A stretch of DNA of 64,000 bases from Gemmatimonadota bacterium (GTDB lineage Bacteria; Gemmatimonadota; Gemmatimonadetes; Gemmatimonadales; GWC2-71-9), in contig CP070716.1 of the NCBI GenBank assembly GCA_020350425.1, positions 2,077,373 through 2,141,372 on the forward strand, given 5' to 3'. Numbering within the stretch: position 1 is the stretch's first letter; each line of letters begins with the position of its first letter. A program made the translations under genes and the position numbers. Below are positions 1 through 64,000 of the stretch, in pieces. Under the pieces are notes generated by a model. It saw nothing but the letters and a program-made list of their open reading frames with translations. It was not told the origin of the DNA and did no database searches.

Positions 1-411
1 ATCTATCTGTTCCCGATCCCGGCGCCCGTGCGCGCCAAGTGGCTGGTGGTCTTTCTCGCTACGGTCACGCTCGTCGTGGCCATTTCCGCTAGCGAGGACG
101 GCGGCGTCGCGTCCCTGGCGCATCTGGGCGGCTTTCTCTTCGGCTTCATCTACGTACGGAGCGAAGCGGCCGTCGTCCGGCGAGCTCGTGCGGCCGCCCG
201 GAACCGGCTGCCCGCACACGTCGTGCCGCAACGGCGCGCGGGAGAGAGTCGCTGGAAGGAGCCGCAGCCGACTCCTACCGAGCCCGGCGAGGGTCGTTCT
301 GAGGAGCTCGACCGCGTGCTGGACAAGATCTCCGCGACCGGGATCGAGAGCCTGACGCTCCAAGAGCGCCGCCTGCTCGACGAGATGAGCCGCGACCTGC
401 GGGAGCACTGA
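1..411 (+). CDS. rhomboid family intramembrane serine protease, C-terminal part (5' end outside window)
   Basis: Frame 1 is open from base 1 (IYLFPIPAPVRAKW...), and the track starts at an internal GTG (28). Has TM segments, the rhomboid catalytic-His motif AHLGGFLFG, and a soluble tail EELDRVLDKISATGIESLTLQERRLLDEM. Confidence 0.75.
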   Translation: MYLFPIPAPVRAKWLVVFLATVTLVVAISASEDGGVASLAHLGGFLFGFIYVRSEAAVVRRARAAARNRLPAHVVPQRRAGESRWKEPQPTPTEPGEGRSEELDRVLDKISATGIESLTLQERRLLDEMSRDLREH

Positions 412-429
412 ACGGCGAGGGCACCGCTC

Positions 430-924
430 ATGGCACCCATTCTCGCGGTGCGGCAGGGCGATATCACCAGCTACGAAGGAGATGCCGTCGTCAACGCGGC
501 GAACAACCACCTGCAGCTGGGCGCGGGCGTCGCCGGGGCGATCCGCCGTGCGGGGGGGCCGGCGATCCAGCAGGAGTGCGACCGGCGCGGATCGATCCGG
601 GTCGGTCAGGCGGCCATCACGGGCGCAGGCGGGATGGCGGCGCGCTACGTGATCCACGCCGCCGTCATGGGCGACGAGCCCGTGTCCGAGCGATCGATCC
701 GCGAGAGCACCGAGGCGAGCCTCGAGCTGGCTGCACGGCACCTGGTGAGGCGCATCGCTTTTCCGGTATTGGGCAGCGGCGTCGGCGGCTTCGACTTCGA
801 GCGGGCGGCAACCATCATGCGCGACACCGTTCGCGCATCCTCTCACGCCGACACCCTGGAAGAGATCGTGTTCTACGGGTTCCTTCCCGAGCAAGCGGCG
901 GCCCTCGAGACACTCATGCGATAA
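430..924 (+). CDS. macro domain protein (ADP-ribose binding / O-acetyl-ADP-ribose deacetylase-like)
   Basis: 164-aa ORF with macro-domain motifs GDITSYEGDAVVNAANNHLQLGAGVAGAI and YVIHAAVMG, plus FPVLGSGVGGF. Confidence 0.8.
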   Translation: MAPILAVRQGDITSYEGDAVVNAANNHLQLGAGVAGAIRRAGGPAIQQECDRRGSIRVGQAAITGAGGMAARYVIHAAVMGDEPVSERSIRESTEASLELAARHLVRRIAFPVLGSGVGGFDFERAATIMRDTVRASSHADTLEEIVFYGFLPEQAAALETLMR

Positions 925-1004
925 CACAACGCACTGTCGCGTTGGTGGCGACGGATCCGGGGGTTGTCAGTATTCGGAGTGCGTCACAAATTGGTGGCGC
1001 CTCC

Positions 1005-1949
1005 ATGCTCATCAACCTCGTTCCGGAATTCCTCGCCGCGCTCGACGCACCGGACCCCCTGGAGGCGTATCGTCGCTACGTGCGGGACCATTTCCCAGTT
1101 CTCGCAGCCTACTGGCACAATTACATCCTCGACCTCGATAGCCCGCACGCCCAGGATGTCATCGAGCGTACGCTGACGGCGGATCGCCGCGACTTGCACG
1201 CCCTGCTACAGCGAAACGACGTGGTCTCTGCCGCAGAGGAGACCGTGCGGCGCTGCGAGGAAGTGTTCCAGACCGACCGGCAATTCGACGTGTATCTCAT
1301 GGTGGGCGTGGGCGGGGCCAACGCCGGAGAGCTGGTCGTCGGCGGCCGCGGGATTGCCTTCGTCTGCCTCGAGCACTTCACGGGTCGGCCAAACCACGAA
1401 TCCCTGGGGCTGGGGCTCAAGCCCGGGCTCCTGCCGCTGTGGATCGCCCACGAGGTGGCTCACACGGTGCGCTACACCTCGCCCGACAGCCGCAGCGAGC
1501 TCGCCAGCATCGTGGCCGCCATGGATGGCTCCTACGACTACTGGGAAACCGGCAGCCGCGCCACGTTGCGGGAGCTCATCGTGAACGAGGGCCTCGCGGT
1601 AGCCGGCGCACGGGCCGTCGTGCCCGGGCACGACATGTGGGAGTACCTGGGCTATGCCCGCCGGCAATACCGCCGCATGCGCCAGCTCGAGGCGTTTCTC
1701 ACGCGCGCGGCGGAGGACGAGCTCGACCAGCGGGGCCTGGGCTACCGGCTCCGGTACCTCTCCGGCGGCGTGCCTGCCGCGCAGCGATTGGTGCGCGGCA
1801 AAGTCGTGCCGGAGCGCTCCGGATACTACCTGGGCTACCGCATGGTCGAGGCCATCGTGGAGGCGCGCGGTATTGCGGACGCGCTCAGGGCGAGCTCCGA
1901 GGAGTGCGTTGCGTACGAGCAGCGGGCGCGCGGCGTGCAAAGCGCATGA
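1005..1949 (+). CDS. putative Zn-dependent metalloprotease (DUF2268-like, HExxH)
   Basis: Internal ATG 1005 (MLINLVPEFL...) of the 457-aa track ORF. The upstream part overlaps the macro gene in another frame and looks spurious. HExxH motif WIAHEVAHTVRY. Family assignment is from memory only. Confidence 0.55.
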   Translation: MLINLVPEFLAALDAPDPLEAYRRYVRDHFPVLAAYWHNYILDLDSPHAQDVIERTLTADRRDLHALLQRNDVVSAAEETVRRCEEVFQTDRQFDVYLMVGVGGANAGELVVGGRGIAFVCLEHFTGRPNHESLGLGLKPGLLPLWIAHEVAHTVRYTSPDSRSELASIVAAMDGSYDYWETGSRATLRELIVNEGLAVAGARAVVPGHDMWEYLGYARRQYRRMRQLEAFLTRAAEDELDQRGLGYRLRYLSGGVPAAQRLVRGKVVPERSGYYLGYRMVEAIVEARGIADALRASSEECVAYEQRARGVQSA

Positions 1950-2182
1950 AGAGGTCGCCGAGGAAAGCGGCGGAGAAGGCGGCCAAGCCCCTCCCGGAAC
2001 GCCGGCAGAAACGGGTGCTTCGCGAGGTCATGGATGAGCTGATCGACCACGTGCGCGACGTATCGCGGGGTGCCTCAGAGATGGGCCCCTCCGACCTGGA
2101 GTATGCACAGGAGCGGCTCCAGTGGCTCGCGGACGAGATCTGGCGGCTCGCGCTGGAAGGAGACGACGACTCGCTGGGGTAA
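1946..2182 (+). CDS. hypothetical small helical protein
   Basis: ATG 1946 overlaps the upstream TGA (ATGA), suggesting translational coupling. 78 aa: a basic N-terminus, then LREVMDELIDHVRDV...LQWLADEIWRLALEG. High GC3 in this frame. Confidence 0.45.
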   Translation: MKRSPRKAAEKAAKPLPERRQKRVLREVMDELIDHVRDVSRGASEMGPSDLEYAQERLQWLADEIWRLALEGDDDSLG

Positions 2183-2222
2183 TGACGGGCCGCGGTCGAG
2201 GCGCCACCTCGCCCCTCTCCAC

Positions 2223-3569
2223 CTACTTCCCGACACAGAAGGTCGCGAACACCAGCTCGAGGACGTCCTCGGCCGTCACGACGCCGATCACGTCCTCCAA
2301 GGCCGCCACCGCGGCACGCAGGTGGGTAGCCGCCACGGCGCCCTCGAACCCTTCATCCCGAGCACACCGGAATCCCCGAACCTCGAGGAGCGCCCGCTCC
2401 AGGGCGTCCCTGTGCCGCTCACGGGTGATGAGCGGCTCGACGTCGCCGCGTCCCGCCAAGGTGGTGAATGCCAGTTCGGCGAGCCGCGCTCGCAGCGCCG
2501 CGAGCCCCTCACCGGTCTGGACGGAGACGACCACCTCGTCGCCCTGGGCGGCTCGTGATGGCTCGGCCAAATCCGCCTTGGTCCGCACCCTCACGAGGGG
2601 AGCCTCCACCCCCGCCAGGAACCCCTGCTCCTCTTCGGTCAGGGCCCGGCCCGCTTCGGCGCAGAAGATCACGACGTCGGCCGCCGCGAGGTAGCGCAGG
2701 CTCACCTCGATCCCGATCCGCTCCACGGCGTCACCGGACTCCCGCAGGCCGGCGGTGTCGATGAGACGGAACGGGAAGCCGCCGCAGGTGGCCGGCGCCT
2801 CGATGGCGTCGCGCGTGGTGCCGGGCACGTGCGTGACGATGGCTCTCTCGCTGCCGAGGAGGGCGTTGAACAACGAAGACTTTCCGGCGTTGGGCCGGCC
2901 TGCGATCACGGCCAGTGCACCCTCACGCAGTCGCTCACCCTCGCCCGCGGTGCCGATGAGTCGGCTCAGGGCGCTCTCCACCGCAGCGATCGCCTCCGCA
3001 ATACGCTCCGGCGGTACGGGGCCGCCGTCTTCCTCGGGAAAGTCGATCTCATAGCTGACCAGGGCCTCGAGCTGCAGCACCTGCTCCCGCAGCCCGCCGA
3101 TACGCGCCGACAGCCCGCGGTCCAGCTGCCCCAGGGCGGCGCGGCGCTGTGCCGGCGCCGTCGCATCGATGAGATCTGCCACGGCCTCCGCCTGCAGCAG
3201 GTCCAACTTTCCGTTCACGACCGCGCGCCGCGTGAACTCGCCCGCGACTGCCTGCCGGGCGCCCGCTGCATGCAGTGCGCCCAACACTTCCGCCGGCACG
3301 AGCAGCCCTCCGTGCGTGGAGATCTCCACCATGTCCTCGCCGGTGTACGAAGCGGGCGCGCGATAGGTCACGTAGAGGGCCTCGTCCAGCAGTTCGCGCC
3401 GCGTGGGATGGACGGCGGGCGAGAGGCGTGCGGTGCGCCAGGGCTCGGCCCGGAACCGGGTGAGGACACGGCGAGCGACCTCGTGTGCCCCGCTCCCGGA
3501 GACCCGAACGAGGGCGAGCCCACTGCGCCCCGGTGGGGTGGCGAGCGCAGCGATGACGTCGGTGAGCAC
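2223..3569 (-). CDS. mnmE: tRNA uridine-5-carboxymethylaminomethyl modification GTPase MnmE
   Basis: 448 aa. N-terminus IAALATPPGRSGLALVRVSG, G-domain GRPNAGKSSLFNALLG / DTAGLRE / TKADL, C-terminal CVGK motif. Confidence 0.95.
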   Translation of the reverse strand: MLTDVIAALATPPGRSGLALVRVSGSGAHEVARRVLTRFRAEPWRTARLSPAVHPTRRELLDEALYVTYRAPASYTGEDMVEISTHGGLLVPAEVLGALHAAGARQAVAGEFTRRAVVNGKLDLLQAEAVADLIDATAPAQRRAALGQLDRGLSARIGGLREQVLQLEALVSYEIDFPEEDGGPVPPERIAEAIAAVESALSRLIGTAGEGERLREGALAVIAGRPNAGKSSLFNALLGSERAIVTHVPGTTRDAIEAPATCGGFPFRLIDTAGLRESGDAVERIGIEVSLRYLAAADVVIFCAEAGRALTEEEQGFLAGVEAPLVRVRTKADLAEPSRAAQGDEVVVSVQTGEGLAALRARLAELAFTTLAGRGDVEPLITRERHRDALERALLEVRGFRCARDEGFEGAVAATHLRAAVAALEDVIGVVTAEDVLELVFATFCVGK

Positions 3570-3619
3570 GGCTCGAAGTTAGGGGGACCGGTGGGGCGGG
3601 GGCCAGGCGAGGGCGCGCG

Positions 3620-5269
3620 CTACTCTCGCTTGTTGTTCACCCGCTTCATCCGCTGCTGGGAGATCAACCACTGCTGGGGGATGCTCGCGATGTTGCTGAC
3701 CGCGTAATACAGGTTCAAGCCCGCCGACAGCTTCAGGAAGATGAAGGTGAGGAACCCCGGCATGACGTACAACATCATCTTCGCCTGCGGGTTGGGCGGC
3801 ACGCCTCGCTGTCCGATCTTGGACACGACGAACATGGACAGCCCCATCAGGATCGGAATGATGTAGAGCGGGTCGGGGCGTGACAGATCGGGCAGCCATA
3901 GGAACGGCACGCCCCGGAACTCGATCGTTTCCCGGAACACGAAGAAGAGCGCGAACAGCACGGGCATCGGGATCAACATGGGCAGGCAGCCGCCCAGCGG
4001 GTTCACCCCGTGCTCCTTGTACAGCTTCATGACCTCCTGCTGCATCCGCTGCGGATCCTGCTTGTAGCGCTCCTGCACCGCCTTCAGCTCGGGCTGGATC
4101 GCCTGCATCGCCATGCTGGACTTCATCGCCTTCTGGTTGAGCGGCCACAAGAGCAGGCGCATCGCCAGCCCGAAGACGATCAACACCCAGCCGTAGCTCA
4201 GGTTCAACACGCCGTGCATCCACAGGAGAATCCGTACGATCAGGTTGGCGAACGGCCGGATGATCGGCCGGAAGACCCAGCCGTACGGGTTCACATCCTC
4301 CAGGTCATGACCGATGCGGGCGAGGCGGCGAAACTCCTGCGGACCGATGTAGCCCACGAAGCCGAACACGCCTCCCGGCGCGGGCAGCGATGACACGACG
4401 TCGGCGCGGGTCGCGTTCTTCCCGTCGCGTGCGCCGCCCGTGACCATCGCGCCCCCGAACTGGGCATGCTCCTCCTCGACTGCGAGCACGGCGGTCAGGA
4501 AGTACTTCGACTTCACCGCGACCCACTCGAACGGACCCTCGAGAGCGCGTTGCTCTCCCGGGTCGAGTGAGCGGAAGTCCAGGCGTTCGGTCTTGGCGGC
4601 CTTGGTGACCACCGAGTACGAGCGGTAGTCGAGGACGCTGTCGGCCTCCACGAGGGCGATGCGCGGTCCCAGTCGCACGAGGACGAAGCCACTCGACTCG
4701 GTGCCGCTGATCCGGCCGTGCACATCGAACAGGTACTGATCGGGCCGGAAGGTGTAGGTCAGCTCGACGGCTAGCGCACCCCGCCGCCCGATCCAGCGTA
4801 GCTCCGTGCCATCGGTGGCGACGGTGACCGCCGTGTCACTGGGCTCGAACGTCCAGTCGGCCAGCGACAGCGTGTCTTCGCCGAACACCAGCGCGTACTC
4901 CAGGAAGCGGGATTCCACCGGCAGTAGCTCCGCCTGACCCGTATCTCCGGGCGCGAACGTACGGTACTCCCCGAGTTGGGCCGACACCGGCTTTGCGCCC
5001 GCCGACGAGAACACCAACCGGAAGAGCGGCGACTGCACCACCACCTGCTGTTCGGGGATCGTGTCCGTCTGGGGAACCTCCGCGACCGCGGCGATCGAGG
5101 CCTCCCGGAGCGTATCCGGTGCAACGATGACCGTTTCGGGCGGCGGTGATACGAGGGTGTCGAGAGCGCCCGCCAGCTGCGGCGGCGGCGGCTCGCGCTT
5201 GATGAGCAGCGCAGGCAGCACCGCGACGACCAGCATCAGGACGATGGCGAGGGCGGTTCGGCGATCCAT
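3620..5269 (-). CDS. yidC: membrane protein insertase YidC
   Basis: Conserved core YGWVLIVFGLAMRLLLWPLNQK ... NPLGGCLPMLIPMPVLFALFF. ATG 5269 (MDRRTALAIVLML) is preferred. The track start, GTG 5302, lies inside yidD. Confidence 0.9.
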   Translation of the reverse strand: MDRRTALAIVLMLVVAVLPALLIKREPPPPQLAGALDTLVSPPPETVIVAPDTLREASIAAVAEVPQTDTIPEQQVVVQSPLFRLVFSSAGAKPVSAQLGEYRTFAPGDTGQAELLPVESRFLEYALVFGEDTLSLADWTFEPSDTAVTVATDGTELRWIGRRGALAVELTYTFRPDQYLFDVHGRISGTESSGFVLVRLGPRIALVEADSVLDYRSYSVVTKAAKTERLDFRSLDPGEQRALEGPFEWVAVKSKYFLTAVLAVEEEHAQFGGAMVTGGARDGKNATRADVVSSLPAPGGVFGFVGYIGPQEFRRLARIGHDLEDVNPYGWVFRPIIRPFANLIVRILLWMHGVLNLSYGWVLIVFGLAMRLLLWPLNQKAMKSSMAMQAIQPELKAVQERYKQDPQRMQQEVMKLYKEHGVNPLGGCLPMLIPMPVLFALFFVFRETIEFRGVPFLWLPDLSRPDPLYIIPILMGLSMFVVSKIGQRGVPPNPQAKMMLYVMPGFLTFIFLKLSAGLNLYYAVSNIASIPQQWLISQQRMKRVNNKRE

Positions 5270-5279
5270 CGACGGCGCG

Positions 5280-5519
5280 CTAGGGTACCGGGTCGTAGCC
5301 ACCCGGATGGAACGGGTGGCACTTCAGAATCCGCCTGGCGCCCAGCCACGATCCCCGCAGTACGCCGTAACGGTTCACGGCTTGGAGGGCGTAGCTAGAG
5401 CAGGTCGGGGCGAACCGGCAGGGAGACGGAAATGGTGAAGCCAGCACCTGGTACAGGCGGATCAGGCCCATGACCACGTGCCGCGGCCAGCGGATTACCC
5501 GGAGAGCGTATGTGCCCAT
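5280..5519 (-). CDS. yidD: membrane protein insertion efficiency factor YidD
   Basis: Conserved [61 protein letters not shown]. Start is ATG 5519 or ATG 5471. The 127-aa track ORF is over-extended into rnpA. Confidence 0.85.
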
Positions 5520-5779
5520 TGCTCCAGATCGCGGGCGAGGGCCTCGAAGTCGGCGTCGTAGGCCGACGCTCGTGACCGAATCACCAGGTCCAGGGGTGCG
5601 AGCGTCGGCAGGACACGCCGGCGGGAGATGTCCCGCAGGCGGCGGCGGAGCCGGTTGCGACACACAACGGTCTGGCCGTACCTGGGTACGACGACTGCCA
5701 GTCGCGGGTGTCCCACCTCGTTCTCACGCCAGGAGATGTCCAGTCTCGGGGTGCGGCGGCTGCGGCCCATCCGCGTCAC
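5495..5779 (-). CDS. rnpA: ribonuclease P protein component
   Basis: RNR-type basic motif [17 protein letters not shown], and position between rpmH and yidD. The frame stays open upstream of GTG 5779 (…[10 protein letters not shown]…), so the true start may be further 5'. Confidence 0.8.
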
Positions 5780-5835
5780 CGCCGTCAGCTCAGATCTGCG
5801 CGTCAGGCGCCAGCTCCGGGGCAGTGCCTCGGGCG

Positions 5836-5997
5836 TCAGCGCCCTCCGTGCTTGGACGGCACCGTGGCGGCGAGGCGCTTGCGTCCCTTCTTGCGCCGGC
5901 GGCTCAACACGGCCCGGCCCCAGCGGGTACGCATCCGCTCCCTGAAACCGTGCTTATTCTTGCGCCGCCGATTGCGCGGCTGGTAGGTCCGTTTCAT
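5836..5997 (-). CDS. rpmH: 50S ribosomal protein L34
   Basis: Not in the ORF track (<60 aa). The reverse complement reads ATG...TGA = [53 protein letters not shown], the canonical L34 sequence. Confidence 0.95.
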
Positions 5998-6064
5998 TCC
6001 CTCAAAATCCCTCTATTGCGGGGCGGAAAGCTAGTCGCACAGGGGGTTTGGGGTCAAGGTTGAC

Positions 6065-6073
6065 TTTTCCACA
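6065..6073 (+). promoter_or_regulatory. DnaA box-like 9-mer upstream of dnaA
   Basis: TTTTCCACA, one mismatch to TTATCCACA, 61 nt upstream of the dnaA ATG in the rpmH-dnaA divergent spacer. Confidence 0.5.
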
Positions 6074-6133
6074 TCGGCACGATACCATCGTGTGCCCTGT
6101 CCAACCACCCACCGAGTCGTCCGCAAATCGTAG

Positions 6134-7516
6134 ATGGATTTGACAGCTAAACAGGCGTGGTCTCGTCTCCTTGACGCCGCCCGCTCCCAGCTACCCGACC
6201 CGACGGTTCGGACCTGGCTGGATCCAGTCGAGCCGATCGACCTCAAGGAGGGGAGGCTCGTCCTCGCCGCCCCGGACCAATTCGCGGTGGAGTGGAACGA
6301 GTCCAAGCACTCCGAGCTGCTGGCCCAGCTGGCGGCCCAAGAGCTGGGCACCGCCCTCCAGGTCACGTTCCGTGTCCAGGAGGAGCGGACGCAACGGCCC
6401 CAGATGGACTTCTTCGTGGCGCCGACGGCCGCGGACGGCAAGGCCCAGGCCCGGACGACGCGCCCACTCAACGAGCGCTACTCCTTCCGGACCTTCGTCG
6501 TCGGCAAGTCCAACGAGCTGGCCGGCGCTGCCGCACACGCCGTCGCCGAGGCCCCCGGGAAGACCTACAACCCCCTGTTCATTTATGGGGCCACGGGGCT
6601 CGGCAAGACACACCTCATGCAGGCCATCGCCCACGCGGTCCTGGAGCGGGATGCCTCGAGCAGGGTGCTCTACATGGGCGCCGAGCAGTTCATCAACGAG
6701 GTGATCGAGAGCATCCACAGCCGCACCATGGTTGAGTTCCGCCGGCGGTACAGAACCGAGGTGGACATCTTCCTGGTCGACGACGTGCATTTCCTCGAAG
6801 GCAAGGAAATGACCCAGGAGGAGTTCTTCCACACGTTCAACGCCCTGCATGAGGCGCAAAAGCAGATCGTGCTCACGTCGGATCGGCCCCCCACCGAGAT
6901 CCCGGGACTCGAGTCCCGCCTGGTGAGCCGCTTCGAGTGGGGGATGGTGGCGGACATCGGGCAGCCAGACCTGGAGCACCGCATCGCGATCCTGCGAAAG
7001 AAGGCGGAGCAGGACCACCTGGAGCTCACGATTCCGGACGACGTGTTGCGCTTCATCGCCGAGCACGTGCGCAGCTCCGTGCGGGAGCTCGAAGGCTGCA
7101 TCATCAAGCTCCTGCTCTTCGCCTCGCTGAAGCACCGGGAAGTCACCGTGGAGCTCGCCCGCGAGGCCCTCGCCGACAAGATCGTGCAGGACGCGGCCGC
7201 CATGGCCGACCACCCGGCCAGCCTCCCGAGCGTCGACCGGGTTCAGGAGGTCGTGGCCCGCCGCTGGGGAGTTACCCCCGAGGGGCTGCGCTCGAAGGCA
7301 CGCACCAAGACGCTCACGGTCCCACGTCAGGTGGCCATGTTCCTGGCGCGTGAGCTGCTCGGCATGCAATTGGTGGAGATCGGGCAGGCGTTCGGCGGTC
7401 GCGACCACTCAACGGTGATTCACAGCCTCGACAAGGTGCAGCGCGAGATGGCGTCCGACCGGAAGTTCCGTGATCGGGTTGAACACGCACGCCGCGAGTT
7501 GGCACATGTCCACTAG
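6134..7516 (+). CDS. dnaA: chromosomal replication initiator protein DnaA
   Basis: 460 aa. AAA+ Walker A GATGLGKTHLMQAI, Walker B FLVDDVHFL, and C-terminal DNA-binding domain VPRQVAMFLARELL...FGGRDHSTVIHS. Confidence 0.97.
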   Translation: MDLTAKQAWSRLLDAARSQLPDPTVRTWLDPVEPIDLKEGRLVLAAPDQFAVEWNESKHSELLAQLAAQELGTALQVTFRVQEERTQRPQMDFFVAPTAADGKAQARTTRPLNERYSFRTFVVGKSNELAGAAAHAVAEAPGKTYNPLFIYGATGLGKTHLMQAIAHAVLERDASSRVLYMGAEQFINEVIESIHSRTMVEFRRRYRTEVDIFLVDDVHFLEGKEMTQEEFFHTFNALHEAQKQIVLTSDRPPTEIPGLESRLVSRFEWGMVADIGQPDLEHRIAILRKKAEQDHLELTIPDDVLRFIAEHVRSSVRELEGCIIKLLLFASLKHREVTVELAREALADKIVQDAAAMADHPASLPSVDRVQEVVARRWGVTPEGLRSKARTKTLTVPRQVAMFLARELLGMQLVEIGQAFGGRDHSTVIHSLDKVQREMASDRKFRDRVEHARRELAHVH

Positions 7517-7751
7517 CCAACACTGTGGACACGGCATATGTGGATCACTGTGGGGTACCGGGAAAGCCCTGTGTTGTAGACGAGCAGTCCACAGGCAGTC
7601 CCGAGAGTCTACATGAGCGCTGCGCTTGAACGGTTTTGATGAGAACGAGTTGCGGTATCTGTCAAGGTTTCAAGGCACTCTACTAGCACTACTAGATAGT
7701 AACCAGTAAAGTACTAGTAGAGTCTTTCCTCCACATCGCGTTAGAGAGAAC
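7517..7751. other. candidate oriC (DnaA-box cluster plus AT-rich unwinding region)
   Basis: The dnaA-dnaN spacer has box-like 9-mers at 7524-7532 (complement GTGTCCACA), 7539-7547 (complement TGATCCACA), 7585-7593 (CAGTCCACA) and 7727-7735 (TCCTCCACA). An AT-rich stretch at about 7625-7725 carries CTACTAG repeats. Confidence 0.6.
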
Positions 7752-8861
7752 ATGAAGTTCACCATCACGCGAGAGCGGTTACAAGAGGGTCTGGTTGCGG
7801 TCGCTGCCAGCGTACCGACGAAGACCACCCTGCCGGTGCTATCCAATATCCTGATGGAAGCGACGGCAGATGGGGTCCGGCTGTCGGGTACTGATCTGGA
7901 TATCGCCGTCAGCACGATGGTGCCGGCCGAAGTCGACGCCGAGGGTGCCGTTACGATCCCCGCCAAGAAGCTGGTGGAGATCGTACGTGAGCTCCCGAGC
8001 GCCGCCATCCGGGTGACGGCCGCTGGCGAGCAGCGGGTGCACCTGGAGTGCGGCCGCTCACGGTTCAAGCTGCTCGGCATTCCACGGGAGGAGTTTCCAA
8101 ACTTCCCACCGGTCAACTTCGATAACAGCTGGACCGTCACCTCCAGCGATCTCCAGAAGCTGATCAACCACGTGAGCTTCGCGGCGTCCACGGAGGAGAG
8201 CCGACCCATCCTCAATGGGGTGCTGTGGGAAGTAAAGGGCGAGATGATGCGGATGGTGGCAACCAACGGCCACCGGCTCGCCAAGATGGATGTCCCGGTA
8301 TCCAGCGGTGGTGCGTCGGCGGAGCTGATTGTGCCTCCTAAGGCTCTGGAGCAGGTGCGGCGCCTGTTCGGACCGTCGGATGAGATCGAGATCGCGAAGA
8401 GCGACAACCATCTGGGGTTCCGCACTGGCGCCACGCAGGTCTTCACCCGCCTCGTCGAGGGTCCGTACCCGAACTACGAGCAGGTCATCCCACGCGAGAA
8501 CGATCGTGCCTGCACGGTGGAGAAGGACGGCCTCGCGTCGGCGCTGCGCCGGGTTGGGGTGGTCGCGAGCGACCAGACCCACCGCGTGCGCCTGCAATTC
8601 ACGGGCGGCGCCCTGAAGCTCAGCGTCAACACACCGGATCTGGGCGAGGCCCAGGACGAGATCGCCGTGACCTACGACGGCGATGTGCTCGAGATCGGCT
8701 TCAACGCCAACTACCTGCTCGAGATCCTGAAGTACATGCCGACCGACGAGGTGCGGCTCACCTTCAAGGCCCCGGAGCGCGCGGCCACGGTCGAGCCGGT
8801 CGGATGGGACGATCCCGCGCTGTATCTCTGCTTGGTGATGCCCCTGCGGCTGGTGGACTGA
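7752..8861 (+). CDS. dnaN: DNA polymerase III subunit beta (sliding clamp)
   Basis: 369 aa. MKFTITRERLQEGL..., three-domain length, position right after dnaA, and C-terminal ...LCLVMPLRL. Confidence 0.95.
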   Translation: MKFTITRERLQEGLVAVAASVPTKTTLPVLSNILMEATADGVRLSGTDLDIAVSTMVPAEVDAEGAVTIPAKKLVEIVRELPSAAIRVTAAGEQRVHLECGRSRFKLLGIPREEFPNFPPVNFDNSWTVTSSDLQKLINHVSFAASTEESRPILNGVLWEVKGEMMRMVATNGHRLAKMDVPVSSGGASAELIVPPKALEQVRRLFGPSDEIEIAKSDNHLGFRTGATQVFTRLVEGPYPNYEQVIPRENDRACTVEKDGLASALRRVGVVASDQTHRVRLQFTGGALKLSVNTPDLGEAQDEIAVTYDGDVLEIGFNANYLLEILKYMPTDEVRLTFKAPERAATVEPVGWDDPALYLCLVMPLRLVD

Positions 8862-8888
8862 TCCCCGCGCGGGGACCAGGCTGCAGTC

Positions 8889-9716
8889 CTAGGGCCTAGG
8901 GCCGGGCGCTCGACGGGTGGCCACGCCCGTCACGCTGAAGCGCTCGAGCCGCGAAGGGTAAGCGGTGGCAAGCAGGATACCGCGGTTGTCCCCGCCCAGC
9001 GAGATACCGATGCTCCAGCGGTCGATCTTGAAGTTGCTCCCCAAGTCTACGGTCGCCAGGGCGCCGACGGGGAGCTTGCCTCCGGTGGCGATCTGGAGGC
9101 CGGCGCGGTACAGCGCTTCCACGTCGGAGATCTCGGTCTCCTCGACCACCAGTACTTCGGCGGCCAGCTGGAGGTGGCGCGCCAGGGGGACCCAGCTCAG
9201 CCCCACCACACCGGTGATCGGCAGAATGCTGTCCCGCACCACCGGTCGCCCGATGTTGCGCACGACGATCCCCACGCTCAGGGGAGGGGCGAGCAGGTAG
9301 GAGAAGCCGACATCGCCGGCACGGTCGTTGTCGCCCTCGCCGGTGAACCAGGCGACGGATCCGCCGAGCGCGCCCCGCGTGAATCCCAGGCCCACCCCGA
9401 AGTGCCAGATGTTGCTGGACGTGCCGTCGGGAAGCCGGCTCTGCTGGAATGCGATGGAGAAGCCCCGCGAGTTGAAGCCCAGGGACCACTGCCCCAGCCG
9501 GGCGTCGCCCTCGGCAGGCCGATCCAGCACCAGCTCGCCCATCACCGACGCCTCTCTCACCACACCGAGCCCTGCGGGATTCAGCCACGTCGCTCGCACA
9601 TCCTCGACCGTCGAGACGAACAGGTAATCGCTCGACCGGGGTCGTATGCCCTGTGCGGTCGCCGACCCGGCAACGAGGGCCACCGCGAGCAGGCCGACGA
9701 ACGGCGAGTGCCGCAC
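8889..9716 (-). CDS. putative outer-membrane beta-barrel protein
   Basis: GTG 9716 gives the signal peptide VRHSPFVGLLAVALVAGSATAQG and sits 1 nt after the upstream stop. Alternating amphipathic strands (WSLGFNSRGFSIAF, WHFGVGLGFTRG, VGFSYLLAP, RWSIGISLGG). The family was not recognised. Confidence 0.55.
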   Translation of the reverse strand: MRHSPFVGLLAVALVAGSATAQGIRPRSSDYLFVSTVEDVRATWLNPAGLGVVREASVMGELVLDRPAEGDARLGQWSLGFNSRGFSIAFQQSRLPDGTSSNIWHFGVGLGFTRGALGGSVAWFTGEGDNDRAGDVGFSYLLAPPLSVGIVVRNIGRPVVRDSILPITGVVGLSWVPLARHLQLAAEVLVVEETEISDVEALYRAGLQIATGGKLPVGALATVDLGSNFKIDRWSIGISLGGDNRGILLATAYPSRLERFSVTGVATRRAPGPRP

Positions 9717-9717
9717 G

Positions 9718-10554
9718 CTACGGGACGACGGCAAGGGTATCGAACCGGAGCTGGGTGACGGGAATGGAGCTGCCCATGGCAAGCACGAGCGCGGTGCTGC
9801 GGGAGGTGTCGGCGGAGGTGCCGCCGAGGTAGCGACCGTCTGCTGAGACGTAACGATCCGAGTGCTGCACTCCGCTCCCCTCGATCGAGATCTCGCTGCC
9901 TCCCTGCAACCCTCGTCCTGATAGAGTGTAGCGGGCCACGCTCAAGATGTGTAGGGCTCGAGCCTGGGCGTATTGTGTCCACGCCATCGCCTGGTGATCG
10001 GTGAGCACGCGAATCCGGATATCGAACCCGGCGCCCGGGCTCACCGTCTCCAGCGTGTCCGACCACGCCTGTCCCGGCACGACCCCTCCGTCAGGGAACT
10101 GCGGGAAGATGCGTTCGAGCCCCGACGCCAGCTGCCGAACCAGCGCGGTGGCGCTGTCTCCTCCCGTGAAACCGTCGATGACGCCCTCCGGCCGCAGCAC
10201 GCCGGTGAATCTCGTCCCGGCGGCCGCCTCCGCCTCGGCGGCCAGGAGCCCTCCGCCCGCCGCCACGGGGACCGAGTCGACGGTGAGCGCGACGGTCATG
10301 CCGTCGCCGAAGTCGACGGCCTCCGCCGAGACGTAGTACCGCAGGCTGAACTCGCTCACGATGGCCTGCCCGCTGAACTCCTGCTCGACCCTTCCGTGCG
10401 ACGCCGCCACGTACTGCGTCGCAAACGGCCGGTAGACGAGCCGTTCGGGTGTCGGTGCGGGGGGGGCAGCCGCCGTACGACTGCCCGGGGAGCCGCCGCA
10501 GCCGAGCGCTGCGCCTCCCACCGCGAGAAGCGTGATACGCACGAGCCCGTTCAT
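9718..10554 (-). CDS. hypothetical lipoprotein
   Basis: Signal peptide plus lipobox MNGLVRITLLAVGGAALGCGG. 278 aa with high GC3. No family recognised. Confidence 0.6.
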   Translation of the reverse strand: MNGLVRITLLAVGGAALGCGGSPGSRTAAAPPAPTPERLVYRPFATQYVAASHGRVEQEFSGQAIVSEFSLRYYVSAEAVDFGDGMTVALTVDSVPVAAGGGLLAAEAEAAAGTRFTGVLRPEGVIDGFTGGDSATALVRQLASGLERIFPQFPDGGVVPGQAWSDTLETVSPGAGFDIRIRVLTDHQAMAWTQYAQARALHILSVARYTLSGRGLQGGSEISIEGSGVQHSDRYVSADGRYLGGTSADTSRSTALVLAMGSSIPVTQLRFDTLAVVP

Positions 10555-10799
10555 GATGCCACCTCATGCCTCGCCAGGAGTTCGTCCTTGGTGCGCCCGA
10601 ACACGGCCACCATCTCGCCCGCGCGGGCGGACACCTGCAGCAGCTTCCACCCCTTGCGGCGCATGTCGGTGCGCCACCCGATGAGGCGCTGCCATCGCTC
10701 TTCGGTGGTGCGGAATACGCGGAGCTCCGCGACCTGCTCCCAGTCGACCGGGTATGGACGCGCGTCTGGCTCCGGTACGTCGCGCGGGCGCTTGGACAT
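10551..10799 (-). CDS. hypothetical small protein
   Basis: Internal ATG 10799 (MSKRPRDVPEPD...). The longer track ORF (to 10913) would run into the RNase P RNA 3' end. Its stop overlaps the lipoprotein start (ATGA). Confidence 0.45.
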   Translation of the reverse strand: MSKRPRDVPEPDARPYPVDWEQVAELRVFRTTEERWQRLIGWRTDMRRKGWKLLQVSARAGEMVAVFGRTKDELLARHEVAS

Positions 10800-10856
10800 G
10801 TCGTCAGTTGGAGGGTGTAGGGCTGCGGAATGATATGAAAGGCCGGCGCTCGAGGC

Positions 10857-11223
10857 CAGAGGTGGCGGAGCCGTAAGCCGAGTTCTGTTCGACGCGGAGC
10901 GCCGGAAGGTCATCTATCTGGGATGGCGGTCACCCGCCACCTCGAGCGGCCTACCCGCGGCTCTGACGGCCCGGGCCGGGCCTCGCCGCCTATTTGGCCT
11001 TGCTCCGACTGGGGGTTGCCGTGCCACGACTGTTGCCAGCCGCGCGGTGGGCTCTTACCCCACCATTTCACCCTTACCCACCGAAGTGGGCGGTGTCTTT
11101 TCTGTGGCCCTGTCCGTCGCCTCGCGGCGCCCAGGCGTTACCTGGCAGTCTGCCCTATGGAGCTCGGACTTTCCTCGGTCCGCCCGAAGCGGACCGCGAC
11201 CTGTCACGCTCCACCACCTCTGC
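10857..11223 (-). ncRNA. rnpB: RNase P RNA, bacterial type A
   Basis: The reverse complement contains GAGGAAAGTCCGAGCTCC (CR-I), AAGGGTGAAATGGTGGGGTAAGAGCCCACCGCG, and ACAGAACTCGGCTTAC near the 3' end. The 5' CAGAGGTGGTGGAGC can pair with the 3' GGCTCCGCCACCTCTG (P1). Ends are approximate, +/-5 nt. Confidence 0.92.
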
Positions 11224-11326
11224 CCATAAAGATAGCGCCGCACGATCGCGCACCACAGGGCGGAGTTTGAGGGGTGGTTGACTGCCCAGCGCCATCCTCG
11301 CGCCCCCTGACGGCGAGGAAGAGGCG

Positions 11327-12187
11327 ATGGCACACGGGGCGAGTTCCATGGTGGCGACGGTCGTCGAGCCGCCGGTGCGGTCACGGCTCGATGCCGGGGC
11401 GGGCGGCCGATTCGCGGTCGTTCACAGCGAGACGCTGCGCGAGGCACTGCGAACGGTGCGGGAACGGTCGGTCAACGCGGTCCTGGTCTCGCCCCGGTGG
11501 GTGAGTCACGATCAGCTGCCCAGCCTCACGACGCTGGTACGCGGATTCCCGGGAGTACCCACCGTGGCGGTGCTCTCGCAGCACGACGCGCTCGCGAGCG
11601 AGCGGCTGTTGCATCTCGGGGCGTGCGGCGTACAGCGTGTGGTAGACCTGAGCGGGCGGGATGGGTGGCAGCGGCTGCGGGAGCTCGTGGCTCGGCCCAC
11701 CGGGCCCACTGCGTCCCTGATGCTCGCCAGGATCATCCCGGCGCTGGGTGGTGGCGCCAGCCCCGGCTGCAAGCGGTACTTCGACGTGATGGTGCGTCGC
11801 GCCCCGGGGGTCACGACCGTGCGGGCCCTCGCCAGGGGTCTCGGGGTAGGCGCGAGCACGTTCATGTCGCGGTTCTTCCGGGCGGGATTACCCTCGCCCA
11901 AGCGCTACCTGGCCGCCGTGCGCCTGGTCTACGCCGCGGGGCTCCTCGAGTCCCCGGGGCTCTCTATTGCGGACGTGGCGTACCGTCTCGAGTACTCCTC
12001 GCCGCAGAGCTTCAGCCGGCATCTCCGGACGGCGCTGGGCATGTCCGCCGGGGAGTTTCGCAAGCGATACGCGCTCGACGCTGCGTTGCAGGATTTCGTC
12101 TCGCGTCTGATCGTCCCGTATCGACAGCGGTTCCGCACGTTCCATCCGCTCCCCCCAGGGGTGAGTGACCACGGACAGGACTGGTAA
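11327..12187 (+). CDS. AraC family transcriptional regulator with receiver-like N-terminal domain
   Basis: C-terminal AraC HTH pair: VRALARGLGVGASTFMSRFFRAGLPSPKRYL ... IADVAYRLEYSSPQSFSRHLRTALGMSAGEFRKRY. The N-terminal ~120 aa resemble a degenerate CheY-like fold. Confidence 0.8.
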   Translation: MAHGASSMVATVVEPPVRSRLDAGAGGRFAVVHSETLREALRTVRERSVNAVLVSPRWVSHDQLPSLTTLVRGFPGVPTVAVLSQHDALASERLLHLGACGVQRVVDLSGRDGWQRLRELVARPTGPTASLMLARIIPALGGGASPGCKRYFDVMVRRAPGVTTVRALARGLGVGASTFMSRFFRAGLPSPKRYLAAVRLVYAAGLLESPGLSIADVAYRLEYSSPQSFSRHLRTALGMSAGEFRKRYALDAALQDFVSRLIVPYRQRFRTFHPLPPGVSDHGQDW

Positions 12188-12245
12188 CGGTGCGGGACGG
12201 CTGTGGGGCGATTGGGCGCGAGACGAAGCGACTGGCCGTGCCTGG

Positions 12246-13961
12246 TCAGGTCCGATGCGCGCCCGAGGGGCGGCGTACCGCGTGGTGTTCCTGAGTGGTG
12301 AGCTCCGGCTGCATCACCTGGAAGTGTGCGATGTGAGCCTGCAGGCGCTCGGCGAGGTCGGCGAGCTGCCGCCCGGTCTGCGTGAGGCTCTCCATGGCAG
12401 CGAGCTGGGCCGTCATGGCATGCGCCGCGCTGGACGCACCGGAGGATGACGTAGAGCTGATGTCGGCGACCCGGGAGAGGCGCTCGGCCAATCCGCTCAT
12501 GCGCTTGGCCTGGCTCTGCGAGCTCTGCGTGGTGGCGCTCACGAGCTCGGCCGCCTTGGCCGCTCCCTGCTGAATCGAGTCGAGCGCGGTCTTGGCTTCC
12601 TCGGCCACCGTGCCCACGTCCCGCACCTGGGATTCGCCCTTGCTCATGGCCGCAGCCACCACGCTGATCCCGGCCTGAATCTCGGAGACGACGTGCGTCA
12701 CCTCTCGGGCAGAGTCGGCGGCCTCGCCCGCGAGCGCGCGCACCTGATCTGCCACCGCCGCGAATCCCTCGCCGTGCTCCTCGGCGCGCGCCGCCTCGAT
12801 CGCCGCGTTGAGCGCCAGGAGTCTGGTGCGCCGGGCGATCTTGGAGATGGTTTCGGCGAACACGCCGATGCCTTCGGAGAGCGTGCGCAGCTCGTCGACG
12901 GCGGCTGCAGTGGCACGCACCTCGGTACCTACGCTCAGCAGCGCCTCGCCGGCGCGGAGCACGCTGTCCCGCCCGCGCTTCGAGGCCTCCACCAGTTCGC
13001 GCGCGTCCAACTGCATGAGCTCCGCGCGGGAATAGAGCTCCCTGGCCTCTTGCGCCGCGGTCGCCCCGTCGGAGCGACCCCCCGAAGCGAGCTCCTGCTG
13101 CTCGCGCATCGCGTCGGAAAGCTGGGATGCCGTGCCTGCGACCTCGCGGCCAGCGGCAAGCATCTCGCTGGCGTGCGTGGCAAGCAGCTCGGCGAATGCG
13201 GCGACTTCGTCGGCCTCGCGCTGGACCTGGGAGATGGTGGTGGCGGTCCCGTCGAGCATGCGGTTGAGCGAGCGTTCCAGGAAACCCAGCTCGTCCAGCT
13301 GCTCGGCGGGCGCTCGCACGCCGAGGTTGCCCGTCTCGGCCGCAGCCAGCACGCCGCGCGTGATGCGCACGCGCCGGACCAGCGCAGTGGAGAGCTGTGC
13401 CGTCATCCAAGTGGCGCCGAGGAAGAGGAGCGCCCCGAGGAAGACGGTGGCCGGCAGGTCCAGGGGGCCCCTGCCCTCGAACAGCCAGACGTGCAGGGCC
13501 GCGGCGATGATGTAGGCGAGCGACCCGGCCAGGATGAGGGACTCCCCCACGCCGCGACCCTGGTCCAGGGTGTACGGCACGATCGCCACGAAGAGCGCCG
13601 CGATCATCGCCCCGGGGCCGAAGAACACCACGAGTGCGGCGGCGAGCGCCACATCGATCCCCGCCAGCGCATAGATCCCCCACCAGCGATACCACCCGCG
13701 GCGCAGCAGTCCGGCCATCCCCGCGTTGGCGGCGGCCATCACGATCAGGAATGCAAGTACCGGAACCACGGTGGCGGTGACGGCACCCGCGACATTGCCG
13801 GCCAGCAGGAGGAGCGTGGTGGCGGCGATCATGATCCAGCGCCGCGTGACGCTTTCGCGCGCGGTCTCGCGGTCCTTCAGCCGCTGCTCTTCGGTGGGAG
13901 ACGCCTCGACCCAGCCCCGCATGCGCATCGCGAGGGAGACGCGCGAGTCACGCCGAACCAT
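12246..13961 (-). CDS. methyl-accepting chemotaxis protein (multi-TM sensor, HAMP, MCP signalling domain)
   Basis: Signalling hairpin core RRTRLLALNAAIEAARAEEHGEGFAAVADQVRALAGEAADSAREV. The N-terminus has several hydrophobic segments and no large periplasmic domain. The start may be ATG 13928 or 13922 rather than 13961, which overlaps pyrE. Confidence 0.85.
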   Translation of the reverse strand: MVRRDSRVSLAMRMRGWVEASPTEEQRLKDRETARESVTRRWIMIAATTLLLLAGNVAGAVTATVVPVLAFLIVMAAANAGMAGLLRRGWYRWWGIYALAGIDVALAAALVVFFGPGAMIAALFVAIVPYTLDQGRGVGESLILAGSLAYIIAAALHVWLFEGRGPLDLPATVFLGALLFLGATWMTAQLSTALVRRVRITRGVLAAAETGNLGVRAPAEQLDELGFLERSLNRMLDGTATTISQVQREADEVAAFAELLATHASEMLAAGREVAGTASQLSDAMREQQELASGGRSDGATAAQEARELYSRAELMQLDARELVEASKRGRDSVLRAGEALLSVGTEVRATAAAVDELRTLSEGIGVFAETISKIARRTRLLALNAAIEAARAEEHGEGFAAVADQVRALAGEAADSAREVTHVVSEIQAGISVVAAAMSKGESQVRDVGTVAEEAKTALDSIQQGAAKAAELVSATTQSSQSQAKRMSGLAERLSRVADISSTSSSGASSAAHAMTAQLAAMESLTQTGRQLADLAERLQAHIAHFQVMQPELTTQEHHAVRRPSGAHRT

Positions 13962-14535
13962 TGCCGTCCAGCTTGGAGATGCCCAGCTGCCCCAGTGACA
14001 CGAGGACGCGCAGCTGGTAGCCGGCGTGCTCGATCGCTGCGCGCCCCCCCTCCTCGCGGTCCACCACCGCCAGCACCCCGGCCACGACCCCTCCCGCTGC
14101 CGTGACCGCCTCAGCCGCGCGGAGCGCCGATTGGCCTGTCGTGATCACGTCCTCCACAACGACGGCGCGCACCCCCTCGTGAAAGCACCCTTCGATCTGG
14201 CGCCTTGCGCCGTGGCCCTTCGGCTCTTTGCGTACGGTGAATGCGTCGAGGTAGGGCGGCGCCTGCCGGCTCGCCATGGCGACGCCGTACGCCACCGGGT
14301 CGGCGCCGAGCGTGAGCCCTCCCACCACCGCGGCGTCCCATCCGGCGTCTCGGATGGCCGCCAGGCCGAGCTCCCCGATGAGCTCGAGACCTCGGGCCGA
14401 CATCGTGGTGCGCCGCGCGTCGACGTAGTAGCTGGACGTACGGCCGGAAGCGAGGGTGAATTCCCCCAGCCGAACCGACCTATCCCTCAGTAATTGGGCG
14501 AGTTCGGCGATCTGGGCGGGGGGAGCGGGTGTCAT
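13948..14535 (-). CDS. pyrE: orotate phosphoribosyltransferase
   Basis: 195 aa. FTLASGRTSSYYVD, and PRPP-binding loop VVVEDVITTGQSAL. Confidence 0.9.
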   Translation of the reverse strand: MTPAPPAQIAELAQLLRDRSVRLGEFTLASGRTSSYYVDARRTTMSARGLELIGELGLAAIRDAGWDAAVVGGLTLGADPVAYGVAMASRQAPPYLDAFTVRKEPKGHGARRQIEGCFHEGVRAVVVEDVITTGQSALRAAEAVTAAGGVVAGVLAVVDREEGGRAAIEHAGYQLRVLVSLGQLGISKLDGNGSA

Positions 14536-14575
14536 AGGTGGCTGGACCGTCCCATGGTAGTAGCGACCGCAACTA

Positions 14576-15514
14576 CTAGTAGTTCTCTTCCCGGTTTCTG
14601 CGGAACATGGACTTGATACCGCCCAGGAATCCGCGGCCGCCGTCGCCGGCCTCCGCGGGTGATTCCGGGGCGCCCTCCGCCCCCAGCGATATCTGCCGCG
14701 CGAGCTCCGTCACCGACTGCTGGCGGTCGGCGGGGTTGCGGGACAGTCCGCGCATCACGGCGCGCTCCAGCGCCCTCGGGAACGTCAGACCCGGGACGGC
14801 CGCGTTGAGAGCCGTGGGGTCCTGCGTGAGGAGCTGCTGGAACAGCTCCCGGGGAGAGCGCCCGCTATAGGGGTGCCGTCCCGTGAGCAGGTAGTAGGCG
14901 ATCGTCGCCACGCTGTAGATGTCGGCCGCCTCTTCCACCAGCTCGCCCGAGAGCGCTTCGGGCGCGACGTAGTGCAGCGTGCCGACGAAGAACCCGGTCC
15001 GTGTGAGCCGCTCGGCAGCGTCTAGCTCGGCGTCGCGCGCGATCCCGAAGTCCAGTAGCTTGACCTCGCGCGTGCTCGGATTGTAGACGATGTTCTCGGG
15101 CTTCAGGTCGCGGTGGATGATTCCCACCGCATGAGCGGCGTCGATACCCTCGGACAAGCCCGAGACGATGTGTGCCGAGAGGGACGGGGACAGGCGGCCG
15201 GACCTCTGCACGAACTTGGAGAGCGGTTCTCCGTCGACCCACTCCAGCGCCAGGTAATGCAGTCCGTCGACCTCGCCGTAGTCGAAGGTACGAACCACCG
15301 ACGGGTGAACCACGCGCGAGTGATAGCCCGCTTCACGCAGGAACCGCTTGATCGCGGTCGGGTCGGCGCGCAGGCGCTCGCGCAGGATCTTCACGGCGAC
15401 GCGGCCGTGCTCCGGGTGGTCCGCTCGATAGACCGTTGCGGTGCCGCCTTCGCCGACCCGCTCGAGGAGCCGGTAGGTCGCGATGGTGCGACCGGCGAGG
15501 TTCTCTTGGGGCAT
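14576..15514 (-). CDS. serine/threonine protein kinase
   Basis: ATG 15514 (MPQENLAGRTIATYRLLERVGEGGTATVY). Hanks motifs VAVKIL, HRDLKPENI, DFGIA, APE. The upstream 209 codons of the 522-aa track ORF are Arg/Pro-rich and look spurious. Confidence 0.88.
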   Translation of the reverse strand: MPQENLAGRTIATYRLLERVGEGGTATVYRADHPEHGRVAVKILRERLRADPTAIKRFLREAGYHSRVVHPSVVRTFDYGEVDGLHYLALEWVDGEPLSKFVQRSGRLSPSLSAHIVSGLSEGIDAAHAVGIIHRDLKPENIVYNPSTREVKLLDFGIARDAELDAAERLTRTGFFVGTLHYVAPEALSGELVEEAADIYSVATIAYYLLTGRHPYSGRSPRELFQQLLTQDPTALNAAVPGLTFPRALERAVMRGLSRNPADRQQSVTELARQISLGAEGAPESPAEAGDGGRGFLGGIKSMFRRNREENY

Positions 15515-15634
15515 GTGAGTGCGCGAAAGTAAGCCCTGGCCCTGAGCTTCGGCAAGTCGGATTTGCGGCCGCAGGCGGTCACCGTGACAGGTGACACGGC
15601 CAGTCAGCGGCACGCGACTATCTTGGTTGTTGGC

Positions 15635-17854
15635 ATGAGAATACCTCATCTCGTTCTCGTCGCGCTCGCCGCACTCGCGGTGCCGGCGGCGACGTCGCTG
15701 CGGTCCGCACGTGACGACCCGGGGGCCGCCTGGCACGAAGCGGTCCGGCTGCGCGCGGTCCTGGAGGCCGGCGCCCCGGAGCGCGGGGACGTTCTCGCGG
15801 CGGTGCGTGCCGAGCTGGCGCTCGGCCGGCCGGAGCGCGCGAGGGCGATCCTGCTCGAGCACGGTGGCGCATCGGCTTCGGACCCCGGGACATTGCCGCT
15901 GCTGGCCGAGGCCGCGTACGAGACCGACGACTACGAGGTCGCGGGGGCCCTGTTCAGCAGGGCGGCCGCCCACGTGACTGGTGCGGACCGGGGGGCGCTC
16001 ACCGCGCGGGCCGCGGACGCCTACGAGCGGGCGGGCCTGCGCGACTCGGCCAGGTTTTACTATCAGGCGGCGCGGCGGGAGCTTCGGCCCATCGGGGGGT
16101 GGCTTGCGCTGCGGGAGGCTCGTGTCACCGACGACCCGGCGCAAGCGTTCGGCCTGTTGCGGGAGGTGCCTCCTGAGGCGGCGCCGGAAGCCGCTCGGAT
16201 CAGGGCCGGTCTGTTCCTCGCGGCCGGCGACACGCTACGCGCGATCGAGTCGCTGGTGACGGCTGAGGCGACGCCGGAGGCTGCCAGCCTTGCCTTTGCC
16301 CTGGGCGATTCGACCGCGGGGCGCCGCCTGGCGTACGAGGCGTTGCGCTCGAGTGACACGAGTGAGGTACGTGCCGCCCTTGAGATGATCGAGGCCGGGC
16401 TGGACGCCTCCGCCGGGCCGGAGGATTTGATCGCCGTAGCCGAGGCACACAGGCGGTTGCGGGGGCGAGCGGAGGCAGCAGCGCTGGCGCGACGGGCGGG
16501 CGGCAGCCCACACGCGTCGGCGCGTGTCGCGCGGCTCTGGGGCGACATGGAAGTCGATGTCGGCGAGGTGAGAAACGGCATCAAGGCGTACGAGCGGGCG
16601 GCGGAGCTTGGAGGGAGAGAAGGGGCGTTGGCCGAGTACAAGCGTGCGCGGCAGCTTTCGCGGCTTGGGCGAGTGAGCGAGGGCAGCCGGGCACTGCTTG
16701 CGTTTGCAGCGGCGCATCCGGATCACACGCTGGCGCCGCAGGCGGTGTATCTGGTTGCGGAACGGGACCGGCGCGCCGGGCGCCACGGCACGGCTGACAG
16801 CCTCTTTCGTGAGGTAGGGCTGCGCTGGCCCACCCACGAGTACGCCGGCCGGTCACGCCTTGCCCTGGCCGCGCGAAGCCTCGCGCGGCGTGATTCGGCA
16901 GAAGCCGTCGCGTGGTACGAGGAAGAGGCGGCTGTTCGCGGGCCCCGGCGATACGCGGCCCGCTTCCTTCTCGCGCAGGTGCACCAGGGCTCCGGTGACA
17001 GCGCCGCTGCGCACGAGCTGTGGACGGCGCTGGGGAGCGAGGACTCGCTCGGCTACTACGGGACGATGGCGCGCGTGCAGGTTGGCATGCCGCGGCCGCG
17101 CTTCGAGCCTCACCCGCGGCCGGTCGCGGCGCTGGCGGTGCGCGTGGTCCTCGAACGCATCGACCTGCTGCAGGCAGCGGGAATGGCGTGGGAGGTGGAA
17201 GCCGTCGTGCGCTCGAGCGTCGCCCTCGAGGACCGGCCGGCGCAGGAGACGCTCGACCTCGCGGAGGGTCTCATTGAACGGGGCTGGGTGTCACATGGGA
17301 TCCGCCTTGGATGGCGAGCGGCGCGCACGCTCACCCTGAACGACCCGCGAGTGGTACGCGCGATCTTCCCGTGGCCGGAGCGGGTGCTCATCGAGCGCGA
17401 GGCCACCGAATACGGTGTGGACCCGTACCTCCTTGCGGCGCTGATCCGCCAGGAGTCGAGCTTCATGCCGGATGCGACCTCCCGGGCGGGCGCGCGAGGG
17501 CTCATGCAGCTGATGCCTTCGACGGCGCGGGGTGTGGCGCGGCGTCTGGGTATCGAGTGGAGCGACGACCTCCTCGGTGTGCGTGACGCGAACCTGCACG
17601 TCGGTACCGCGCACCTCGCCGCGTTGCTCGATGGGTACGACCAGGACATCGTTCTCGCGCTCGCCGCCTACAACGCCGGAGGGCGCCCCGTGGCGCGGTG
17701 GAGGCGGTATCCGGAGGCCGACGATCCATTCCGGTTCGTCGAGCGGGTGCCGTACGAAGAGACGCAGGGCTACCTCAAGACCGTGCTGCGCAACATCGAG
17801 CTCTACCGTGCCCTCCATCCGCCGGATGAGCCCGCTCCGGTAGATCAGAACTGA
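15635..17854 (+). CDS. soluble lytic murein transglycosylase (Slt70-like, TPR/superhelical N-domain)
   Basis: ATG 15635 gives the signal peptide MRIPHLVLVALAALAVPAATS. C-terminal catalytic motif LLAALIRQESSFMPDATSRAGARGLMQLMPSTA ... AYNAG. Confidence 0.88.
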   Translation: MRIPHLVLVALAALAVPAATSLRSARDDPGAAWHEAVRLRAVLEAGAPERGDVLAAVRAELALGRPERARAILLEHGGASASDPGTLPLLAEAAYETDDYEVAGALFSRAAAHVTGADRGALTARAADAYERAGLRDSARFYYQAARRELRPIGGWLALREARVTDDPAQAFGLLREVPPEAAPEAARIRAGLFLAAGDTLRAIESLVTAEATPEAASLAFALGDSTAGRRLAYEALRSSDTSEVRAALEMIEAGLDASAGPEDLIAVAEAHRRLRGRAEAAALARRAGGSPHASARVARLWGDMEVDVGEVRNGIKAYERAAELGGREGALAEYKRARQLSRLGRVSEGSRALLAFAAAHPDHTLAPQAVYLVAERDRRAGRHGTADSLFREVGLRWPTHEYAGRSRLALAARSLARRDSAEAVAWYEEEAAVRGPRRYAARFLLAQVHQGSGDSAAAHELWTALGSEDSLGYYGTMARVQVGMPRPRFEPHPRPVAALAVRVVLERIDLLQAAGMAWEVEAVVRSSVALEDRPAQETLDLAEGLIERGWVSHGIRLGWRAARTLTLNDPRVVRAIFPWPERVLIEREATEYGVDPYLLAALIRQESSFMPDATSRAGARGLMQLMPSTARGVARRLGIEWSDDLLGVRDANLHVGTAHLAALLDGYDQDIVLALAAYNAGGRPVARWRRYPEADDPFRFVERVPYEETQGYLKTVLRNIELYRALHPPDEPAPVDQN

Positions 17855-17917
17855 CGGTCCCGGGCCTCGGTTTCCCTGCATGCGGCGGGGCGTTTCCCTT
17901 GAGGCTATTTTCTTCCC

Positions 17918-20671
17918 ATGCCGGCCCAATCCCCGCGACGCCTGTACCTGATTGATGGCTACGCCCTGATCTACCGGGCGTTCTTCGCGATGATCGGCCG
18001 CCCGCTGCGCACCAGTCGCGGGGAGAACACCTCCGCGGCCTGGGGTGTAGCCAATTTTCTGCACCGCCTCTTCGCGGAGCATGGCCCGGATTACGTCGCG
18101 TGGGTGCACGACGCCGGGACGTCGTTCCGCGAGGACGTGTTTCCTGAGTACAAGGCCACCCGGGAGAAGCTGGACGACGAGCTGCAGGACGACTTCGACC
18201 GCTCCGTCGAGCGCATCGAGGAGCTGCTGGCCGCATTCGCGGTACCTCTCGTGGCCGTCGAGGATTATGAGGCGGATGACGTCATCGGCACCATGGCGAC
18301 CCGCGCGGCGGCGGCTGGGCTCGAGGCGGTGATCGTGTCCGGGGACAAGGACTTCTACCAGCTCGTTGCTCCGCGGATCTCGCTGCTGAACCCGGGACGG
18401 CGGGGCCCGGCGGCCGTGGACGAGCAGTGGGTGACACCCGAAAACGCCCACGAGCGCCTCGGCGTGACGCCCGAGCGGGTCGTCGACTTCCTGGCATTGG
18501 TGGGGGACGCCTCGGACAACATTCCCGGCGTGCGTGGTGTCGGCGAGAAGACCGCGCGCAAGCTCATCGAGGAATATGGCGACCTCGACACGATCCTCAG
18601 CCGTGCTGCGGACGTAACAGCGAAGCGAGTTCGGGAGGCGTTGCTGAGCGAAGTCGACAACGCGAAGCTGAGCCGTGATCTGGTGACGATACGGCGTGAC
18701 GTCCCTGTCGAGTTCGAATTCGAGGCGCTCGAGGCGCAGCCGTGGGACGCGGAGGCGCTGCGCGATCTGTACACCGAACTCGAGTTCCACTCGCTGCTGC
18801 AGAAGCTGGAGGTCGAGAAGCCCGCCACCGCTGCCGGGACGCGGTGGCAGCTCGTTACCGACCCGGCCGCGGTGGACGCCATCGTACGTGAGGCGCGCGC
18901 GGCGGAGATCGTAGCGGTCGACACCGAGACCACGAGCCTGGATCCCGTCCGGGCGCAGGTCGTCGGCTTGTCGCTGGCGGTGGGAGATGGTCGCGCCTGG
19001 TACTTCTCGTTCGAGCACCGGCTTCCCGAGGGAGAGCTCAGCGGCGCGCCGCCGCCGGCGAACCTGCCTCCGTTGCGGGACGCCGGAATGCGAGCGCTGG
19101 TGGAGCTGTTGGAGGATGCCAGCGTGCCGAAGGCCGCGCACAATGTGAAGTACGACTGGCTGGTGCTCCGGCGCGCCGGGATCGAGCTCGCTGGGGTGAC
19201 GTACGATTCGATGATCGCAAGCTTCGTGCTCGATCCGGGTCGGCGGTCACATGGCCTCGAAGCGCTGGCACGCGAGCATCTGGGAGTGCAGTTGACGGGG
19301 TATTCGGACCTGGCGGGCAAGGGGAAATCGGAGCGACCCTTTGCCGAGGTGCCGCAGGAGCAGGCGGCCGCATACTGCTGTGCGGACGCGGACACCGTGC
19401 TGCGCCTGCGGGAGTACTTCGAGCCGCAACTGAAGAGCGGGCAGATGGACAGCCTGCTTGAGCGCATCGAGATTCCCCTGGTGGGCGTGCTGGTGGATAT
19501 GGAATGGCACGGTATCGCGGTGGATGTGGAGCGACTCGGCGAGTTGTCTCGTCAGTTCGGTTCGGAGCTCGAGCGGATCGAGCACGCGGTGTACGACGAG
19601 GCCGGCGTGGATTTCAATATCAACAGCACTCCACAGTTGCGGCACGTGTTGTTCGAGAAGCTGGGGCTGCCGGTCCTGAAGAAGACCAAGACGGGACCGT
19701 CCACCGACGCCGGAGTGCTGGAGGAACTCTCCGGCATGGGCTTCCAGCTGCCGGCCCTGCTGTTGGAGTACCGCGAGCTGGCCAAGCTGCGGTCGACGTA
19801 TGTCGACGTGCTTCCCGAGGCGGTGAATCGAGAGACGGGACGCATTCACACGAGCTTCAGCCAGGCGGGTGCGTCCACCGGAAGGCTTTCGTCGTCCGAT
19901 CCCAACCTGCAGAACATCCCGGTGCGTACGCTGCGGGGAGAGGAAATCCGACGCTGCTTCGTGCCGGCGGCCGGCAAGCGTTTCATCGTGGCAGACTACT
20001 CGCAGATCGAGTTGCGCCTGCTGGCCCACATGTCCCGGGATCCGGTGTTCATCGCCGCGTTTCAGCGGAAAGGCGACATCCACCGCGAGACGGCGGCCGT
20101 CATCTTCGATGTGGCGCTTGAGAACGTCACCCCCGAGATGCGGGCGCAGGCGAAGACCATCAACTTCGCCACGATTTACGGGCAGGGCCCGTTCTCCCTG
20201 AGCCGCCAACTGGGCATTACGCAAGACGAGGCAAAGGAGTTCATCCGGCTCTACTTCGAGCGGTTCGCCGGAGTACGACGGTTCCTCGACGAATGCGTGG
20301 AGCGCGCGAAGGACCTTGGATATGCGGAGACGCTGTTCGGACGGAGGCGCTACATCCCGGAGCTCAAGGACCGGACGTTTAGCGTGCGGGCATTCGGGGA
20401 GCGAGTGGCGATGAACTCACCGCTGCAAGGATCGGCCGCGGACCTGATCAAGCTCGCCATGATCAACACCGCTCGGGCACTCGCGCAGGCGCAATTGCAG
20501 AGTGCCATCGTGCTCCAGGTCCACGACGAGCTCGTGATCGAAGCGCCGAGCGGGGAAGTGGATGCCGCAGGGAAGATCGTGCGACGTGAGATGGAGCACG
20601 CGGCGGATCTCAGCATTCCGTTGGTCGTGGATCTGGGAGTAGGGGAGAACTGGCTCGATGCCAAGGCCTAA
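17918..20671 (+). CDS. polA: DNA polymerase I
   Basis: 917 aa. 5'-nuclease N-terminus LYLIDGYALIYRAFFA, 3'-5' exo region VAVDTETTSLD, polymerase motifs DYSQIELRLLAH, KTINFATIYG and QVHDELVIE. Confidence 0.97.
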   Translation: MPAQSPRRLYLIDGYALIYRAFFAMIGRPLRTSRGENTSAAWGVANFLHRLFAEHGPDYVAWVHDAGTSFREDVFPEYKATREKLDDELQDDFDRSVERIEELLAAFAVPLVAVEDYEADDVIGTMATRAAAAGLEAVIVSGDKDFYQLVAPRISLLNPGRRGPAAVDEQWVTPENAHERLGVTPERVVDFLALVGDASDNIPGVRGVGEKTARKLIEEYGDLDTILSRAADVTAKRVREALLSEVDNAKLSRDLVTIRRDVPVEFEFEALEAQPWDAEALRDLYTELEFHSLLQKLEVEKPATAAGTRWQLVTDPAAVDAIVREARAAEIVAVDTETTSLDPVRAQVVGLSLAVGDGRAWYFSFEHRLPEGELSGAPPPANLPPLRDAGMRALVELLEDASVPKAAHNVKYDWLVLRRAGIELAGVTYDSMIASFVLDPGRRSHGLEALAREHLGVQLTGYSDLAGKGKSERPFAEVPQEQAAAYCCADADTVLRLREYFEPQLKSGQMDSLLERIEIPLVGVLVDMEWHGIAVDVERLGELSRQFGSELERIEHAVYDEAGVDFNINSTPQLRHVLFEKLGLPVLKKTKTGPSTDAGVLEELSGMGFQLPALLLEYRELAKLRSTYVDVLPEAVNRETGRIHTSFSQAGASTGRLSSSDPNLQNIPVRTLRGEEIRRCFVPAAGKRFIVADYSQIELRLLAHMSRDPVFIAAFQRKGDIHRETAAVIFDVALENVTPEMRAQAKTINFATIYGQGPFSLSRQLGITQDEAKEFIRLYFERFAGVRRFLDECVERAKDLGYAETLFGRRRYIPELKDRTFSVRAFGERVAMNSPLQGSAADLIKLAMINTARALAQAQLQSAIVLQVHDELVIEAPSGEVDAAGKIVRREMEHAADLSIPLVVDLGVGENWLDAKA

Positions 20672-21035
20672 GCTGGCGGAGACCGTCGTGTGGGTCGTGG
20701 TCGTGGGTCTGCTGGCCGTGCTGGCAGTGATGCACCTCGGCTCGACGCGGCAGCAGAGACGTGTTTCCGCGATGCGGGAGGAGTTGCGACGCTTCGCCGT
20801 AGCGCAGGAGTCGTTCCGGTACGACATCGGAGTCTACGCGGCAGATGTCGCGACCCTCGAGGGGCGGGGCTTCGAGCCGGATGCAGCGATCGTCGTCGAG
20901 GTGCGGGAGGCGACGGCCGACGGATGGGCGGCGGTCGCCTCCCACGAGCGCACGAACCGCCGCTGCTACCTGTACGTGGAAAACGCTGCTCCGGTCGGCG
21001 GAGCCACGCGGCACGGGTCGCTTGAGTGCGACTGA
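20658..21035 (+). CDS. hypothetical membrane-anchored protein (pilin-like architecture?)
   Basis: 125 aa, overlapping the polA end by 14 nt. One N-terminal TM (AETVVWVVVVGLLAVLAV), then MREELRRFAVAQESFRYDIGVYAADVATLE...C...C, reminiscent of type IV pilin-like folds but without a canonical prepilin G/FTLIE site. Confidence 0.45.
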   Translation: MPRPKLAETVVWVVVVGLLAVLAVMHLGSTRQQRRVSAMREELRRFAVAQESFRYDIGVYAADVATLEGRGFEPDAAIVVEVREATADGWAAVASHERTNRRCYLYVENAAPVGGATRHGSLECD

Positions 21036-21339
21036 CGGAGTCTGGCGGGAGTTCGGCCTCTGGCGCGAAGGGGTCGAGCACGCGCTAGGTGGAGGTCTCT
21101 GGTTTCACCCCTTCGAACTGCGAGGGGAGCGGTGGGCGCACCTGGTTTCGTCCGACCGGGCCAAGCTACTGAGGGTGGGCGAGCGCCTGGAGATGCGGGG
21201 GGAGTGGCTGCAGTACCGTCCGCTGAAGCACCCGCGTAGCGGAGTGCGGGTGGACGCGTGGCACTGGGATCTCAGGGGCTCGCGTCTGGAGCTGGCTCAC
21301 CGACTGGCTGGGCCTCGGGTGCCTGCGGCTCCACGCTAG
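21022..21339 (+). CDS. hypothetical protein, DUF4031-like (start uncertain)
   Basis: The region WAHLVSSDRAKLLRVGERLEMRGEWLQYRPLK...VDAWHWDLRGSRLELA resembles the DUF4031 pattern (W/C-H-L...HYDL), recalled from memory. The only plausible start is TTG 21022. The 3' end overlaps the convergent MMPL gene by 68 nt. Confidence 0.35.
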   Translation: MSATDGVWREFGLWREGVEHALGGGLWFHPFELRGERWAHLVSSDRAKLLRVGERLEMRGEWLQYRPLKHPRSGVRVDAWHWDLRGSRLELAHRLAGPRVPAAPR

Positions 21340-23605
21340 CGGCCTCCAGCGCCCGTGCCCGCCGGGCCTTCGCCACCCCCGGCCACCAGTTCCAGCTGCC
21401 CGCGATGTGCATGAACGCGGGAACCAGGACCATCCGAATCAACGTTGCATCGAGCAGAACGGCCACCGCGAGGCCGAACCCCAGCTGCTGCGCGGCCAGC
21501 ACCCGCGAGAAGCTGAAGGTGCCAAACACGACGATCATGATGGCCGCGGCGCTCGTGATCACCGAGGCCGTGGCGGTCAGACCCTCCATGGTGGCCTGGT
21601 CGTTGCGGCCGGTCCGGTCGAATGCCTCCTTGATGCGGGACAGCAGGAAGACCTCGTAGTCCATCGACAGCCCGAACACGACCGCGAAGACCACCACCGG
21701 CACCACGACGTATATGGCCTCGGTGGGCTGCTCCAGCCCGAAGGCGGACGCGCCAACCCCGTACTGGAAGACCAGCACCGTCAGCCCGAACGCGCCGGCG
21801 ACGGAGAGGCAGTTCATCACCACCGCCTTGATCGGCACCAAGATCGACTGGAACGCGAAGAACATCATGAGGGCGGTGGTGACGAGCACGAGGAACACCA
21901 CGGTGGGGTACTGTTCCAACAGGCGGTTTTGCAGGTCGACGCTGCCCGCCTGGAAACCGCCCACGTGCACTGAAACCGAGTCGAGTCCGCGCACTCCCGC
22001 GCCCGCGATCGCACGCACGCGCTCTACCACCTCCATGGAGCTCGTGAGAGACGTGGTGTCGCTCAGGAACACGTCCATCAGCGTCGTACGGTTGTCGTCG
22101 GAGAGATAGGCGGAGTAGAAGTCGGGCGAGCGGGCCCGGGCGGCGTCCACGTCGCTGTACATCATGGTCAGGCGCAGCGACGACATGTTGGGCTCCAGAT
22201 CCACCACGCTGCGCACCTGCGCCACGCGTGGGTCCGCATTGAGAGAATCGGACAGACGCTTGAGGCCGCGGATGTACTTGGTTCCCACGATCTTTTCGCC
22301 CTGGGGCGCGCGCACCACCACGCGCACCGGCAACAGCGCGCCCTGCGCTCCCATGTCTTGGAGCGTCTTCACGCCGTCGCTGGACTCGGTTTCCGAGGGG
22401 AACCAGCCGGACTTGGGTAACCCGATCTTGATGCTTGCCAGCGGCCAGGTGATGGCCGCGATGGCGACTCCGCCGATCACGAGTGCGCGCCAGGGATGGT
22501 GCGCCAGCCAACGAGCCCACCGTTCCCAGCCGGTGGGAGCGTGATACCAGGCGAGTCGCTTTGCGAGCCAGCGAGGTCTGTCGATGGCCCGGCCGATGAG
22601 CGACAGCACTGCCGGCAGAAACGTGACCGACAGGAGCACGGCGGCTGCGACGACGAACAAGCCGCCGATGGCGACGGATCGCGTCTCCGTGATGGGAGTG
22701 ATGAGGAGCGCGCCGAAGCCGAGCAGTACGGTCAAGCCACTGGTCACGACCGCGCGGCCGGCGGTGGCGGTCGCGCGCTCCGCGGCCGCGCGTGCCGTGC
22801 GGCCCCGGTTCAGCTCCTCGCGGAATCGCGTCACGATCAGCAGCGAGTAGTCGATCCCGACCCCCAACCCGACCATCGTCACGATGGTGAGCACGAAGAC
22901 CGACATGGGGTAGAACCCGGCCGCAACGTGCACCAGCGCGAGGGCGCACTCGATGGCGAAGATGCCAATGACGAGCGGGAGAACTGCGGCCACCAGGGCG
23001 CCGAAGGCGAGAACCAGGACCACCGCCGTGAAGGGAAGCGACTTCCGCTCGCCCTCCTCCGCGTCGGTCTTGCTGACCGAACGAATGTCGTAGTCGAGAG
23101 CGGGGTTGCCCGTGACCTGCACCTTGTAGTCGGCCGCCCAGGGTATGCGGTCCTTGGTGCCGTGGATCGTCTCGCGGAACGGCGGCACGAAATCGGTGGC
23201 ACTCCCGTTCTCGGGCGCAACGGCGGCCACGAAGAACGTCGTGCGTCGATCCTCGCTGATCAGCTCCGGGTCGTCGGTCGTGAGGTACGACAGCACCCGC
23301 GTGATGTACTGCTCGCGCACCGCGCTGCTGGTGAGGGAATCGAGCAGGGCGCGGTACGGAGGGCTGTCGATCGGAAGGGGGCCCGTGAGGGTGACGGCAA
23401 AATAGTGGCTGATGGGCTGCGGGAACTCCTGCCTGATCAGCTCCGCAGCGAGGCGTGAGTCGGAGCCCTCGACGGTTTCGCCCTCGACCTCCAGGACCTC
23501 GTGCACGGCCGACGCACGCGGCAACGCGAGCGCTACCGCCACGATCCACGAGAGGATGACGAGGAATCGAAACCGTATGATGAGGCGGCCGGGCGGTGCG
23601 ATCAT
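21272..23605 (-). CDS. MMPL/RND superfamily transporter
   Basis: 777 aa with two 6-TM bundles and two periplasmic loops. MMPL-like motifs GVGIDYSLLIVTRFREE and GLSMDYEVFLLSRIKE. Confidence 0.88.
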   Translation of the reverse strand: MIAPPGRLIIRFRFLVILSWIVAVALALPRASAVHEVLEVEGETVEGSDSRLAAELIRQEFPQPISHYFAVTLTGPLPIDSPPYRALLDSLTSSAVREQYITRVLSYLTTDDPELISEDRRTTFFVAAVAPENGSATDFVPPFRETIHGTKDRIPWAADYKVQVTGNPALDYDIRSVSKTDAEEGERKSLPFTAVVLVLAFGALVAAVLPLVIGIFAIECALALVHVAAGFYPMSVFVLTIVTMVGLGVGIDYSLLIVTRFREELNRGRTARAAAERATATAGRAVVTSGLTVLLGFGALLITPITETRSVAIGGLFVVAAAVLLSVTFLPAVLSLIGRAIDRPRWLAKRLAWYHAPTGWERWARWLAHHPWRALVIGGVAIAAITWPLASIKIGLPKSGWFPSETESSDGVKTLQDMGAQGALLPVRVVVRAPQGEKIVGTKYIRGLKRLSDSLNADPRVAQVRSVVDLEPNMSSLRLTMMYSDVDAARARSPDFYSAYLSDDNRTTLMDVFLSDTTSLTSSMEVVERVRAIAGAGVRGLDSVSVHVGGFQAGSVDLQNRLLEQYPTVVFLVLVTTALMMFFAFQSILVPIKAVVMNCLSVAGAFGLTVLVFQYGVGASAFGLEQPTEAIYVVVPVVVFAVVFGLSMDYEVFLLSRIKEAFDRTGRNDQATMEGLTATASVITSAAAIMIVVFGTFSFSRVLAAQQLGFGLAVAVLLDATLIRMVLVPAFMHIAGSWNWWPGVAKARRARALEAASVEPQAPEAQPVGEPAPDASP

Positions 23606-23780
23606 CGCACACTCCCGGCCCCGAGCGACTCCGCCCGACCGCGCCCCGCGCTGCTAACCATTTGACCCGATACGGCTTAAGGGCTCTTGTCCGGTGCTCC
23701 TTGAAGAAAGGGAATGATAGGCCCGGAGCGGCGCGGATGCTAGCGGGGCCGGTAGCGCGGACGGCCCGGCGACGGCCATA

Positions 23781-24536
23781 TTGGGTGCCATGCGTCGCCT
23801 CGCGTTTCCCGCTTCCCTGGCCGTGGTAGGCATCGTGGCGTACCTGGTGGCCCGCGCCCCCGACCGTGTGGCCTCGGATCGCGGCAGCATCGACACGGTC
23901 CTGACCGACTCGGCGCCCCAGGGCGGGACGGTTGACTGGGACAGCGTGCGCGCGACCCGCGCGGCGGTGCGGAGTCGGATCGCGGAGTCGGACACCTACC
24001 TGCCGGCGATGCTCGCGGAGGGCGACTCGATGCTGCGGCGCTGGCCCGAGCGGGTCGACCGCCCCATCGCGGTCTATCTGCCCGACGGAGGCGCGCCGGG
24101 GTACACCGTGGCGATGGGCCAGGCGGTCGAGGACGCCTTCTCTCGTTGGCAGCGCAGCAGCAGCATCCCCGTGCACTTCCGCTTCGTGCGGGACTCGGCG
24201 GGAGCCGAGGTGTTCGTGCGGTGGATCGACCGATTCACCGCGCGGCGCACGGGCCAGGCAGACCTCACGTGGAGCTCACGCGGGTGGTTGCTGAGGGGCA
24301 CTCTCACCCTGGCGACGCACAGCCCTTCCGGCTGGTCTCTGTCGGCCGACGCCGTGAGGACCGTCGCAGTCCACGAGATCGGCCACCTGCTCGGCCTCGG
24401 GCACTCCGACGACCCCAGCGACGTCATGTACCCGACGACCACCGTCCACGACCTCACGCTGCGTGACCAGCGCACGGCGGGGCTGCTGTACGCCTTGCCA
24501 CCGGGTTCGGTCAGGGATCCCAGGCCGCGGCGCTAG
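23781..24536 (+). CDS. matrixin-family zinc metalloprotease (M10-like)
   Basis: N-terminal signal/anchor. Zn motif VAVHEIGHLLGLGHSDDPSDVMYP (HExxHxxGxxH plus Met-turn). Confidence 0.85.
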   Translation: MGAMRRLAFPASLAVVGIVAYLVARAPDRVASDRGSIDTVLTDSAPQGGTVDWDSVRATRAAVRSRIAESDTYLPAMLAEGDSMLRRWPERVDRPIAVYLPDGGAPGYTVAMGQAVEDAFSRWQRSSSIPVHFRFVRDSAGAEVFVRWIDRFTARRTGQADLTWSSRGWLLRGTLTLATHSPSGWSLSADAVRTVAVHEIGHLLGLGHSDDPSDVMYPTTTVHDLTLRDQRTAGLLYALPPGSVRDPRPRR

Positions 24537-26005
24537 CGAGACGGCACTCTCGAGGGCGGCGCCGCGTCCACCCTTTTTCCAATCAGGTAGGCAAACTCCG
24601 CGTACCGCGCGAGCCCGGCGTAGGGAAAGTCCTCGGCCCATTCGTCGTCCGGCTGGTGGTAGTGATCCCACCGCCGGAACAGTGCGCTGGAGCTTTCCGC
24701 AGAGAGCCCCTCGTACGGGAGCGGCCCGGGAATGATGAGCAGCCCGGGCACACCCCGGCGGGTGAAGGGGAAGTAGTCGGAATTGGGGCGTGGCGCCGAC
24801 GTGGTGATCTCCCAGCCGCGCTCCGCGGCGACGGCGCCTGCAAGAGCGCCCAATCCAGTGCCGTCCACCCCGGCGAGCTGCCAGCGCACCGGAGGGGCCG
24901 CGGGAGCGCCCGCGTCGAGGTTGATGACCGCCGCGATGCGCTCGAGGGGCCATGGTGGGTGCGCGACGAAGTGATCCGACCCGAGCAGCCCCCGCTCCTC
25001 TCCGGTGGGGAAGAGGAAAAGGGTGGAGTGGCGCAGCGGCTGCTCCTCGAGCCGCCGCGCAATGGCCAGCAGCATCGCGACGCCTGCCGCGTTGTCGGAG
25101 AAGCCGTTGTAGATCGAGTCGCCGGCGGCGCTGGGTACGCCGACCCCGAGGTGGTCGTAATGGGCCATGAACACCACGGCCGTATCGCGCGCCGCTGCGT
25201 CCCGTCCCGGGAGCAGGCACACCACGTTGTGGCTCTCCACCGATCGGCGCTCGAGTGCGATGGTTGCCTCGAGCGACCAGCCCAATGCCTGCGGTGGAAT
25301 GTCGTCTGCCGGGCCCACGGTGGCGTACCGCAGCAGCATGCGCGACAGCCTCGGACCGGCCAGCACCGCGGGCAGCGGTGGGAAGAACGAGGATTGCACC
25401 TCGGGGCCGGCGTGGTATAGACGCGTGTCGCCGCGGCTCCGCACGTAGAGCTGGTAGGCGTCCGGGTCGCCGACGAGGTGGATCATGCCGGTCGCCCCGC
25501 GCCGTGCCAGGGTGTCGGCGGGCGCGCCCCGGATCGGCCCAAGCGTGACGGCGACGCGACCATCCAGTGCCACGCCGTCGAGCGCCGGGCTCACGATGGT
25601 CTCTTCGCTTCCGACGAAGACCGCGCGGCCCCCGAAGTCGTGCAGGGTCGTTCGGGTGCCGACGTTCGGCGTGAAGTCGGCGGGATAGCGAAACTCCGCG
25701 ACGCTCTGCCCGCGGGAGGCGAGCAGCCGCGTCTCGGGCAGTACCCGGCTCTCCTCGAGGGCGACCGGCTGGCCGTAGCTGGCGCCGACCGGTGCGAGTC
25801 GCATCGCCCTGCACTGGCTCTCGATGTAGAGAGCGGCGAGGCGTGCCCCTTCGGAGCCTGTGGCACGGCCGCGCAACAGGTCGTGCGACAGGAACCGTGT
25901 ATGCGCCTTCATCGCCACGGTGTCGAGGGGTGGCTCCTGCGCCGTTGCCGTGGCGCCGGTGGCAAGCGACGCGACCAGCGCCAGCCAGGAGATGCGTTGC
26001 GTCAC
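24533..26005 (-). CDS. M28 family metallopeptidase (aminopeptidase)
   Basis: GTG 26005 gives the signal peptide VTQRISWLALVASLATGATATAQ. Motifs: NVVCLLPG, FMAHYDHLG, NGFSDNAAGVAMLLAIARRL, LFLFPTGEERGLLGSDHF. The rest of the 911-aa track ORF is antisense to the next gene. Confidence 0.85.
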   Translation of the reverse strand: MTQRISWLALVASLATGATATAQEPPLDTVAMKAHTRFLSHDLLRGRATGSEGARLAALYIESQCRAMRLAPVGASYGQPVALEESRVLPETRLLASRGQSVAEFRYPADFTPNVGTRTTLHDFGGRAVFVGSEETIVSPALDGVALDGRVAVTLGPIRGAPADTLARRGATGMIHLVGDPDAYQLYVRSRGDTRLYHAGPEVQSSFFPPLPAVLAGPRLSRMLLRYATVGPADDIPPQALGWSLEATIALERRSVESHNVVCLLPGRDAAARDTAVVFMAHYDHLGVGVPSAAGDSIYNGFSDNAAGVAMLLAIARRLEEQPLRHSTLFLFPTGEERGLLGSDHFVAHPPWPLERIAAVINLDAGAPAAPPVRWQLAGVDGTGLGALAGAVAAERGWEITTSAPRPNSDYFPFTRRGVPGLLIIPGPLPYEGLSAESSSALFRRWDHYHQPDDEWAEDFPYAGLARYAEFAYLIGKRVDAAPPSRVPSR

Positions 26006-26086
26006 GGGGTACCTTTGCGATCCTGTGGTTGTGAGTTGAGCCCGGCTGGGCGACACTAGATATGATATAAGGGAACTGCCCGAATC

Positions 26087-27220
26087 ATGCTCTACGCCAT
26101 GCTCGCGCTGGCGCTCCAGGTCGGAGCGCAGACCGCTCTCGATGCAGCCATCGCTCGGGGAATCGAAAGCGGTGTCTTTCCCGGGGCGGTCGTGGTGGTG
26201 GGCACCAGCGACCGAATCCTGCACGCCCGCGGCTACGGGCACTTCACCTGGTCCGCCGATGCGGCCGTACCGAGTCCCGACAGCACGCTGTACGACTTGG
26301 CCTCCCTCACAAAGGTGGTGGCGACGACGCCGGCGGCCATGGTGCTCGTGGATGAGGGCAAGCTCGAACTGGATCGAGCGGTGCAGGACTATCTCCCCGA
26401 GTTCAGCGGTGAGGGGAAGGAGCAGATCACGCTGCGCCACCTCCTGGAGCACCGCACGGGCCTCAGGGCGTTTCTTCCCTTGAACGAGCGGGCGAGCACG
26501 GCCGAGGAGGCCAAGGAGCTGGTGCTCACCGAGCCGCTGCGCTACGAGCCCGGGGGCCGCGTGGAGTACAGTGACCTCAACTCCATGCTGCTTGGGTGGA
26601 TCGTGGAGCGCGTGTCGTCTGCATCGCTCGACGAGTTCGCCGCCGAGCGAGTGTTCGCGCCGGCCGGGATGACGGAGACTCGCTTCGAGCCGCCGCGCAG
26701 CCTTTGGGGTCGCGTTGCGCCGGTCGGGTTGTGGCGCGGGTACGTCATCGCGGGGCGACTGCACGACCAGAACGCGGTTCGGCTGGGCGGGGTGTCCGGC
26801 CATGCTGGGCTCTACAGCACCGGTGCGGACCTGGGGCGATACGCACAACTCCTTCTCAACGGGGGACGGGCGCCGAGCGGCGTCCAGGTCCTGCAACCCG
26901 AAACCGTGCGTGAGTTCACGCGTCGAGGGCCTGGCAACCGCGCTCTCGGCTGGGAAATGAGGGACACGACGACGCAGGAGAACACCGGCGCACTGCTCTC
27001 GAGCGCTGCGTACGGGCACGGCGGGTTCACGGGCACGTCCATCTGGATCGATCCAACGCTCGATCTCTTTGTCATCCTGCTGACCAACCGCGTCTTCGCG
27101 CCCCGCACGCGGCGCTCCATCACCCGGCTCAAGGAGGTTCGCGCGCAGGTGGCCGACGCCGCCGTAGCCCTGCGGGCAAGTGTCTGCGGCGCACCCGATC
27201 CGACGGCCGGGCAATGCTGA
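26087..27220 (+). CDS. serine hydrolase, beta-lactamase/PBP4* family
   Basis: 377 aa. Active-site SxxK (YDLASLTKVVATTPA), YSD/YSN-like motif EYSDLN, and HGGFTGTSIWIDP near the C-terminus. Confidence 0.85.
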   Translation: MLYAMLALALQVGAQTALDAAIARGIESGVFPGAVVVVGTSDRILHARGYGHFTWSADAAVPSPDSTLYDLASLTKVVATTPAAMVLVDEGKLELDRAVQDYLPEFSGEGKEQITLRHLLEHRTGLRAFLPLNERASTAEEAKELVLTEPLRYEPGGRVEYSDLNSMLLGWIVERVSSASLDEFAAERVFAPAGMTETRFEPPRSLWGRVAPVGLWRGYVIAGRLHDQNAVRLGGVSGHAGLYSTGADLGRYAQLLLNGGRAPSGVQVLQPETVREFTRRGPGNRALGWEMRDTTTQENTGALLSSAAYGHGGFTGTSIWIDPTLDLFVILLTNRVFAPRTRRSITRLKEVRAQVADAAVALRASVCGAPDPTAGQC

Positions 27221-27603
27221 TCGCGGGAGAGGTTGGCCACGCGCCGTACAAGCCGGCGCGCCCCACACTGATCTACGACGGCAGCTGCGGCTTCTGCAGC
27301 AGGTGGGTCAAGCGCATGAAGCGGCTCGATCGGGACGACCTCATCTGGTTGCTGCCGCTGCAGGATGCGCGGGCAACCGAGCTGTCGGGTCAACCACGGG
27401 ACCGGCTCGCGCAGGCCGCGCACTTCGTGCGGCCCGACGGCGCCGTCTTCGCGGGGGCCGCCGCAGCACGGGAGGCGTTCCGGTATCTGTCGGGCGGTCG
27501 TCTCGTGGACCTCGTTGCCGCCGTGCCCGGGCTCATGCCGCTCGCTGAACGCGTGTACGCCTGGGTGGCGAGGCGCTGGGGGCCGGTTGCGGAACGAAGT
27601 TGA
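27214..27603 (+). CDS. thiol-disulfide oxidoreductase DCC family protein (DUF393)
   Basis: N-terminal LIYDGSCGFCSRWVKRMKRLD (CxxC). 129 aa. The start overlaps the upstream stop (ATGCTGA). Confidence 0.8.
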   Translation: MLIAGEVGHAPYKPARPTLIYDGSCGFCSRWVKRMKRLDRDDLIWLLPLQDARATELSGQPRDRLAQAAHFVRPDGAVFAGAAAAREAFRYLSGGRLVDLVAAVPGLMPLAERVYAWVARRWGPVAERS

Positions 27604-27655
27604 GGGGGTGAGTGTTGGGGAACGGCAAACCCATACGAGTGACGAGTGACGTGCT

Positions 27656-27973
27656 ATGACTCCAGAGACCGAGCCCACGTTGACCGAAGAGACCGTCAGG
27701 GACGCCCTGCGCAAGGTGAAGGATCCCGAGGCGGGCATCAACATCGTCGACCTGGGGTTGATCTACGATGTGGCGATCGAGCAGGGCAAGGTGGACGTCA
27801 AGATGACGCTCACGTCGCCGGGGTGTCCGGCGGGCCCCCAGATCATGGGCGATACCGACGAGGCCGTGCGGGCCCTCGACGGCGTGAGGGACGTGAGGGT
27901 CGAGTTGGTGTGGGAGCCCTACTGGACGCCGGAGCGGATCAACCCCAAGGTGCGAGCCTACTTCGGCTTCTAG
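27656..27973 (+). CDS. DUF59/MIP18-family Fe-S assembly protein (SufT-like)
   Basis: 105 aa. VRDALRKVKDPEAGINIVDLGLIYDV ... MTLTSPGCPAGPQI, the typical DUF59 signature. Confidence 0.85.
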   Translation: MTPETEPTLTEETVRDALRKVKDPEAGINIVDLGLIYDVAIEQGKVDVKMTLTSPGCPAGPQIMGDTDEAVRALDGVRDVRVELVWEPYWTPERINPKVRAYFGF

Positions 27974-29133
27974 GTCGATCCTCCCTGGACGGCGGCCAGG
28001 ATGGCTGCGTCGCCGACCACTTCGCGCTGCCAGCGCCGTAGCTCGCTCACACCGTCGAGCGCCGCCGTCGAGAGAGACACGGTGCGCGCGATTTCCTGCA
28101 ACGTTCCGTTGGGACACACCAGGCCGGGTGCGAGCCCCACGGCCTCTGCACGCTCGTTTCGCAGCTGCTTGAGCCGCTCCAGGCGCTGGTCGTACTCCGC
28201 GTCGGGTTCCGGCCTGCGCGACCGGCGCACGCGGGGGAGCTTCTGGTCCGGGACGTCGAGCCCTTTCTTCACGGCGCGAAGGATCGGATCACCGTAGCGC
28301 TGGGCCGTCGCTGCCGGCATGCCCTGAACTGCGGCGAGCTTCTTCGGGGTGAGCGGCGCGGCCTTGGCAACGGCCAGCAAGGCCGAGTTCGACAGCACCC
28401 TGAACCGGGCGCGGTCGAGGCTACGGGCGGTGCGTTCGCGCCAGCGGTAGAGCTCCCGCAGAATGGCGAGCTCTCTCGGCTTGAGGGCGCGCGCGCCCTT
28501 GATGCGCTGGTAGGCCTCCTCGTCGTCGGCGCCGAATTGCGTCCAGCGAATCTGCTCGAGGAGAAGGAACTCTTCGCGCACCCATTCGAGTCTTCCCATC
28601 TCCTGCAGCTTCTGCTCGAGCGTGTCCCGCAGCGATGTCAGGTACCTCGTGTCGTTGGCAGCGTACGCGACCATCTCGGTGGTGAGCGGACGGCGGGACC
28701 AGTCCGCGCGCTGGTACCTCTTGTCGACCTGGACGCCGAAGTACTTCTCCAGTAGGGATCCCAACCCCACCGCGGGCTCTCCGGCAAGCTGGGCGGCGAT
28801 CCGTGTGTCGAAGACGTTCCGAGCCCTGAAGGCGTAGTCCCGGTCGAGGATCCGCAGGTCGTAGTCGGCGTCGTGCAGGACGACCTCGAGCTTGGGGTTC
28901 GCGAGGAGGTCGCCGATCGGTCGCAGGTCGGTGACGGCCAGCGGGTCGACGAGCGCGGTCTCGGTGTCCGAGCTGAGCTGCAGGAGATACACGCGGTCCA
29001 CGTAGCGGTGGAACGACGCGGCTTCGGTGTCGAGTGCAATCCGGGGCTCGTGGGCGAGTCGGCGCACCAAGGAGCGAAGCTCGTCGGGACGGTCTATGAG
29101 ATCGGGAGCGGCGTCGTCGGGGCGGGCTGGCAT
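27970..29133 (-). CDS. rnd: ribonuclease D (DEDDy 3'-5' exonuclease + HRDC)
   Basis: IALDTEAASFHRY, VLHDADYDLRIL, YAANDTRYL. C-terminal HRDC-like LRELYRWRERTARSLDRARFRVLSN. Confidence 0.88.
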   Translation of the reverse strand: MPARPDDAAPDLIDRPDELRSLVRRLAHEPRIALDTEAASFHRYVDRVYLLQLSSDTETALVDPLAVTDLRPIGDLLANPKLEVVLHDADYDLRILDRDYAFRARNVFDTRIAAQLAGEPAVGLGSLLEKYFGVQVDKRYQRADWSRRPLTTEMVAYAANDTRYLTSLRDTLEQKLQEMGRLEWVREEFLLLEQIRWTQFGADDEEAYQRIKGARALKPRELAILRELYRWRERTARSLDRARFRVLSNSALLAVAKAAPLTPKKLAAVQGMPAATAQRYGDPILRAVKKGLDVPDQKLPRVRRSRRPEPDAEYDQRLERLKQLRNERAEAVGLAPGLVCPNGTLQEIARTVSLSTAALDGVSELRRWQREVVGDAAILAAVQGGST

Positions 29134-29380
29134 CGTTGGGTTGAAACATCGCTAGGAGACCCGGCAATTGAACAGTGCCCGTTGTGAGGAGAAACAGCGA
29201 TGTCGATTATCGACACAGTGTCTAGACGGTGTGGAAAAGCGCCAATCGATTGTGGGCCAAGGGGTTGGAAAGGACGGCATAGACACATCATTGCGACACC
29301 ATAAAGTCGGTATCGCGACAGCAACCGCTGTCGGAGGCCAGCGGTGAGCGCTGGATGTTGTCGGCTCATGGCGTGGGCGT

Positions 29381-30607
29381 ATGTTTACTGCCGTGACTTC
29401 GGTCCCCTCTGTGGTGATGCGGGTGTACCCCGACGACTGCGATGCCTTCGGGCACGTGAACCAGGCGGCGTTCCTGCGGATGTTCGAGCGCGCCCGTTGG
29501 GAGGTGCTGGCGGTGGGTCCGGGCATGGAGGCCTTTCGGCGCAGCAAGACGTGGCCGGCCGTCCGGAAGTCCACCGTCGAGTATACCGCAGAGGCTTTTC
29601 CCGGCGACGTGCTGCAGTACGACACGACCCTCACGCATCTCGGGCGCACGAGCTTCTCCCTGCACCAGACTGCACGGCGTGAGGCCGACGGCGTGATCGT
29701 GGCCGAGGCAGACTCCGTGTTCGTATGCGTGGGCGAGACGGGCAGGCCGAGTGCGGTGCCGGTGGAGATCCGCAACTTCTTCGGAACCCGGCCCTCAGTA
29801 CGTGCGGGAGCGGTGCAACACCTCCTGGTTCGTGACGTCGCCACGGCGGTCGACGTTCAGGGCGACGGTCCCGCCATCCTCTTCGTGCACGGGTTTCCAC
29901 TGGATCGCACCATGTGGCGCCATCTCGTCGCGCCCCTCACGGGGTGGCAGCGCATCGCGCCGGATCTGCGCGGCATGGGCTTGAGCGACGTGCCGCAATC
30001 GGGGCGGTACTCGATGGCGGAGTACGCGGACGATCTCGCGGCGCTACTGGCGAAGCGCGAGGTCGAGGAGACGGTGATCTGCGGTCTCTCGATGGGTGGC
30101 TACATCGCGCTGGAGTTCGTCCGGCGGTACCGCAGCATGGTGCGTGCGCTGATCCTCACGAACACGCGCGCCGAGGCGGACACGCCCGAGGGAAAGGCGG
30201 GCCGCGACGAGATGGCTCAGCTGGTGGAACGGGAGGGTGCCGGTGCGCTGGCCGACGTCCTGCTGCCGAAGCTCCTCTCCCCCAGCTCGCTCTCGGCCAT
30301 GCCACAGGTGGTGGAGCACGTTCGCACGATGATCACCGGCAGCCCCGTTGCGGGGTTGATCGGAGCGCTGACGGCCATGAAGGATCGGCCGGACTCGACG
30401 CCATCCCTGCAGCAGATCGATGTACCGACGCTCGTCGTGACCGGAAGAGAGGATCTGCTGATCCCGGTCGAGCACTCGCGGACCATGGCCGACGCGATTC
30501 CGGGCGCGCAGTGCACGGTGATCCCCGAAGCCGGGCACCTCACCCCGATGGAGCAGCCCATCGCTACCAGTCGGGTGATCGGGGAGTTTCTCGAAGCGCT
30601 GGGGTAG
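29381..30607 (+). CDS. fusion protein: 4HBT/YbgC-like acyl-CoA thioesterase + alpha/beta hydrolase
   Basis: N-terminal ~135 aa hotdog thioesterase (VYPDDCDAFGHVNQAAFLRMFERARWEVL). C-terminal ~265 aa alpha/beta hydrolase (ILFVHGFPLDRTMW, nucleophile elbow GLSMGGYIALEF, C-terminal EAGHLTPMEQP). Confidence 0.8.
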   Translation: MFTAVTSVPSVVMRVYPDDCDAFGHVNQAAFLRMFERARWEVLAVGPGMEAFRRSKTWPAVRKSTVEYTAEAFPGDVLQYDTTLTHLGRTSFSLHQTARREADGVIVAEADSVFVCVGETGRPSAVPVEIRNFFGTRPSVRAGAVQHLLVRDVATAVDVQGDGPAILFVHGFPLDRTMWRHLVAPLTGWQRIAPDLRGMGLSDVPQSGRYSMAEYADDLAALLAKREVEETVICGLSMGGYIALEFVRRYRSMVRALILTNTRAEADTPEGKAGRDEMAQLVEREGAGALADVLLPKLLSPSSLSAMPQVVEHVRTMITGSPVAGLIGALTAMKDRPDSTPSLQQIDVPTLVVTGREDLLIPVEHSRTMADAIPGAQCTVIPEAGHLTPMEQPIATSRVIGEFLEALG

Positions 30608-31174
30608 CTACTCGGCCAACCGCTCCGCCGGCACCAACGTTCGCGGACTCGGCTCCGAGTAGCGTCCCTGCGCCGCGTACTGCTTCTCCCACTCCTCACG
30701 CACGCAGATCGGATCGAGTCCGACCGGGCGATCAATGATCAGCACACCGTCGAGGTGATCGATCTCGTGCTGCAGCAGCTCGGCGAGCGCCCCCTCGGCT
30801 TCGATGGCGTGGGGCTTACCCGCCAGGTCCTTGTACGTCACCCTGATGTGGTAGGCGCGCTGCACGTGCACCACCAGGTTGGGGACTGAGAAGCAGTCGT
30901 CCCACACCTGAAAATCCTGGGTGCCGATATCCTCGATCTCCGGATTGATGAGAACCTGGGGCTCATCGACCTCGATGTACACGATCCGCATCGGAGCGCC
31001 GATCTGCGGTGCGGCCAGTCCACGGCCGCGACCGAGACGCCTCTTGAGGTCGCGCAGGGTGTCCTGCAGGTCGTCGGCCACGACCCGCACGGCCGGCGAC
31101 TTGACGTTCTTGACCAGCTCGCACCGGGCGCGCAGTATCGGGTCTCCCAACATCCGTACTGGACGTATTGCCAT
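30608..31174 (-). CDS. def: peptide deformylase (atypical motif 2)
   Basis: Motif 1 GRGLAAPQIG and motif 3 QHEIDHLDG are present. Motif 2 reads DDCFSVP instead of EGCLS. Confidence 0.8.
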   Translation of the reverse strand: MAIRPVRMLGDPILRARCELVKNVKSPAVRVVADDLQDTLRDLKRRLGRGRGLAAPQIGAPMRIVYIEVDEPQVLINPEIEDIGTQDFQVWDDCFSVPNLVVHVQRAYHIRVTYKDLAGKPHAIEAEGALAELLQHEIDHLDGVLIIDRPVGLDPICVREEWEKQYAAQGRYSEPSPRTLVPAERLAE

Positions 31175-31223
31175 TTCCGGCCTCGCGCCGTCGAAAGCGG
31201 GGCCCCCAATCTAGGGCTTTCCC

Positions 31224-31820
31224 ATGATCGCTGCCATCATCCCAGCCGGCGGTGCCTCCGAGCGCATGGGGGCGCCCAAGGCCCTGCTATCGTACCGTGG
31301 CCGCACTTTCCTGAGGGCGATCCTCGATGCGTGTGACGCGCTTGGGCTCGAACGCCGCCTGGTGGTGCTCGGGTATGACGCAGACAAGATATTGGCGGAA
31401 ATGGACTTGAGTGACGCCACGGTGCTGCGGAACCCCACGCCCGAGAGCGGTCCCATCGGCTCCATCCGGGCCGCGATCGGCGCCGTTCTCAACCATCCGG
31501 TTGAAGGCGTGCTGGTGTGGCACGTGGATCGGCCTCACGTCGCCATCGCCACGATCGAGACCATGCTCGACCGGTTCCGCCAGGGGCCACAGCCGATCGT
31601 GGTTCCGAGCTACCAGGGCCGGCGCGGCCACCCGGCGGTCTTCGGGCGCGCGGTATTCGAGGAGCTCCTCTCCGGCCCGGAAGACCAAGGGGCCCGAGCC
31701 GTGGTCCGCTCCGACCCCTCGAGAGTCGCGGTCGTGCCCGTGGACGATCCAGCGGTCACCGAGGACATCGACACGCCGGAGGCCTACAAGGGTCTCCTGC
31801 GGCGAGAGGATACTAGGTAG
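31224..31820 (+). CDS. MobA/MocA-like nucleotidyltransferase (molybdenum cofactor cytidylyl/guanylyltransferase family)
   Basis: N-terminal IIPAGGASERMGAPKALL. 198 aa. ...GHPAVF... is typical of the MocA-like family. Confidence 0.75.
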   Translation: MIAAIIPAGGASERMGAPKALLSYRGRTFLRAILDACDALGLERRLVVLGYDADKILAEMDLSDATVLRNPTPESGPIGSIRAAIGAVLNHPVEGVLVWHVDRPHVAIATIETMLDRFRQGPQPIVVPSYQGRRGHPAVFGRAVFEELLSGPEDQGARAVVRSDPSRVAVVPVDDPAVTEDIDTPEAYKGLLRREDTR

Positions 31821-33063
31821 CGGGTAGCACCACCCGCAGGCGCATGACGTACTGCACGTCCAGCTCGTCGCGCCACACGCCGTAGATCTCGCTACCGCGG
31901 AACACCCGCGGTGCGAACCGCTTCGGCATGGAGACGTGTCCCAGGAACCTCCCGTCTGCACAGAAGACGTCCCACTCGGGAGCTCCGGTATCCTCGAGCA
32001 GGTTGTACCGCTCGAGTTCCTCCTCGCTCAGGTCGGAGGCTGCCTGTATTTGCTGTACCCAGATCGTCCCCTGCGGGCCCGTCTGGATGGTGGCGAACGC
32101 TGGGAAATACTCACCGAAGTGGACCATGTTGCGGAGCTGGGGTAGCAGGGCGGGTGGGACGCCGGCATCTGTCCACGCCCGCTCGAGGAAGCCCATCACC
32201 GCCTGCTGGTCCCGCTCACCCACCGGCTGGCGCTCGAACGGCTTCGTGATGATGCGCTCGCACCTGCCGTCGCTCGTGTATAGGCTGAGTCGGTAATCGT
32301 CGTTGGTGGCGTACAGGAGCTTGAGGTCGTCGGTGATGCGCCACGCCGACTCTTTCGTGTACAGGTTGATCTCGGGAGTGCCCCCGCTCATCTGGAAGGT
32401 CTTTCCCGACGGGAACTTCATCATCGTGTCGGTCACCGTTCCGGCGGTCGTCACGACGACGATGGCGTCCAGCGAGTCGCGCTCCGGCTGATTGGGCCCC
32501 GGCATCGGCCGGCGCTGCATCACGAGGCTTCCGGTGCTAGTCGCCTGGAACTGCATCGGCATCCCCTCGGCCAGCGAGAAGGGGAAGCTCCCGGCATCGG
32601 CACCGTCTGGCAGGAAGAGGTTCACCCGTTGATTGGCCATGTCGGGCACGATGAGCGTGTCGCCCGGACCGGCGAATACGAAGAGAGCGCCCGGACCGAT
32701 CTCTCCGGGCCCGCCGCCCGGCTTGCCGATCGTGTGCCGATACCCGCCGTCGGCCGCGAACACCTTGATCTGCTGTGCCTGGGCGTCCAGCACGAAAATC
32801 TGGCCGTCGGCGTCCACGGCCATGAATCCGATCTGCCCGAACTGATACTCGGGCTCGCCCTCGACCGTGCCGATGCGAAGCTCCTCCTCGACGGTCCACC
32901 GCGTCGCCGACGTCCAGATACCGCGGTCGGGGTTGGCGACCATCTGCACCCCCGCGCTGTCCGACACGGTGCCAGCCCATTCGCCCCCGTCGCCCGCGCA
33001 GGCGCCCGCAACGCCGACGAGCAGCGCCGCCACGGCCACGCGATGTGTGATTCCGGAATTCAT
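31813..33063 (-). CDS. lipoprotein, 6-bladed beta-propeller-like
   Basis: Signal peptide plus Cys (VAVAALLVGVAGACAG). Repeated blade-like segments (GQIGFMAVDADGQIFVLD, GALFVFAGPGDTLIVPD, ...). 416 aa. Confidence 0.6.
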   Translation of the reverse strand: MNSGITHRVAVAALLVGVAGACAGDGGEWAGTVSDSAGVQMVANPDRGIWTSATRWTVEEELRIGTVEGEPEYQFGQIGFMAVDADGQIFVLDAQAQQIKVFAADGGYRHTIGKPGGGPGEIGPGALFVFAGPGDTLIVPDMANQRVNLFLPDGADAGSFPFSLAEGMPMQFQATSTGSLVMQRRPMPGPNQPERDSLDAIVVVTTAGTVTDTMMKFPSGKTFQMSGGTPEINLYTKESAWRITDDLKLLYATNDDYRLSLYTSDGRCERIITKPFERQPVGERDQQAVMGFLERAWTDAGVPPALLPQLRNMVHFGEYFPAFATIQTGPQGTIWVQQIQAASDLSEEELERYNLLEDTGAPEWDVFCADGRFLGHVSMPKRFAPRVFRGSEIYGVWRDELDVQYVMRLRVVLPAT

Positions 33064-33070
33064 CGGGTCG

Positions 33071-33403
33071 TCATTCCCCTTTCGACTCCTCGAGGATGCT
33101 CTCCATACGCTGTCGGTACTCCTGAAACGCCTCGCGTCCCTCGCCAGTTGCCCGGATCATCGTACGCGGCTTCTTGCCGACGAACTTCTTCTCGACGTCA
33201 ATGTAGCCGGCCTGCTCGAGCTTGCTGAGGTGCGAGGAGAGGTTTCCCTGCGTCATACCGGTCTGCCGCATGAGGAAGAGGAAATCTGCGCCGTCCACCA
33301 CGTACAGGTACGACATGAGCATGAGCCGAGCCGGCTCGTGAATCAGGCGATCGATCACACCCGGCTGCGCAGCGCTGTGGGCGTTACCCTCATCCGTTGT
33401 CAT
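33071..33403 (-). CDS. winged-helix transcriptional regulator (HTH_34 / ArsR-like)
   Basis: 110 aa. IHEPARLMLMSYLYVVDGADFLFLMRQTGMTQGNLSSHLSKLEQAGYIDVEKKFVGKKPRT. Confidence 0.8.
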   Translation of the reverse strand: MTTDEGNAHSAAQPGVIDRLIHEPARLMLMSYLYVVDGADFLFLMRQTGMTQGNLSSHLSKLEQAGYIDVEKKFVGKKPRTMIRATGEGREAFQEYRQRMESILEESKGE

Positions 33404-34010
33404 GGACCTCGGCCCCCGTCGGCAGCGGATACTTCCGCAAGAACCGGATCAACATGATGAGCCCCGGTATGATGATGACCGTGCCACCGACGAGAGCGGT
33501 CATGGCCGTGCCCACTGGGAGCAGGTGGGAGAAAACCGCGGCGTACACGAGACCGGCGAAGAGCAGCCGTGGATGGTCGAGCCAGTAGGCCATCCCGCCG
33601 AAGACGACGAGTGCCCACACGCCGGCGAACAGATTGACCAAACCGAGATTGCCGCGAAACCAGGTTGAGATGCTGCCACCGGAGGCGATGGCGAGAAAGA
33701 GCGCCGCGCCGAGCCCGAACGAGAACAGCAGCAGCGCCGTCGTCTTCCTGTGCTTCTCGCGCCGGCCCGGCCCGAAGTTCACCACTCCCATGCGGGGAAC
33801 GGTGATCAACCGCTTCGCCATTACCATGCTCACGACGATGCCTACCGACAGTATCAGATGCACGGCGATGGCCCAGGACTCGACCCTGACGAGTGCGCTC
33901 ACGCCGAGAATGAGCAGCGTGGCTCCGAGGAACAGTTCCCAGAGACCGTCGTCGTGCATTGAGCGCCAGGCCCGTCGCTCCAGCTCTTTCAGGTTGGGTT
34001 GGCTAGACAT
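33390..34010 (-). CDS. hypothetical polytopic membrane protein (paralogue 1)
   Basis: ATG 34010 (MSSQPNLKELERRAWRSMHDDGLWELFLG). About 5 hydrophobic segments. Shares AKRLITVPRMGVVNFGPGRREK and FLRKYPLP with the upstream paralogue. The upstream part of the 331-aa track ORF looks spurious. Confidence 0.65.
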   Translation of the reverse strand: MSSQPNLKELERRAWRSMHDDGLWELFLGATLLILGVSALVRVESWAIAVHLILSVGIVVSMVMAKRLITVPRMGVVNFGPGRREKHRKTTALLLFSFGLGAALFLAIASGGSISTWFRGNLGLVNLFAGVWALVVFGGMAYWLDHPRLLFAGLVYAAVFSHLLPVGTAMTALVGGTVIIIPGLIMLIRFLRKYPLPTGAEVHDNG

Positions 34011-34114
34011 GCTGATCTCCAGTGCAGGGGCGCCGCGCGGCCAATCGAGAGCCTCCTGCGGGGTACGTGGTTCCAGGCGCTTCGCCTCCCGGCGGAGGGC
34101 GTCCCATGCGGCCG

Positions 34115-34714
34115 CTAGTTCGCCGTACCTGGCCCGGGCGCCGGGAGCGGGTACTTGCGAAGGAACGAGACGAGGATGACGAGGCCCACGGCCAGCACCG
34201 CGCCGCCGGCCACGAGCATGGGCAGCGGCGAGTCGAGCAGCTCGGTCAGCGTGAACGCCGTGCCGACGATCAGCCCGACCAGGTAGAGGCGTGGGAAGTC
34301 CTTCCAGTGGGCGACCGCCGCGAACAGCAGTGCGATCAGTGCGCCGAGGCCGAAGCTCAGCAGCACGTGGTACTCCCGCACCCACGCCGATCCCCGCAGC
34401 GTCACGATGAGCAAGGCGATGGTGAGGGCAAAGACCAGAACCGCCAACAGGCGCAGGTTGCGCAGCTTTGCCCGGCGTGCCGGTCCGAACTTGACCTGCC
34501 CCATGCGCGGCACGGTGATCATGCGCTTTGCCAGGATGATCGCCGGCCCCATCAGCAGCATGGGGATGTAGAGATAGAAGCGGTACTCCCCCGCGATCCC
34601 TGCGAGGAACGCGAGCAGCAGGAGCAGGCCGAGGAAGACCTCGACCAGCCCGTCTTGATGGTACAGCTGCCAGGCCTTCCGCTCGAGCTGCCTGAGATCG
34701 AGTTGACTCATCAT
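34115..34714 (-). CDS. hypothetical polytopic membrane protein (paralogue 2)
   Basis: ATG 34714 (MMSQLDLRQLERKAWQLYHQDGLVEVFLG). Motifs AKRMITVPRMGQVKFGPARRAK and FLRKYPLP. About 5 hydrophobic segments. Confidence 0.65.
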   Translation of the reverse strand: MMSQLDLRQLERKAWQLYHQDGLVEVFLGLLLLLAFLAGIAGEYRFYLYIPMLLMGPAIILAKRMITVPRMGQVKFGPARRAKLRNLRLLAVLVFALTIALLIVTLRGSAWVREYHVLLSFGLGALIALLFAAVAHWKDFPRLYLVGLIVGTAFTLTELLDSPLPMLVAGGAVLAVGLVILVSFLRKYPLPAPGPGTAN

Positions 34715-34889
34715 GACCGTAGCCTCATCTAGTTTGTCATACAAACCAGTCTGCGACCATTCTAGCACTGCGGTGCGAGTCCGTCAACCCCCAGTAGCCA
34801 ACTCTTTGCAATAGAAGCAGTTGTGGATTCCCGGGGTGTTGCAGTTCCTGGGCGTTAGTCAGTGCCTGAGATCCATGTGCACCAATTCA

Positions 34890-34905
34890 TCAACAAAAGC
34901 GTTGA
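34890..34905. promoter_or_regulatory. inverted repeat TCAAC-N6-GTTGA, candidate SufR operator
   Basis: tcaacaaaagcgttga, 45-60 nt upstream of the sufR ATG. It contains the CAAC-N6-GTTG core that I recall being reported for cyanobacterial SufR sites. Confidence 0.45.
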
Positions 34906-34949
34906 ATTAGTTGCGCAAACTGGTCACTTTGTGTTAGGATTCCTGCCCT

Positions 34950-35605
34950 ATGAACCCGATCACTCCCGGTCTGGCTGGCCACAAGGGTCTCCGCGGCGAG
35001 ATCCTGCTCCAGCTCAAGAAGACGCAGCCCGCGACGGCGAAGGAGCTCGCCGACGTGTTCGGCGTCTCGGCCAACGCCATCCGGCGCCACCTCAAGGAGC
35101 TCGAGGCGGAGGGCCTGGTGCAGTACGGACGGGAGCAGCGCGGCACGGGCGCCCCGACGTTCACCTATCGCCTCAGTGCCAACGGTGAGGCGCTCTTTCC
35201 CAAGCAGTACGGCGAGGCGCTGACCCACGTCCTCTCGTTCATCGCCCAGGCCAACGGGAGGGAAGCGGTGCGCGAGATGTTCGCCGAACGGTTTCGCGTC
35301 CAGGCCGAGCGGATGCGTGCCGAGCTGGTCGACGTGACGATCGAGGAGAAAGTCCAGGCGGTCGTGGAGCTGCTGTCGCAGCAGGGGTTCATGGCGGCGT
35401 GGTCGGCCGAGCCGAACGCGCTGCGTCTCGCAGAGCACAACTGCGCGTTCCAGGCGGCCGCGGAGCAGTTCCCCGAGATCTGCGCCGCCGAGGCCGAGTT
35501 CCTGAGCGAGGTGTTGCAGAGCGAGGTCACACGCGATCAGTACATCCCGGACGGCTGCAACAGCTGTCAGTATTCCATCGCCCCGAAGCGGGGCCATGAG
35601 GAGTC

Positions 35606-35609
<4 letters not shown>
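34950..35609 (+). CDS. sufR: SufR-like transcriptional regulator (wHTH + C-terminal Cys cluster)
   Basis: N-terminal [44 protein letters not shown]-terminal cysteines HNC...EIC...DGCNSC. Sits directly upstream of sufB, with a 4-nt overlap. Confidence 0.75.
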
Positions 35610-37054
<1,445 letters not shown>

Positions 37055-37080
37055 AAACTGAATCGGGAGAACATCAGCAC

Positions 37081-37842
37081 ATGCTTGAAGTCAAGAATCT
37101 GCACTCCGGCGTCGAAGGGGTCGAAATCCTCAAGGGCGTCGATTTGACGGTGAAGCCGGGGGAGGTGCATGCCATCATGGGGCCCAACGGCTCCGGCAAG
37201 AGCACCTTCGCTCAGGTCCTCGCCGGCCACCCGGCCTACGAGGTCACCGGCGGGTCCGTCACGTTCGAGGGGAAGGACCTCGTGGAAATGGATGCCGACG
37301 AGCGGGCGCGTGCCGGCATCTTCCTCGCCTTCCAGTACCCCGTCGCGATTCGCGGCATCACGAACGCCTACTTCCTGCAGTCGGCGCTCAACGCGGTCCG
37401 CAAGGACCAGGGGCTGGAGGAGCTCGATACCCTCGACTTCGCGGAGCTGTTGGAGAAGAAGCTGGAGATGATCGGCTGGGACGACAGCCTGATTCACCGG
37501 GCCGTCAACGACGGGTTCTCCGGCGGTGAGAAGAAGCGCAACGAGATCTTGCAGCTCGCGGTCCTGGAGCCGAAGCTGGCGATCCTCGATGAGACCGACT
37601 CCGGATTGGACATCGATGCCGTGAAGGAAGTGGCCGCCGCCGTGAACAGGTTCCGCAGCGAAGACCGGGCGTTCATCGTGGTGACCCACTACGAGCGGAT
37701 CCTGAATTACTTCACGCCGGATCACGTCCACGTGTTGGCCGGCGGCAAGGTCGTGATGTCCGGCGACATGAAGCTGGCCCTGGAGCTCGAGGCCAAGGGC
37801 TACGACTGGATCGCTGGCGAAGCCGCGGCGGTGGCCGGATGA
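37081..37842 (+). CDS. sufC: Fe-S cluster assembly ATPase SufC
   Basis: ATG 37081 (MLEVKNLHSGVEG). Walker A GPNGSGKST, signature FSGGEKKRNEILQ, Walker B LAILDETDSGLD. Confidence 0.96.
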   Translation: MLEVKNLHSGVEGVEILKGVDLTVKPGEVHAIMGPNGSGKSTFAQVLAGHPAYEVTGGSVTFEGKDLVEMDADERARAGIFLAFQYPVAIRGITNAYFLQSALNAVRKDQGLEELDTLDFAELLEKKLEMIGWDDSLIHRAVNDGFSGGEKKRNEILQLAVLEPKLAILDETDSGLDIDAVKEVAAAVNRFRSEDRAFIVVTHYERILNYFTPDHVHVLAGGKVVMSGDMKLALELEAKGYDWIAGEAAAVAG

Positions 37843-39173
37843 CGCGAGCTGGTGATCCGAAGAGCGCCACCGAGCGCTACGTGGCCGCATTCGAGTCGTT
37901 CGCGGGCAACGGAGCGAGCGGTGCGCCCGGATGGCTGAAGACCAAGCGTGAGTCGGCGATCAGCCGGTTCGCGGAAACCGGTTTCCCGCACTCCCGCCTG
38001 GAGGCATGGCGCTTCACCGATGTGAAGCCCATTGCCGGCGAGCACTTCGTGCTGGCGGCGAAGCCGGAGGTGAGCGCCGCGATTCGGCAGGCCGCGGACG
38101 CTCAGCTGCTGGGGGGTGCCGAGCGCCACGCTGCGGTCTTCCTGAACGGTCATTTCGTGCCGGAGCTATCGTCGCTGGAGGGGCTTCCGCAGGGCGTGAA
38201 GCTCGGGAGCCTCCGGGCTGCGCTGGAGAGCGACGCGAAGTTGGTGGAGGAGCACTTGACACGGTACGCCCGGGATGAGCGGAATCCGTTGACCGCGCTG
38301 TCCACGGCGTTCATCTCGGACGGCGGCTTCGCCTACATCCCCGACGACGTCGTGCTGGAGCGGCCGCTGCAGCTGCTGTTCCTGGCGGATCCGGCGAGCG
38401 GGTCGAATCCCATGTGGCACCCCCGCACCCTGATCGTGGCCGGGCGCGGCGCCGGAGGTTCACTGGTGGAGAGCTACGTTGCCCTGGGCGACGGCACCTA
38501 CTGGACGAACGCGGTCACCGAGGTCGTGTTGGGCGAGCACGCCAAGATCGACACGTACCGCGTGCAGCGGGAGAGCGTGCAGGCGTACCACACTGCCACA
38601 ACGGAGTCGTACCAGGCACGCGGCAGCGTGTTCAAGCTCGTGAACTTCACGTTTGGCGCGGAGCTCTCGCGGCAGGACATCAACGCGGTGCTGGACGGCG
38701 AAGGCGCCGACTGCACCCTGGACGGGCTCTCGATGCTCGAAGGCCGACAACACACCGATCATCACACCACGTTGGAGCACGCACAGCCGCACTGCACGAG
38801 CTGGGAGTATTTCAACGGCGTGTTCGATGACAGGGCCCGGGGGGTGTTCACTGGACGCATCATCGTCCGGCCCGGCGCGCAGCAAACCGACTCGAAGCAG
38901 ACCAACAACAACCTGCTTCTGTCGGAACGCGCGCGCGCGGACAGCCAGCCACAGCTGGAGATCTATGCGGACGACGTGAAGTGCACGCACGGCGCCACGT
39001 TGGGGCCCATCGACGACGAGCATCTGTTCTATCTCCAGAGTCGTGGGCTGTCGCGCCAGGAAGCGCGCCACCTCCTCACCTATGGCTTCGGCTCGGAGAT
39101 TCTCGAGGCGGTCAAGCTCGACAGATTGAAGGAGCAGCTCGACGGGATGGTACGCGACCGACTCTCCGGGTAA
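37839..39173 (+). CDS. sufD: Fe-S cluster assembly protein SufD
   Basis: 444 aa. EAWRFTDVKPI, C-terminal ...ADDVKCTHGATLGPIDDEHLFYLQSRGL. ATGA overlap with sufC. Confidence 0.93.
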   Translation: MTRAGDPKSATERYVAAFESFAGNGASGAPGWLKTKRESAISRFAETGFPHSRLEAWRFTDVKPIAGEHFVLAAKPEVSAAIRQAADAQLLGGAERHAAVFLNGHFVPELSSLEGLPQGVKLGSLRAALESDAKLVEEHLTRYARDERNPLTALSTAFISDGGFAYIPDDVVLERPLQLLFLADPASGSNPMWHPRTLIVAGRGAGGSLVESYVALGDGTYWTNAVTEVVLGEHAKIDTYRVQRESVQAYHTATTESYQARGSVFKLVNFTFGAELSRQDINAVLDGEGADCTLDGLSMLEGRQHTDHHTTLEHAQPHCTSWEYFNGVFDDRARGVFTGRIIVRPGAQQTDSKQTNNNLLLSERARADSQPQLEIYADDVKCTHGATLGPIDDEHLFYLQSRGLSRQEARHLLTYGFGSEILEAVKLDRLKEQLDGMVRDRLSG

Positions 39174-40450
39174 TGACCATGGTGCGACAGGCTTCCGCCG
39201 CCGCGACTGCCGCGCGCACTGCGGCTCAGCCCATGCTGGATGTGGAGCGGGTTCGGACGGATTTCCCGCTGCTGATGCAGCACCGGGACGGGAAGCCCCT
39301 GGTATACCTCGACAATGCCGCCACCACGCAAAAGCCACAGGTCGTAGTGGATTCGGTGAAGCAGTATTACGAGGGATACAACGCCAACATCCACCGCGGC
39401 GTGTACAAGCTGAGCCAACAGGCCACCGATGCGTACGAAGCGGCCAGGGTGAAGCTCCAACGCTTCGTCAACGCAGCCCAACCTCACGAGATCATCTTCC
39501 TGCGAGGCGTCACGGAGGCGGTCAACCTGGTTGCCCATTCCTTCGGGCGGACCAGCCTCGTCGCGGGCGACGAGGTGGTGATCTCCGCCATGGAGCACCA
39601 TTCCAACATCGTGCCATGGCAGATCGTGTGCGAGGCGACACGGGCACGCCTGCGGATCGTCCCGATGACCGACGAAGGCGAGCTGGAGCTGGACGAGTTC
39701 GAGGGGCTCATCAGTGCCAAGACGAAGCTCGTCGCGCTGGTGCACGTCTCGAACTCCCTGGGCACCATCAACCCCGTCAAGGAGATGGTGGCGATCGCCC
39801 ACGGCCACAACGTCCCGGTGCTAGTGGATGGGGCGCAGGCGACACCGCACATGGCCGTGGACGTGCAGGACCTGGACTGCGACTTCTACGCCCTTTCGGG
39901 TCACAAGATGTTCGGCCCGACGGGAATCGGGATCCTGTACGGCAAGGCCGAGCTGCTCAACGCGATGCCGCCCTACCAGGGGGGCGGCGAGATGATCCGC
40001 TCCGTGTGCTTCGACAAGACGACGTACGCTCCCCTCCCGGCGAAGTTCGAGGCCGGCACGCCGAACATCGCGGGGGCCATCGGGCTGGGTGCGGCAGTGG
40101 ATTACCTCAATGGAATGTCGTGGGACGCGATCCACGCCCACGAGGACGATCTGTTGCGGTACGCCACCGAGTCGCTCGAGACCATCCCCGGGCTCCATGT
40201 CCTCGGTACGGCGAAGGAGAAGGCGAGCGTCGTGTCTTTCGTGCTCGATGGAGTGCACGCGCACGACATCGGCACGATCGTCGACAAGGAGGGGGTCGCC
40301 ATTCGGACGGGGCACCACTGCACCCAGCCCGTGATGGAGCGACTCGGCGTTCCGGCAACGGCGCGCGCGTCCTTTGCGTTCTACAACACGCGAGAAGAGG
40401 TCGACGCGCTCGTCCGCGCCGTCCATCGCGTCCATGAGGTGTTCAGCTGA
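39173..40450 (+). CDS. sufS: cysteine desulfurase SufS (class V aminotransferase, group II)
   Basis: ATG 39173 overlaps the sufD TAA (TAATG). FPLLMQHRDGKPLVYLDNAATTQKP, SGHKMFGPTGIGILYG, RTGHHCTQP. Confidence 0.93.
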   Translation: MTMVRQASAAATAARTAAQPMLDVERVRTDFPLLMQHRDGKPLVYLDNAATTQKPQVVVDSVKQYYEGYNANIHRGVYKLSQQATDAYEAARVKLQRFVNAAQPHEIIFLRGVTEAVNLVAHSFGRTSLVAGDEVVISAMEHHSNIVPWQIVCEATRARLRIVPMTDEGELELDEFEGLISAKTKLVALVHVSNSLGTINPVKEMVAIAHGHNVPVLVDGAQATPHMAVDVQDLDCDFYALSGHKMFGPTGIGILYGKAELLNAMPPYQGGGEMIRSVCFDKTTYAPLPAKFEAGTPNIAGAIGLGAAVDYLNGMSWDAIHAHEDDLLRYATESLETIPGLHVLGTAKEKASVVSFVLDGVHAHDIGTIVDKEGVAIRTGHHCTQPVMERLGVPATARASFAFYNTREEVDALVRAVHRVHEVFS

Positions 40451-40902
40451 TGGCCGATCTCAAGGATCTCTATCAGCAGATCGTCCTCGATCACAATCGC
40501 GCCCCGCGCAACTTCAAGAAGATTCCCAACGCCAGCCATACTGCGGAGGGTACCAACCCCCTGTGCGGTGACGACATCACGCTGTACGTCACTGTGGAGG
40601 GGAACGTCATCAAGGACGTCGGCTTCCAGGGCAAGGGCTGTGCCATTTCACAGGCTTCAGCGTCACTCATGACCTCCACTGTGAAGGGGAAGACGACGGA
40701 GGAGGCGGAGTCCCTGTTCCGCGCCTTTCACGACATGGTGGCCGGGGGCCCCGACGCGCCAGCAGACGACAAGACCCTGGGCAAGCTCGCGGCCCTGGCC
40801 GGCGTGAAGCGATTTCCCGCTCGCGTGAAGTGCGCCAACCTCCCGTGGCATACGCTGCACGCCGCGCTCACCGGCTCGGATGAGCCGGCCTCCACCGAGT
40901 GA
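40450..40902 (+). CDS. sufU: SUF system Fe-S scaffold/sulfur acceptor SufU (NifU-N/IscU-like)
   Basis: 150 aa. LYQQIVLDHNRAPRNF, NPLCGDDITLY, GKGCAISQASASLM, RVKCANLPW. Confidence 0.9.
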   Translation: MADLKDLYQQIVLDHNRAPRNFKKIPNASHTAEGTNPLCGDDITLYVTVEGNVIKDVGFQGKGCAISQASASLMTSTVKGKTTEEAESLFRAFHDMVAGGPDAPADDKTLGKLAALAGVKRFPARVKCANLPWHTLHAALTGSDEPASTE

Positions 40903-41228
40903 CTGAGCCGGGCTTCGAGCGGGTTGCGTCGCTGGGCGACCTGCCCGAGAGCACTCCCGTAGCGGTCGAGCTTTCCACCGGCGAAGGTCTGTGCCTCGTC
41001 AGGGTGAGGGACGAGGTGTTCGCGTTCGCGGATCGGTGCAGCCATGCCGATTTCCCCCTCAGCGACGGTGAGATGGTCGACGACCACGCCATCGAGTGCC
41101 CGCTTCACGGGGCGCAATTCGACGTTCGGACCGGCGAGGCGATCGTGGCTCCGGGGAGCGAGAATCTCGCGCTGTACGAGGTGACGTTGCAGGGGACTGA
41201 CGTCCTCGTGCGGGGTGGAGGGGAGTGA
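40899..41228 (+). CDS. Rieske [2Fe-2S] ferredoxin-like protein
   Basis: 109 aa. CSHADFPLSDG...CPLHGAQF (CxH...CxxH). The GTG start overlaps the sufU stop (GTGA). Confidence 0.88.
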   Translation: MTEPGFERVASLGDLPESTPVAVELSTGEGLCLVRVRDEVFAFADRCSHADFPLSDGEMVDDHAIECPLHGAQFDVRTGEAIVAPGSENLALYEVTLQGTDVLVRGGGE

Positions 41229-41259
41229 TCCCGCCCCACGCACGGGCCCTGCGGCGGCC

Positions 41260-41925
41260 TTAGCGCCGGCGGTCTGCGACGGCTTTCCGGCGGCACTCCT
41301 CGGCCACGTCCAGCACAAACTCGCGAGGCATCGAGGCGGCCACGGCGCGGGCCGTTCCCCGCTCAATCCATAGGGCCACCTCGTATCCGTACGCCTCGCC
41401 GCCGGTCACCCCGCCCTCGGGAACGGATCGACCAACGACGTCCACCCCGGGAAGGGCGAAGTAGGTGAGCTCGGTAGTGCGGTAGCGGTAGACGACCGCT
41501 GCACCCCGCACGCCGCCCAAGTCCGCGACCGACGCGCCGACCAGGCGGGCGCCGGTGATGGCAGGAATCTCCACGCCGTAGCCCACGACCGATTCGAGCC
41601 ACTGCGCGAGTGCGGCGCTATCGGAGCTCTCCATGGCGGCCGCCTTGGCCAGCCCACGCTGCGCCTCCCGCGCCAGATGCCGAGCGGGAGTGCTCCCCCC
41701 GAGTCCGCTGACCAGCACCAACACCGCAGTTATGGCAGCCGTGGCACCGGCGGCGGTCAAGAACCTGACGTGACGCCGCCGGCTCTGCCGAGTCGCCTCC
41801 CGTGCCAGAGCCTCGCGGAGTCGGTTCTCGAGGTGGGGTGGGGCGGCCAGGGTTGCGGAGAAGGTCCTCAGGCGCAGCCCGAGGGCCGGGTAGTGGTCGA
41901 AGCACTCCTGATCTTCGGGCCGCAT
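41260..41925 (-). CDS. anti-sigma-factor-like single-pass membrane protein (orphan)
   Basis: 221 aa with a central TM (FLTAAGATAAITAVLVLVSGLGG). The periplasmic part LVGASVADLGGVRGAAVVYRYRTTELTYFAL resembles RsiW/anti-ECF C-domains. No sigma gene is adjacent. Confidence 0.45.
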   Translation of the reverse strand: MRPEDQECFDHYPALGLRLRTFSATLAAPPHLENRLREALAREATRQSRRRHVRFLTAAGATAAITAVLVLVSGLGGSTPARHLAREAQRGLAKAAAMESSDSAALAQWLESVVGYGVEIPAITGARLVGASVADLGGVRGAAVVYRYRTTELTYFALPGVDVVGRSVPEGGVTGGEAYGYEVALWIERGTARAVAASMPREFVLDVAEECRRKAVADRRR

Positions 41926-42059
41926 GACCGGTCGACTCCTTCGACCACAGATAACCGGTCCCCGGGGTCGGCAGTTCCCAGGAGACGCGCAGTCATTGGC
42001 GGGGTTGGACTCGGGATTCGACGGGGTGTATTGTTGGGCGCCGAAGGAGGGCAGGCGCC

Positions 42060-43025
42060 ATGAACGGAAGTGGTCTGGTTGTCGAGATCCAGGGAATCAC
42101 GAAGCGTTTTGCCGGACACACGGCGGTGCGCGATCTCTCCCTCTCGGTCCGGTCCGGATCGGTCTACGGACTCCTCGGCCCCAACGGGGCCGGCAAGACG
42201 ACGACCATCCGGATGATCATGAACATCATCGTCCCCGACAAAGGGCGGGTGACGCTCTTCGGCGGCTCTGCCACTGGCCGGGACCTCTCGTCGAAGATTG
42301 GCTACCTCCCCGAGGAGCGGGGGCTGTACAAGAAGATGAAGGTGTTCGACCTCGTGGTCTTCCTGGCCGAGGCGAAGGGTGTGGATCGGCGCAGCGCGAA
42401 ACACGATGCGCACCTTTGGCTCGACCGCCTCGGACTCTCGGACTGGGAGCAGAAGAAGGTCGACGATCTGTCCAAGGGGATGCAGCAGAAGGTGCAGTTC
42501 ATCTCCACCGTGCTGCACGCCCCGGAGCTGCTCATTCTGGACGAGCCGTTCTCGGGGTTCGACCCGGTGAACACCCAACTCATGAAGAACGTGGTCGTGG
42601 AGATGGCGCGTGCCGGCACCACCGTGCTCTTCTCCACGCATATCATGGAGCAGGCCGAACGGCTGTGTGATTCGGTCTGCATCATCGCACGCGGGCAGAA
42701 GGTGGTCGACGGTCCGCTGGCCGAGGTCAAGCGCAACCACGGGGGCAGCCATGTCATCGTGGCCGTGGAGCAGGGAAACGCCGAAGTCGACCGGCTGCTG
42801 CAGGATCCCTCGCTGGTGGCGAAGGCCGACAACTACGGCCAGTACGCCGAAGTGGAATTGGTGGAGGGTGGCGACGCCCAGCAGCTGCTGCACAGGCTGG
42901 TGAGCACGGGCGCCAGGGTGGGTCGCTTCGAGATTGCGGAGCCCACGCTGCACAAGGTCTTCATCGACCTCGTGGGTCGAGAGGCCGCCGAGGCCCGGGC
43001 CGAGGAGGTGAAGACCGATGCGTAA
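42060..43025 (+). CDS. ABC transporter ATP-binding protein (ABC-2/NatA-like)
   Basis: Walker A GPNGAGKTTT, signature LSKGMQQKVQF, Walker B LLILDEPFSGFD. Confidence 0.92.
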   Translation: MNGSGLVVEIQGITKRFAGHTAVRDLSLSVRSGSVYGLLGPNGAGKTTTIRMIMNIIVPDKGRVTLFGGSATGRDLSSKIGYLPEERGLYKKMKVFDLVVFLAEAKGVDRRSAKHDAHLWLDRLGLSDWEQKKVDDLSKGMQQKVQFISTVLHAPELLILDEPFSGFDPVNTQLMKNVVVEMARAGTTVLFSTHIMEQAERLCDSVCIIARGQKVVDGPLAEVKRNHGGSHVIVAVEQGNAEVDRLLQDPSLVAKADNYGQYAEVELVEGGDAQQLLHRLVSTGARVGRFEIAEPTLHKVFIDLVGREAAEARAEEVKTDA

Positions 43026-44292
43026 GGTCTGGGTCGTGATCCGGCGTGAGTTCACCGAGAAGGTGCGCAACAAGTGGTTCATCATCTCGACGCTCCTGGT
43101 CCCGCTGCTGATGGCGTCGGCGATCGTGCTTCCCATCCTTTTGGCCGAGCGGGGCGGCGGGCACCGTGCCATCGCCGTGATCGACATGACGACCACGGAG
43201 TTCGGCCTGCACGTGACGGACCGGCTGGATGCCGCGGAGCGCGTCACCGCCACTCGGATCAAGACAGAGGTGGTGGATATGGAGGAGACGGCCGACTCGC
43301 TCACGGAGCTGGTCGGCCTGAAGCGCCTGGACGGTTATCTCGTGGTGAGCGACGAGACGGTCGAGGATGGGCGCGCCGAGTACCGCGGCGCGAACATCTC
43401 CTCGTTGACGGACATGCAGGCGATGGAACGACTCCTGCGGCAGGCCGTGCTGGTGGAGCGCCTCGATCGGGTCGGCGTCGACCCGGAGCTCGTGCAACGG
43501 GCGCAGATCCCCGTCACCATGCAGACCATTGGCATCAGGGGCGGCAAGCTCACGGACGAGTCAGGCGAGGCGCGCTTCTTCTTCGCCTATACGGTGTGGT
43601 TCGTGCTCTACATCGCGATTCTGATCTACGGGGTGCAGGTCATGGGATCCGTGGTGGAGGAGAAGACCTCGCGGATCATCGAAGTATTGGTCTCGAGCCT
43701 CAGGCCGTTTCAATTGTTGGCCGGCAAGGTGCTCGGGGTGGGAACGGTGGGCCTGTTCCAGTTCATGATCTGGGGCGTGTCGGCATGGGTGCTGATCCGC
43801 CACCGCGACGTCGTCCTGGGTGTGCTCGGAATCGAGGTGCCGACGGGTTCGGGGTTTCGCCTGCCGAACGTGACGGCCGGCACTCTGGCCATCATCGTCA
43901 CCTTCTTCCTGCTCGGGTACTTCCTGTACGCAGCGATGTTCGCCGCCGTGGCGGCCATGTCGAGCAGCGAGGCGGAGGCCCGGCAGGCGCAGACCCCCGT
44001 CGTCATGCTGCTCGTGCTTCCTTCCGTCTTGTTGATCGGGCTGTTGCAGCAACCCGATAGCGTTCTGGCGGTGACCCTCTCGCTCATCCCCTTCAGCTCA
44101 CCCATCGCGATGCCCGTCCGGTGGGCGGCGGCAGAGGTGCCGCTGCCGGAGGTCCTGGCTTCGGTCGGGCTGCTCCTGATAGCGCTATGGCTGGTCACGT
44201 GGATCGCGGCGCGGATCTACCGCGTGGGCATCCTGATGTACGGCAAGCGGCCGAATCTCAAGGAACTGCTACGCTGGGTGCGCACCGCATGA
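43018..44292 (+). CDS. ABC-2 type transporter permease (NatB-like)
   Basis: 424 aa. N-terminal TM, large extracytoplasmic loop, then about 5 C-terminal TMs. 8-nt overlap with the ATPase gene. Confidence 0.8.
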   Translation: MRKVWVVIRREFTEKVRNKWFIISTLLVPLLMASAIVLPILLAERGGGHRAIAVIDMTTTEFGLHVTDRLDAAERVTATRIKTEVVDMEETADSLTELVGLKRLDGYLVVSDETVEDGRAEYRGANISSLTDMQAMERLLRQAVLVERLDRVGVDPELVQRAQIPVTMQTIGIRGGKLTDESGEARFFFAYTVWFVLYIAILIYGVQVMGSVVEEKTSRIIEVLVSSLRPFQLLAGKVLGVGTVGLFQFMIWGVSAWVLIRHRDVVLGVLGIEVPTGSGFRLPNVTAGTLAIIVTFFLLGYFLYAAMFAAVAAMSSSEAEARQAQTPVVMLLVLPSVLLIGLLQQPDSVLAVTLSLIPFSSPIAMPVRWAAAEVPLPEVLASVGLLLIALWLVTWIAARIYRVGILMYGKRPNLKELLRWVRTA

Positions 44293-44342
44293 TCTGAGGT
44301 GGGGCGGACCCGGTCGGATCGACATCGTGTCGGAGATCGATT

Positions 44343-45188
44343 ATGGATGCCACCCAACTCGCCCTCCATGCGGAAATGGAGGAGACGCACTGGTGGTTCC
44401 TCGGGCGCAGAGAGATCCTGCGGACGGTCCTGCGGCGGCTCGTCCCACCCGGCGGGCAGCACCTCGTGGTGGATGTGGGATGCGGCACCGGCGGGAATGT
44501 GGGAGCGCTGGCCCCTGAGTACCGGACTGTTGGGATCGACACGTCGCGTTACGCCATCGAGCTGGCGGAGCAGCGATACCCCGCGGTGCGGTTCTGGCAG
44601 GGGGAGCTCGCAGACCTGCCGCCTGAGGTGGACGCGTCCGCCGACGCGTACTTGCTCATGGATGTGCTCGAGCACGTCCCCGACGACTTCCTCCTCCTCT
44701 CGACCCTGCTCGCCCGCTGCAGGCGTGGGGCACTGGTTGTGATCACGGTGCCGGCGCACGAGCATCTCTGGTCCGCTCACGATGAGGCCCTGGGCCACTT
44801 CCGACGCTACGATGAGGCGCGGCTCGCCATGGTGTGGCGCGGCCTCCCGGTCAGGGTCCGGCTGCTGTCGTACTTCTGTGCGCGACTCTACCCGGTGGTA
44901 CGGCTGGCACGCTGGACCTCGCGCCAGTCGGGACGCAGCATGGGTCGGCACGGCACGGATCTGCGGGTACCACCGGCCCCGGTCAATCGCCTGCTGGCGT
45001 GGTTGTTCCGCGGTGAGGCCGGTGTCATCACCGGGCTGCTGGAAGGACGACGGTCCGCGGGATACCGTACCGGGAGCAGCCTGCTCGCGGTGCTCGAGGT
45101 CGAAGAGGAGGGCATCAGCCCCCGTACAAAGGTCGGCGGAGCGGCACCCGATCGCCATGTACCCCCTCCGGTCGTGAGCCATGACTGA
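44343..45188 (+). CDS. class I SAM-dependent methyltransferase
   Basis: Motif I VVDVGCGTGGN, followed by LLMDVLEHVPDD. Confidence 0.8.
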   Translation: MDATQLALHAEMEETHWWFLGRREILRTVLRRLVPPGGQHLVVDVGCGTGGNVGALAPEYRTVGIDTSRYAIELAEQRYPAVRFWQGELADLPPEVDASADAYLLMDVLEHVPDDFLLLSTLLARCRRGALVVITVPAHEHLWSAHDEALGHFRRYDEARLAMVWRGLPVRVRLLSYFCARLYPVVRLARWTSRQSGRSMGRHGTDLRVPPAPVNRLLAWLFRGEAGVITGLLEGRRSAGYRTGSSLLAVLEVEEEGISPRTKVGGAAPDRHVPPPVVSHD

Positions 45189-45930
45189 CGCGACGATTGT
45201 CGTTCCCTGCTACAACGAAGCAGACCGGTTGCCGGCGGAAGAGTTCGGTGAGTTCATCGCAGGCCACTCGGAGATCGGCTTCATCTTCGTGGACGACGGC
45301 AGCGGCGATGCAACGGGCGAGAGGCTGCGAGCACTCGCGGGCCTTTGCCCCGAGCGCTGCACCGTGTTCACCCTGCCGGAGAACGCGGGGAAAGCCGAGG
45401 CGGTGCGGCAGGGAATGGGCCAGGCGTTCGAGACCGGAGCGACGTACGTGGGCTACTGGGACGCAGACCTCTCCACCCCCCTCGGCGAGATCATCCCGAT
45501 GCGGGACCTGCTCGGAGCCGATGCGGAGCTCGAGATGGTGTTCGGTTCGCGGGTGCGGCTCCTGGGACGGGCCATTCACCGCCACGCCCTGCGCCACTAC
45601 CTCGGGCGCGTGTTCGCCACGGTCGCCTCGCTGATGCTCGGACTGCCGGTGTACGACACCCAGTGTGGCGCCAAGCTGATGCGTGCGTCTCCGGCGGTTC
45701 GCGAGCTGTTCGTCGAGCCCTTCGTGGCCAAGTGGATCTTCGACGTGGAGGTTATCGCGCGCCTGATCCGGTCGCTCGGTCCAGATGGCCGGCAGCGTGC
45801 GCAGGAGGTGATCTCCGAGTACCCGCTGCGGGCGTGGCGTGACGTCGGCGGGAGCAAGCTGCGCCTGTCCGACTTCGCGCGAGCCGCGGGTGACATGGTG
45901 AAGATCCACCGGCGGTACCTGACCGCGTGA
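45181..45930 (+). CDS. family 2 glycosyltransferase (polyprenyl-phosphate sugar synthase-like)
   Basis: IVVPCYNEADRL, FVDDGSGDAT, ENAGKAEAVRQG, WDADLSTP, QCGAKL. 8-nt overlap with the methyltransferase gene. Confidence 0.85.
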   Translation: MTDATIVVPCYNEADRLPAEEFGEFIAGHSEIGFIFVDDGSGDATGERLRALAGLCPERCTVFTLPENAGKAEAVRQGMGQAFETGATYVGYWDADLSTPLGEIIPMRDLLGADAELEMVFGSRVRLLGRAIHRHALRHYLGRVFATVASLMLGLPVYDTQCGAKLMRASPAVRELFVEPFVAKWIFDVEVIARLIRSLGPDGRQRAQEVISEYPLRAWRDVGGSKLRLSDFARAAGDMVKIHRRYLTA

Positions 45931-47609
45931 GACGAGTGGTCGAACGTATCGCGGCGATCCTGCGTGCGTCGGTCGGGCGCACCGACAGGCTCTATCTGCT
46001 GGCCGTGTTCTTGGCGGCGATCGGCGCGCTCCGCATCATGGGAACCTACGGCGTCTATAACGGGACCTGGGACGAGCCGGCGCACCTGGCGTGCGGGATG
46101 GAACTGGTGCAGCTCGGCGAGTACACCTATGAACCGCAACACCCCCCGCTTGCGCGCATCGCGGTGGCGCTGGGGCCGTACCTGGATGGGATTCGCGGGT
46201 TCTCGCCGAAGCCTCGGTCGATGTGGGTCGAGGGCCAGTACATGTTGTACTTCGGCGGGAGCTACTTCCGCACACTGAGCCTGGCCCGCATGGGAGTGCT
46301 TCCGTTCTTCCTGTTGGGTGCGGGGCTGATCTGGTGGTGGGGGCGCCGACTGTTCGACGGGCCCACCGCACTCGTCGCCGTGCTGCTGTACACGCTGACA
46401 CCGGCCGTGCTCGCGCACGCTGGAGTGGCCACCACGGACATGGCGGTGACCGCGACCATGCTGGCGGCCCTGATCGCCTGGGTGGCCTGGCTCGAGAAGC
46501 CCTCGCTGGACCGGGGGGCCCTGCTCGGTGTAGCGGCTGGACTCGCCCTCATGACCAAGTTCTCGGCCGTGGTGTTCCTCCCGGTGTGCGGGGTCGCGAT
46601 TCTCGGGCTGCGTTGGCTGGTGGAACGGCGGGCGTGGGGCCACGTGCTGGGCATCGGACGCATTGGGTGGTGGTCGCTCGGGGTGGCGCTGCTGGTGGGC
46701 TTCGTGGTGTGCTGGGCCGCGTATGGATTCTCGCTGGGTCCGCTGGTGACGCCGCGCGCAGGAGAATCGGGTGCGTTGGCAGGCATCGCGACACTCCCGA
46801 TCTTCCCGCTCAGCGAGATGGTGCACGGCATTCGGGCTGTGGTGGAGCACAACGCGGCTGGTCATCCGTCCTATCTGTTCGGGCGCCTGAGCCAGTGGGG
46901 GTGGTGGTACTACTTCCCGATCGCCTTCGCGTTCAAGACGCCAATCGCGTTCCTGGCGCTGACCGGGATCGGGGTGGTGCTGTTGGTGAAGCGTACCCTG
47001 AAGGAGCGCGATTGGGTGGTAGCCGTGCCGCCAGTGTGCGCGGCGGTGGTGCTGCTCGTCAGCCTCACCGCCAACATCAACATCGGGATCCGGCACATTC
47101 TCATCGTCTATCCCCTGCTGGCGTTCGTGGCCGCGTACGGTGCCGTATCCTGGCTGCGGTCAGGGCACACGGTTCGTCGGCTGGCCGTGACCGGTTTGCT
47201 GCTCTGGAGCATCGAGGCGTCGGTGGCCGCGCATCCCGACTACCTGCCCTACTTCAACGAGCTTGCCGGGTCCAGGCCGGAGCGGATCATCATCTCGGGA
47301 GATCTGGACTGGGGTCAGGACCTGCACCGTCTCGGTGCGGCGGTGGCCGTTCGGGAGGTTGATGAGGTTGCCGTCGCGTATTTCGGATCGGCGATCCCGG
47401 CGATGCACATTGCGGCGCGAGTCCGTACGCTGGAGGCGCACCAGCGCGCGACCGGGTGGATAGCGGTAAGCATGTGGCGTCTCGCGTACGACGATACGGA
47501 GGTGCCTCCGCACGATGGCTACGCGTGGTTGAGGGAGTTCCAACCCGAGGCGCGCGTCGGTCGCTCGATCCTGCTGTACCACGTGCCGGACTCCGCGTCT
47601 GGCCGGTAG
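45927..47609 (+). CDS. GT-C fold glycosyltransferase (family 39 / ArnT-PMT-like)
   Basis: 560 aa, polytopic. First-loop motif YNGTWDEPAHL...EPQHPPLARI is typical of ArnT/PMT enzymes. GTGA overlap with the GT2 gene. Confidence 0.8.
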   Translation: MRRVVERIAAILRASVGRTDRLYLLAVFLAAIGALRIMGTYGVYNGTWDEPAHLACGMELVQLGEYTYEPQHPPLARIAVALGPYLDGIRGFSPKPRSMWVEGQYMLYFGGSYFRTLSLARMGVLPFFLLGAGLIWWWGRRLFDGPTALVAVLLYTLTPAVLAHAGVATTDMAVTATMLAALIAWVAWLEKPSLDRGALLGVAAGLALMTKFSAVVFLPVCGVAILGLRWLVERRAWGHVLGIGRIGWWSLGVALLVGFVVCWAAYGFSLGPLVTPRAGESGALAGIATLPIFPLSEMVHGIRAVVEHNAAGHPSYLFGRLSQWGWWYYFPIAFAFKTPIAFLALTGIGVVLLVKRTLKERDWVVAVPPVCAAVVLLVSLTANINIGIRHILIVYPLLAFVAAYGAVSWLRSGHTVRRLAVTGLLLWSIEASVAAHPDYLPYFNELAGSRPERIIISGDLDWGQDLHRLGAAVAVREVDEVAVAYFGSAIPAMHIAARVRTLEAHQRATGWIAVSMWRLAYDDTEVPPHDGYAWLREFQPEARVGRSILLYHVPDSASGR

Positions 47610-47645
47610 ACCGGGGTCCCGGCCCCCGGTATCTTCTTTCCTCGC

Positions 47646-49535
47646 ATGCGGAATCACTACGACGTGATCGTGATCGGCGGCGGCCACGCCGGCTCCGAGG
47701 CGGCGAACGCGGCGGCGCGCCTCGGGGCGCGGGTGTTGCTCGTGACCTCCAACCTGGAGACCATCGGGCAGATGTCGTGCAATCCGGCGGTCGGGGGGAT
47801 TGCCAAGGGCACGGTGGTGCGCGAGGTGGACGCGTTCGGCGGGGTGATCGGCCGGGCTGCCGATCGGGCGACGATCCAGTTCCGCATGCTCAATCGTTCC
47901 AAGGGGCCCGCGGTGTGGGCTCCGAGAGCGCAATGCGATCGCGGTCTGTATCGCCGAGCGGTACGGTCCCTGCTGGAGGAGCAGCCCGGCCTGGATCTCC
48001 TTCAGGCGACGGTTGCGGCGCTTGCCGTCGACGGGGAATGCGTGCGAGGGGTCGTCACGACCGGCGGTGAGACGATCCGTGCCGCCGGCGTCGTACTCAC
48101 TGCGGGGACATTTCTGCGGGGTAGGATCCACATCGGCACCGACACGCTGATCGACGCCGGGAGAGCCGGCGACCCCGCGTCGATGGAGCTCGCCGAGCAG
48201 TTGGAGGCGATGGGCCTCTCGGTGGAGCGTTTCAAGACGGGGACGCCGCCCCGCATCGATGGTCGCTCGGTGGACTACTCGAAGCTGGAGCGGCAGGACG
48301 GCGAGAGTCCCGACTACCGCTTTTCGCATTTCGTGCGGGCGCCTAGGCCGGAGCAGCGCCCCTGCTGGATTACGTGGGCCGGTGAGGAACTCAAGGAGAT
48401 TATCCGGGCGGACATGCACCGCTCCGCACTCTATGGCGGAGCGATCGCCGGCCGGGGGCCTCGCTATTGTCCGTCGATCGAGGACAAGGTCGTGAAGTTC
48501 CCCGACGCGGAACGGCATCAGGTCTTCCTAGAGCCGGAAGGACTGGATACCTCAGAGCTGTACGTGAACGGGCTCTCCACGTCGCTGCCCGTGGATACGC
48601 AACTGCGATTCCTCCAGTCGGTACCCGGCCTGGAGCAGGTTCGCATGACTCGGGCCGGTTACGCCATCGAGTACGACTACTATCCTCCCCAGCAACTCAC
48701 CCCGTGGCTCGAGGTGAAGGCGGTATCGGGCCTGTTCTTCGCGGGCCAGGTGAACGGGACGACCGGCTACGAGGAGGCCGCTGCCCAGGGCCTCGTTGCC
48801 GGCATCAATGCGGTGCGGAGACTGCGTGACCGGGAGCCGGTCGTGCTGGCCCGAGACGACGGCTATCTGGGGGTGCTGGTCGACGATCTCGTCACCCGTG
48901 GCGTCGACGAGCCGTACCGGCTGTTCACCTCGCGCGCCGAGTTTCGCCTGCTGCTGCGTCAGGATAATGCGCTGAAGCGGTTGGGGCCGCTCGCGGCGGA
49001 GCTGGGCATGCTGTCGGTCGGAGAGCGCGCGGAGCTGGAGGGGCGCATGCGGGGCGAGGACGAGCTCGTTACGCTGGCGCGCCGCGTGAACGTCGAGCCA
49101 GCGACCGCGAACCCTGTCCTGCGCGAGCTCGGGCAAACCGAGATCGCAGAACCGCAGCGCGTCGCAGATGTCGCACTGCGTCCCGGAGTCTCTCTGCGAG
49201 ACATGCTCGGCCGCGCTGTGCGGAGCGTGCCAGGTCACCTCGACGACGTGTGGATGTCGGCGGAGATCGAGCTCAAGTACGCCGGCTATCTGGAGCGGGA
49301 ACGCCGCGCCGCGGCGCGGCTCGCCGAGATGGCGAACTTCAGGCTACCCCAAGACCTGCCCTACGAGGAGCTGAAGAGCCTGAGCACCGAGGCGCGACAG
49401 AAGCTCAAGCGGGTGCGTCCTCAGTCCCTCGCCCAGGCCGGGAGGATCCCCGGCGTCTCCCCCAGCGACCTGCAAAACCTCGTTTTGGAGGTTGTCCGAC
49501 GCCGCAGCGCTGCGGCCGAAGTAACTATCAAATAA
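47646..49535 (+). CDS. mnmG: tRNA uridine 5-carboxymethylaminomethyl modification enzyme MnmG (GidA)
   Basis: 629 aa. YDVIVIGGGHAGSEAANAAARLG, MSCNPAVGGIAKG, GPRYCPSIEDK, FFAGQVNGTTGYEEAAAQG. Confidence 0.97.
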   Translation: MRNHYDVIVIGGGHAGSEAANAAARLGARVLLVTSNLETIGQMSCNPAVGGIAKGTVVREVDAFGGVIGRAADRATIQFRMLNRSKGPAVWAPRAQCDRGLYRRAVRSLLEEQPGLDLLQATVAALAVDGECVRGVVTTGGETIRAAGVVLTAGTFLRGRIHIGTDTLIDAGRAGDPASMELAEQLEAMGLSVERFKTGTPPRIDGRSVDYSKLERQDGESPDYRFSHFVRAPRPEQRPCWITWAGEELKEIIRADMHRSALYGGAIAGRGPRYCPSIEDKVVKFPDAERHQVFLEPEGLDTSELYVNGLSTSLPVDTQLRFLQSVPGLEQVRMTRAGYAIEYDYYPPQQLTPWLEVKAVSGLFFAGQVNGTTGYEEAAAQGLVAGINAVRRLRDREPVVLARDDGYLGVLVDDLVTRGVDEPYRLFTSRAEFRLLLRQDNALKRLGPLAAELGMLSVGERAELEGRMRGEDELVTLARRVNVEPATANPVLRELGQTEIAEPQRVADVALRPGVSLRDMLGRAVRSVPGHLDDVWMSAEIELKYAGYLERERRAAARLAEMANFRLPQDLPYEELKSLSTEARQKLKRVRPQSLAQAGRIPGVSPSDLQNLVLEVVRRRSAAAEVTIK

Positions 49536-49576
49536 CAGCTTAGACAACTATGTATTTCGCTGGTGGTCCAGTCAGT

Positions 49577-49592
49577 TGTTTCACGTGGAACG
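49577..49592. other. parS-like centromere site
   Basis: TGTTTCACGTGGAACG, 2 mismatches to the TGTTTCACGTGAAACA consensus. Lies in the mnmG-downstream spacer. Confidence 0.65.
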
Positions 49593-49610
49593 GCTGGTTG
49601 AAAACCGCGA

Positions 49611-50561
49611 TCAGTTCTGAGGCACGCTGTCGAGGATGCCGGAGAGCCAGTGCATGAGGTTGAGGAGGAACTGGGGGTTTTGAGATGCCTGCGGCGCATT
49701 CATACCCATGGGTGAGCGGCTCCGACCGTCGACCTGGGCGCTGAACATGGCAGCCTCGCCAAAGATGGCAACGCGACCCTTGCCGTGTCGCAGCAACGCC
49801 CCTTGGGCCAAACCGTCCGCACGGATGCGGGGTGTGGCGTCGGTGAACTGCCAGGCTCGCTCGGGGAGGAGGAGAACCGACGGCGTCTGAAGTGTCAGGA
49901 GTTGCGAAGCCCGCAGAGGTACCCGGAAAGCCTGGCCCATGAATGTGGCAACGGAATCGACCCGCTCCCGAGGCTCACGGCCGTTGGTGACCGGATGATC
50001 GGCGAGTGAACCGTCGGAGCGCCGGAAGATCATGGGTGCCCTGCCCTCCTCCGCCCCGATCGCGAAGCCGTTCCCGAGCAAGACCCCAAAGGAAGCGGCC
50101 AGCTCCTCCGCAGCCCCCGGGAATGGCATGTGGTCCGCGATGAGGAAAAGGGATCCACCGTCCGCAACCCATCCGAGCACGGCCGCGATCTCCTCTGAGT
50201 CGAAGGCCGAGGAGGTCGGAAGGGACCAATCCTCGGAGTTCTCTTCCGCGAGAGCGTTTGAGATGACGAGGATGTCCGCACCCTCGAGGAGCTCGGGGTT
50301 GAATCTCGATCGGGAGGCGACAACCACGTAGCCGTCGCGCCTAAGGAGATTGGCAAAAGGGAGGTAGCGACCCCCCGCCGTATGGAAGTTGAAGTGCGCC
50401 TCGTCAATCAGGACTGTCGGCCCTGACCCCGATTCGAAGGCCGAGGACGATATCGTCGGATAGAAGGTCGTGTCAGCCACCTGTTGAGCGCCGGCCGGTG
50501 ATGCCACCAGGGTCGCAAAGACGATACCGAGCTGCGCGAGATGTCGTTTCACGTGAAACAC
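49611..50561 (-). CDS. secreted hypothetical protein (DUF4350-like)
   Basis: GTG 50561 gives the signal peptide MFHVKRHLAQLGIVFATLVASPAGAQQ. VLIDEAHFNFH ... GGSLFLIADHMPFPG resembles the DUF4350/GldG-like N-domain (from memory). Confidence 0.6.
   Translation of the reverse strand: MFHVKRHLAQLGIVFATLVASPAGAQQVADTTFYPTISSSAFESGSGPTVLIDEAHFNFHTAGGRYLPFANLLRRDGYVVVASRSRFNPELLEGADILVISNALAEENSEDWSLPTSSAFDSEEIAAVLGWVADGGSLFLIADHMPFPGAAEELAASFGVLLGNGFAIGAEEGRAPMIFRRSDGSLADHPVTNGREPRERVDSVATFMGQAFRVPLRASQLLTLQTPSVLLLPERAWQFTDATPRIRADGLAQGALLRHGKGRVAIFGEAAMFSAQVDGRSRSPMGMNAPQASQNPQFLLNLMHWLSGILDSVPQN
50545..50560. other. parS centromere site
   Basis: CGTTTCACGTGAAACA, with a 14-bp perfect palindrome GTTTCACGTGAAAC and 1 mismatch to the consensus 16-mer. 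Lies about 190 nt upstream of parA and overlaps the first codons of the divergent gene. Confidence 0.8.
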
Positions 50562-50749
50562 CTCGATTTCAAGGACCTAGGGTGGCTTCCGCCGAGCGAT
50601 TCGGCACTTTCGCAAGCTAATTCAGGTGTAGCGCAGCGCTAGCGACCCCTGTATATTGGCCGGACATGCGCCCGCGGCAAGCTCCACAGGCCGCCTCTCC
50701 CACACGCAGCCATTGCGTAACCTACTGACAATCAACAAGTTATAGATAC

Positions 50750-51577
50750 ATGGGCAGGGTCATCGCCATCGCGAACCAGAAGGGCGGCGTCGGCAAGACC
50801 ACGACGGCCGTGAATCTCGCCGCCTCTCTCGCGGCGGCGGAGCGGCGTACCCTCCTCGTGGACGCCGACCCGCAAGCCAACGCCACCAGCGGGATCGGGA
50901 TCGAGCGCGACAGCATCAAGCTGTCTCTGTACGACGCGCTGATCGGGGACGTGGCTCTCGCCGATGTCGTGCGGCGCGGCGTGAACGTCCACACGCTCGA
51001 CGTCGTGCCGGCAACCCAGGATCTGGTGGGTGCCGAGGTGGAGCTGGTCAACTGGGACGAGCGCGAGTCGGTCATGCGCCGCGCGATCGCGGACGTGCGG
51101 CACGACTACGAATTCGTCTTGATCGATTGCCCGCCCTCTCTCGGTCTCCTCACGCTCAACATGCTCACGGCGGCCGACTCGGTGCTGATTCCGATTCAGT
51201 GCGAGTACTACGCGCTCGAGGGTCTTTCGAAGCTGCTGAACACGGTGCGGCTCGTGCAGCAGAACTGCAATGCGAATCTGGCCATCGAGGGCGTGCTCCT
51301 CACCATGTACGACGCCCGGCTCAATCTCTCACGCCAGGTGGCGACCGAGGCCAAGGAGTACTTCGGCCGCAGGGTGTACCGCACCGTCATTCCGCGAAAC
51401 GTGCGTCTCGCCGAAGCGCCGAGCTTTGGCAAGCCGATCCTGCTCTACGACGTGCAGTCGGTAGGCGCCAAGAGCTACTTGGCACTCGGACAGGAATTGA
51501 CGCGGCGCGTTGCCGAATCCCAGGCGGGGACGCCAGCCACTGAAGAGGACACTCCGATGACGCGGGCACTGGCATGA
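50750..51577 (+). CDS. parA: chromosome partitioning ATPase ParA (Soj)
   Basis: Deviant Walker [31 protein letters not shown]. 275 aa. Confidence 0.95.
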
Positions 51578-52455
51578 CGGGCGGAAGCAAACGGCGGCTC
51601 GGTCGTGGCCTGGAGGCACTGCTCGGGCCGGCGACGGTTGCCGAGGCAAGGGCCGAGGGATCCCTCATCCAGGTCCCCGTCGGGTTGATCCGGCCCAACC
51701 CCTACCAGCCACGTCAGGCGTTCGACGAGGAGGCGCTTGCCGAGCTCGCCGACTCGATGCAGCGGTCCGGCCTCCTCCAGCCCGTGGTGGCGCGCCCGGT
51801 CGCGAACGGTTCCTACGAGCTCGTTGCTGGAGAGCGTCGGTGGCGTGCAGCGCAACGCCTGGGGTGGGCCGAGATCGGGGCGGTCGTGCGTGAGGTCGAC
51901 GACCAAACCCTTCTCACGCTCGCCCTCGTGGAGAACCTCCAGCGCGACAACCTGTCGCCCATCGACGAGGCGCACGGATACCGGCGCCTCATCGATGAGT
52001 TCGGGGTGTCGCAGGCCGCGGTCGGCGATCTGGTAGGTCGTGACCGTTCCACGGTCGCGAATGCGCTGCGCCTCCTCAAGCTGCCGGCGACGGTGCAGGA
52101 CATGGTGCATGCCGGGAAGCTGACTGTGGGGCACGCTCGCGCGCTGCTGACGCTCGTGGACGGTCCGAAGATCGAGCGTCTCGCGCGCACCGCCGTCGAG
52201 CGGGAGCTGTCGGTGCGGGAGGTCGAGACGCTGGTGCGGGGCGGCAAAGAGCCCGCCCGGCGACCACGCGCCCCCCGCGGCGCCAAGGTCGATCCGGAGG
52301 CGCGCCGGGTCGAAGACGCCCTGCGGGGTCGTCTGCAGACGGATGTCCGTGTGACGACGCGCGGCAAGAGCGGCAAGGTCACGATCAACTTCTACTCGCC
52401 CGATGACCTCCAGCGGATTCTGGAGATCATCCTCGGCGAGTCGTACGACGGATGA
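51574..52455 (+). CDS. parB: chromosome partitioning protein ParB (Spo0J)
   Basis: [81 protein letters not shown] overlap with parA. Confidence 0.95.
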
Positions 52456-53243
52456 GTCGACGGCGCTCGATAACGATCATGCTGCATCGGGACGGCGATC
52501 TGGAGTCCCGCTCGATTCGCCTCCCCCTGTGGCTCGCGCGCGTCATCGTGATCGGCAGCGGCACGGTGCTCGTCTTCGTCGTCCTCGGCACGATCATCTT
52601 TGCCCCGATCGCCCGCACTGCGGCACGCGTTCCGGGGCTGACCAGCGAGGTCGCCCGGTTGGAGGCGGAGAACGAGATGGTGCACGACCTGGCGTCCAGG
52701 CTCGAGCAGGCGGAGGCGCAGTACGATCAGGTGCGCACGATGCTCGGGGGCGACGTGGTCCCGGTTCGGGGCCGCGCTTCGTCGGACGATCTCGTGGCCC
52801 ACGCTCTCCTCGCCCGCACCCCGCTGGACTCGGGCCTTTACGAGGAGGTGCCGTCGGTGCCGAGGCACTGGCCCCTGAGCGAACCCGGGGTCGTCACGCG
52901 AGGCACGGTGAGGGCCGGATCCGGTCGCGAGGCGCACTCGGGCATCGACATCGCGGTGCCCCTGGGAACGCCGATCAGGGCGGCCGGAGGGGGGGTGGTT
53001 CTGGGAGCCGGGCAGGATCCGGAGTACGGGCTCTTCGTACTGATCGGTCATCCGGAGGGCTATGAGAGTATGTATGGTCATGCGTCGCGCTTGCTCGTCG
53101 AGGCCGATGACTCGGTTCGTGCCGGCCAGGTGATTGCCATGTCGGGATCCACGGGACGATCCACGGCGCCGCACTTACATTTCGAGATCCTGCATGAGGG
53201 GCAGTCGGTAGACCCTCGCTCACTGGTCAGAGAGGAGTCTTGA
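52452..53243 (+). CDS. M23 family metallopeptidase (LytM-like) with N-terminal TM and coiled coil
   Basis: HSGIDIAVPLGTPIRAAGGGVV ... GSTGRSTAPHLHFEI. ATGA overlap with parB. Confidence 0.88.
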   Translation: MSRRRSITIMLHRDGDLESRSIRLPLWLARVIVIGSGTVLVFVVLGTIIFAPIARTAARVPGLTSEVARLEAENEMVHDLASRLEQAEAQYDQVRTMLGGDVVPVRGRASSDDLVAHALLARTPLDSGLYEEVPSVPRHWPLSEPGVVTRGTVRAGSGREAHSGIDIAVPLGTPIRAAGGGVVLGAGQDPEYGLFVLIGHPEGYESMYGHASRLLVEADDSVRAGQVIAMSGSTGRSTAPHLHFEILHEGQSVDPRSLVREES

Positions 53244-53245
53244 GT

Positions 53246-53716
53246 ATGGCACGTGCCGATGACAGCGGTCGTTCAGGCGGTCGCGAGCCTGGCATCTCGA
53301 TCGTCGCGATCGGTATGCGCATCGTCGGCGAGCTCGCGACAGACGGCGTCCTGAAGGTGGAAGGCACGGTTGAGGGGAGCATTCGCGCCGATCGGGAGGT
53401 GCTGATCGCGAAGGGGGGGGTGATCGAGGGCGACGTGTACACCCGCGAGGCCATCGTGGGTGGGCGCGTCGTGGGGTCGATCTACGCGGATGAGCGCGTG
53501 GAGGTGCAGGAGAACTCGATGGTCCAGGGCGACATCGTGACCAAGAAGCTCATCGTCAATGAGGGCGGTGAGGTGAACGGGAACGTCCAGATGGGTGAAC
53601 CCAAGGCGCTCGAGCAGGGCGCAAAGGTGGCGGCGAAGCGGGAGCGGAATCCGGCAGCGACGTCGGCGAGGGAACCCGCCCCGGTCCTGGAAACGCCGAA
53701 CCAGCCCTACGCCTAG
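53246..53716 (+). CDS. bactofilin (polymer-forming cytoskeletal protein)
   Basis: Beta-helical repeats GELATDGVLKVEGTVEGSIRADREVLIAKGGVIEGDVYTREAIVGGRVVGSIYADERVEVQENSMVQGDI. ATG 53246 is preceded by GAGGAG (53232-53237). The track uses TTG 53240. Confidence 0.88.
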   Translation: MARADDSGRSGGREPGISIVAIGMRIVGELATDGVLKVEGTVEGSIRADREVLIAKGGVIEGDVYTREAIVGGRVVGSIYADERVEVQENSMVQGDIVTKKLIVNEGGEVNGNVQMGEPKALEQGAKVAAKRERNPAATSAREPAPVLETPNQPYA

Positions 53717-53790
53717 CGCGGACGTGGTGACAGCGGGGCAGGGGCCGAGACGCCCTCCCCACGTGAAGTGAGTTCTGCAACGCGTCGTGT

Positions 53791-53824
53791 AAGTGCGCTT
53801 CTTGAGGCGCACTTGTCGTTTTCG
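53791..53824 (+). terminator. rho-independent terminator candidate after the par/bactofilin operon
   Basis: AAGTGCGC-ttcttgag-GCGCACTT (8-bp stem) followed by GTCGTTTTCG. Confidence 0.6.
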
Positions 53825-53927
53825 CTTACATCAGTACTGGATATGGCCCGGAGCCGGTGAATCGCGACTGGACGCCAACTGTCGCGACACCGTCGGTCAC
53901 GCGGCCCGGCCATGGCTGGAGTCGCTC

Positions 53928-54680
53928 ATGCAGCTGAGGGAGTTGACCGCCTACCTGGATGGCTATCTCCGGATATCGGAGGTTGCCGACGACGCGAGCG
54001 CGCTGAACGGCCTGCAGGTTGACAACTCGGGAACCGTGGAGCGGGTGGCGGTCGCGGTGGACGCGTGCCAGGCGACGATCGAAGCCGCAGTTCAGCTGGG
54101 CGCGCACCTGCTCCTGGTTCACCACGGCCTATTCTGGGGAGGCCTGCAGCCCATCACCGGGCGCCATGCGAGCCGGATTCGACGCCTGGTGGAGGCCGAC
54201 GTGGCGGTCTACTCGGCGCACCTGCCGCTGGACGCCCACCCCGAGGTCGGGAACAACGCGGAGCTGGCGAGGATGCTCGGCGTGACCGATCCGGTCCCGT
54301 TTGGGGAATACCACGAGCAGGTCATTGGCGTGGCGGGTTCGCTCGCCGTACCGCGCGAGGAGTTGGTGCGGCGTTTACGAGATGCCCTGGGTGGCGATCC
54401 TCACGTCATCGCTACCGGGCCGGACACCGTGCAGCGGGTGGGGATCGTCACGGGAGGTGGCGGGAGCATGATCGCCCAGGCGCGAGACGCGGGCCTCGAT
54501 ACGTACGTCACTGGGGAGGGCGCGCACCACACCTACTTCGACGCAGAGGAGTGGCGGCTCAACGTGATCTACGCAGGGCACTACCTCACCGAGACCGTAG
54601 GGGTGAAGGCCTTGGGGAGACACCTGGAGCAGCGATTCGGTCTCCCGTGGGACTTCATCGACCACCCGACGGGGCTGTGA
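53928..54680 (+). CDS. Nif3-like dinuclear metal centre protein (YbgI family)
   Basis: ATG 53928 (MQLRELTAYLDGYL). GLQVDNSG, LLLVHHGLFW, YSAHLPLDAHPEVGNN, TGEGAHHT. Confidence 0.88.
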   Translation: MQLRELTAYLDGYLRISEVADDASALNGLQVDNSGTVERVAVAVDACQATIEAAVQLGAHLLLVHHGLFWGGLQPITGRHASRIRRLVEADVAVYSAHLPLDAHPEVGNNAELARMLGVTDPVPFGEYHEQVIGVAGSLAVPREELVRRLRDALGGDPHVIATGPDTVQRVGIVTGGGGSMIAQARDAGLDTYVTGEGAHHTYFDAEEWRLNVIYAGHYLTETVGVKALGRHLEQRFGLPWDFIDHPTGL

Positions 54681-55927
54681 TGTCGGCGATCACACGGGTC
54701 GTGCTGGCGGCCGCAGTCGTGATCGTCATGTCGGGCGTGGCGAGCTGCGGCGGCCGGGCGGTCGACGAGACGCTCCCCGCCGCTCCTCCACCAGCCGACA
54801 CCGCCGCGCCGGAGACCGTTCTTTGGGGAGACACGCTCATTCCCCCCGACACCGCCGATGTCGTGCAACAGGAGCCGGAACCGGAACCGGAACCGGAGCC
54901 AGCGCCGCCCCCTCCACCCGTGCGCGTCTGTGCCGGCGGCGACGTCGTGCTCGGCTCCAACGTCGACACGGCGTGGGCGACCCGCGCCTCATCGCGTCTG
55001 GGCCGGCCGGTGCCGGCCCGCCCCGACCCCGACCGGCTCCTGGCGCCGCTCGCGCCCCTGGTGGCGGACGCCGATGTCGTACTGATCAACGTCGAGGGAG
55101 CCATTGGCGAAGGGCCGGCGCCGCGAAAATGCCGTCCCGGCTCCACGAGCTGCTACGCGTTTCGCCAGCCGGTGGCCGTTGCGGGCGCGCTCGGGCGCTT
55201 CGCCGAGGGCGCTGCGATCATCGGGAACCTGGCGAACAACCACTCCCTCGACGCGGGCGGGGCCGGCTTCGCCGCGACGCAGGAGCATCTCCGGACGGCA
55301 GGCGTGGCCGTGACGGGCGTCGATACGCTCGCGACCGTCGTCGTCACGAATCGAGGGGACAGCGTGGCCTTCCTGGGGTTCAGCACCGCACAGGCGGGAC
55401 CCGACCCCCGTGACCTGGAGGCGGTATCCCGCCACGTCGAGCGAGCCGCGCAGCGCTTCCCGCGGGTCGTGGTGACCATGCACATGGGCGCGGAGGGCGC
55501 ATCGGCACAGCGCACGGCCAACGTGACCGAGACGTACCTAGGAGAGAACCGGGGGAACTCCGTTGCATTCGCGCGCGCCGCCGTCGATGCGGGCGCGTCG
55601 GTGGTGATCGGGCACGGTCCCCACGTGATGCGTGCCTCGGAATGGTGGGGCGACGCGCTCGTGCTCTACTCCCTCGGTAACCTCCTCACCTACGGTCCCT
55701 TCTCGATGCGGGAGCCCAACAGCCGGGGTGCCGTCGCGTGCGTGACGCTCAACGAGCACGGCGACGTCCTGGACGCGGCGCTGCGCTCGACCTACCAGCG
55801 TCCCCCGGGCGTCGTCGCACCCGACCCCACGGGACGCGCAGCGTGGCTCGTGGACTCGCTGAGCCAACTGGACTTCCCGGCGACTGCGGCGCGGTGGGGT
55901 GGAGAAGCCAGGGTGGTGCGGCCGTAG
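54680..55927 (+). CDS. CapA-family (PGA_cap) metallophosphoesterase-like lipoprotein
   Basis: ATG 54680 overlaps the upstream TGA (TGATG). Lipobox MSGVASCGG, EP-repeat linker, then VCAGGDVVLG, NLANNHSLDAG, VVTMHMGAEG, VIGHGPHV, SLGNLL. Confidence 0.8.
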   Translation: MSAITRVVLAAAVVIVMSGVASCGGRAVDETLPAAPPPADTAAPETVLWGDTLIPPDTADVVQQEPEPEPEPEPAPPPPPVRVCAGGDVVLGSNVDTAWATRASSRLGRPVPARPDPDRLLAPLAPLVADADVVLINVEGAIGEGPAPRKCRPGSTSCYAFRQPVAVAGALGRFAEGAAIIGNLANNHSLDAGGAGFAATQEHLRTAGVAVTGVDTLATVVVTNRGDSVAFLGFSTAQAGPDPRDLEAVSRHVERAAQRFPRVVVTMHMGAEGASAQRTANVTETYLGENRGNSVAFARAAVDAGASVVIGHGPHVMRASEWWGDALVLYSLGNLLTYGPFSMREPNSRGAVACVTLNEHGDVLDAALRSTYQRPPGVVAPDPTGRAAWLVDSLSQLDFPATAARWGGEARVVRP

Positions 55928-55936
55928 GAGCCACGG

Positions 55937-56214
55937 TCACTTCAACGGCACCACCACCCGCACCCGAACGGTCTCGGCCGTGTGCGGCGTCACGTTGATG
56001 AAACAGTCCTCGCCGATCACCCGCTTGAGCCCCTCGATCTCCGACTCGTTGATCCCCGGAACCTCGTCGTACCGGAGCTCGAGTGTCTGACCCGCGATCA
56101 CCTTGTAGCTGAGCGGCCGCCCGGCAAGGCGGTGGTGAGGGTCGGTTCCCCCAATCCCCGGCCGAGCCGCTCCTGGATGCGCGCAATGCGGGCCCGTGTC
56201 TCGGGATCGGTCAC
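55937..56214 (-). pseudogene. small gene split over two frames (frameshift, sequencing error or two mini-ORFs)
   Basis: GTG 56214 overlaps the queG stop (GTGA) and reads VTDPETRARIARIQERLGRGLGEPTLTTALPGGR, then stops at 56098. The -1 frame continues with high GC3 as ...RPLSYKVIAGQTLELRYDEVPGINESEIEGLKRVIGEDCFINVTPHTAETVRVRVVVPLK* (stop 55937). Confidence 0.4.
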
Positions 56215-57161
56215 GATGGCGACGTCGAGAGGTTCTCCGCCGCGATGCGGGCGTTTCGCGCCATGCCAGCCGGCCCGGGCCGCTCCAGCGCCGTCCACCC
56301 GTAGCGGCGCTGGAATTCTTCGTCGCTCAGCCGCTGCAGTTCGTCCAGGTCGAGGAACGCCAAGTCGGGATCGTGCCGCAGCGGCGCGTCGTCGGTCGGC
56401 GTCGCGAACTTGACGTTCCAGGGGCAGACCTCCTGGCACACGTCGCAGCCGAACACCCAATCTCCCATCAGGGGCGCCAGGTCGGGGGCGATCTCACCAC
56501 GATGCTCGATCGTCAGATACGAGATGCATCTGCGGCTGTCCAACAAGCGGGGCTCGGGGAAGGCGTCGGTGGGGCACGCGTCGAGGCAGCGGGTGCAGCT
56601 GCCGCACCGGTCCTCCTCGAACGGGGGGTCCACGGCGAGCTCCAGATTGGTGAACACGCTGGCGAGGAAGAAGAGCGAGCCTCGTGCCGGGTCGATCAGC
56701 ATGGTGTTCTTCCCGATCCAGCCGAGACCCGCGCGCTGGGCCAATTCCCGCTCCGGTACGGGCCCGGCATCCACAAAGGCCTTGGCAACCGTGTCGCCAC
56801 TGCCGAGTGACCGAAGGTAGGTGACGAGCTGGTCGAGCGGGCTTCGGAGCGCCGTATGGTAGTCCGGCCCCTGCGCGTAGCGCGCCACGCGCCCGGCGCC
56901 CGTGCGTTCGGGCACCGCAGGGCGGCCGTAGTTTCTGGAGAGCACGACGACTCGGGTGGCACCGGGGACGATGGAAGCCGGCTCGCTGCGCCGCGACGCC
57001 TGCCGCTGCATGTAGTGCATCGTGCCGGCAAGGCCGGCGGCGAGCCAGCGCTCGAGTTGCGCTTTGTGGGGAACGGGTGAGAGGTCGGCCACGCCCACCG
57101 TGTCGAATCCCAGCGCCCGAGCGCGCTCCCTCACCAGGTGCGCCCGCCGCTCGGGTGTCAC
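56211..57161 (-). CDS. queG: epoxyqueuosine reductase QueG
   Basis: GTG 57161 (VTPERRAHLVRERARALGFDTVGVADL). Motifs: YAQGPDYH, GLGWIGKNTMLI, ferredoxin-like CGSCTRCLDACPT and CDVCQEVCPWN. The upstream part of the 441-aa track ORF looks spurious. Confidence 0.88.
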   Translation of the reverse strand: MTPERRAHLVRERARALGFDTVGVADLSPVPHKAQLERWLAAGLAGTMHYMQRQASRRSEPASIVPGATRVVVLSRNYGRPAVPERTGAGRVARYAQGPDYHTALRSPLDQLVTYLRSLGSGDTVAKAFVDAGPVPERELAQRAGLGWIGKNTMLIDPARGSLFFLASVFTNLELAVDPPFEEDRCGSCTRCLDACPTDAFPEPRLLDSRRCISYLTIEHRGEIAPDLAPLMGDWVFGCDVCQEVCPWNVKFATPTDDAPLRHDPDLAFLDLDELQRLSDEEFQRRYGWTALERPGPAGMARNARIAAENLSTSPS

Positions 57162-57451
57162 AGGTGCATGACCTCCCGGCGCCAGCGCGCGAACCTGATG
57201 ACGTCGCCGGGCGGGGGGACCGCCTCCTCGTCGCCGTAGGCGGTGTGCATTCTCCAGCGGAGGTACGCGCGTGGTGGCACGGGGAGGAAAGGAAAGCGCC
57301 GATACCAGTGCCGAGCCCGGAAGGCCCACGCCGTGCGCAAGAGGTCCAGCGCGAGACGCGGGTTGACCGCAGCGCGTGCCCCGAGAACGAGGGTTAGCTT
57401 GAGCCAACTGCCTCTCAGCGAGGGTGAGCCTCCATGACCGTGGTTCTGCAA
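57158..57451 (-). CDS. hypothetical small protein
   Basis: 97 codons from TTG 57451. LLRTAWAFRARHWYRRFPFLPVPPRAYLRWRMHTAYGDEE. The stop overlaps the queG GTG (GTGA). The start is uncertain. Confidence 0.35.
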   Translation of the reverse strand: MQNHGHGGSPSLRGSWLKLTLVLGARAAVNPRLALDLLRTAWAFRARHWYRRFPFLPVPPRAYLRWRMHTAYGDEEAVPPPGDVIRFARWRREVMHL

Positions 57452-57694
57452 ATCGTCTCTCTCGTGGGCGCGGGCCTGATTCTCGTCGCCTTCGTCGCGC
57501 TGCAGCAGCGCCGGTGGTCCAGCGCGGGTGCCGCATACCTCTGGTGTAATCTAGTTGGCGCCCTCGTCCTCACGGCGGTGGCCGTCGTCGACCGCCGCGC
57601 CGGCTTCATTGTCCTGGAGGGTGTCTGGGCTGCTGTGAGCCTCGTGTCGATCGTGCGCGGGTCACCGATGGCGCCGGACCGATCGACTCCCTGA
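57434..57694 (+). CDS. small 3-TM membrane protein (CBU_0592-like)
   Basis: 86 aa with three hydrophobic helices: VVLQIVSLVGAGLILVAFVAL, YLWCNLVGALVLTAVAVV, FIVLEGVWAAVSLVSIV. Confidence 0.55.
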   Translation: MTVVLQIVSLVGAGLILVAFVALQQRRWSSAGAAYLWCNLVGALVLTAVAVVDRRAGFIVLEGVWAAVSLVSIVRGSPMAPDRSTP

Positions 57695-57718
57695 CCCCCA
57701 CTATACGTTACTTGTATA

Positions 57719-58879
57719 TTGGCGCCTATGGCTCTCGCAAGCACCGTGGCCGCACACCCGCTCGCGCACTACCGCTCCGAGTTTCCCATCTTCGAGCGAC
57801 AGGTGTACCTGAACTCGTGCTCGCTCGGCGCGCTCTCGACCCGCTCGCGCGCGAGCATCGAGGAGTTTCTGGCGCAGTGGGACGCGCGGGGTGCGGCGGC
57901 CTGGTACGACGTGTGGTGGGAATCGCTCAGCCGGCTCCGCGACGGGTATGCCCGCGCGATCGGGGCCCGGCCGGGGGAGATCGCGCTGCACGCGTCGGTA
58001 TCCACCGCTTCCGCGGTTCTCGCGGGTGCGCTGGACTACACGGCGCGACCGAAGATCGTCACCACGGAGCTTGATTTCCCCACGGTCGCGTACCAGTGGC
58101 TTGCCAAGCGAAGCAGCGGTGTGGAGGTCGAGGTCGTGGAGAGCCCCGACGGCGTCACGGTGCCCGTCGAGGCGCTGACGCGGGCGATCGACGAGCGCAC
58201 GGCACTCGTCGCAACCTCTCACGTGTTCTACACCACCGGCGCCATTCAGGACATTGGCGCGGTGGCCGAGGCCGCCCACGCGAAGGGTGCGCTCTGCTTC
58301 GTGGATGCGTACCAGAGCGTCGGCCAGCTGCCGCTCGACGTGCACGAGACCGGCGTTGATTTCCTGTGCGCAGGCGGGCTGAAGTGGCTGCTCGGTGGTC
58401 CGGGCATCGTATTCCTCTACGTGCGCGACGACCTGACACAGCGCTTCACCCCCACCGTCACCGGCTGGTTCGCCCATGCGCGTCAATTCGATTTCGACAG
58501 CCGCGCCATAGCGTGGCACGATGACGCGCGCCGCTTCGAGCAGGGGACGCCCTCGCTCGCTGCTGTGTACGCGCAGCTCGGGGGGCTCGATCTGATCCAC
58601 GAGATCGGCGTGCCCCGGATCCGTGACGTGACCCGGGCGCTGACCGAGGACCTGATCGCACGCGCTCTTGAAGCCGGGCTCGCTCCGAAGGTGGCCTCGG
58701 CTCCCGACGACCGGACCGCCATTGTGATGATCCCCAGTGGGGATCCGGCGGCGGCCGTCGCCCGGCTGGCGCGCGAGCGTGTGGTGGCCGATGCCCGACC
58801 GGGGCACGTACGCCTCAGTCCCTACTTCTACAACCTGACTGACGACAATGTCCAAGCGATCGAGATCCTCAGCGCGTGA
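57719..58879 (+). CDS. class V aminotransferase-fold PLP-dependent enzyme (cysteine desulfurase/kynureninase-like)
   Basis: 386 aa. VYLNSCSLGA, VATSHVFYTTGAIQDI, FVDAYQSVGQLPLDV, CAGGLKWLLGGPG. Confidence 0.8.
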   Translation: MAPMALASTVAAHPLAHYRSEFPIFERQVYLNSCSLGALSTRSRASIEEFLAQWDARGAAAWYDVWWESLSRLRDGYARAIGARPGEIALHASVSTASAVLAGALDYTARPKIVTTELDFPTVAYQWLAKRSSGVEVEVVESPDGVTVPVEALTRAIDERTALVATSHVFYTTGAIQDIGAVAEAAHAKGALCFVDAYQSVGQLPLDVHETGVDFLCAGGLKWLLGGPGIVFLYVRDDLTQRFTPTVTGWFAHARQFDFDSRAIAWHDDARRFEQGTPSLAAVYAQLGGLDLIHEIGVPRIRDVTRALTEDLIARALEAGLAPKVASAPDDRTAIVMIPSGDPAAAVARLARERVVADARPGHVRLSPYFYNLTDDNVQAIEILSA

Positions 58880-59600
58880 CGCATTGGGGCGCCCGCGCCC
58901 CTCCGTCACCGCCGACGAACAGCTCTTCACGTCGCCCGTTGATCCGGCTGCCGCCGCGTTCACGCAGACCGATCCGTGGCGCGCCCTGCGCATCCTCGGA
59001 GAGTTCGTGGAGGGATTCGACGAGCTCGCCGACGTGGGAGCGTGCGTCACGATCTTCGGGTCGGCTCGCGCGAAGCCTGAGGACGCAACGTATGAGCTGG
59101 CCAGGCAGACGGCGCGCCTTCTGGGTGAACAGGGCTTCGCGATCATGACGGGCGCCGGACCGGGGATCATGGAGGCGGCAAACCGGGGCGCGCGGGAATC
59201 GGGCACGCTCTCCATCGGGCTCAACATCGAGCTGCCGCTGGAGCAGGGAGCCAACGAGTACCTGGACCGAGTGGTGAATTTCCGCTACTTCTTCGTGCGC
59301 AAGACGATGCTGGCCAAGTACTCTCTGGCGTTCGTCTGCTTTCCGGGCGGGTTTGGCACGATGGACGAGATGTTCGAGTCGCTGACGCTGATCCAGACCG
59401 GCAAGATCCGTGACATGCCGGTCGTGCTCGTGGGGAGCGAGTACTGGGGCGGCCTGATCGACTGGCTGCGAGAGCGAGTGGTGCGGGAGGGAAAGATCTC
59501 GCCTGAGGATCTCGGTCTGTATCACCTCACGGATGAGCCAGCGGAGGTCGTCCGGATCATCAGCGAGGCCAAAGCGCGCATGGAGGCGCAGCCGGCTTGA
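58848..59600 (+). CDS. LOG family protein (TIGR00730; nucleotide 5'-monophosphate phosphoribohydrolase)
   Basis: [30 protein letters not shown], and the hallmark [12 protein letters not shown]. The start may be downstream of 58848, which overlaps the preceding gene by 32 nt. Confidence 0.85.
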
Positions 59601-60781
59601 CGCGCCGCGCCAGAGAGGATGGTGAGATGAACGACCACAAGCGTCAGCTCCTCGGAGGCAAGAAGATCGCGCCACGCCCGCTGCAGGGGGGCGAGACCGT
59701 GGCCGACCTCATCGACAACGCGTTCCTGGCCTACAATGCGGGCCGCCTGCGGGAGGGGTGCCAGCTCTTCACGGAGCGGATGCTGGCCGAGGACGCGACC
59801 GTTGGCATGAGCCTGACGGGCGCGATGACCCCTGCAGGGCTGGGGATGTCGACGGTGATTCCGCTGGTCGAGGCCGGCTTCATCGACTGGATCGTCTCGA
59901 CGGGCGCGAACCTCTATCACGACGCCCACTTCGCGCTCGGGTACTCGCTGCACCGCGGGAGCCCGTTCGCGGACGACGTGGATTTGCGGGAGCACGGTGT
60001 GGTGCGGATCTACGACGTCTACGTGGATTACGGTGCCTTGCTCAGGACCGACGAGTTCGTACGAAAGGTGTCCAAGAACGACGAGTTCCAGCGGCCCATG
60101 AGCAGCGCCGAGTACCACTATCTACTGGGGAAATACCTCAAGGAGCGAGAGCGGGCGTTGGGGTTGAAGTACAAGTCCTTGCTCACGGTGGCGCATGAGC
60201 GCGGTGTGCCCATCTACACGTCTTCGCCGGGAGACTCGTCGATCGGCATGAACGTGGCGGAGCTCGCGCTGGACGGTCACAAGCTCACGTACGACGTCTC
60301 GGCGGACGTCAACGAGACCGCCGCCATCGTGCTCGACGCGAAGCGGGGCGGAGGGAAGAGCGGCGTCCTCATCATCGGCGGTGGCAGCCCCAAGAACTTC
60401 GTGCTCCAGACGGAGCCACAGATCCAGGAGGTGCTGGGGATCGAGGAGGTGGGGCACGACTACTTCCTGCAGATCACCGACGCGCGTCCCGACACGGGCG
60501 GACTCTCCGGGGCCACGCCGGCCGAGGCGGTGAGTTGGGGAAAGGTGGATCCCAACCGTCTACCCGACGCCGTGGTCTGCTACTGCGACGGCACGGTGGG
60601 CTTCCCACTCCTCGCCTCCTACGCGCTGGCCCGGCGGGAAGCGCGCCCGCACAAGCGCCTGTACGACCGGCGTGCCGAGCTCATGGACCGCCTCCGGCAG
60701 GCGTACCGGCAGGCCCGGAAGTTCCGGGACGAGCGGGTGGAGGCGTGGGAACTCCCGACCGTGGACGCCACCGACAGCTAG
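59597..60781 (+). CDS. deoxyhypusine synthase family protein (homospermidine synthase-like)
   Basis: 394 aa. [52 protein letters not shown]. The start overlaps the LOG stop. An alternative ATG is at 59627. Confidence 0.8.
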
Positions 60782-62448
60782 CCTTCCGCCTGGCCCCAGA
60801 CGTCCTCGCGGAAGGCAACGCTCCTGGCGACCTCGAACCGGTACGCGTCGAGCTCGGCGTTCCTCCGTGCGTCATCCCATCCCATCTCCTGCGTCGCGAG
60901 CTGCGCCACGTCCGGGGCCCGCTCGAGGGTCTGATCCGGTGCCACATAGAACAGGTGCGTGCGGCGGATGAGCAGGTCACCGAGAGTAATGGCCATCTCG
61001 CGACGCATCGCGTGCACCAATTCCGCCCAGATGGTCGCGTGGCCGGGGACGATCGCCTCGGCCATGGCCGGCTCGGACCCGGCGAGGCGGGCAACGGCGG
61101 CGGTCTCGCTCCCGTAGGTGTGGACCAGGTGCGTCGCCACCGTACGGTGCAGCCCTTCGGCCTCGGTGGAGTCGATCAACAGGTCCAGGTCGCGCATCTC
61201 GCCGCCCGGGAGGGGGAGTTTGTGGGTGCGCGCCCGCGGCGGCAGTGGCCGGCCGTCGAGCTCACGCAGCCGCTTACAGACGAGGTCGACCACCTGTGCG
61301 GCCATCTTGCGGTACGTGGTGAGCTTGCCTCCAACGATGGAGATGAGCCCGGTCCCGCCCTCGAGAATCGCGTGCTCGCGTGAGACGGCCCGCGGGTCCT
61401 CCGATTCGGCCTGCCGCAGCAGCGGGCGTACGCCAGCCCAGGTCGCCAGCACGTCGTCGAAGGTGAGTCGCGCCTCGGGGAAGTGGGCGTTGACCGAGCG
61501 GAGCAGGTAGATCACGTCGTCTGCGTCGGCGCGTACCTCGTCGGGCCGGTGCGCGCACTCCGTCTCCGTGGTGCCGACGTAGGTGATGCTCCCCCAGGGG
61601 ACCATGAACATCACGCGGCCATCGATGGGCGAGGTGAGAATGAGGGCTTCGTGGTTGCCGAGGCGCCGTCTGGACACGACCACGTGGGCTCCCTTGGTGC
61701 AGTGGAGCACCGGTCGCTCGCCCTCGGACGCACGCAGCTCGTCGGACCACGGGCCGGTGGCGTTCACGACCGTAAGGGCACGGATCGCGTGCCGCACTCC
61801 GGTCACAAGGTCGGTGACGTGGGCCCCGCCGGTCCTCCCGTCGGCGGTTTCGAGGTGGTCCACCTGCGCGTAGTTGGCTGCCAGGGCCCCGTGCCGGGTG
61901 GCGTCCCTCACATTGGCGAGCGCCAGCCGTGCGTCGTCGCACTGGGCGTCGAAGTAGCGCGCCCCCCCCTTGAGGCCTTTCGAGCGAAGGCCCGGTTCGG
62001 CGCGGAGCATGGCCCGCTTGCCCAGCATCTCATGGCGGCGCACATTGCGGAACAGCGCCAGGAGATCGTAGAGCCATAACCCGGCCTCGACCTTCCACCG
62101 GGGGACGCGGCTTCCCCGGTGCACCGGGAAGAGGAAGGAACGCGGCCACACGAGGTGGGGTGCTATCTTTTGGAGGATGCGGCGCTCGCGGCTCGCTTCG
62201 AACACCAGACGCAGGTGCCCATGCTCGAGATACCGCAGCCCGCCGTGCACGAGCCGCGAAGAACGGGAGCTGGTTCCGCTCCCGAAGTCGCCTTTGTCGA
62301 CGATGGCAGTGCGAATTCCACGCATCGCAGCGTCACGGGCGATACCGGCGCCGGTCACCCCACCGCCGATGATCAGGAGGTCGACGGGCTCGGCGGCCAT
62401 TGCGTCGAGGTAAGCCGCCCGGGTCTCGAAAGAGAAGGGAGCGTCCAT
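60778..62448 (-). CDS. glpD: FAD-dependent glycerol-3-phosphate dehydrogenase
   Basis: ATG 62448 ([14 protein letters not shown]). [41 protein letters not shown]. 556 aa. Confidence 0.9.
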
Positions 62449-62452
62449 TAGC

Positions 62453-62995
62453 GTGTCAGCAGCCAGCGGTCGGGAAGTGCCGAGCACGTGGTTCCAGTGG
62501 CACGCCGGCATCGTCAAGAGCGGCGCGAGCATCCTGGATCTGGCGTGCGGCACCGGCACCCATGCCATCGCAGCCGCCGAGCGGGGCGCCAAGGTGATTG
62601 CGGTGGACATCGATCCCGAGCGGCTCGAAGCGGCTCAGAAGGCTGCCCAGAAAGCCGGCGTCACCGTCGAGTGGCTGCAGGCCGATCTCACGAGGGATCC
62701 GCTCCCCGACGGCCAGTTCGACGTCGTGATGTTGTTCAACTTTCTGGACCGGGCCCGGATGCCCCAGTTCCTCGAGGCGGTCAAGCCCGGTGGCTACTTC
62801 ATGTCGGAGACCTTCCTCGAGCAGCAGCGGGAGCTGGGATGGGGTCCGACTTCGGATGAGCACCTCCTGAAGTCCGGGGAGCTTTGTTCCCTCGTGAAGC
62901 CATTCGAGATCGTGCTGGCACGTGAGGTACTGGAGATTCTCGACGGGCGCACCAGAGCGGTCGCGAGCATCCTCGCCCAACGTCCGAGGGAATAG
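62453..62995 (+). CDS. class I SAM-dependent methyltransferase
   Basis: ILDLACGTGTHAIAAAERGAKVIAVDID. 180 aa with a GTG start. Confidence 0.75.
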   Translation: MSAASGREVPSTWFQWHAGIVKSGASILDLACGTGTHAIAAAERGAKVIAVDIDPERLEAAQKAAQKAGVTVEWLQADLTRDPLPDGQFDVVMLFNFLDRARMPQFLEAVKPGGYFMSETFLEQQRELGWGPTSDEHLLKSGELCSLVKPFEIVLAREVLEILDGRTRAVASILAQRPRE

Positions 62996-63077
62996 TGGTG
63001 TTTGGGGGCATCCGCCCACAAGGGTACCGCTGGTCCGGCGGTTGTTGCCCGGGTAGCTTTCGTTGACTTCCTCACTT

Positions 63078-64000
63078 ATGCACATGCACCAGGCCGGAAA
63101 CGGACGTCGGGTTGCGGTGGTAGCCGGGTGCCGCTCGCCCTTCTGCAAGTCGGCCACCGAGCTCAAGGATGTCTCGGCGGTAGACCTGGGCAAGCACGCG
63201 GTCGTCGAGCTGGTGCACCGGGCCAATCTCAGCGGCAAGCACGTCGACGAGATCTACTTCGGACAGGTCGTCCCCAGCGCGCTGACCCCGAACATCGCGC
63301 GTGAAGTGAGCCTCCTGCCCCAGTTCCCGGCCGACATCCCGGCAGCCTCGGTCAACCGCGCCTGCGCCTCGGCCAATACGGCGATCGCGCTCGGCCACGA
63401 CCAGATCGTGCTGGGGCACGCCGACGTGGTGATCGCGGGCGGCGCGGAGAGCCTCTCGGACATTCCGATCCTGCATTCCCGGCGCTTCTCCGAGCTGTTG
63501 GTCAACGTATCGAAGGCGAAGACGCCGGCGCAGCGCCTGAAGCTCCTCTCCGCGTTCCGCCCCAAGGACCTCATCCCCGTGAGCCCCGCGATTGCGGAGC
63601 CGTCCACCGGGGAGACGATGGGACAGTCGGCCGAGAAGATGGCCAAGATCAACGGCATCACCCGCGCGGCGCAGGACGAGTTCGCACTGCGCAGCCACCT
63701 GCTGGCCCACAAGGGCATGGAAGACGGACGTTTGGCGGCCGAGATCGCGCCGGTGTTCCTGCCGGAGTCGGGTGAGCCGGTGGAGCGGGACAACGGCGTG
63801 CGTGCCGATGCCAGCCTGGAGCAGATGGCGCAGCTCAAGCCGGTGTTCGACAAGAAGTACGGGACGGTGACCGCGGCGAACGCGTCGCCTCTCACTGACG
63901 GCGCCGCGGCCGTACTCCTGATGAGCGAGGAGGCTGCCCGCAGCCTTGGATATGAGCCGCTGGCGTTCATCAGGTCGTACGCGGTGGCGGCGCTCGATCC
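63078..64000 (+). CDS. acetyl-CoA C-acyltransferase (thiolase), 3' end outside window
   Basis: Not in the track because there is no stop in the window. ATG 63078 reads MHMHQAGNGRRVAVVAGCRSPFCK ... catalytic Cys context SVNRACASANTAIALG ... GETMGQSAEKMAK ... TAANASPLTDGAAAVLLMSEE. Confidence 0.9.
   Translation, partial: MHMHQAGNGRRVAVVAGCRSPFCKSATELKDVSAVDLGKHAVVELVHRANLSGKHVDEIYFGQVVPSALTPNIAREVSLLPQFPADIPAASVNRACASANTAIALGHDQIVLGHADVVIAGGAESLSDIPILHSRRFSELLVNVSKAKTPAQRLKLLSAFRPKDLIPVSPAIAEPSTGETMGQSAEKMAKINGITRAAQDEFALRSHLLAHKGMEDGRLAAEIAPVFLPESGEPVERDNGVRADASLEQMAQLKPVFDKKYGTVTAANASPLTDGAAAVLLMSEEAARSLGYEPLAFIRSYAVAALD

Follow-up and report, generated by a model that had tools for sequence, protein, structure and literature searches.

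Which of four adjacent genes in a Gemmatimonadota genome belong together, and what would connect the membrane proteins among them to the DNA-binding protein encoded alongside? The genes lie on the minus strand of a 64,000-nucleotide stretch of DNA, referred to here as the window. The initial annotation, made by eye from the letters of the window, had taken them to be a four-gene operon.

Gene organization and predicted promoter

All four genes named in the initial annotation are present as minus-strand open reading frames. The genes memA (34115-34714) and memB (33390-34010) encode membrane proteins. Of these, memA is the upstream paralogue and carries all of the family motifs, and memB adjoins the gene for a winged-helix (wHTH) regulator (33071-33403). 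A lipoprotein gene (31813-33063) completes the cluster. Public gene calls on identical contigs give the same lengths of 199, 206, 110 and 416 aa. The membrane proteins are indeed paralogues of about 200 aa (37% identity over 198 aa by BLASTP, E 2e-39), and the motifs originally quoted as shared between the two proved to be the conserved motifs of their whole family. Both reported junctions were confirmed: memB overlaps the wHTH gene by 14 nt, and the wHTH stop codon lies 7 nt from the start of the lipoprotein gene at 33063. The suggestion that the regulator is co-translated with the membrane gene agrees with this overlap, which points to tight and probably translational coupling.

A sigma-70-type promoter is predicted on the minus strand at 34759-34787, with TTGACG at 34787-34782, a 17-nt spacer and TAGAAT at 34764-34759; a TG at 34767-34766 makes this an extended -10 element. 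It is the sole promoter-like site across positions 31500-35000 (10 of 12 positions matched), and the TTGAC of its -35 element is conserved in the Gemmatimonadota alignment. These features support a single predicted promoter near 34759-34787 for the whole cluster, as the common transcript start proposed earlier would require. No promoter-like site is predicted between the wHTH and lipoprotein genes, and the lipoprotein gene is probably co-transcribed in the window.

Membrane genes and the wHTH gene form a recurrent module

Related loci were found with a narrower membrane-family alignment, the first one being too diverse. In 90 of 91 fetched loci the wHTH gene directly follows the membrane gene array, and the sole exception runs off its contig. 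The linkage picture was unchanged when sampling started from the wHTH side. What all 82 non-redundant loci share is one to four tandem membrane genes with one wHTH gene of about 109 codons, and this arrangement replaces the four-gene operon as the unit of conservation. Duplication, previously read as a feature of the system, is optional, because 49 loci have only one membrane gene. The last membrane gene overlaps the wHTH gene in 63 of 78 loci, usually by 4-14 nt; an overlap of 14 nt is the commonest (26 loci), ahead of 8 nt (14 loci), and overlaps of 11 nt and 4 nt occur in 6 loci each.

The loci span about 14 lineages, including Gemmatimonadota, Chloroflexota, Thermoplasmatota and Asgard archaea, and every carrier is an uncultured organism. 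When flanking ORFs from 83 loci were clustered all against all, no third gene family recurred outside Gemmatimonadota; the clustering picked up only the module's own shadow ORFs and the synteny within Gemmatimonadota. These flanks also contain no linked toxin or signal gene. Literature searches on HTH_34/PF13601, PH1061, the operator half-sites and membrane sequestration of autorepressors returned nothing on the module. The membrane genes and the regulator gene are a previously unannotated module that recurs across bacteria and archaea.

A conserved candidate operator at the promoter

The window carries a 17-bp palindrome, GGTTTG-TATGA-CAAACT, on the minus strand at 34731-34747. This is the only site in the 64 kb that matches at least 11 of the 12 positions of the family operator consensus, A[CG]TTTG-N5-CAAA[CG]T, compared with 0.02 expected from shuffled sequences. 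In 68 of 78 loci a site matching at least 11 of the 12 positions precedes the first membrane gene, and in 46 of 78 the match is complete; perfect sites occur at 4.37 per kb in these upstream regions versus 0.0017 per kb elsewhere. Most bacterial relatives have a TTGACA-17-TATAAT layout directly 5' of the operator, which starts 7 nt after the -10 hexamer in 30 loci and 11 nt after it in 18. The window operator begins 12 nt 3' of its -10 hexamer and would therefore cover about +5 to +21 of the transcript.

Because a conserved palindrome lies beside the promoter, the regulator is predicted to be an autorepressor: a wHTH dimer very probably occupies the palindrome, repressing the operon that encodes it. 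The conserved operator at the promoter is the strongest evidence in this analysis and was absent from the initial annotation. Small PadR, MarR and ArsR repressors autoregulate through palindromic operators that overlap their promoters. Members of these families such as LmrR, Rv3488, NadR, SqrR and BigR also resemble the window regulator in their wHTH fold and long C-terminal dimerisation helix, whereas the window protein has no ArsR-type Cys or metal-binding residues and its operator is distinct in sequence.

A second candidate site near sufR consists of everted half-sites, CAAAGT-gacc-AGTTTG, at 34917-34932. This arrangement is not conserved in eight related Gemmatimonadota intergenic regions and was therefore treated as a chance occurrence.

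The regulator is a minimal HTH_34 protein

The regulator matches Pfam HTH_34 (PF13601) over profile positions 2-80 of 80 (E 4.9e-29; 100.8 bits against a cutoff of 27), and its AlphaFold2 model (pLDDT 87) has the layout a1-a2-a3-wing-a4, with helices at 24-35, 41-48, 52-64 and 87-107 and strands at 68-75 and 78-85. The full-length profile match above the gathering score and the winged-helix fold both place it in HTH_34. The protein is a minimal winged helix that lacks Cys and any additional domain, and F93 and Y96 in helix a4 are conserved. Its nearest structure in the PDB is that of PH1061 from Pyrococcus horikoshii (1ub9), followed by MarR, PadR and ArsR repressors. The model superposes on PH1061 with a TM score of 0.76-0.83 and an rmsd of 1.1 Å, at an identity of just 26%. 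No function or partner for PH1061 is described in the literature searched, and what sets the window subfamily apart from PH1061 and other HTH_34 proteins is its obligate membrane partner and the A[CG]TTTG-N5-CAAA[CG]T operator.

Two more specific assignments were rejected. As an ArsR/SmtB metal sensor, the regulator scores 28.8 bits with NCBIfam HTH_metalloreg against a cutoff of 55, and it has neither the Cys of an a3N CXC site nor a conserved His in helix a4 for an a5 D/H/H/E site. As an SdpR protein, it scores 11.9 bits with NCBIfam repress_SdpR against a cutoff of 100. Among the PADLOC and PHROGs models, its sole match was the generic HTH part of Csa3.

Regulator sequences are 56-85% identical across the phyla sampled, an Asgard archaeon included, whereas identity of the membrane partner outside Gemmatimonadota is 26-40%. 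Such wHTH conservation, together with preserved operator and promoter geometry, is unusual and implies strong constraint on multiple surfaces as well as horizontal spread.

An unannotated membrane family with a conserved cytoplasmic face

The membrane family, which comprises 3,139 clusters at 50% identity, is without annotation in every library tried. The initial annotation did not recognise it, and the profile searches since run have not altered that: there was no credible match in Pfam, NCBIfam, PADLOC, PHROGs or a PDB profile search. MemA and MemB match nothing in Pfam-A or NCBIfam, and none of 54 aligned relatives has a consistent Pfam match. A typical member also finds no match in plasmid and phage collections (tblastn). 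We rejected three candidate identities. A few members bear the JGI label of MFS permease, but no member has an MFS Pfam match, and six transmembrane (TM) helices in about 200 aa do not make up the 12-TM MFS architecture. Pfam SdpI matches none of MemA, MemB and the 54 relatives, even at E <= 1. A known anti-phage defence or phage family was set aside because no PADLOC or PHROGs match was significant, the best being a PHROG of unknown function (E 0.081).

AlphaFold2 predicts six TM helices preceded by an N-terminal amphipathic helix, which revises the earlier count of about five hydrophobic segments. The MemB model is confident (pLDDT 90.7, pTM 0.83) and has no matching fold in the PDB. Lys and Arg residues number 16 inside and 2 outside. 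Conserved positions sit almost wholly on the predicted cytoplasmic face: of the 25 with at least 80% identity, 19 fall within the 62 predicted cytoplasmic residues and none within the 26 of the outer loops (Fisher p 1e-6). Those loops are hypervariable, ranging from 2 to 25 residues. D21, G22, P72-R73-x-G75, G183 and F190 are retained in 19-20 of the 20 most diverged paralogues. Strongly conserved positions within the TM helices are Gly or Ala, save for acidic residue 25 at the cytoplasmic end of TM1.

Models for control of the regulator

In Bacillus subtilis, SdpI, a polytopic immunity and signalling protein, holds the ArsR-type autorepressor SdpR at the membrane by sequestration (PMC2910880). 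The window module, as predicted, resembles SdpR/SdpI in that a small ArsR-like wHTH autorepressor shares its operon with a membrane protein of roughly six TM helices, the sole product under its control. In both cases the surface predicted to face the regulator is cytoplasmic and the variable one external, and both membrane families occur in bacteria and archaea. However, the two systems have no sequence relationship, the gene order is reversed in the window module, where the membrane gene leads and the overlapping regulator gene comes last, and no linked toxin operon was seen at module loci.

Our best overall explanation, which we advance tentatively and at somewhat less than even confidence, is an autorepressed operon whose membrane proteins control the wHTH protein with SdpI/SdpR-like logic. 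In this unit a strong promoter would be followed at the transcription start by the palindromic operator, then by one to four tandem 6-TM genes and a coupled HTH_34 gene, and a wHTH dimer on the palindrome would repress the operon. The membrane proteins would work as homo- or heterodimers (MemA/MemB in the window); two natural tandem fusions, P0068 and P0176, count in favour of oligomers. Four conserved elements may form a cytoplasmic platform through which the membrane proteins bind the regulator: the amphipathic helix at the N-terminus (LKELERxA..DG), a TM2-TM3 "finger" (K/R-x-x-x-T-x-PRxG-x-V-x-F), loop residue R148 and a C-terminal F-x-x-x-Y-P. The hypervariable outer loops would sense something within or beyond the membrane, and the contact would adjust access of the wHTH protein to DNA accordingly, making the membrane protein both sensor and product. 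Conservation of the cytoplasmic face combined with variable outer loops fits this kind of control without proving it, and we prefer the contact mechanism only as a weak inference. The same face could instead engage a different partner or have an enzymatic function, and the membrane protein could act as either anti-repressor or co-repressor. The membrane-sensing or sequestration module first imagined for this locus is consistent with the conservation pattern.

Operons of this type most often pair a repressor with a membrane effector, and a classical pair of this kind (TetR-TetA, LmrR-LmrCD) is an alternative that we consider unlikely. Here the wHTH protein would sense a small molecule, metal or lipid, and the membrane proteins would be an induced exporter, channel, or protective or immunity protein that makes no contact with it. 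The operator and promoter geometry suits any autorepressor, and the closest folds belong to ligand-responsive MarR, PadR and ArsR repressors (NadR, Rv3488, HsmR, SqrR). Small ligands can bind at the dimer interface of minimal PadR, MarR and ArsR proteins; F93 and Y96, the conserved aromatic residues of helix a4, could line such a pocket, and the regulator may therefore sense a ligand directly. However, the membrane family bears no transporter signature, its TM conservation is dominated by Gly and Ala, and its conserved residues gather on the cytoplasmic surface. The regulator also lacks the Cys and metal-site pattern of ArsR proteins, and a fixed gene order with stop/start overlaps in two domains of life is more typical of interacting partners. 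In a further, very improbable reading, the wHTH protein would be mainly a structural subunit tethered at the membrane, and the two proteins would make up a membrane-anchored DNA-binding complex comparable to ToxR or CadC but split over two polypeptides. The membrane protein would then serve as co-repressor or tether, not as anti-repressor, and would feed back homeostatically on its own level. The data on linkage, coupling and cytoplasmic conservation apply equally to this reading and do not fix the sign of the effect, but the membrane/wHTH family offers no precedent for it and tethering a chromosomal operator to the membrane would be costly.

In the four-gene system proposed initially, the exported propeller would act jointly with the paired membrane proteins and the regulator, for example by binding an external ligand and signalling to the membrane proteins. 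The 7-nt gap, with no promoter predicted directly upstream of the lipoprotein gene, and the propeller homologue 3' of the wHTH gene in 9 of 9 Gemmatimonadota loci speak for such a system. No locus outside Gemmatimonadota has a propeller, however, and the entire Gemmatimonadota neighbourhood is syntenic from sufR to def (sufR-sufBCD, mocA-like, def), so the propeller linkage carries little information. Spacing from the wHTH gene also varies, with a 92-aa ORF between the two genes in L002 and gaps of roughly 460-660 nt in L016 and L049. We consider the four-gene system improbable. The lipoprotein is a lineage-specific neighbour outside the conserved module, and under SdpI/SdpR-like control it would be a passenger on the same transcript in the window genome.

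The module ties a large unannotated membrane family, with a confident model unmatched in the PDB, to a specific regulator and DNA site. Since the operator, promoter, repressor and candidate sensor are defined and small enough to be reconstructed in E. coli, a "hypothetical" family becomes immediately testable. Direct control of the repressor by the membrane protein, if true, would add a second case of SdpI/SdpR signalling, independent of the first and far more widespread, and provide a compact orthogonal sensor/regulator part; if false, the module would still define an inducible membrane function that is new and present in many uncultured lineages of anaerobes. A broader and doubtful extension is a pan-prokaryotic membrane-to-DNA signalling module, SdpI/SdpR-like in principle but of independent origin and spread between bacteria and archaea (Asgard archaea included), in which 6-TM sensors of a new fold directly gate the hyper-conserved wHTH protein through the cytoplasmic "PRxG finger" and tandemly encoded sensors with hypervariable outer loops form a receptor or immunity repertoire converging on one operator.

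The neighbouring lipoprotein is an NHL propeller

The propeller-like repeats noticed in the 416-aa lipoprotein are real and can be assigned to the NHL type, with repeated blades detectable in the sequence. A single Pfam NHL repeat scores below its cutoff. The protein has a signal peptide and Cys, as a bacterial lipoprotein, and no TRIM context, which distinguishes it from the six-bladed NHL propellers TRIM71, TRIM2 and Brat (Pfam NHL, DUF5128), to which it is otherwise alike over two to three repeats, with E values against PDB propellers down to 1e-15. By phmmer, two to three stretches match the NHL domains of TRIM71, TRIM2 and Thin (E 1e-15 to 1e-12), and the Pfam DUF5128 profile, "6-bladed beta-propeller", scores 25 bits, just over its 22.9-bit cutoff.

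Four genes on the minus strand

The core described below is a real, widespread and unannotated module of membrane protein and winged-helix (wHTH) regulator, with a defined operator and, in all likelihood, autorepression. In the window it forms part of four minus-strand ORFs, found exactly where the initial annotation placed them: memA (34115-34714, 199 aa), memB (33390-34010, 206 aa), the wHTH regulator gene (33071-33403, 110 aa) and a propeller lipoprotein gene (31813-33063, 416 aa). Identical metagenomic contigs carry these four products in public gene calls, and close relatives have the same neighborhood; an identical regulator is on record from a Gemmatimonadota MAG. MemA and MemB are paralogues, as first described (37% identity over 198 aa, E 2e-39), and the regulator gene indeed starts within the end of memB (14-nt overlap) and stops 7 nt from the lipoprotein start. 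A profile check gave no Pfam-A or NCBIfam match for MemA or MemB, so the family is as unrecognized as it had first seemed. The 110-aa product was correctly called a wHTH regulator (full-length Pfam HTH_34 domain, E 4.9e-29). The predicted propeller lipoprotein has a signal peptide with Cys and matches NHL-repeat six-bladed propellers in the PDB (E down to 1e-15); its Pfam DUF5128 match is barely over threshold. The observation of the four genes is thereby confirmed.

The conserved unit across genomes

Gene context was sampled at 91 loci, 11 from exact-protein look-up and 80 from a scan in which each GTDB species was represented by one genome. The scan found 182 stretches encoding a relative, and the carriers are all MAGs. 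Most belong to Chloroflexota; the others are from Gemmatimonadota, Thermoplasmatota, Promethearchaeota (Asgard), Omnitrophota, Zixibacteria and Sumerlaeota, and further from Fidelibacterota, WOR-3, Actinomycetota, Latescibacteria, Sedimentisphaerales, Aegiribacteria and Pseudomonadales. HMMs for both proteins were run on six-frame ORFs. One same-strand member of the wHTH subfamily (E 1e-39 to 1e-59) comes directly after the membrane gene, or after the last gene of an array, at 90 of the 91 loci; the sole exception is a contig (L084) that stops 91 nt past its last membrane gene. Regulator-first sampling agrees with this linkage, and on an Asgard chromosome three unannotated genes of ~215 aa precede the regulator. 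The membrane gene is present once at 49 loci, twice at 21, three times at 10 and four times at 2. The last copy overlaps the wHTH gene at 63 of 78 loci, the commonest overlaps being 14 nt, at 26 loci, and 8 nt, at 14.

The flanks of the loci outside Gemmatimonadota contain no third recurrent protein family. Only at the nine Gemmatimonadota loci does the propeller gene lie 3' of the regulator; there the region from sufR-sufBCD through def is entirely syntenic and the propeller-to-regulator spacing is variable. Both duplication and propeller are thus features of particular lineages, and the core consists of the wHTH gene with at least one membrane gene.

Two individual arrangements were also seen. 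An Anaerolineales locus (L035) has two module copies ~1.2 kb apart, one with two membrane genes and a wHTH gene (4001-5626) and one with a single membrane gene and a wHTH gene truncated by the contig end (6785-7511). On JGI metagenome contigs L008/L009, in a single, non-recurrent case, the module diverges from an adjoining arsenic-resistance cluster that encodes an ArsR-type HTH_5 regulator, an ArsP permease, a thioredoxin-like protein, an LMWP arsenate reductase and an SBF/ACR3-type transporter.

The membrane-protein family

A word-indexed search returned 64 relatives, all "hypothetical" and all without Pfam domains. When 1.84 billion cluster representatives were searched exhaustively with a family profile, 3,139 clusters reached E <= 1e-3, 1,797 at E <= 1e-10 and 489 at E <= 1e-30, and a second profile search, of a 5.8-billion-sequence set, again matched only unnamed metagenome or MAG proteins. 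The JGI label "MFS family permease" carried by a few members is backed by no profile.

An AlphaFold2 model built on a 54-sequence alignment is confident (pLDDT 90.7, pTM 0.83); in it, an amphipathic helix at the N terminus precedes six TM helices. Of these, TM2 and TM3 protrude into the cytoplasm as a hairpin, the tip of which is the conserved PRxG-x-V-x-F motif. Foldseek found no fold match for the model in the PDB (best E 0.56, TM below 0.3), nor did a PDB profile search with the family. We examined conservation in 122 family members, counting positions at least 80% identical as conserved. Nineteen of the 25 conserved positions fall within the 62 predicted cytoplasmic residues and none among the 26 residues of the outer loops (Fisher p 1e-6); these loops range in length from 2 to 25 residues. 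Lysine and arginine number 16 inside and 2 outside, and the topology is therefore N-in/C-in. D21-G22, P72-R73-x-G75, G183 and F190 are retained in the 20 most diverged paralogues. Except for position 25, an acidic site where TM1 meets the cytoplasm, no conserved polar residue lies inside a TM helix, and thus nothing points to a transport pathway.

Two metagenomic proteins, P0068 (419 aa) and P0176 (404 aa), are head-to-tail fusions with two membrane-protein copies per chain. Because such natural fusions exist, the copies may function as dimers, and a MemA-MemB heterodimer is likewise suggested.

The regulator and its probable operator

The AlphaFold2 model of the regulator (pLDDT 87) has the layout a1-a2-a3-wing-long a4, without an extra domain and without Cys. 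Its nearest solved structure is PH1061 (1ub9), the Pyrococcus horikoshii HTH_34 protein (TM 0.76-0.83, rmsd 1.1 Å), followed by MarR, PadR, HxlR and ArsR repressors; the protein falls short of the ArsR metalloregulator model. Relatives sampled in other phyla, one of them from an Asgard archaeon, share 56-65% identity with it and closer ones up to 85%, with 32 invariant positions among the sampled relatives. Over the same range its membrane partner retains just 26-40% identity.

The sole sigma-70-like promoter in 31500-35000 lies upstream of memA on the minus strand (34787-34759, TTGACG-17-TAGAAT with an extended-10 TG). The palindrome GGTTTG-TATGA-CAAACT (34747-34731, minus strand), 12 nt downstream, is the predicted operator, with consensus A[CG]TTTG-N5-CAAA[CG]T; no other site in the window comes within one mismatch of this consensus, and shuffles lead one to expect 0.02 such sites. 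At 78 non-redundant loci we scored the 12 specified positions in the 130 nt that precede the first membrane gene: 46 have a site matching all 12, 68 at least 11 and 75 at least 10. Perfect sites number 4.37 per kb in these stretches and 0.0017 per kb in the rest of the loci. An operator-anchored alignment has a near-consensus TTGACA-17-TATAAT in most bacterial loci, and the gap from the end of its -10 hexamer to the operator is 7 nt at 30 loci and 11 nt at 18; in archaeal loci an A/T-rich TATA-like box sits where the bacterial promoter would be. On the membrane-gene side of the Gemmatimonadota intergenic region, the conserved blocks are the -35 element and the operator.

The operator half-sites are 11 bp apart, two-fold symmetric, and overlap the transcription start of a strong promoter. 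Dimeric wHTH repressors classically bind at symmetric sites placed in this way. From this geometry, we strongly infer that the wHTH protein represses its own operon. In the same alignment, extra degenerate half-sites flank the main operator on both sides; at L026, L045, L050, L066 and other loci they surround the main palindrome about -60 to -10 from the first membrane gene, as tACAAAta directly before it and a degenerate second palindrome directly after. This arrangement suggests two or three tandem 17-bp operators that would be bound cooperatively.

The upstream region of L021, labelled a Candidatus Omnitrophota MAG, is near-identical to that of L018, a Thermoplasmatales MAG. Both have the archaeal-style A/T-rich TATA-like box without a -35/-10 promoter, and the L021 contig may be mis-binned archaeal DNA.

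Possible modes of action

SdpI, a Bacillus subtilis membrane protein, binds the ArsR-type autorepressor SdpR and modulates its repression (PMC2910880). We tentatively favor a similar working for the module, in which the membrane proteins would contact the wHTH protein and thereby alter repression of their own operon, be it as anti-repressors or as co-repressors. We lean this way because a conserved cytoplasmic platform is combined with hypervariable outer loops, because paralogue arrays converge on one constrained wHTH protein, and because the genes are probably translationally coupled, with no further linked gene. The likeness would be one of working, yet not of family: none of 54 membrane-family members matches SdpI, the wHTH protein is far under the SdpR model cutoff, the gene order is reversed, and no toxin locus was seen at module loci. 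The module matches no defence or phage protein families and was not found in plasmid and phage collections searched with a typical member of the membrane family, and our literature search found no paper describing it.

In the main rival reading, which we rate as less likely, the wHTH protein would be a repressor of the ordinary ligand-sensing kind and the membrane protein would serve only as its effector. Dimers of the PadR and MarR type are able to take ligands at their interface, and a4 of the wHTH protein has conserved F93 and Y96. That all four genes form one system, as the initial annotation proposed, is quite improbable: its unannotated membrane family with a coupled wHTH regulator stands, but a unit defined by duplication and propeller fails on the 49 single-copy loci and on the confinement of the propeller to nine Gemmatimonadota loci.

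Neighboring features

Divergent from memA is a sufR-like gene (34950-35609, plus strand), with sufB, sufC and sufD downstream; its product matches TIGR02702 at E 4e-35, under the cutoff. The intergenic region contains CAAC-GCTTTT-GTTG (34891-34904) inside the block GCAACTAATTCAACGCTTTTGTTG, which is nearly invariant in the nine Gemmatimonadota loci; we take this element to resemble the cyanobacterial SufR operator, CAAC-N6-GTTG. Everted operator half-sites, CAAAGT-gacc-AGTTTG (34917-34932), lie ~20-30 nt upstream of the sufR start. A second operator here was considered, but the half-sites are probably due to chance because they are not kept in related Gemmatimonadota intergenic regions. In the window genome, the wHTH protein may nonetheless cross-regulate sufR.

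On the other side, the propeller gene converges with a plus-strand gene for a MocA-like molybdenum-cofactor cytidylyltransferase (31224-31820). Their 3' ends overlap by 8 nt (31813-31820), a junction without a predicted terminator-like hairpin. Elsewhere, the only Rfam family at gathering score in the 64-kb window is the bacterial RNase P RNA class A, matched at full length on the minus strand (10858-11217, 295.6 bits, E 1e-95).
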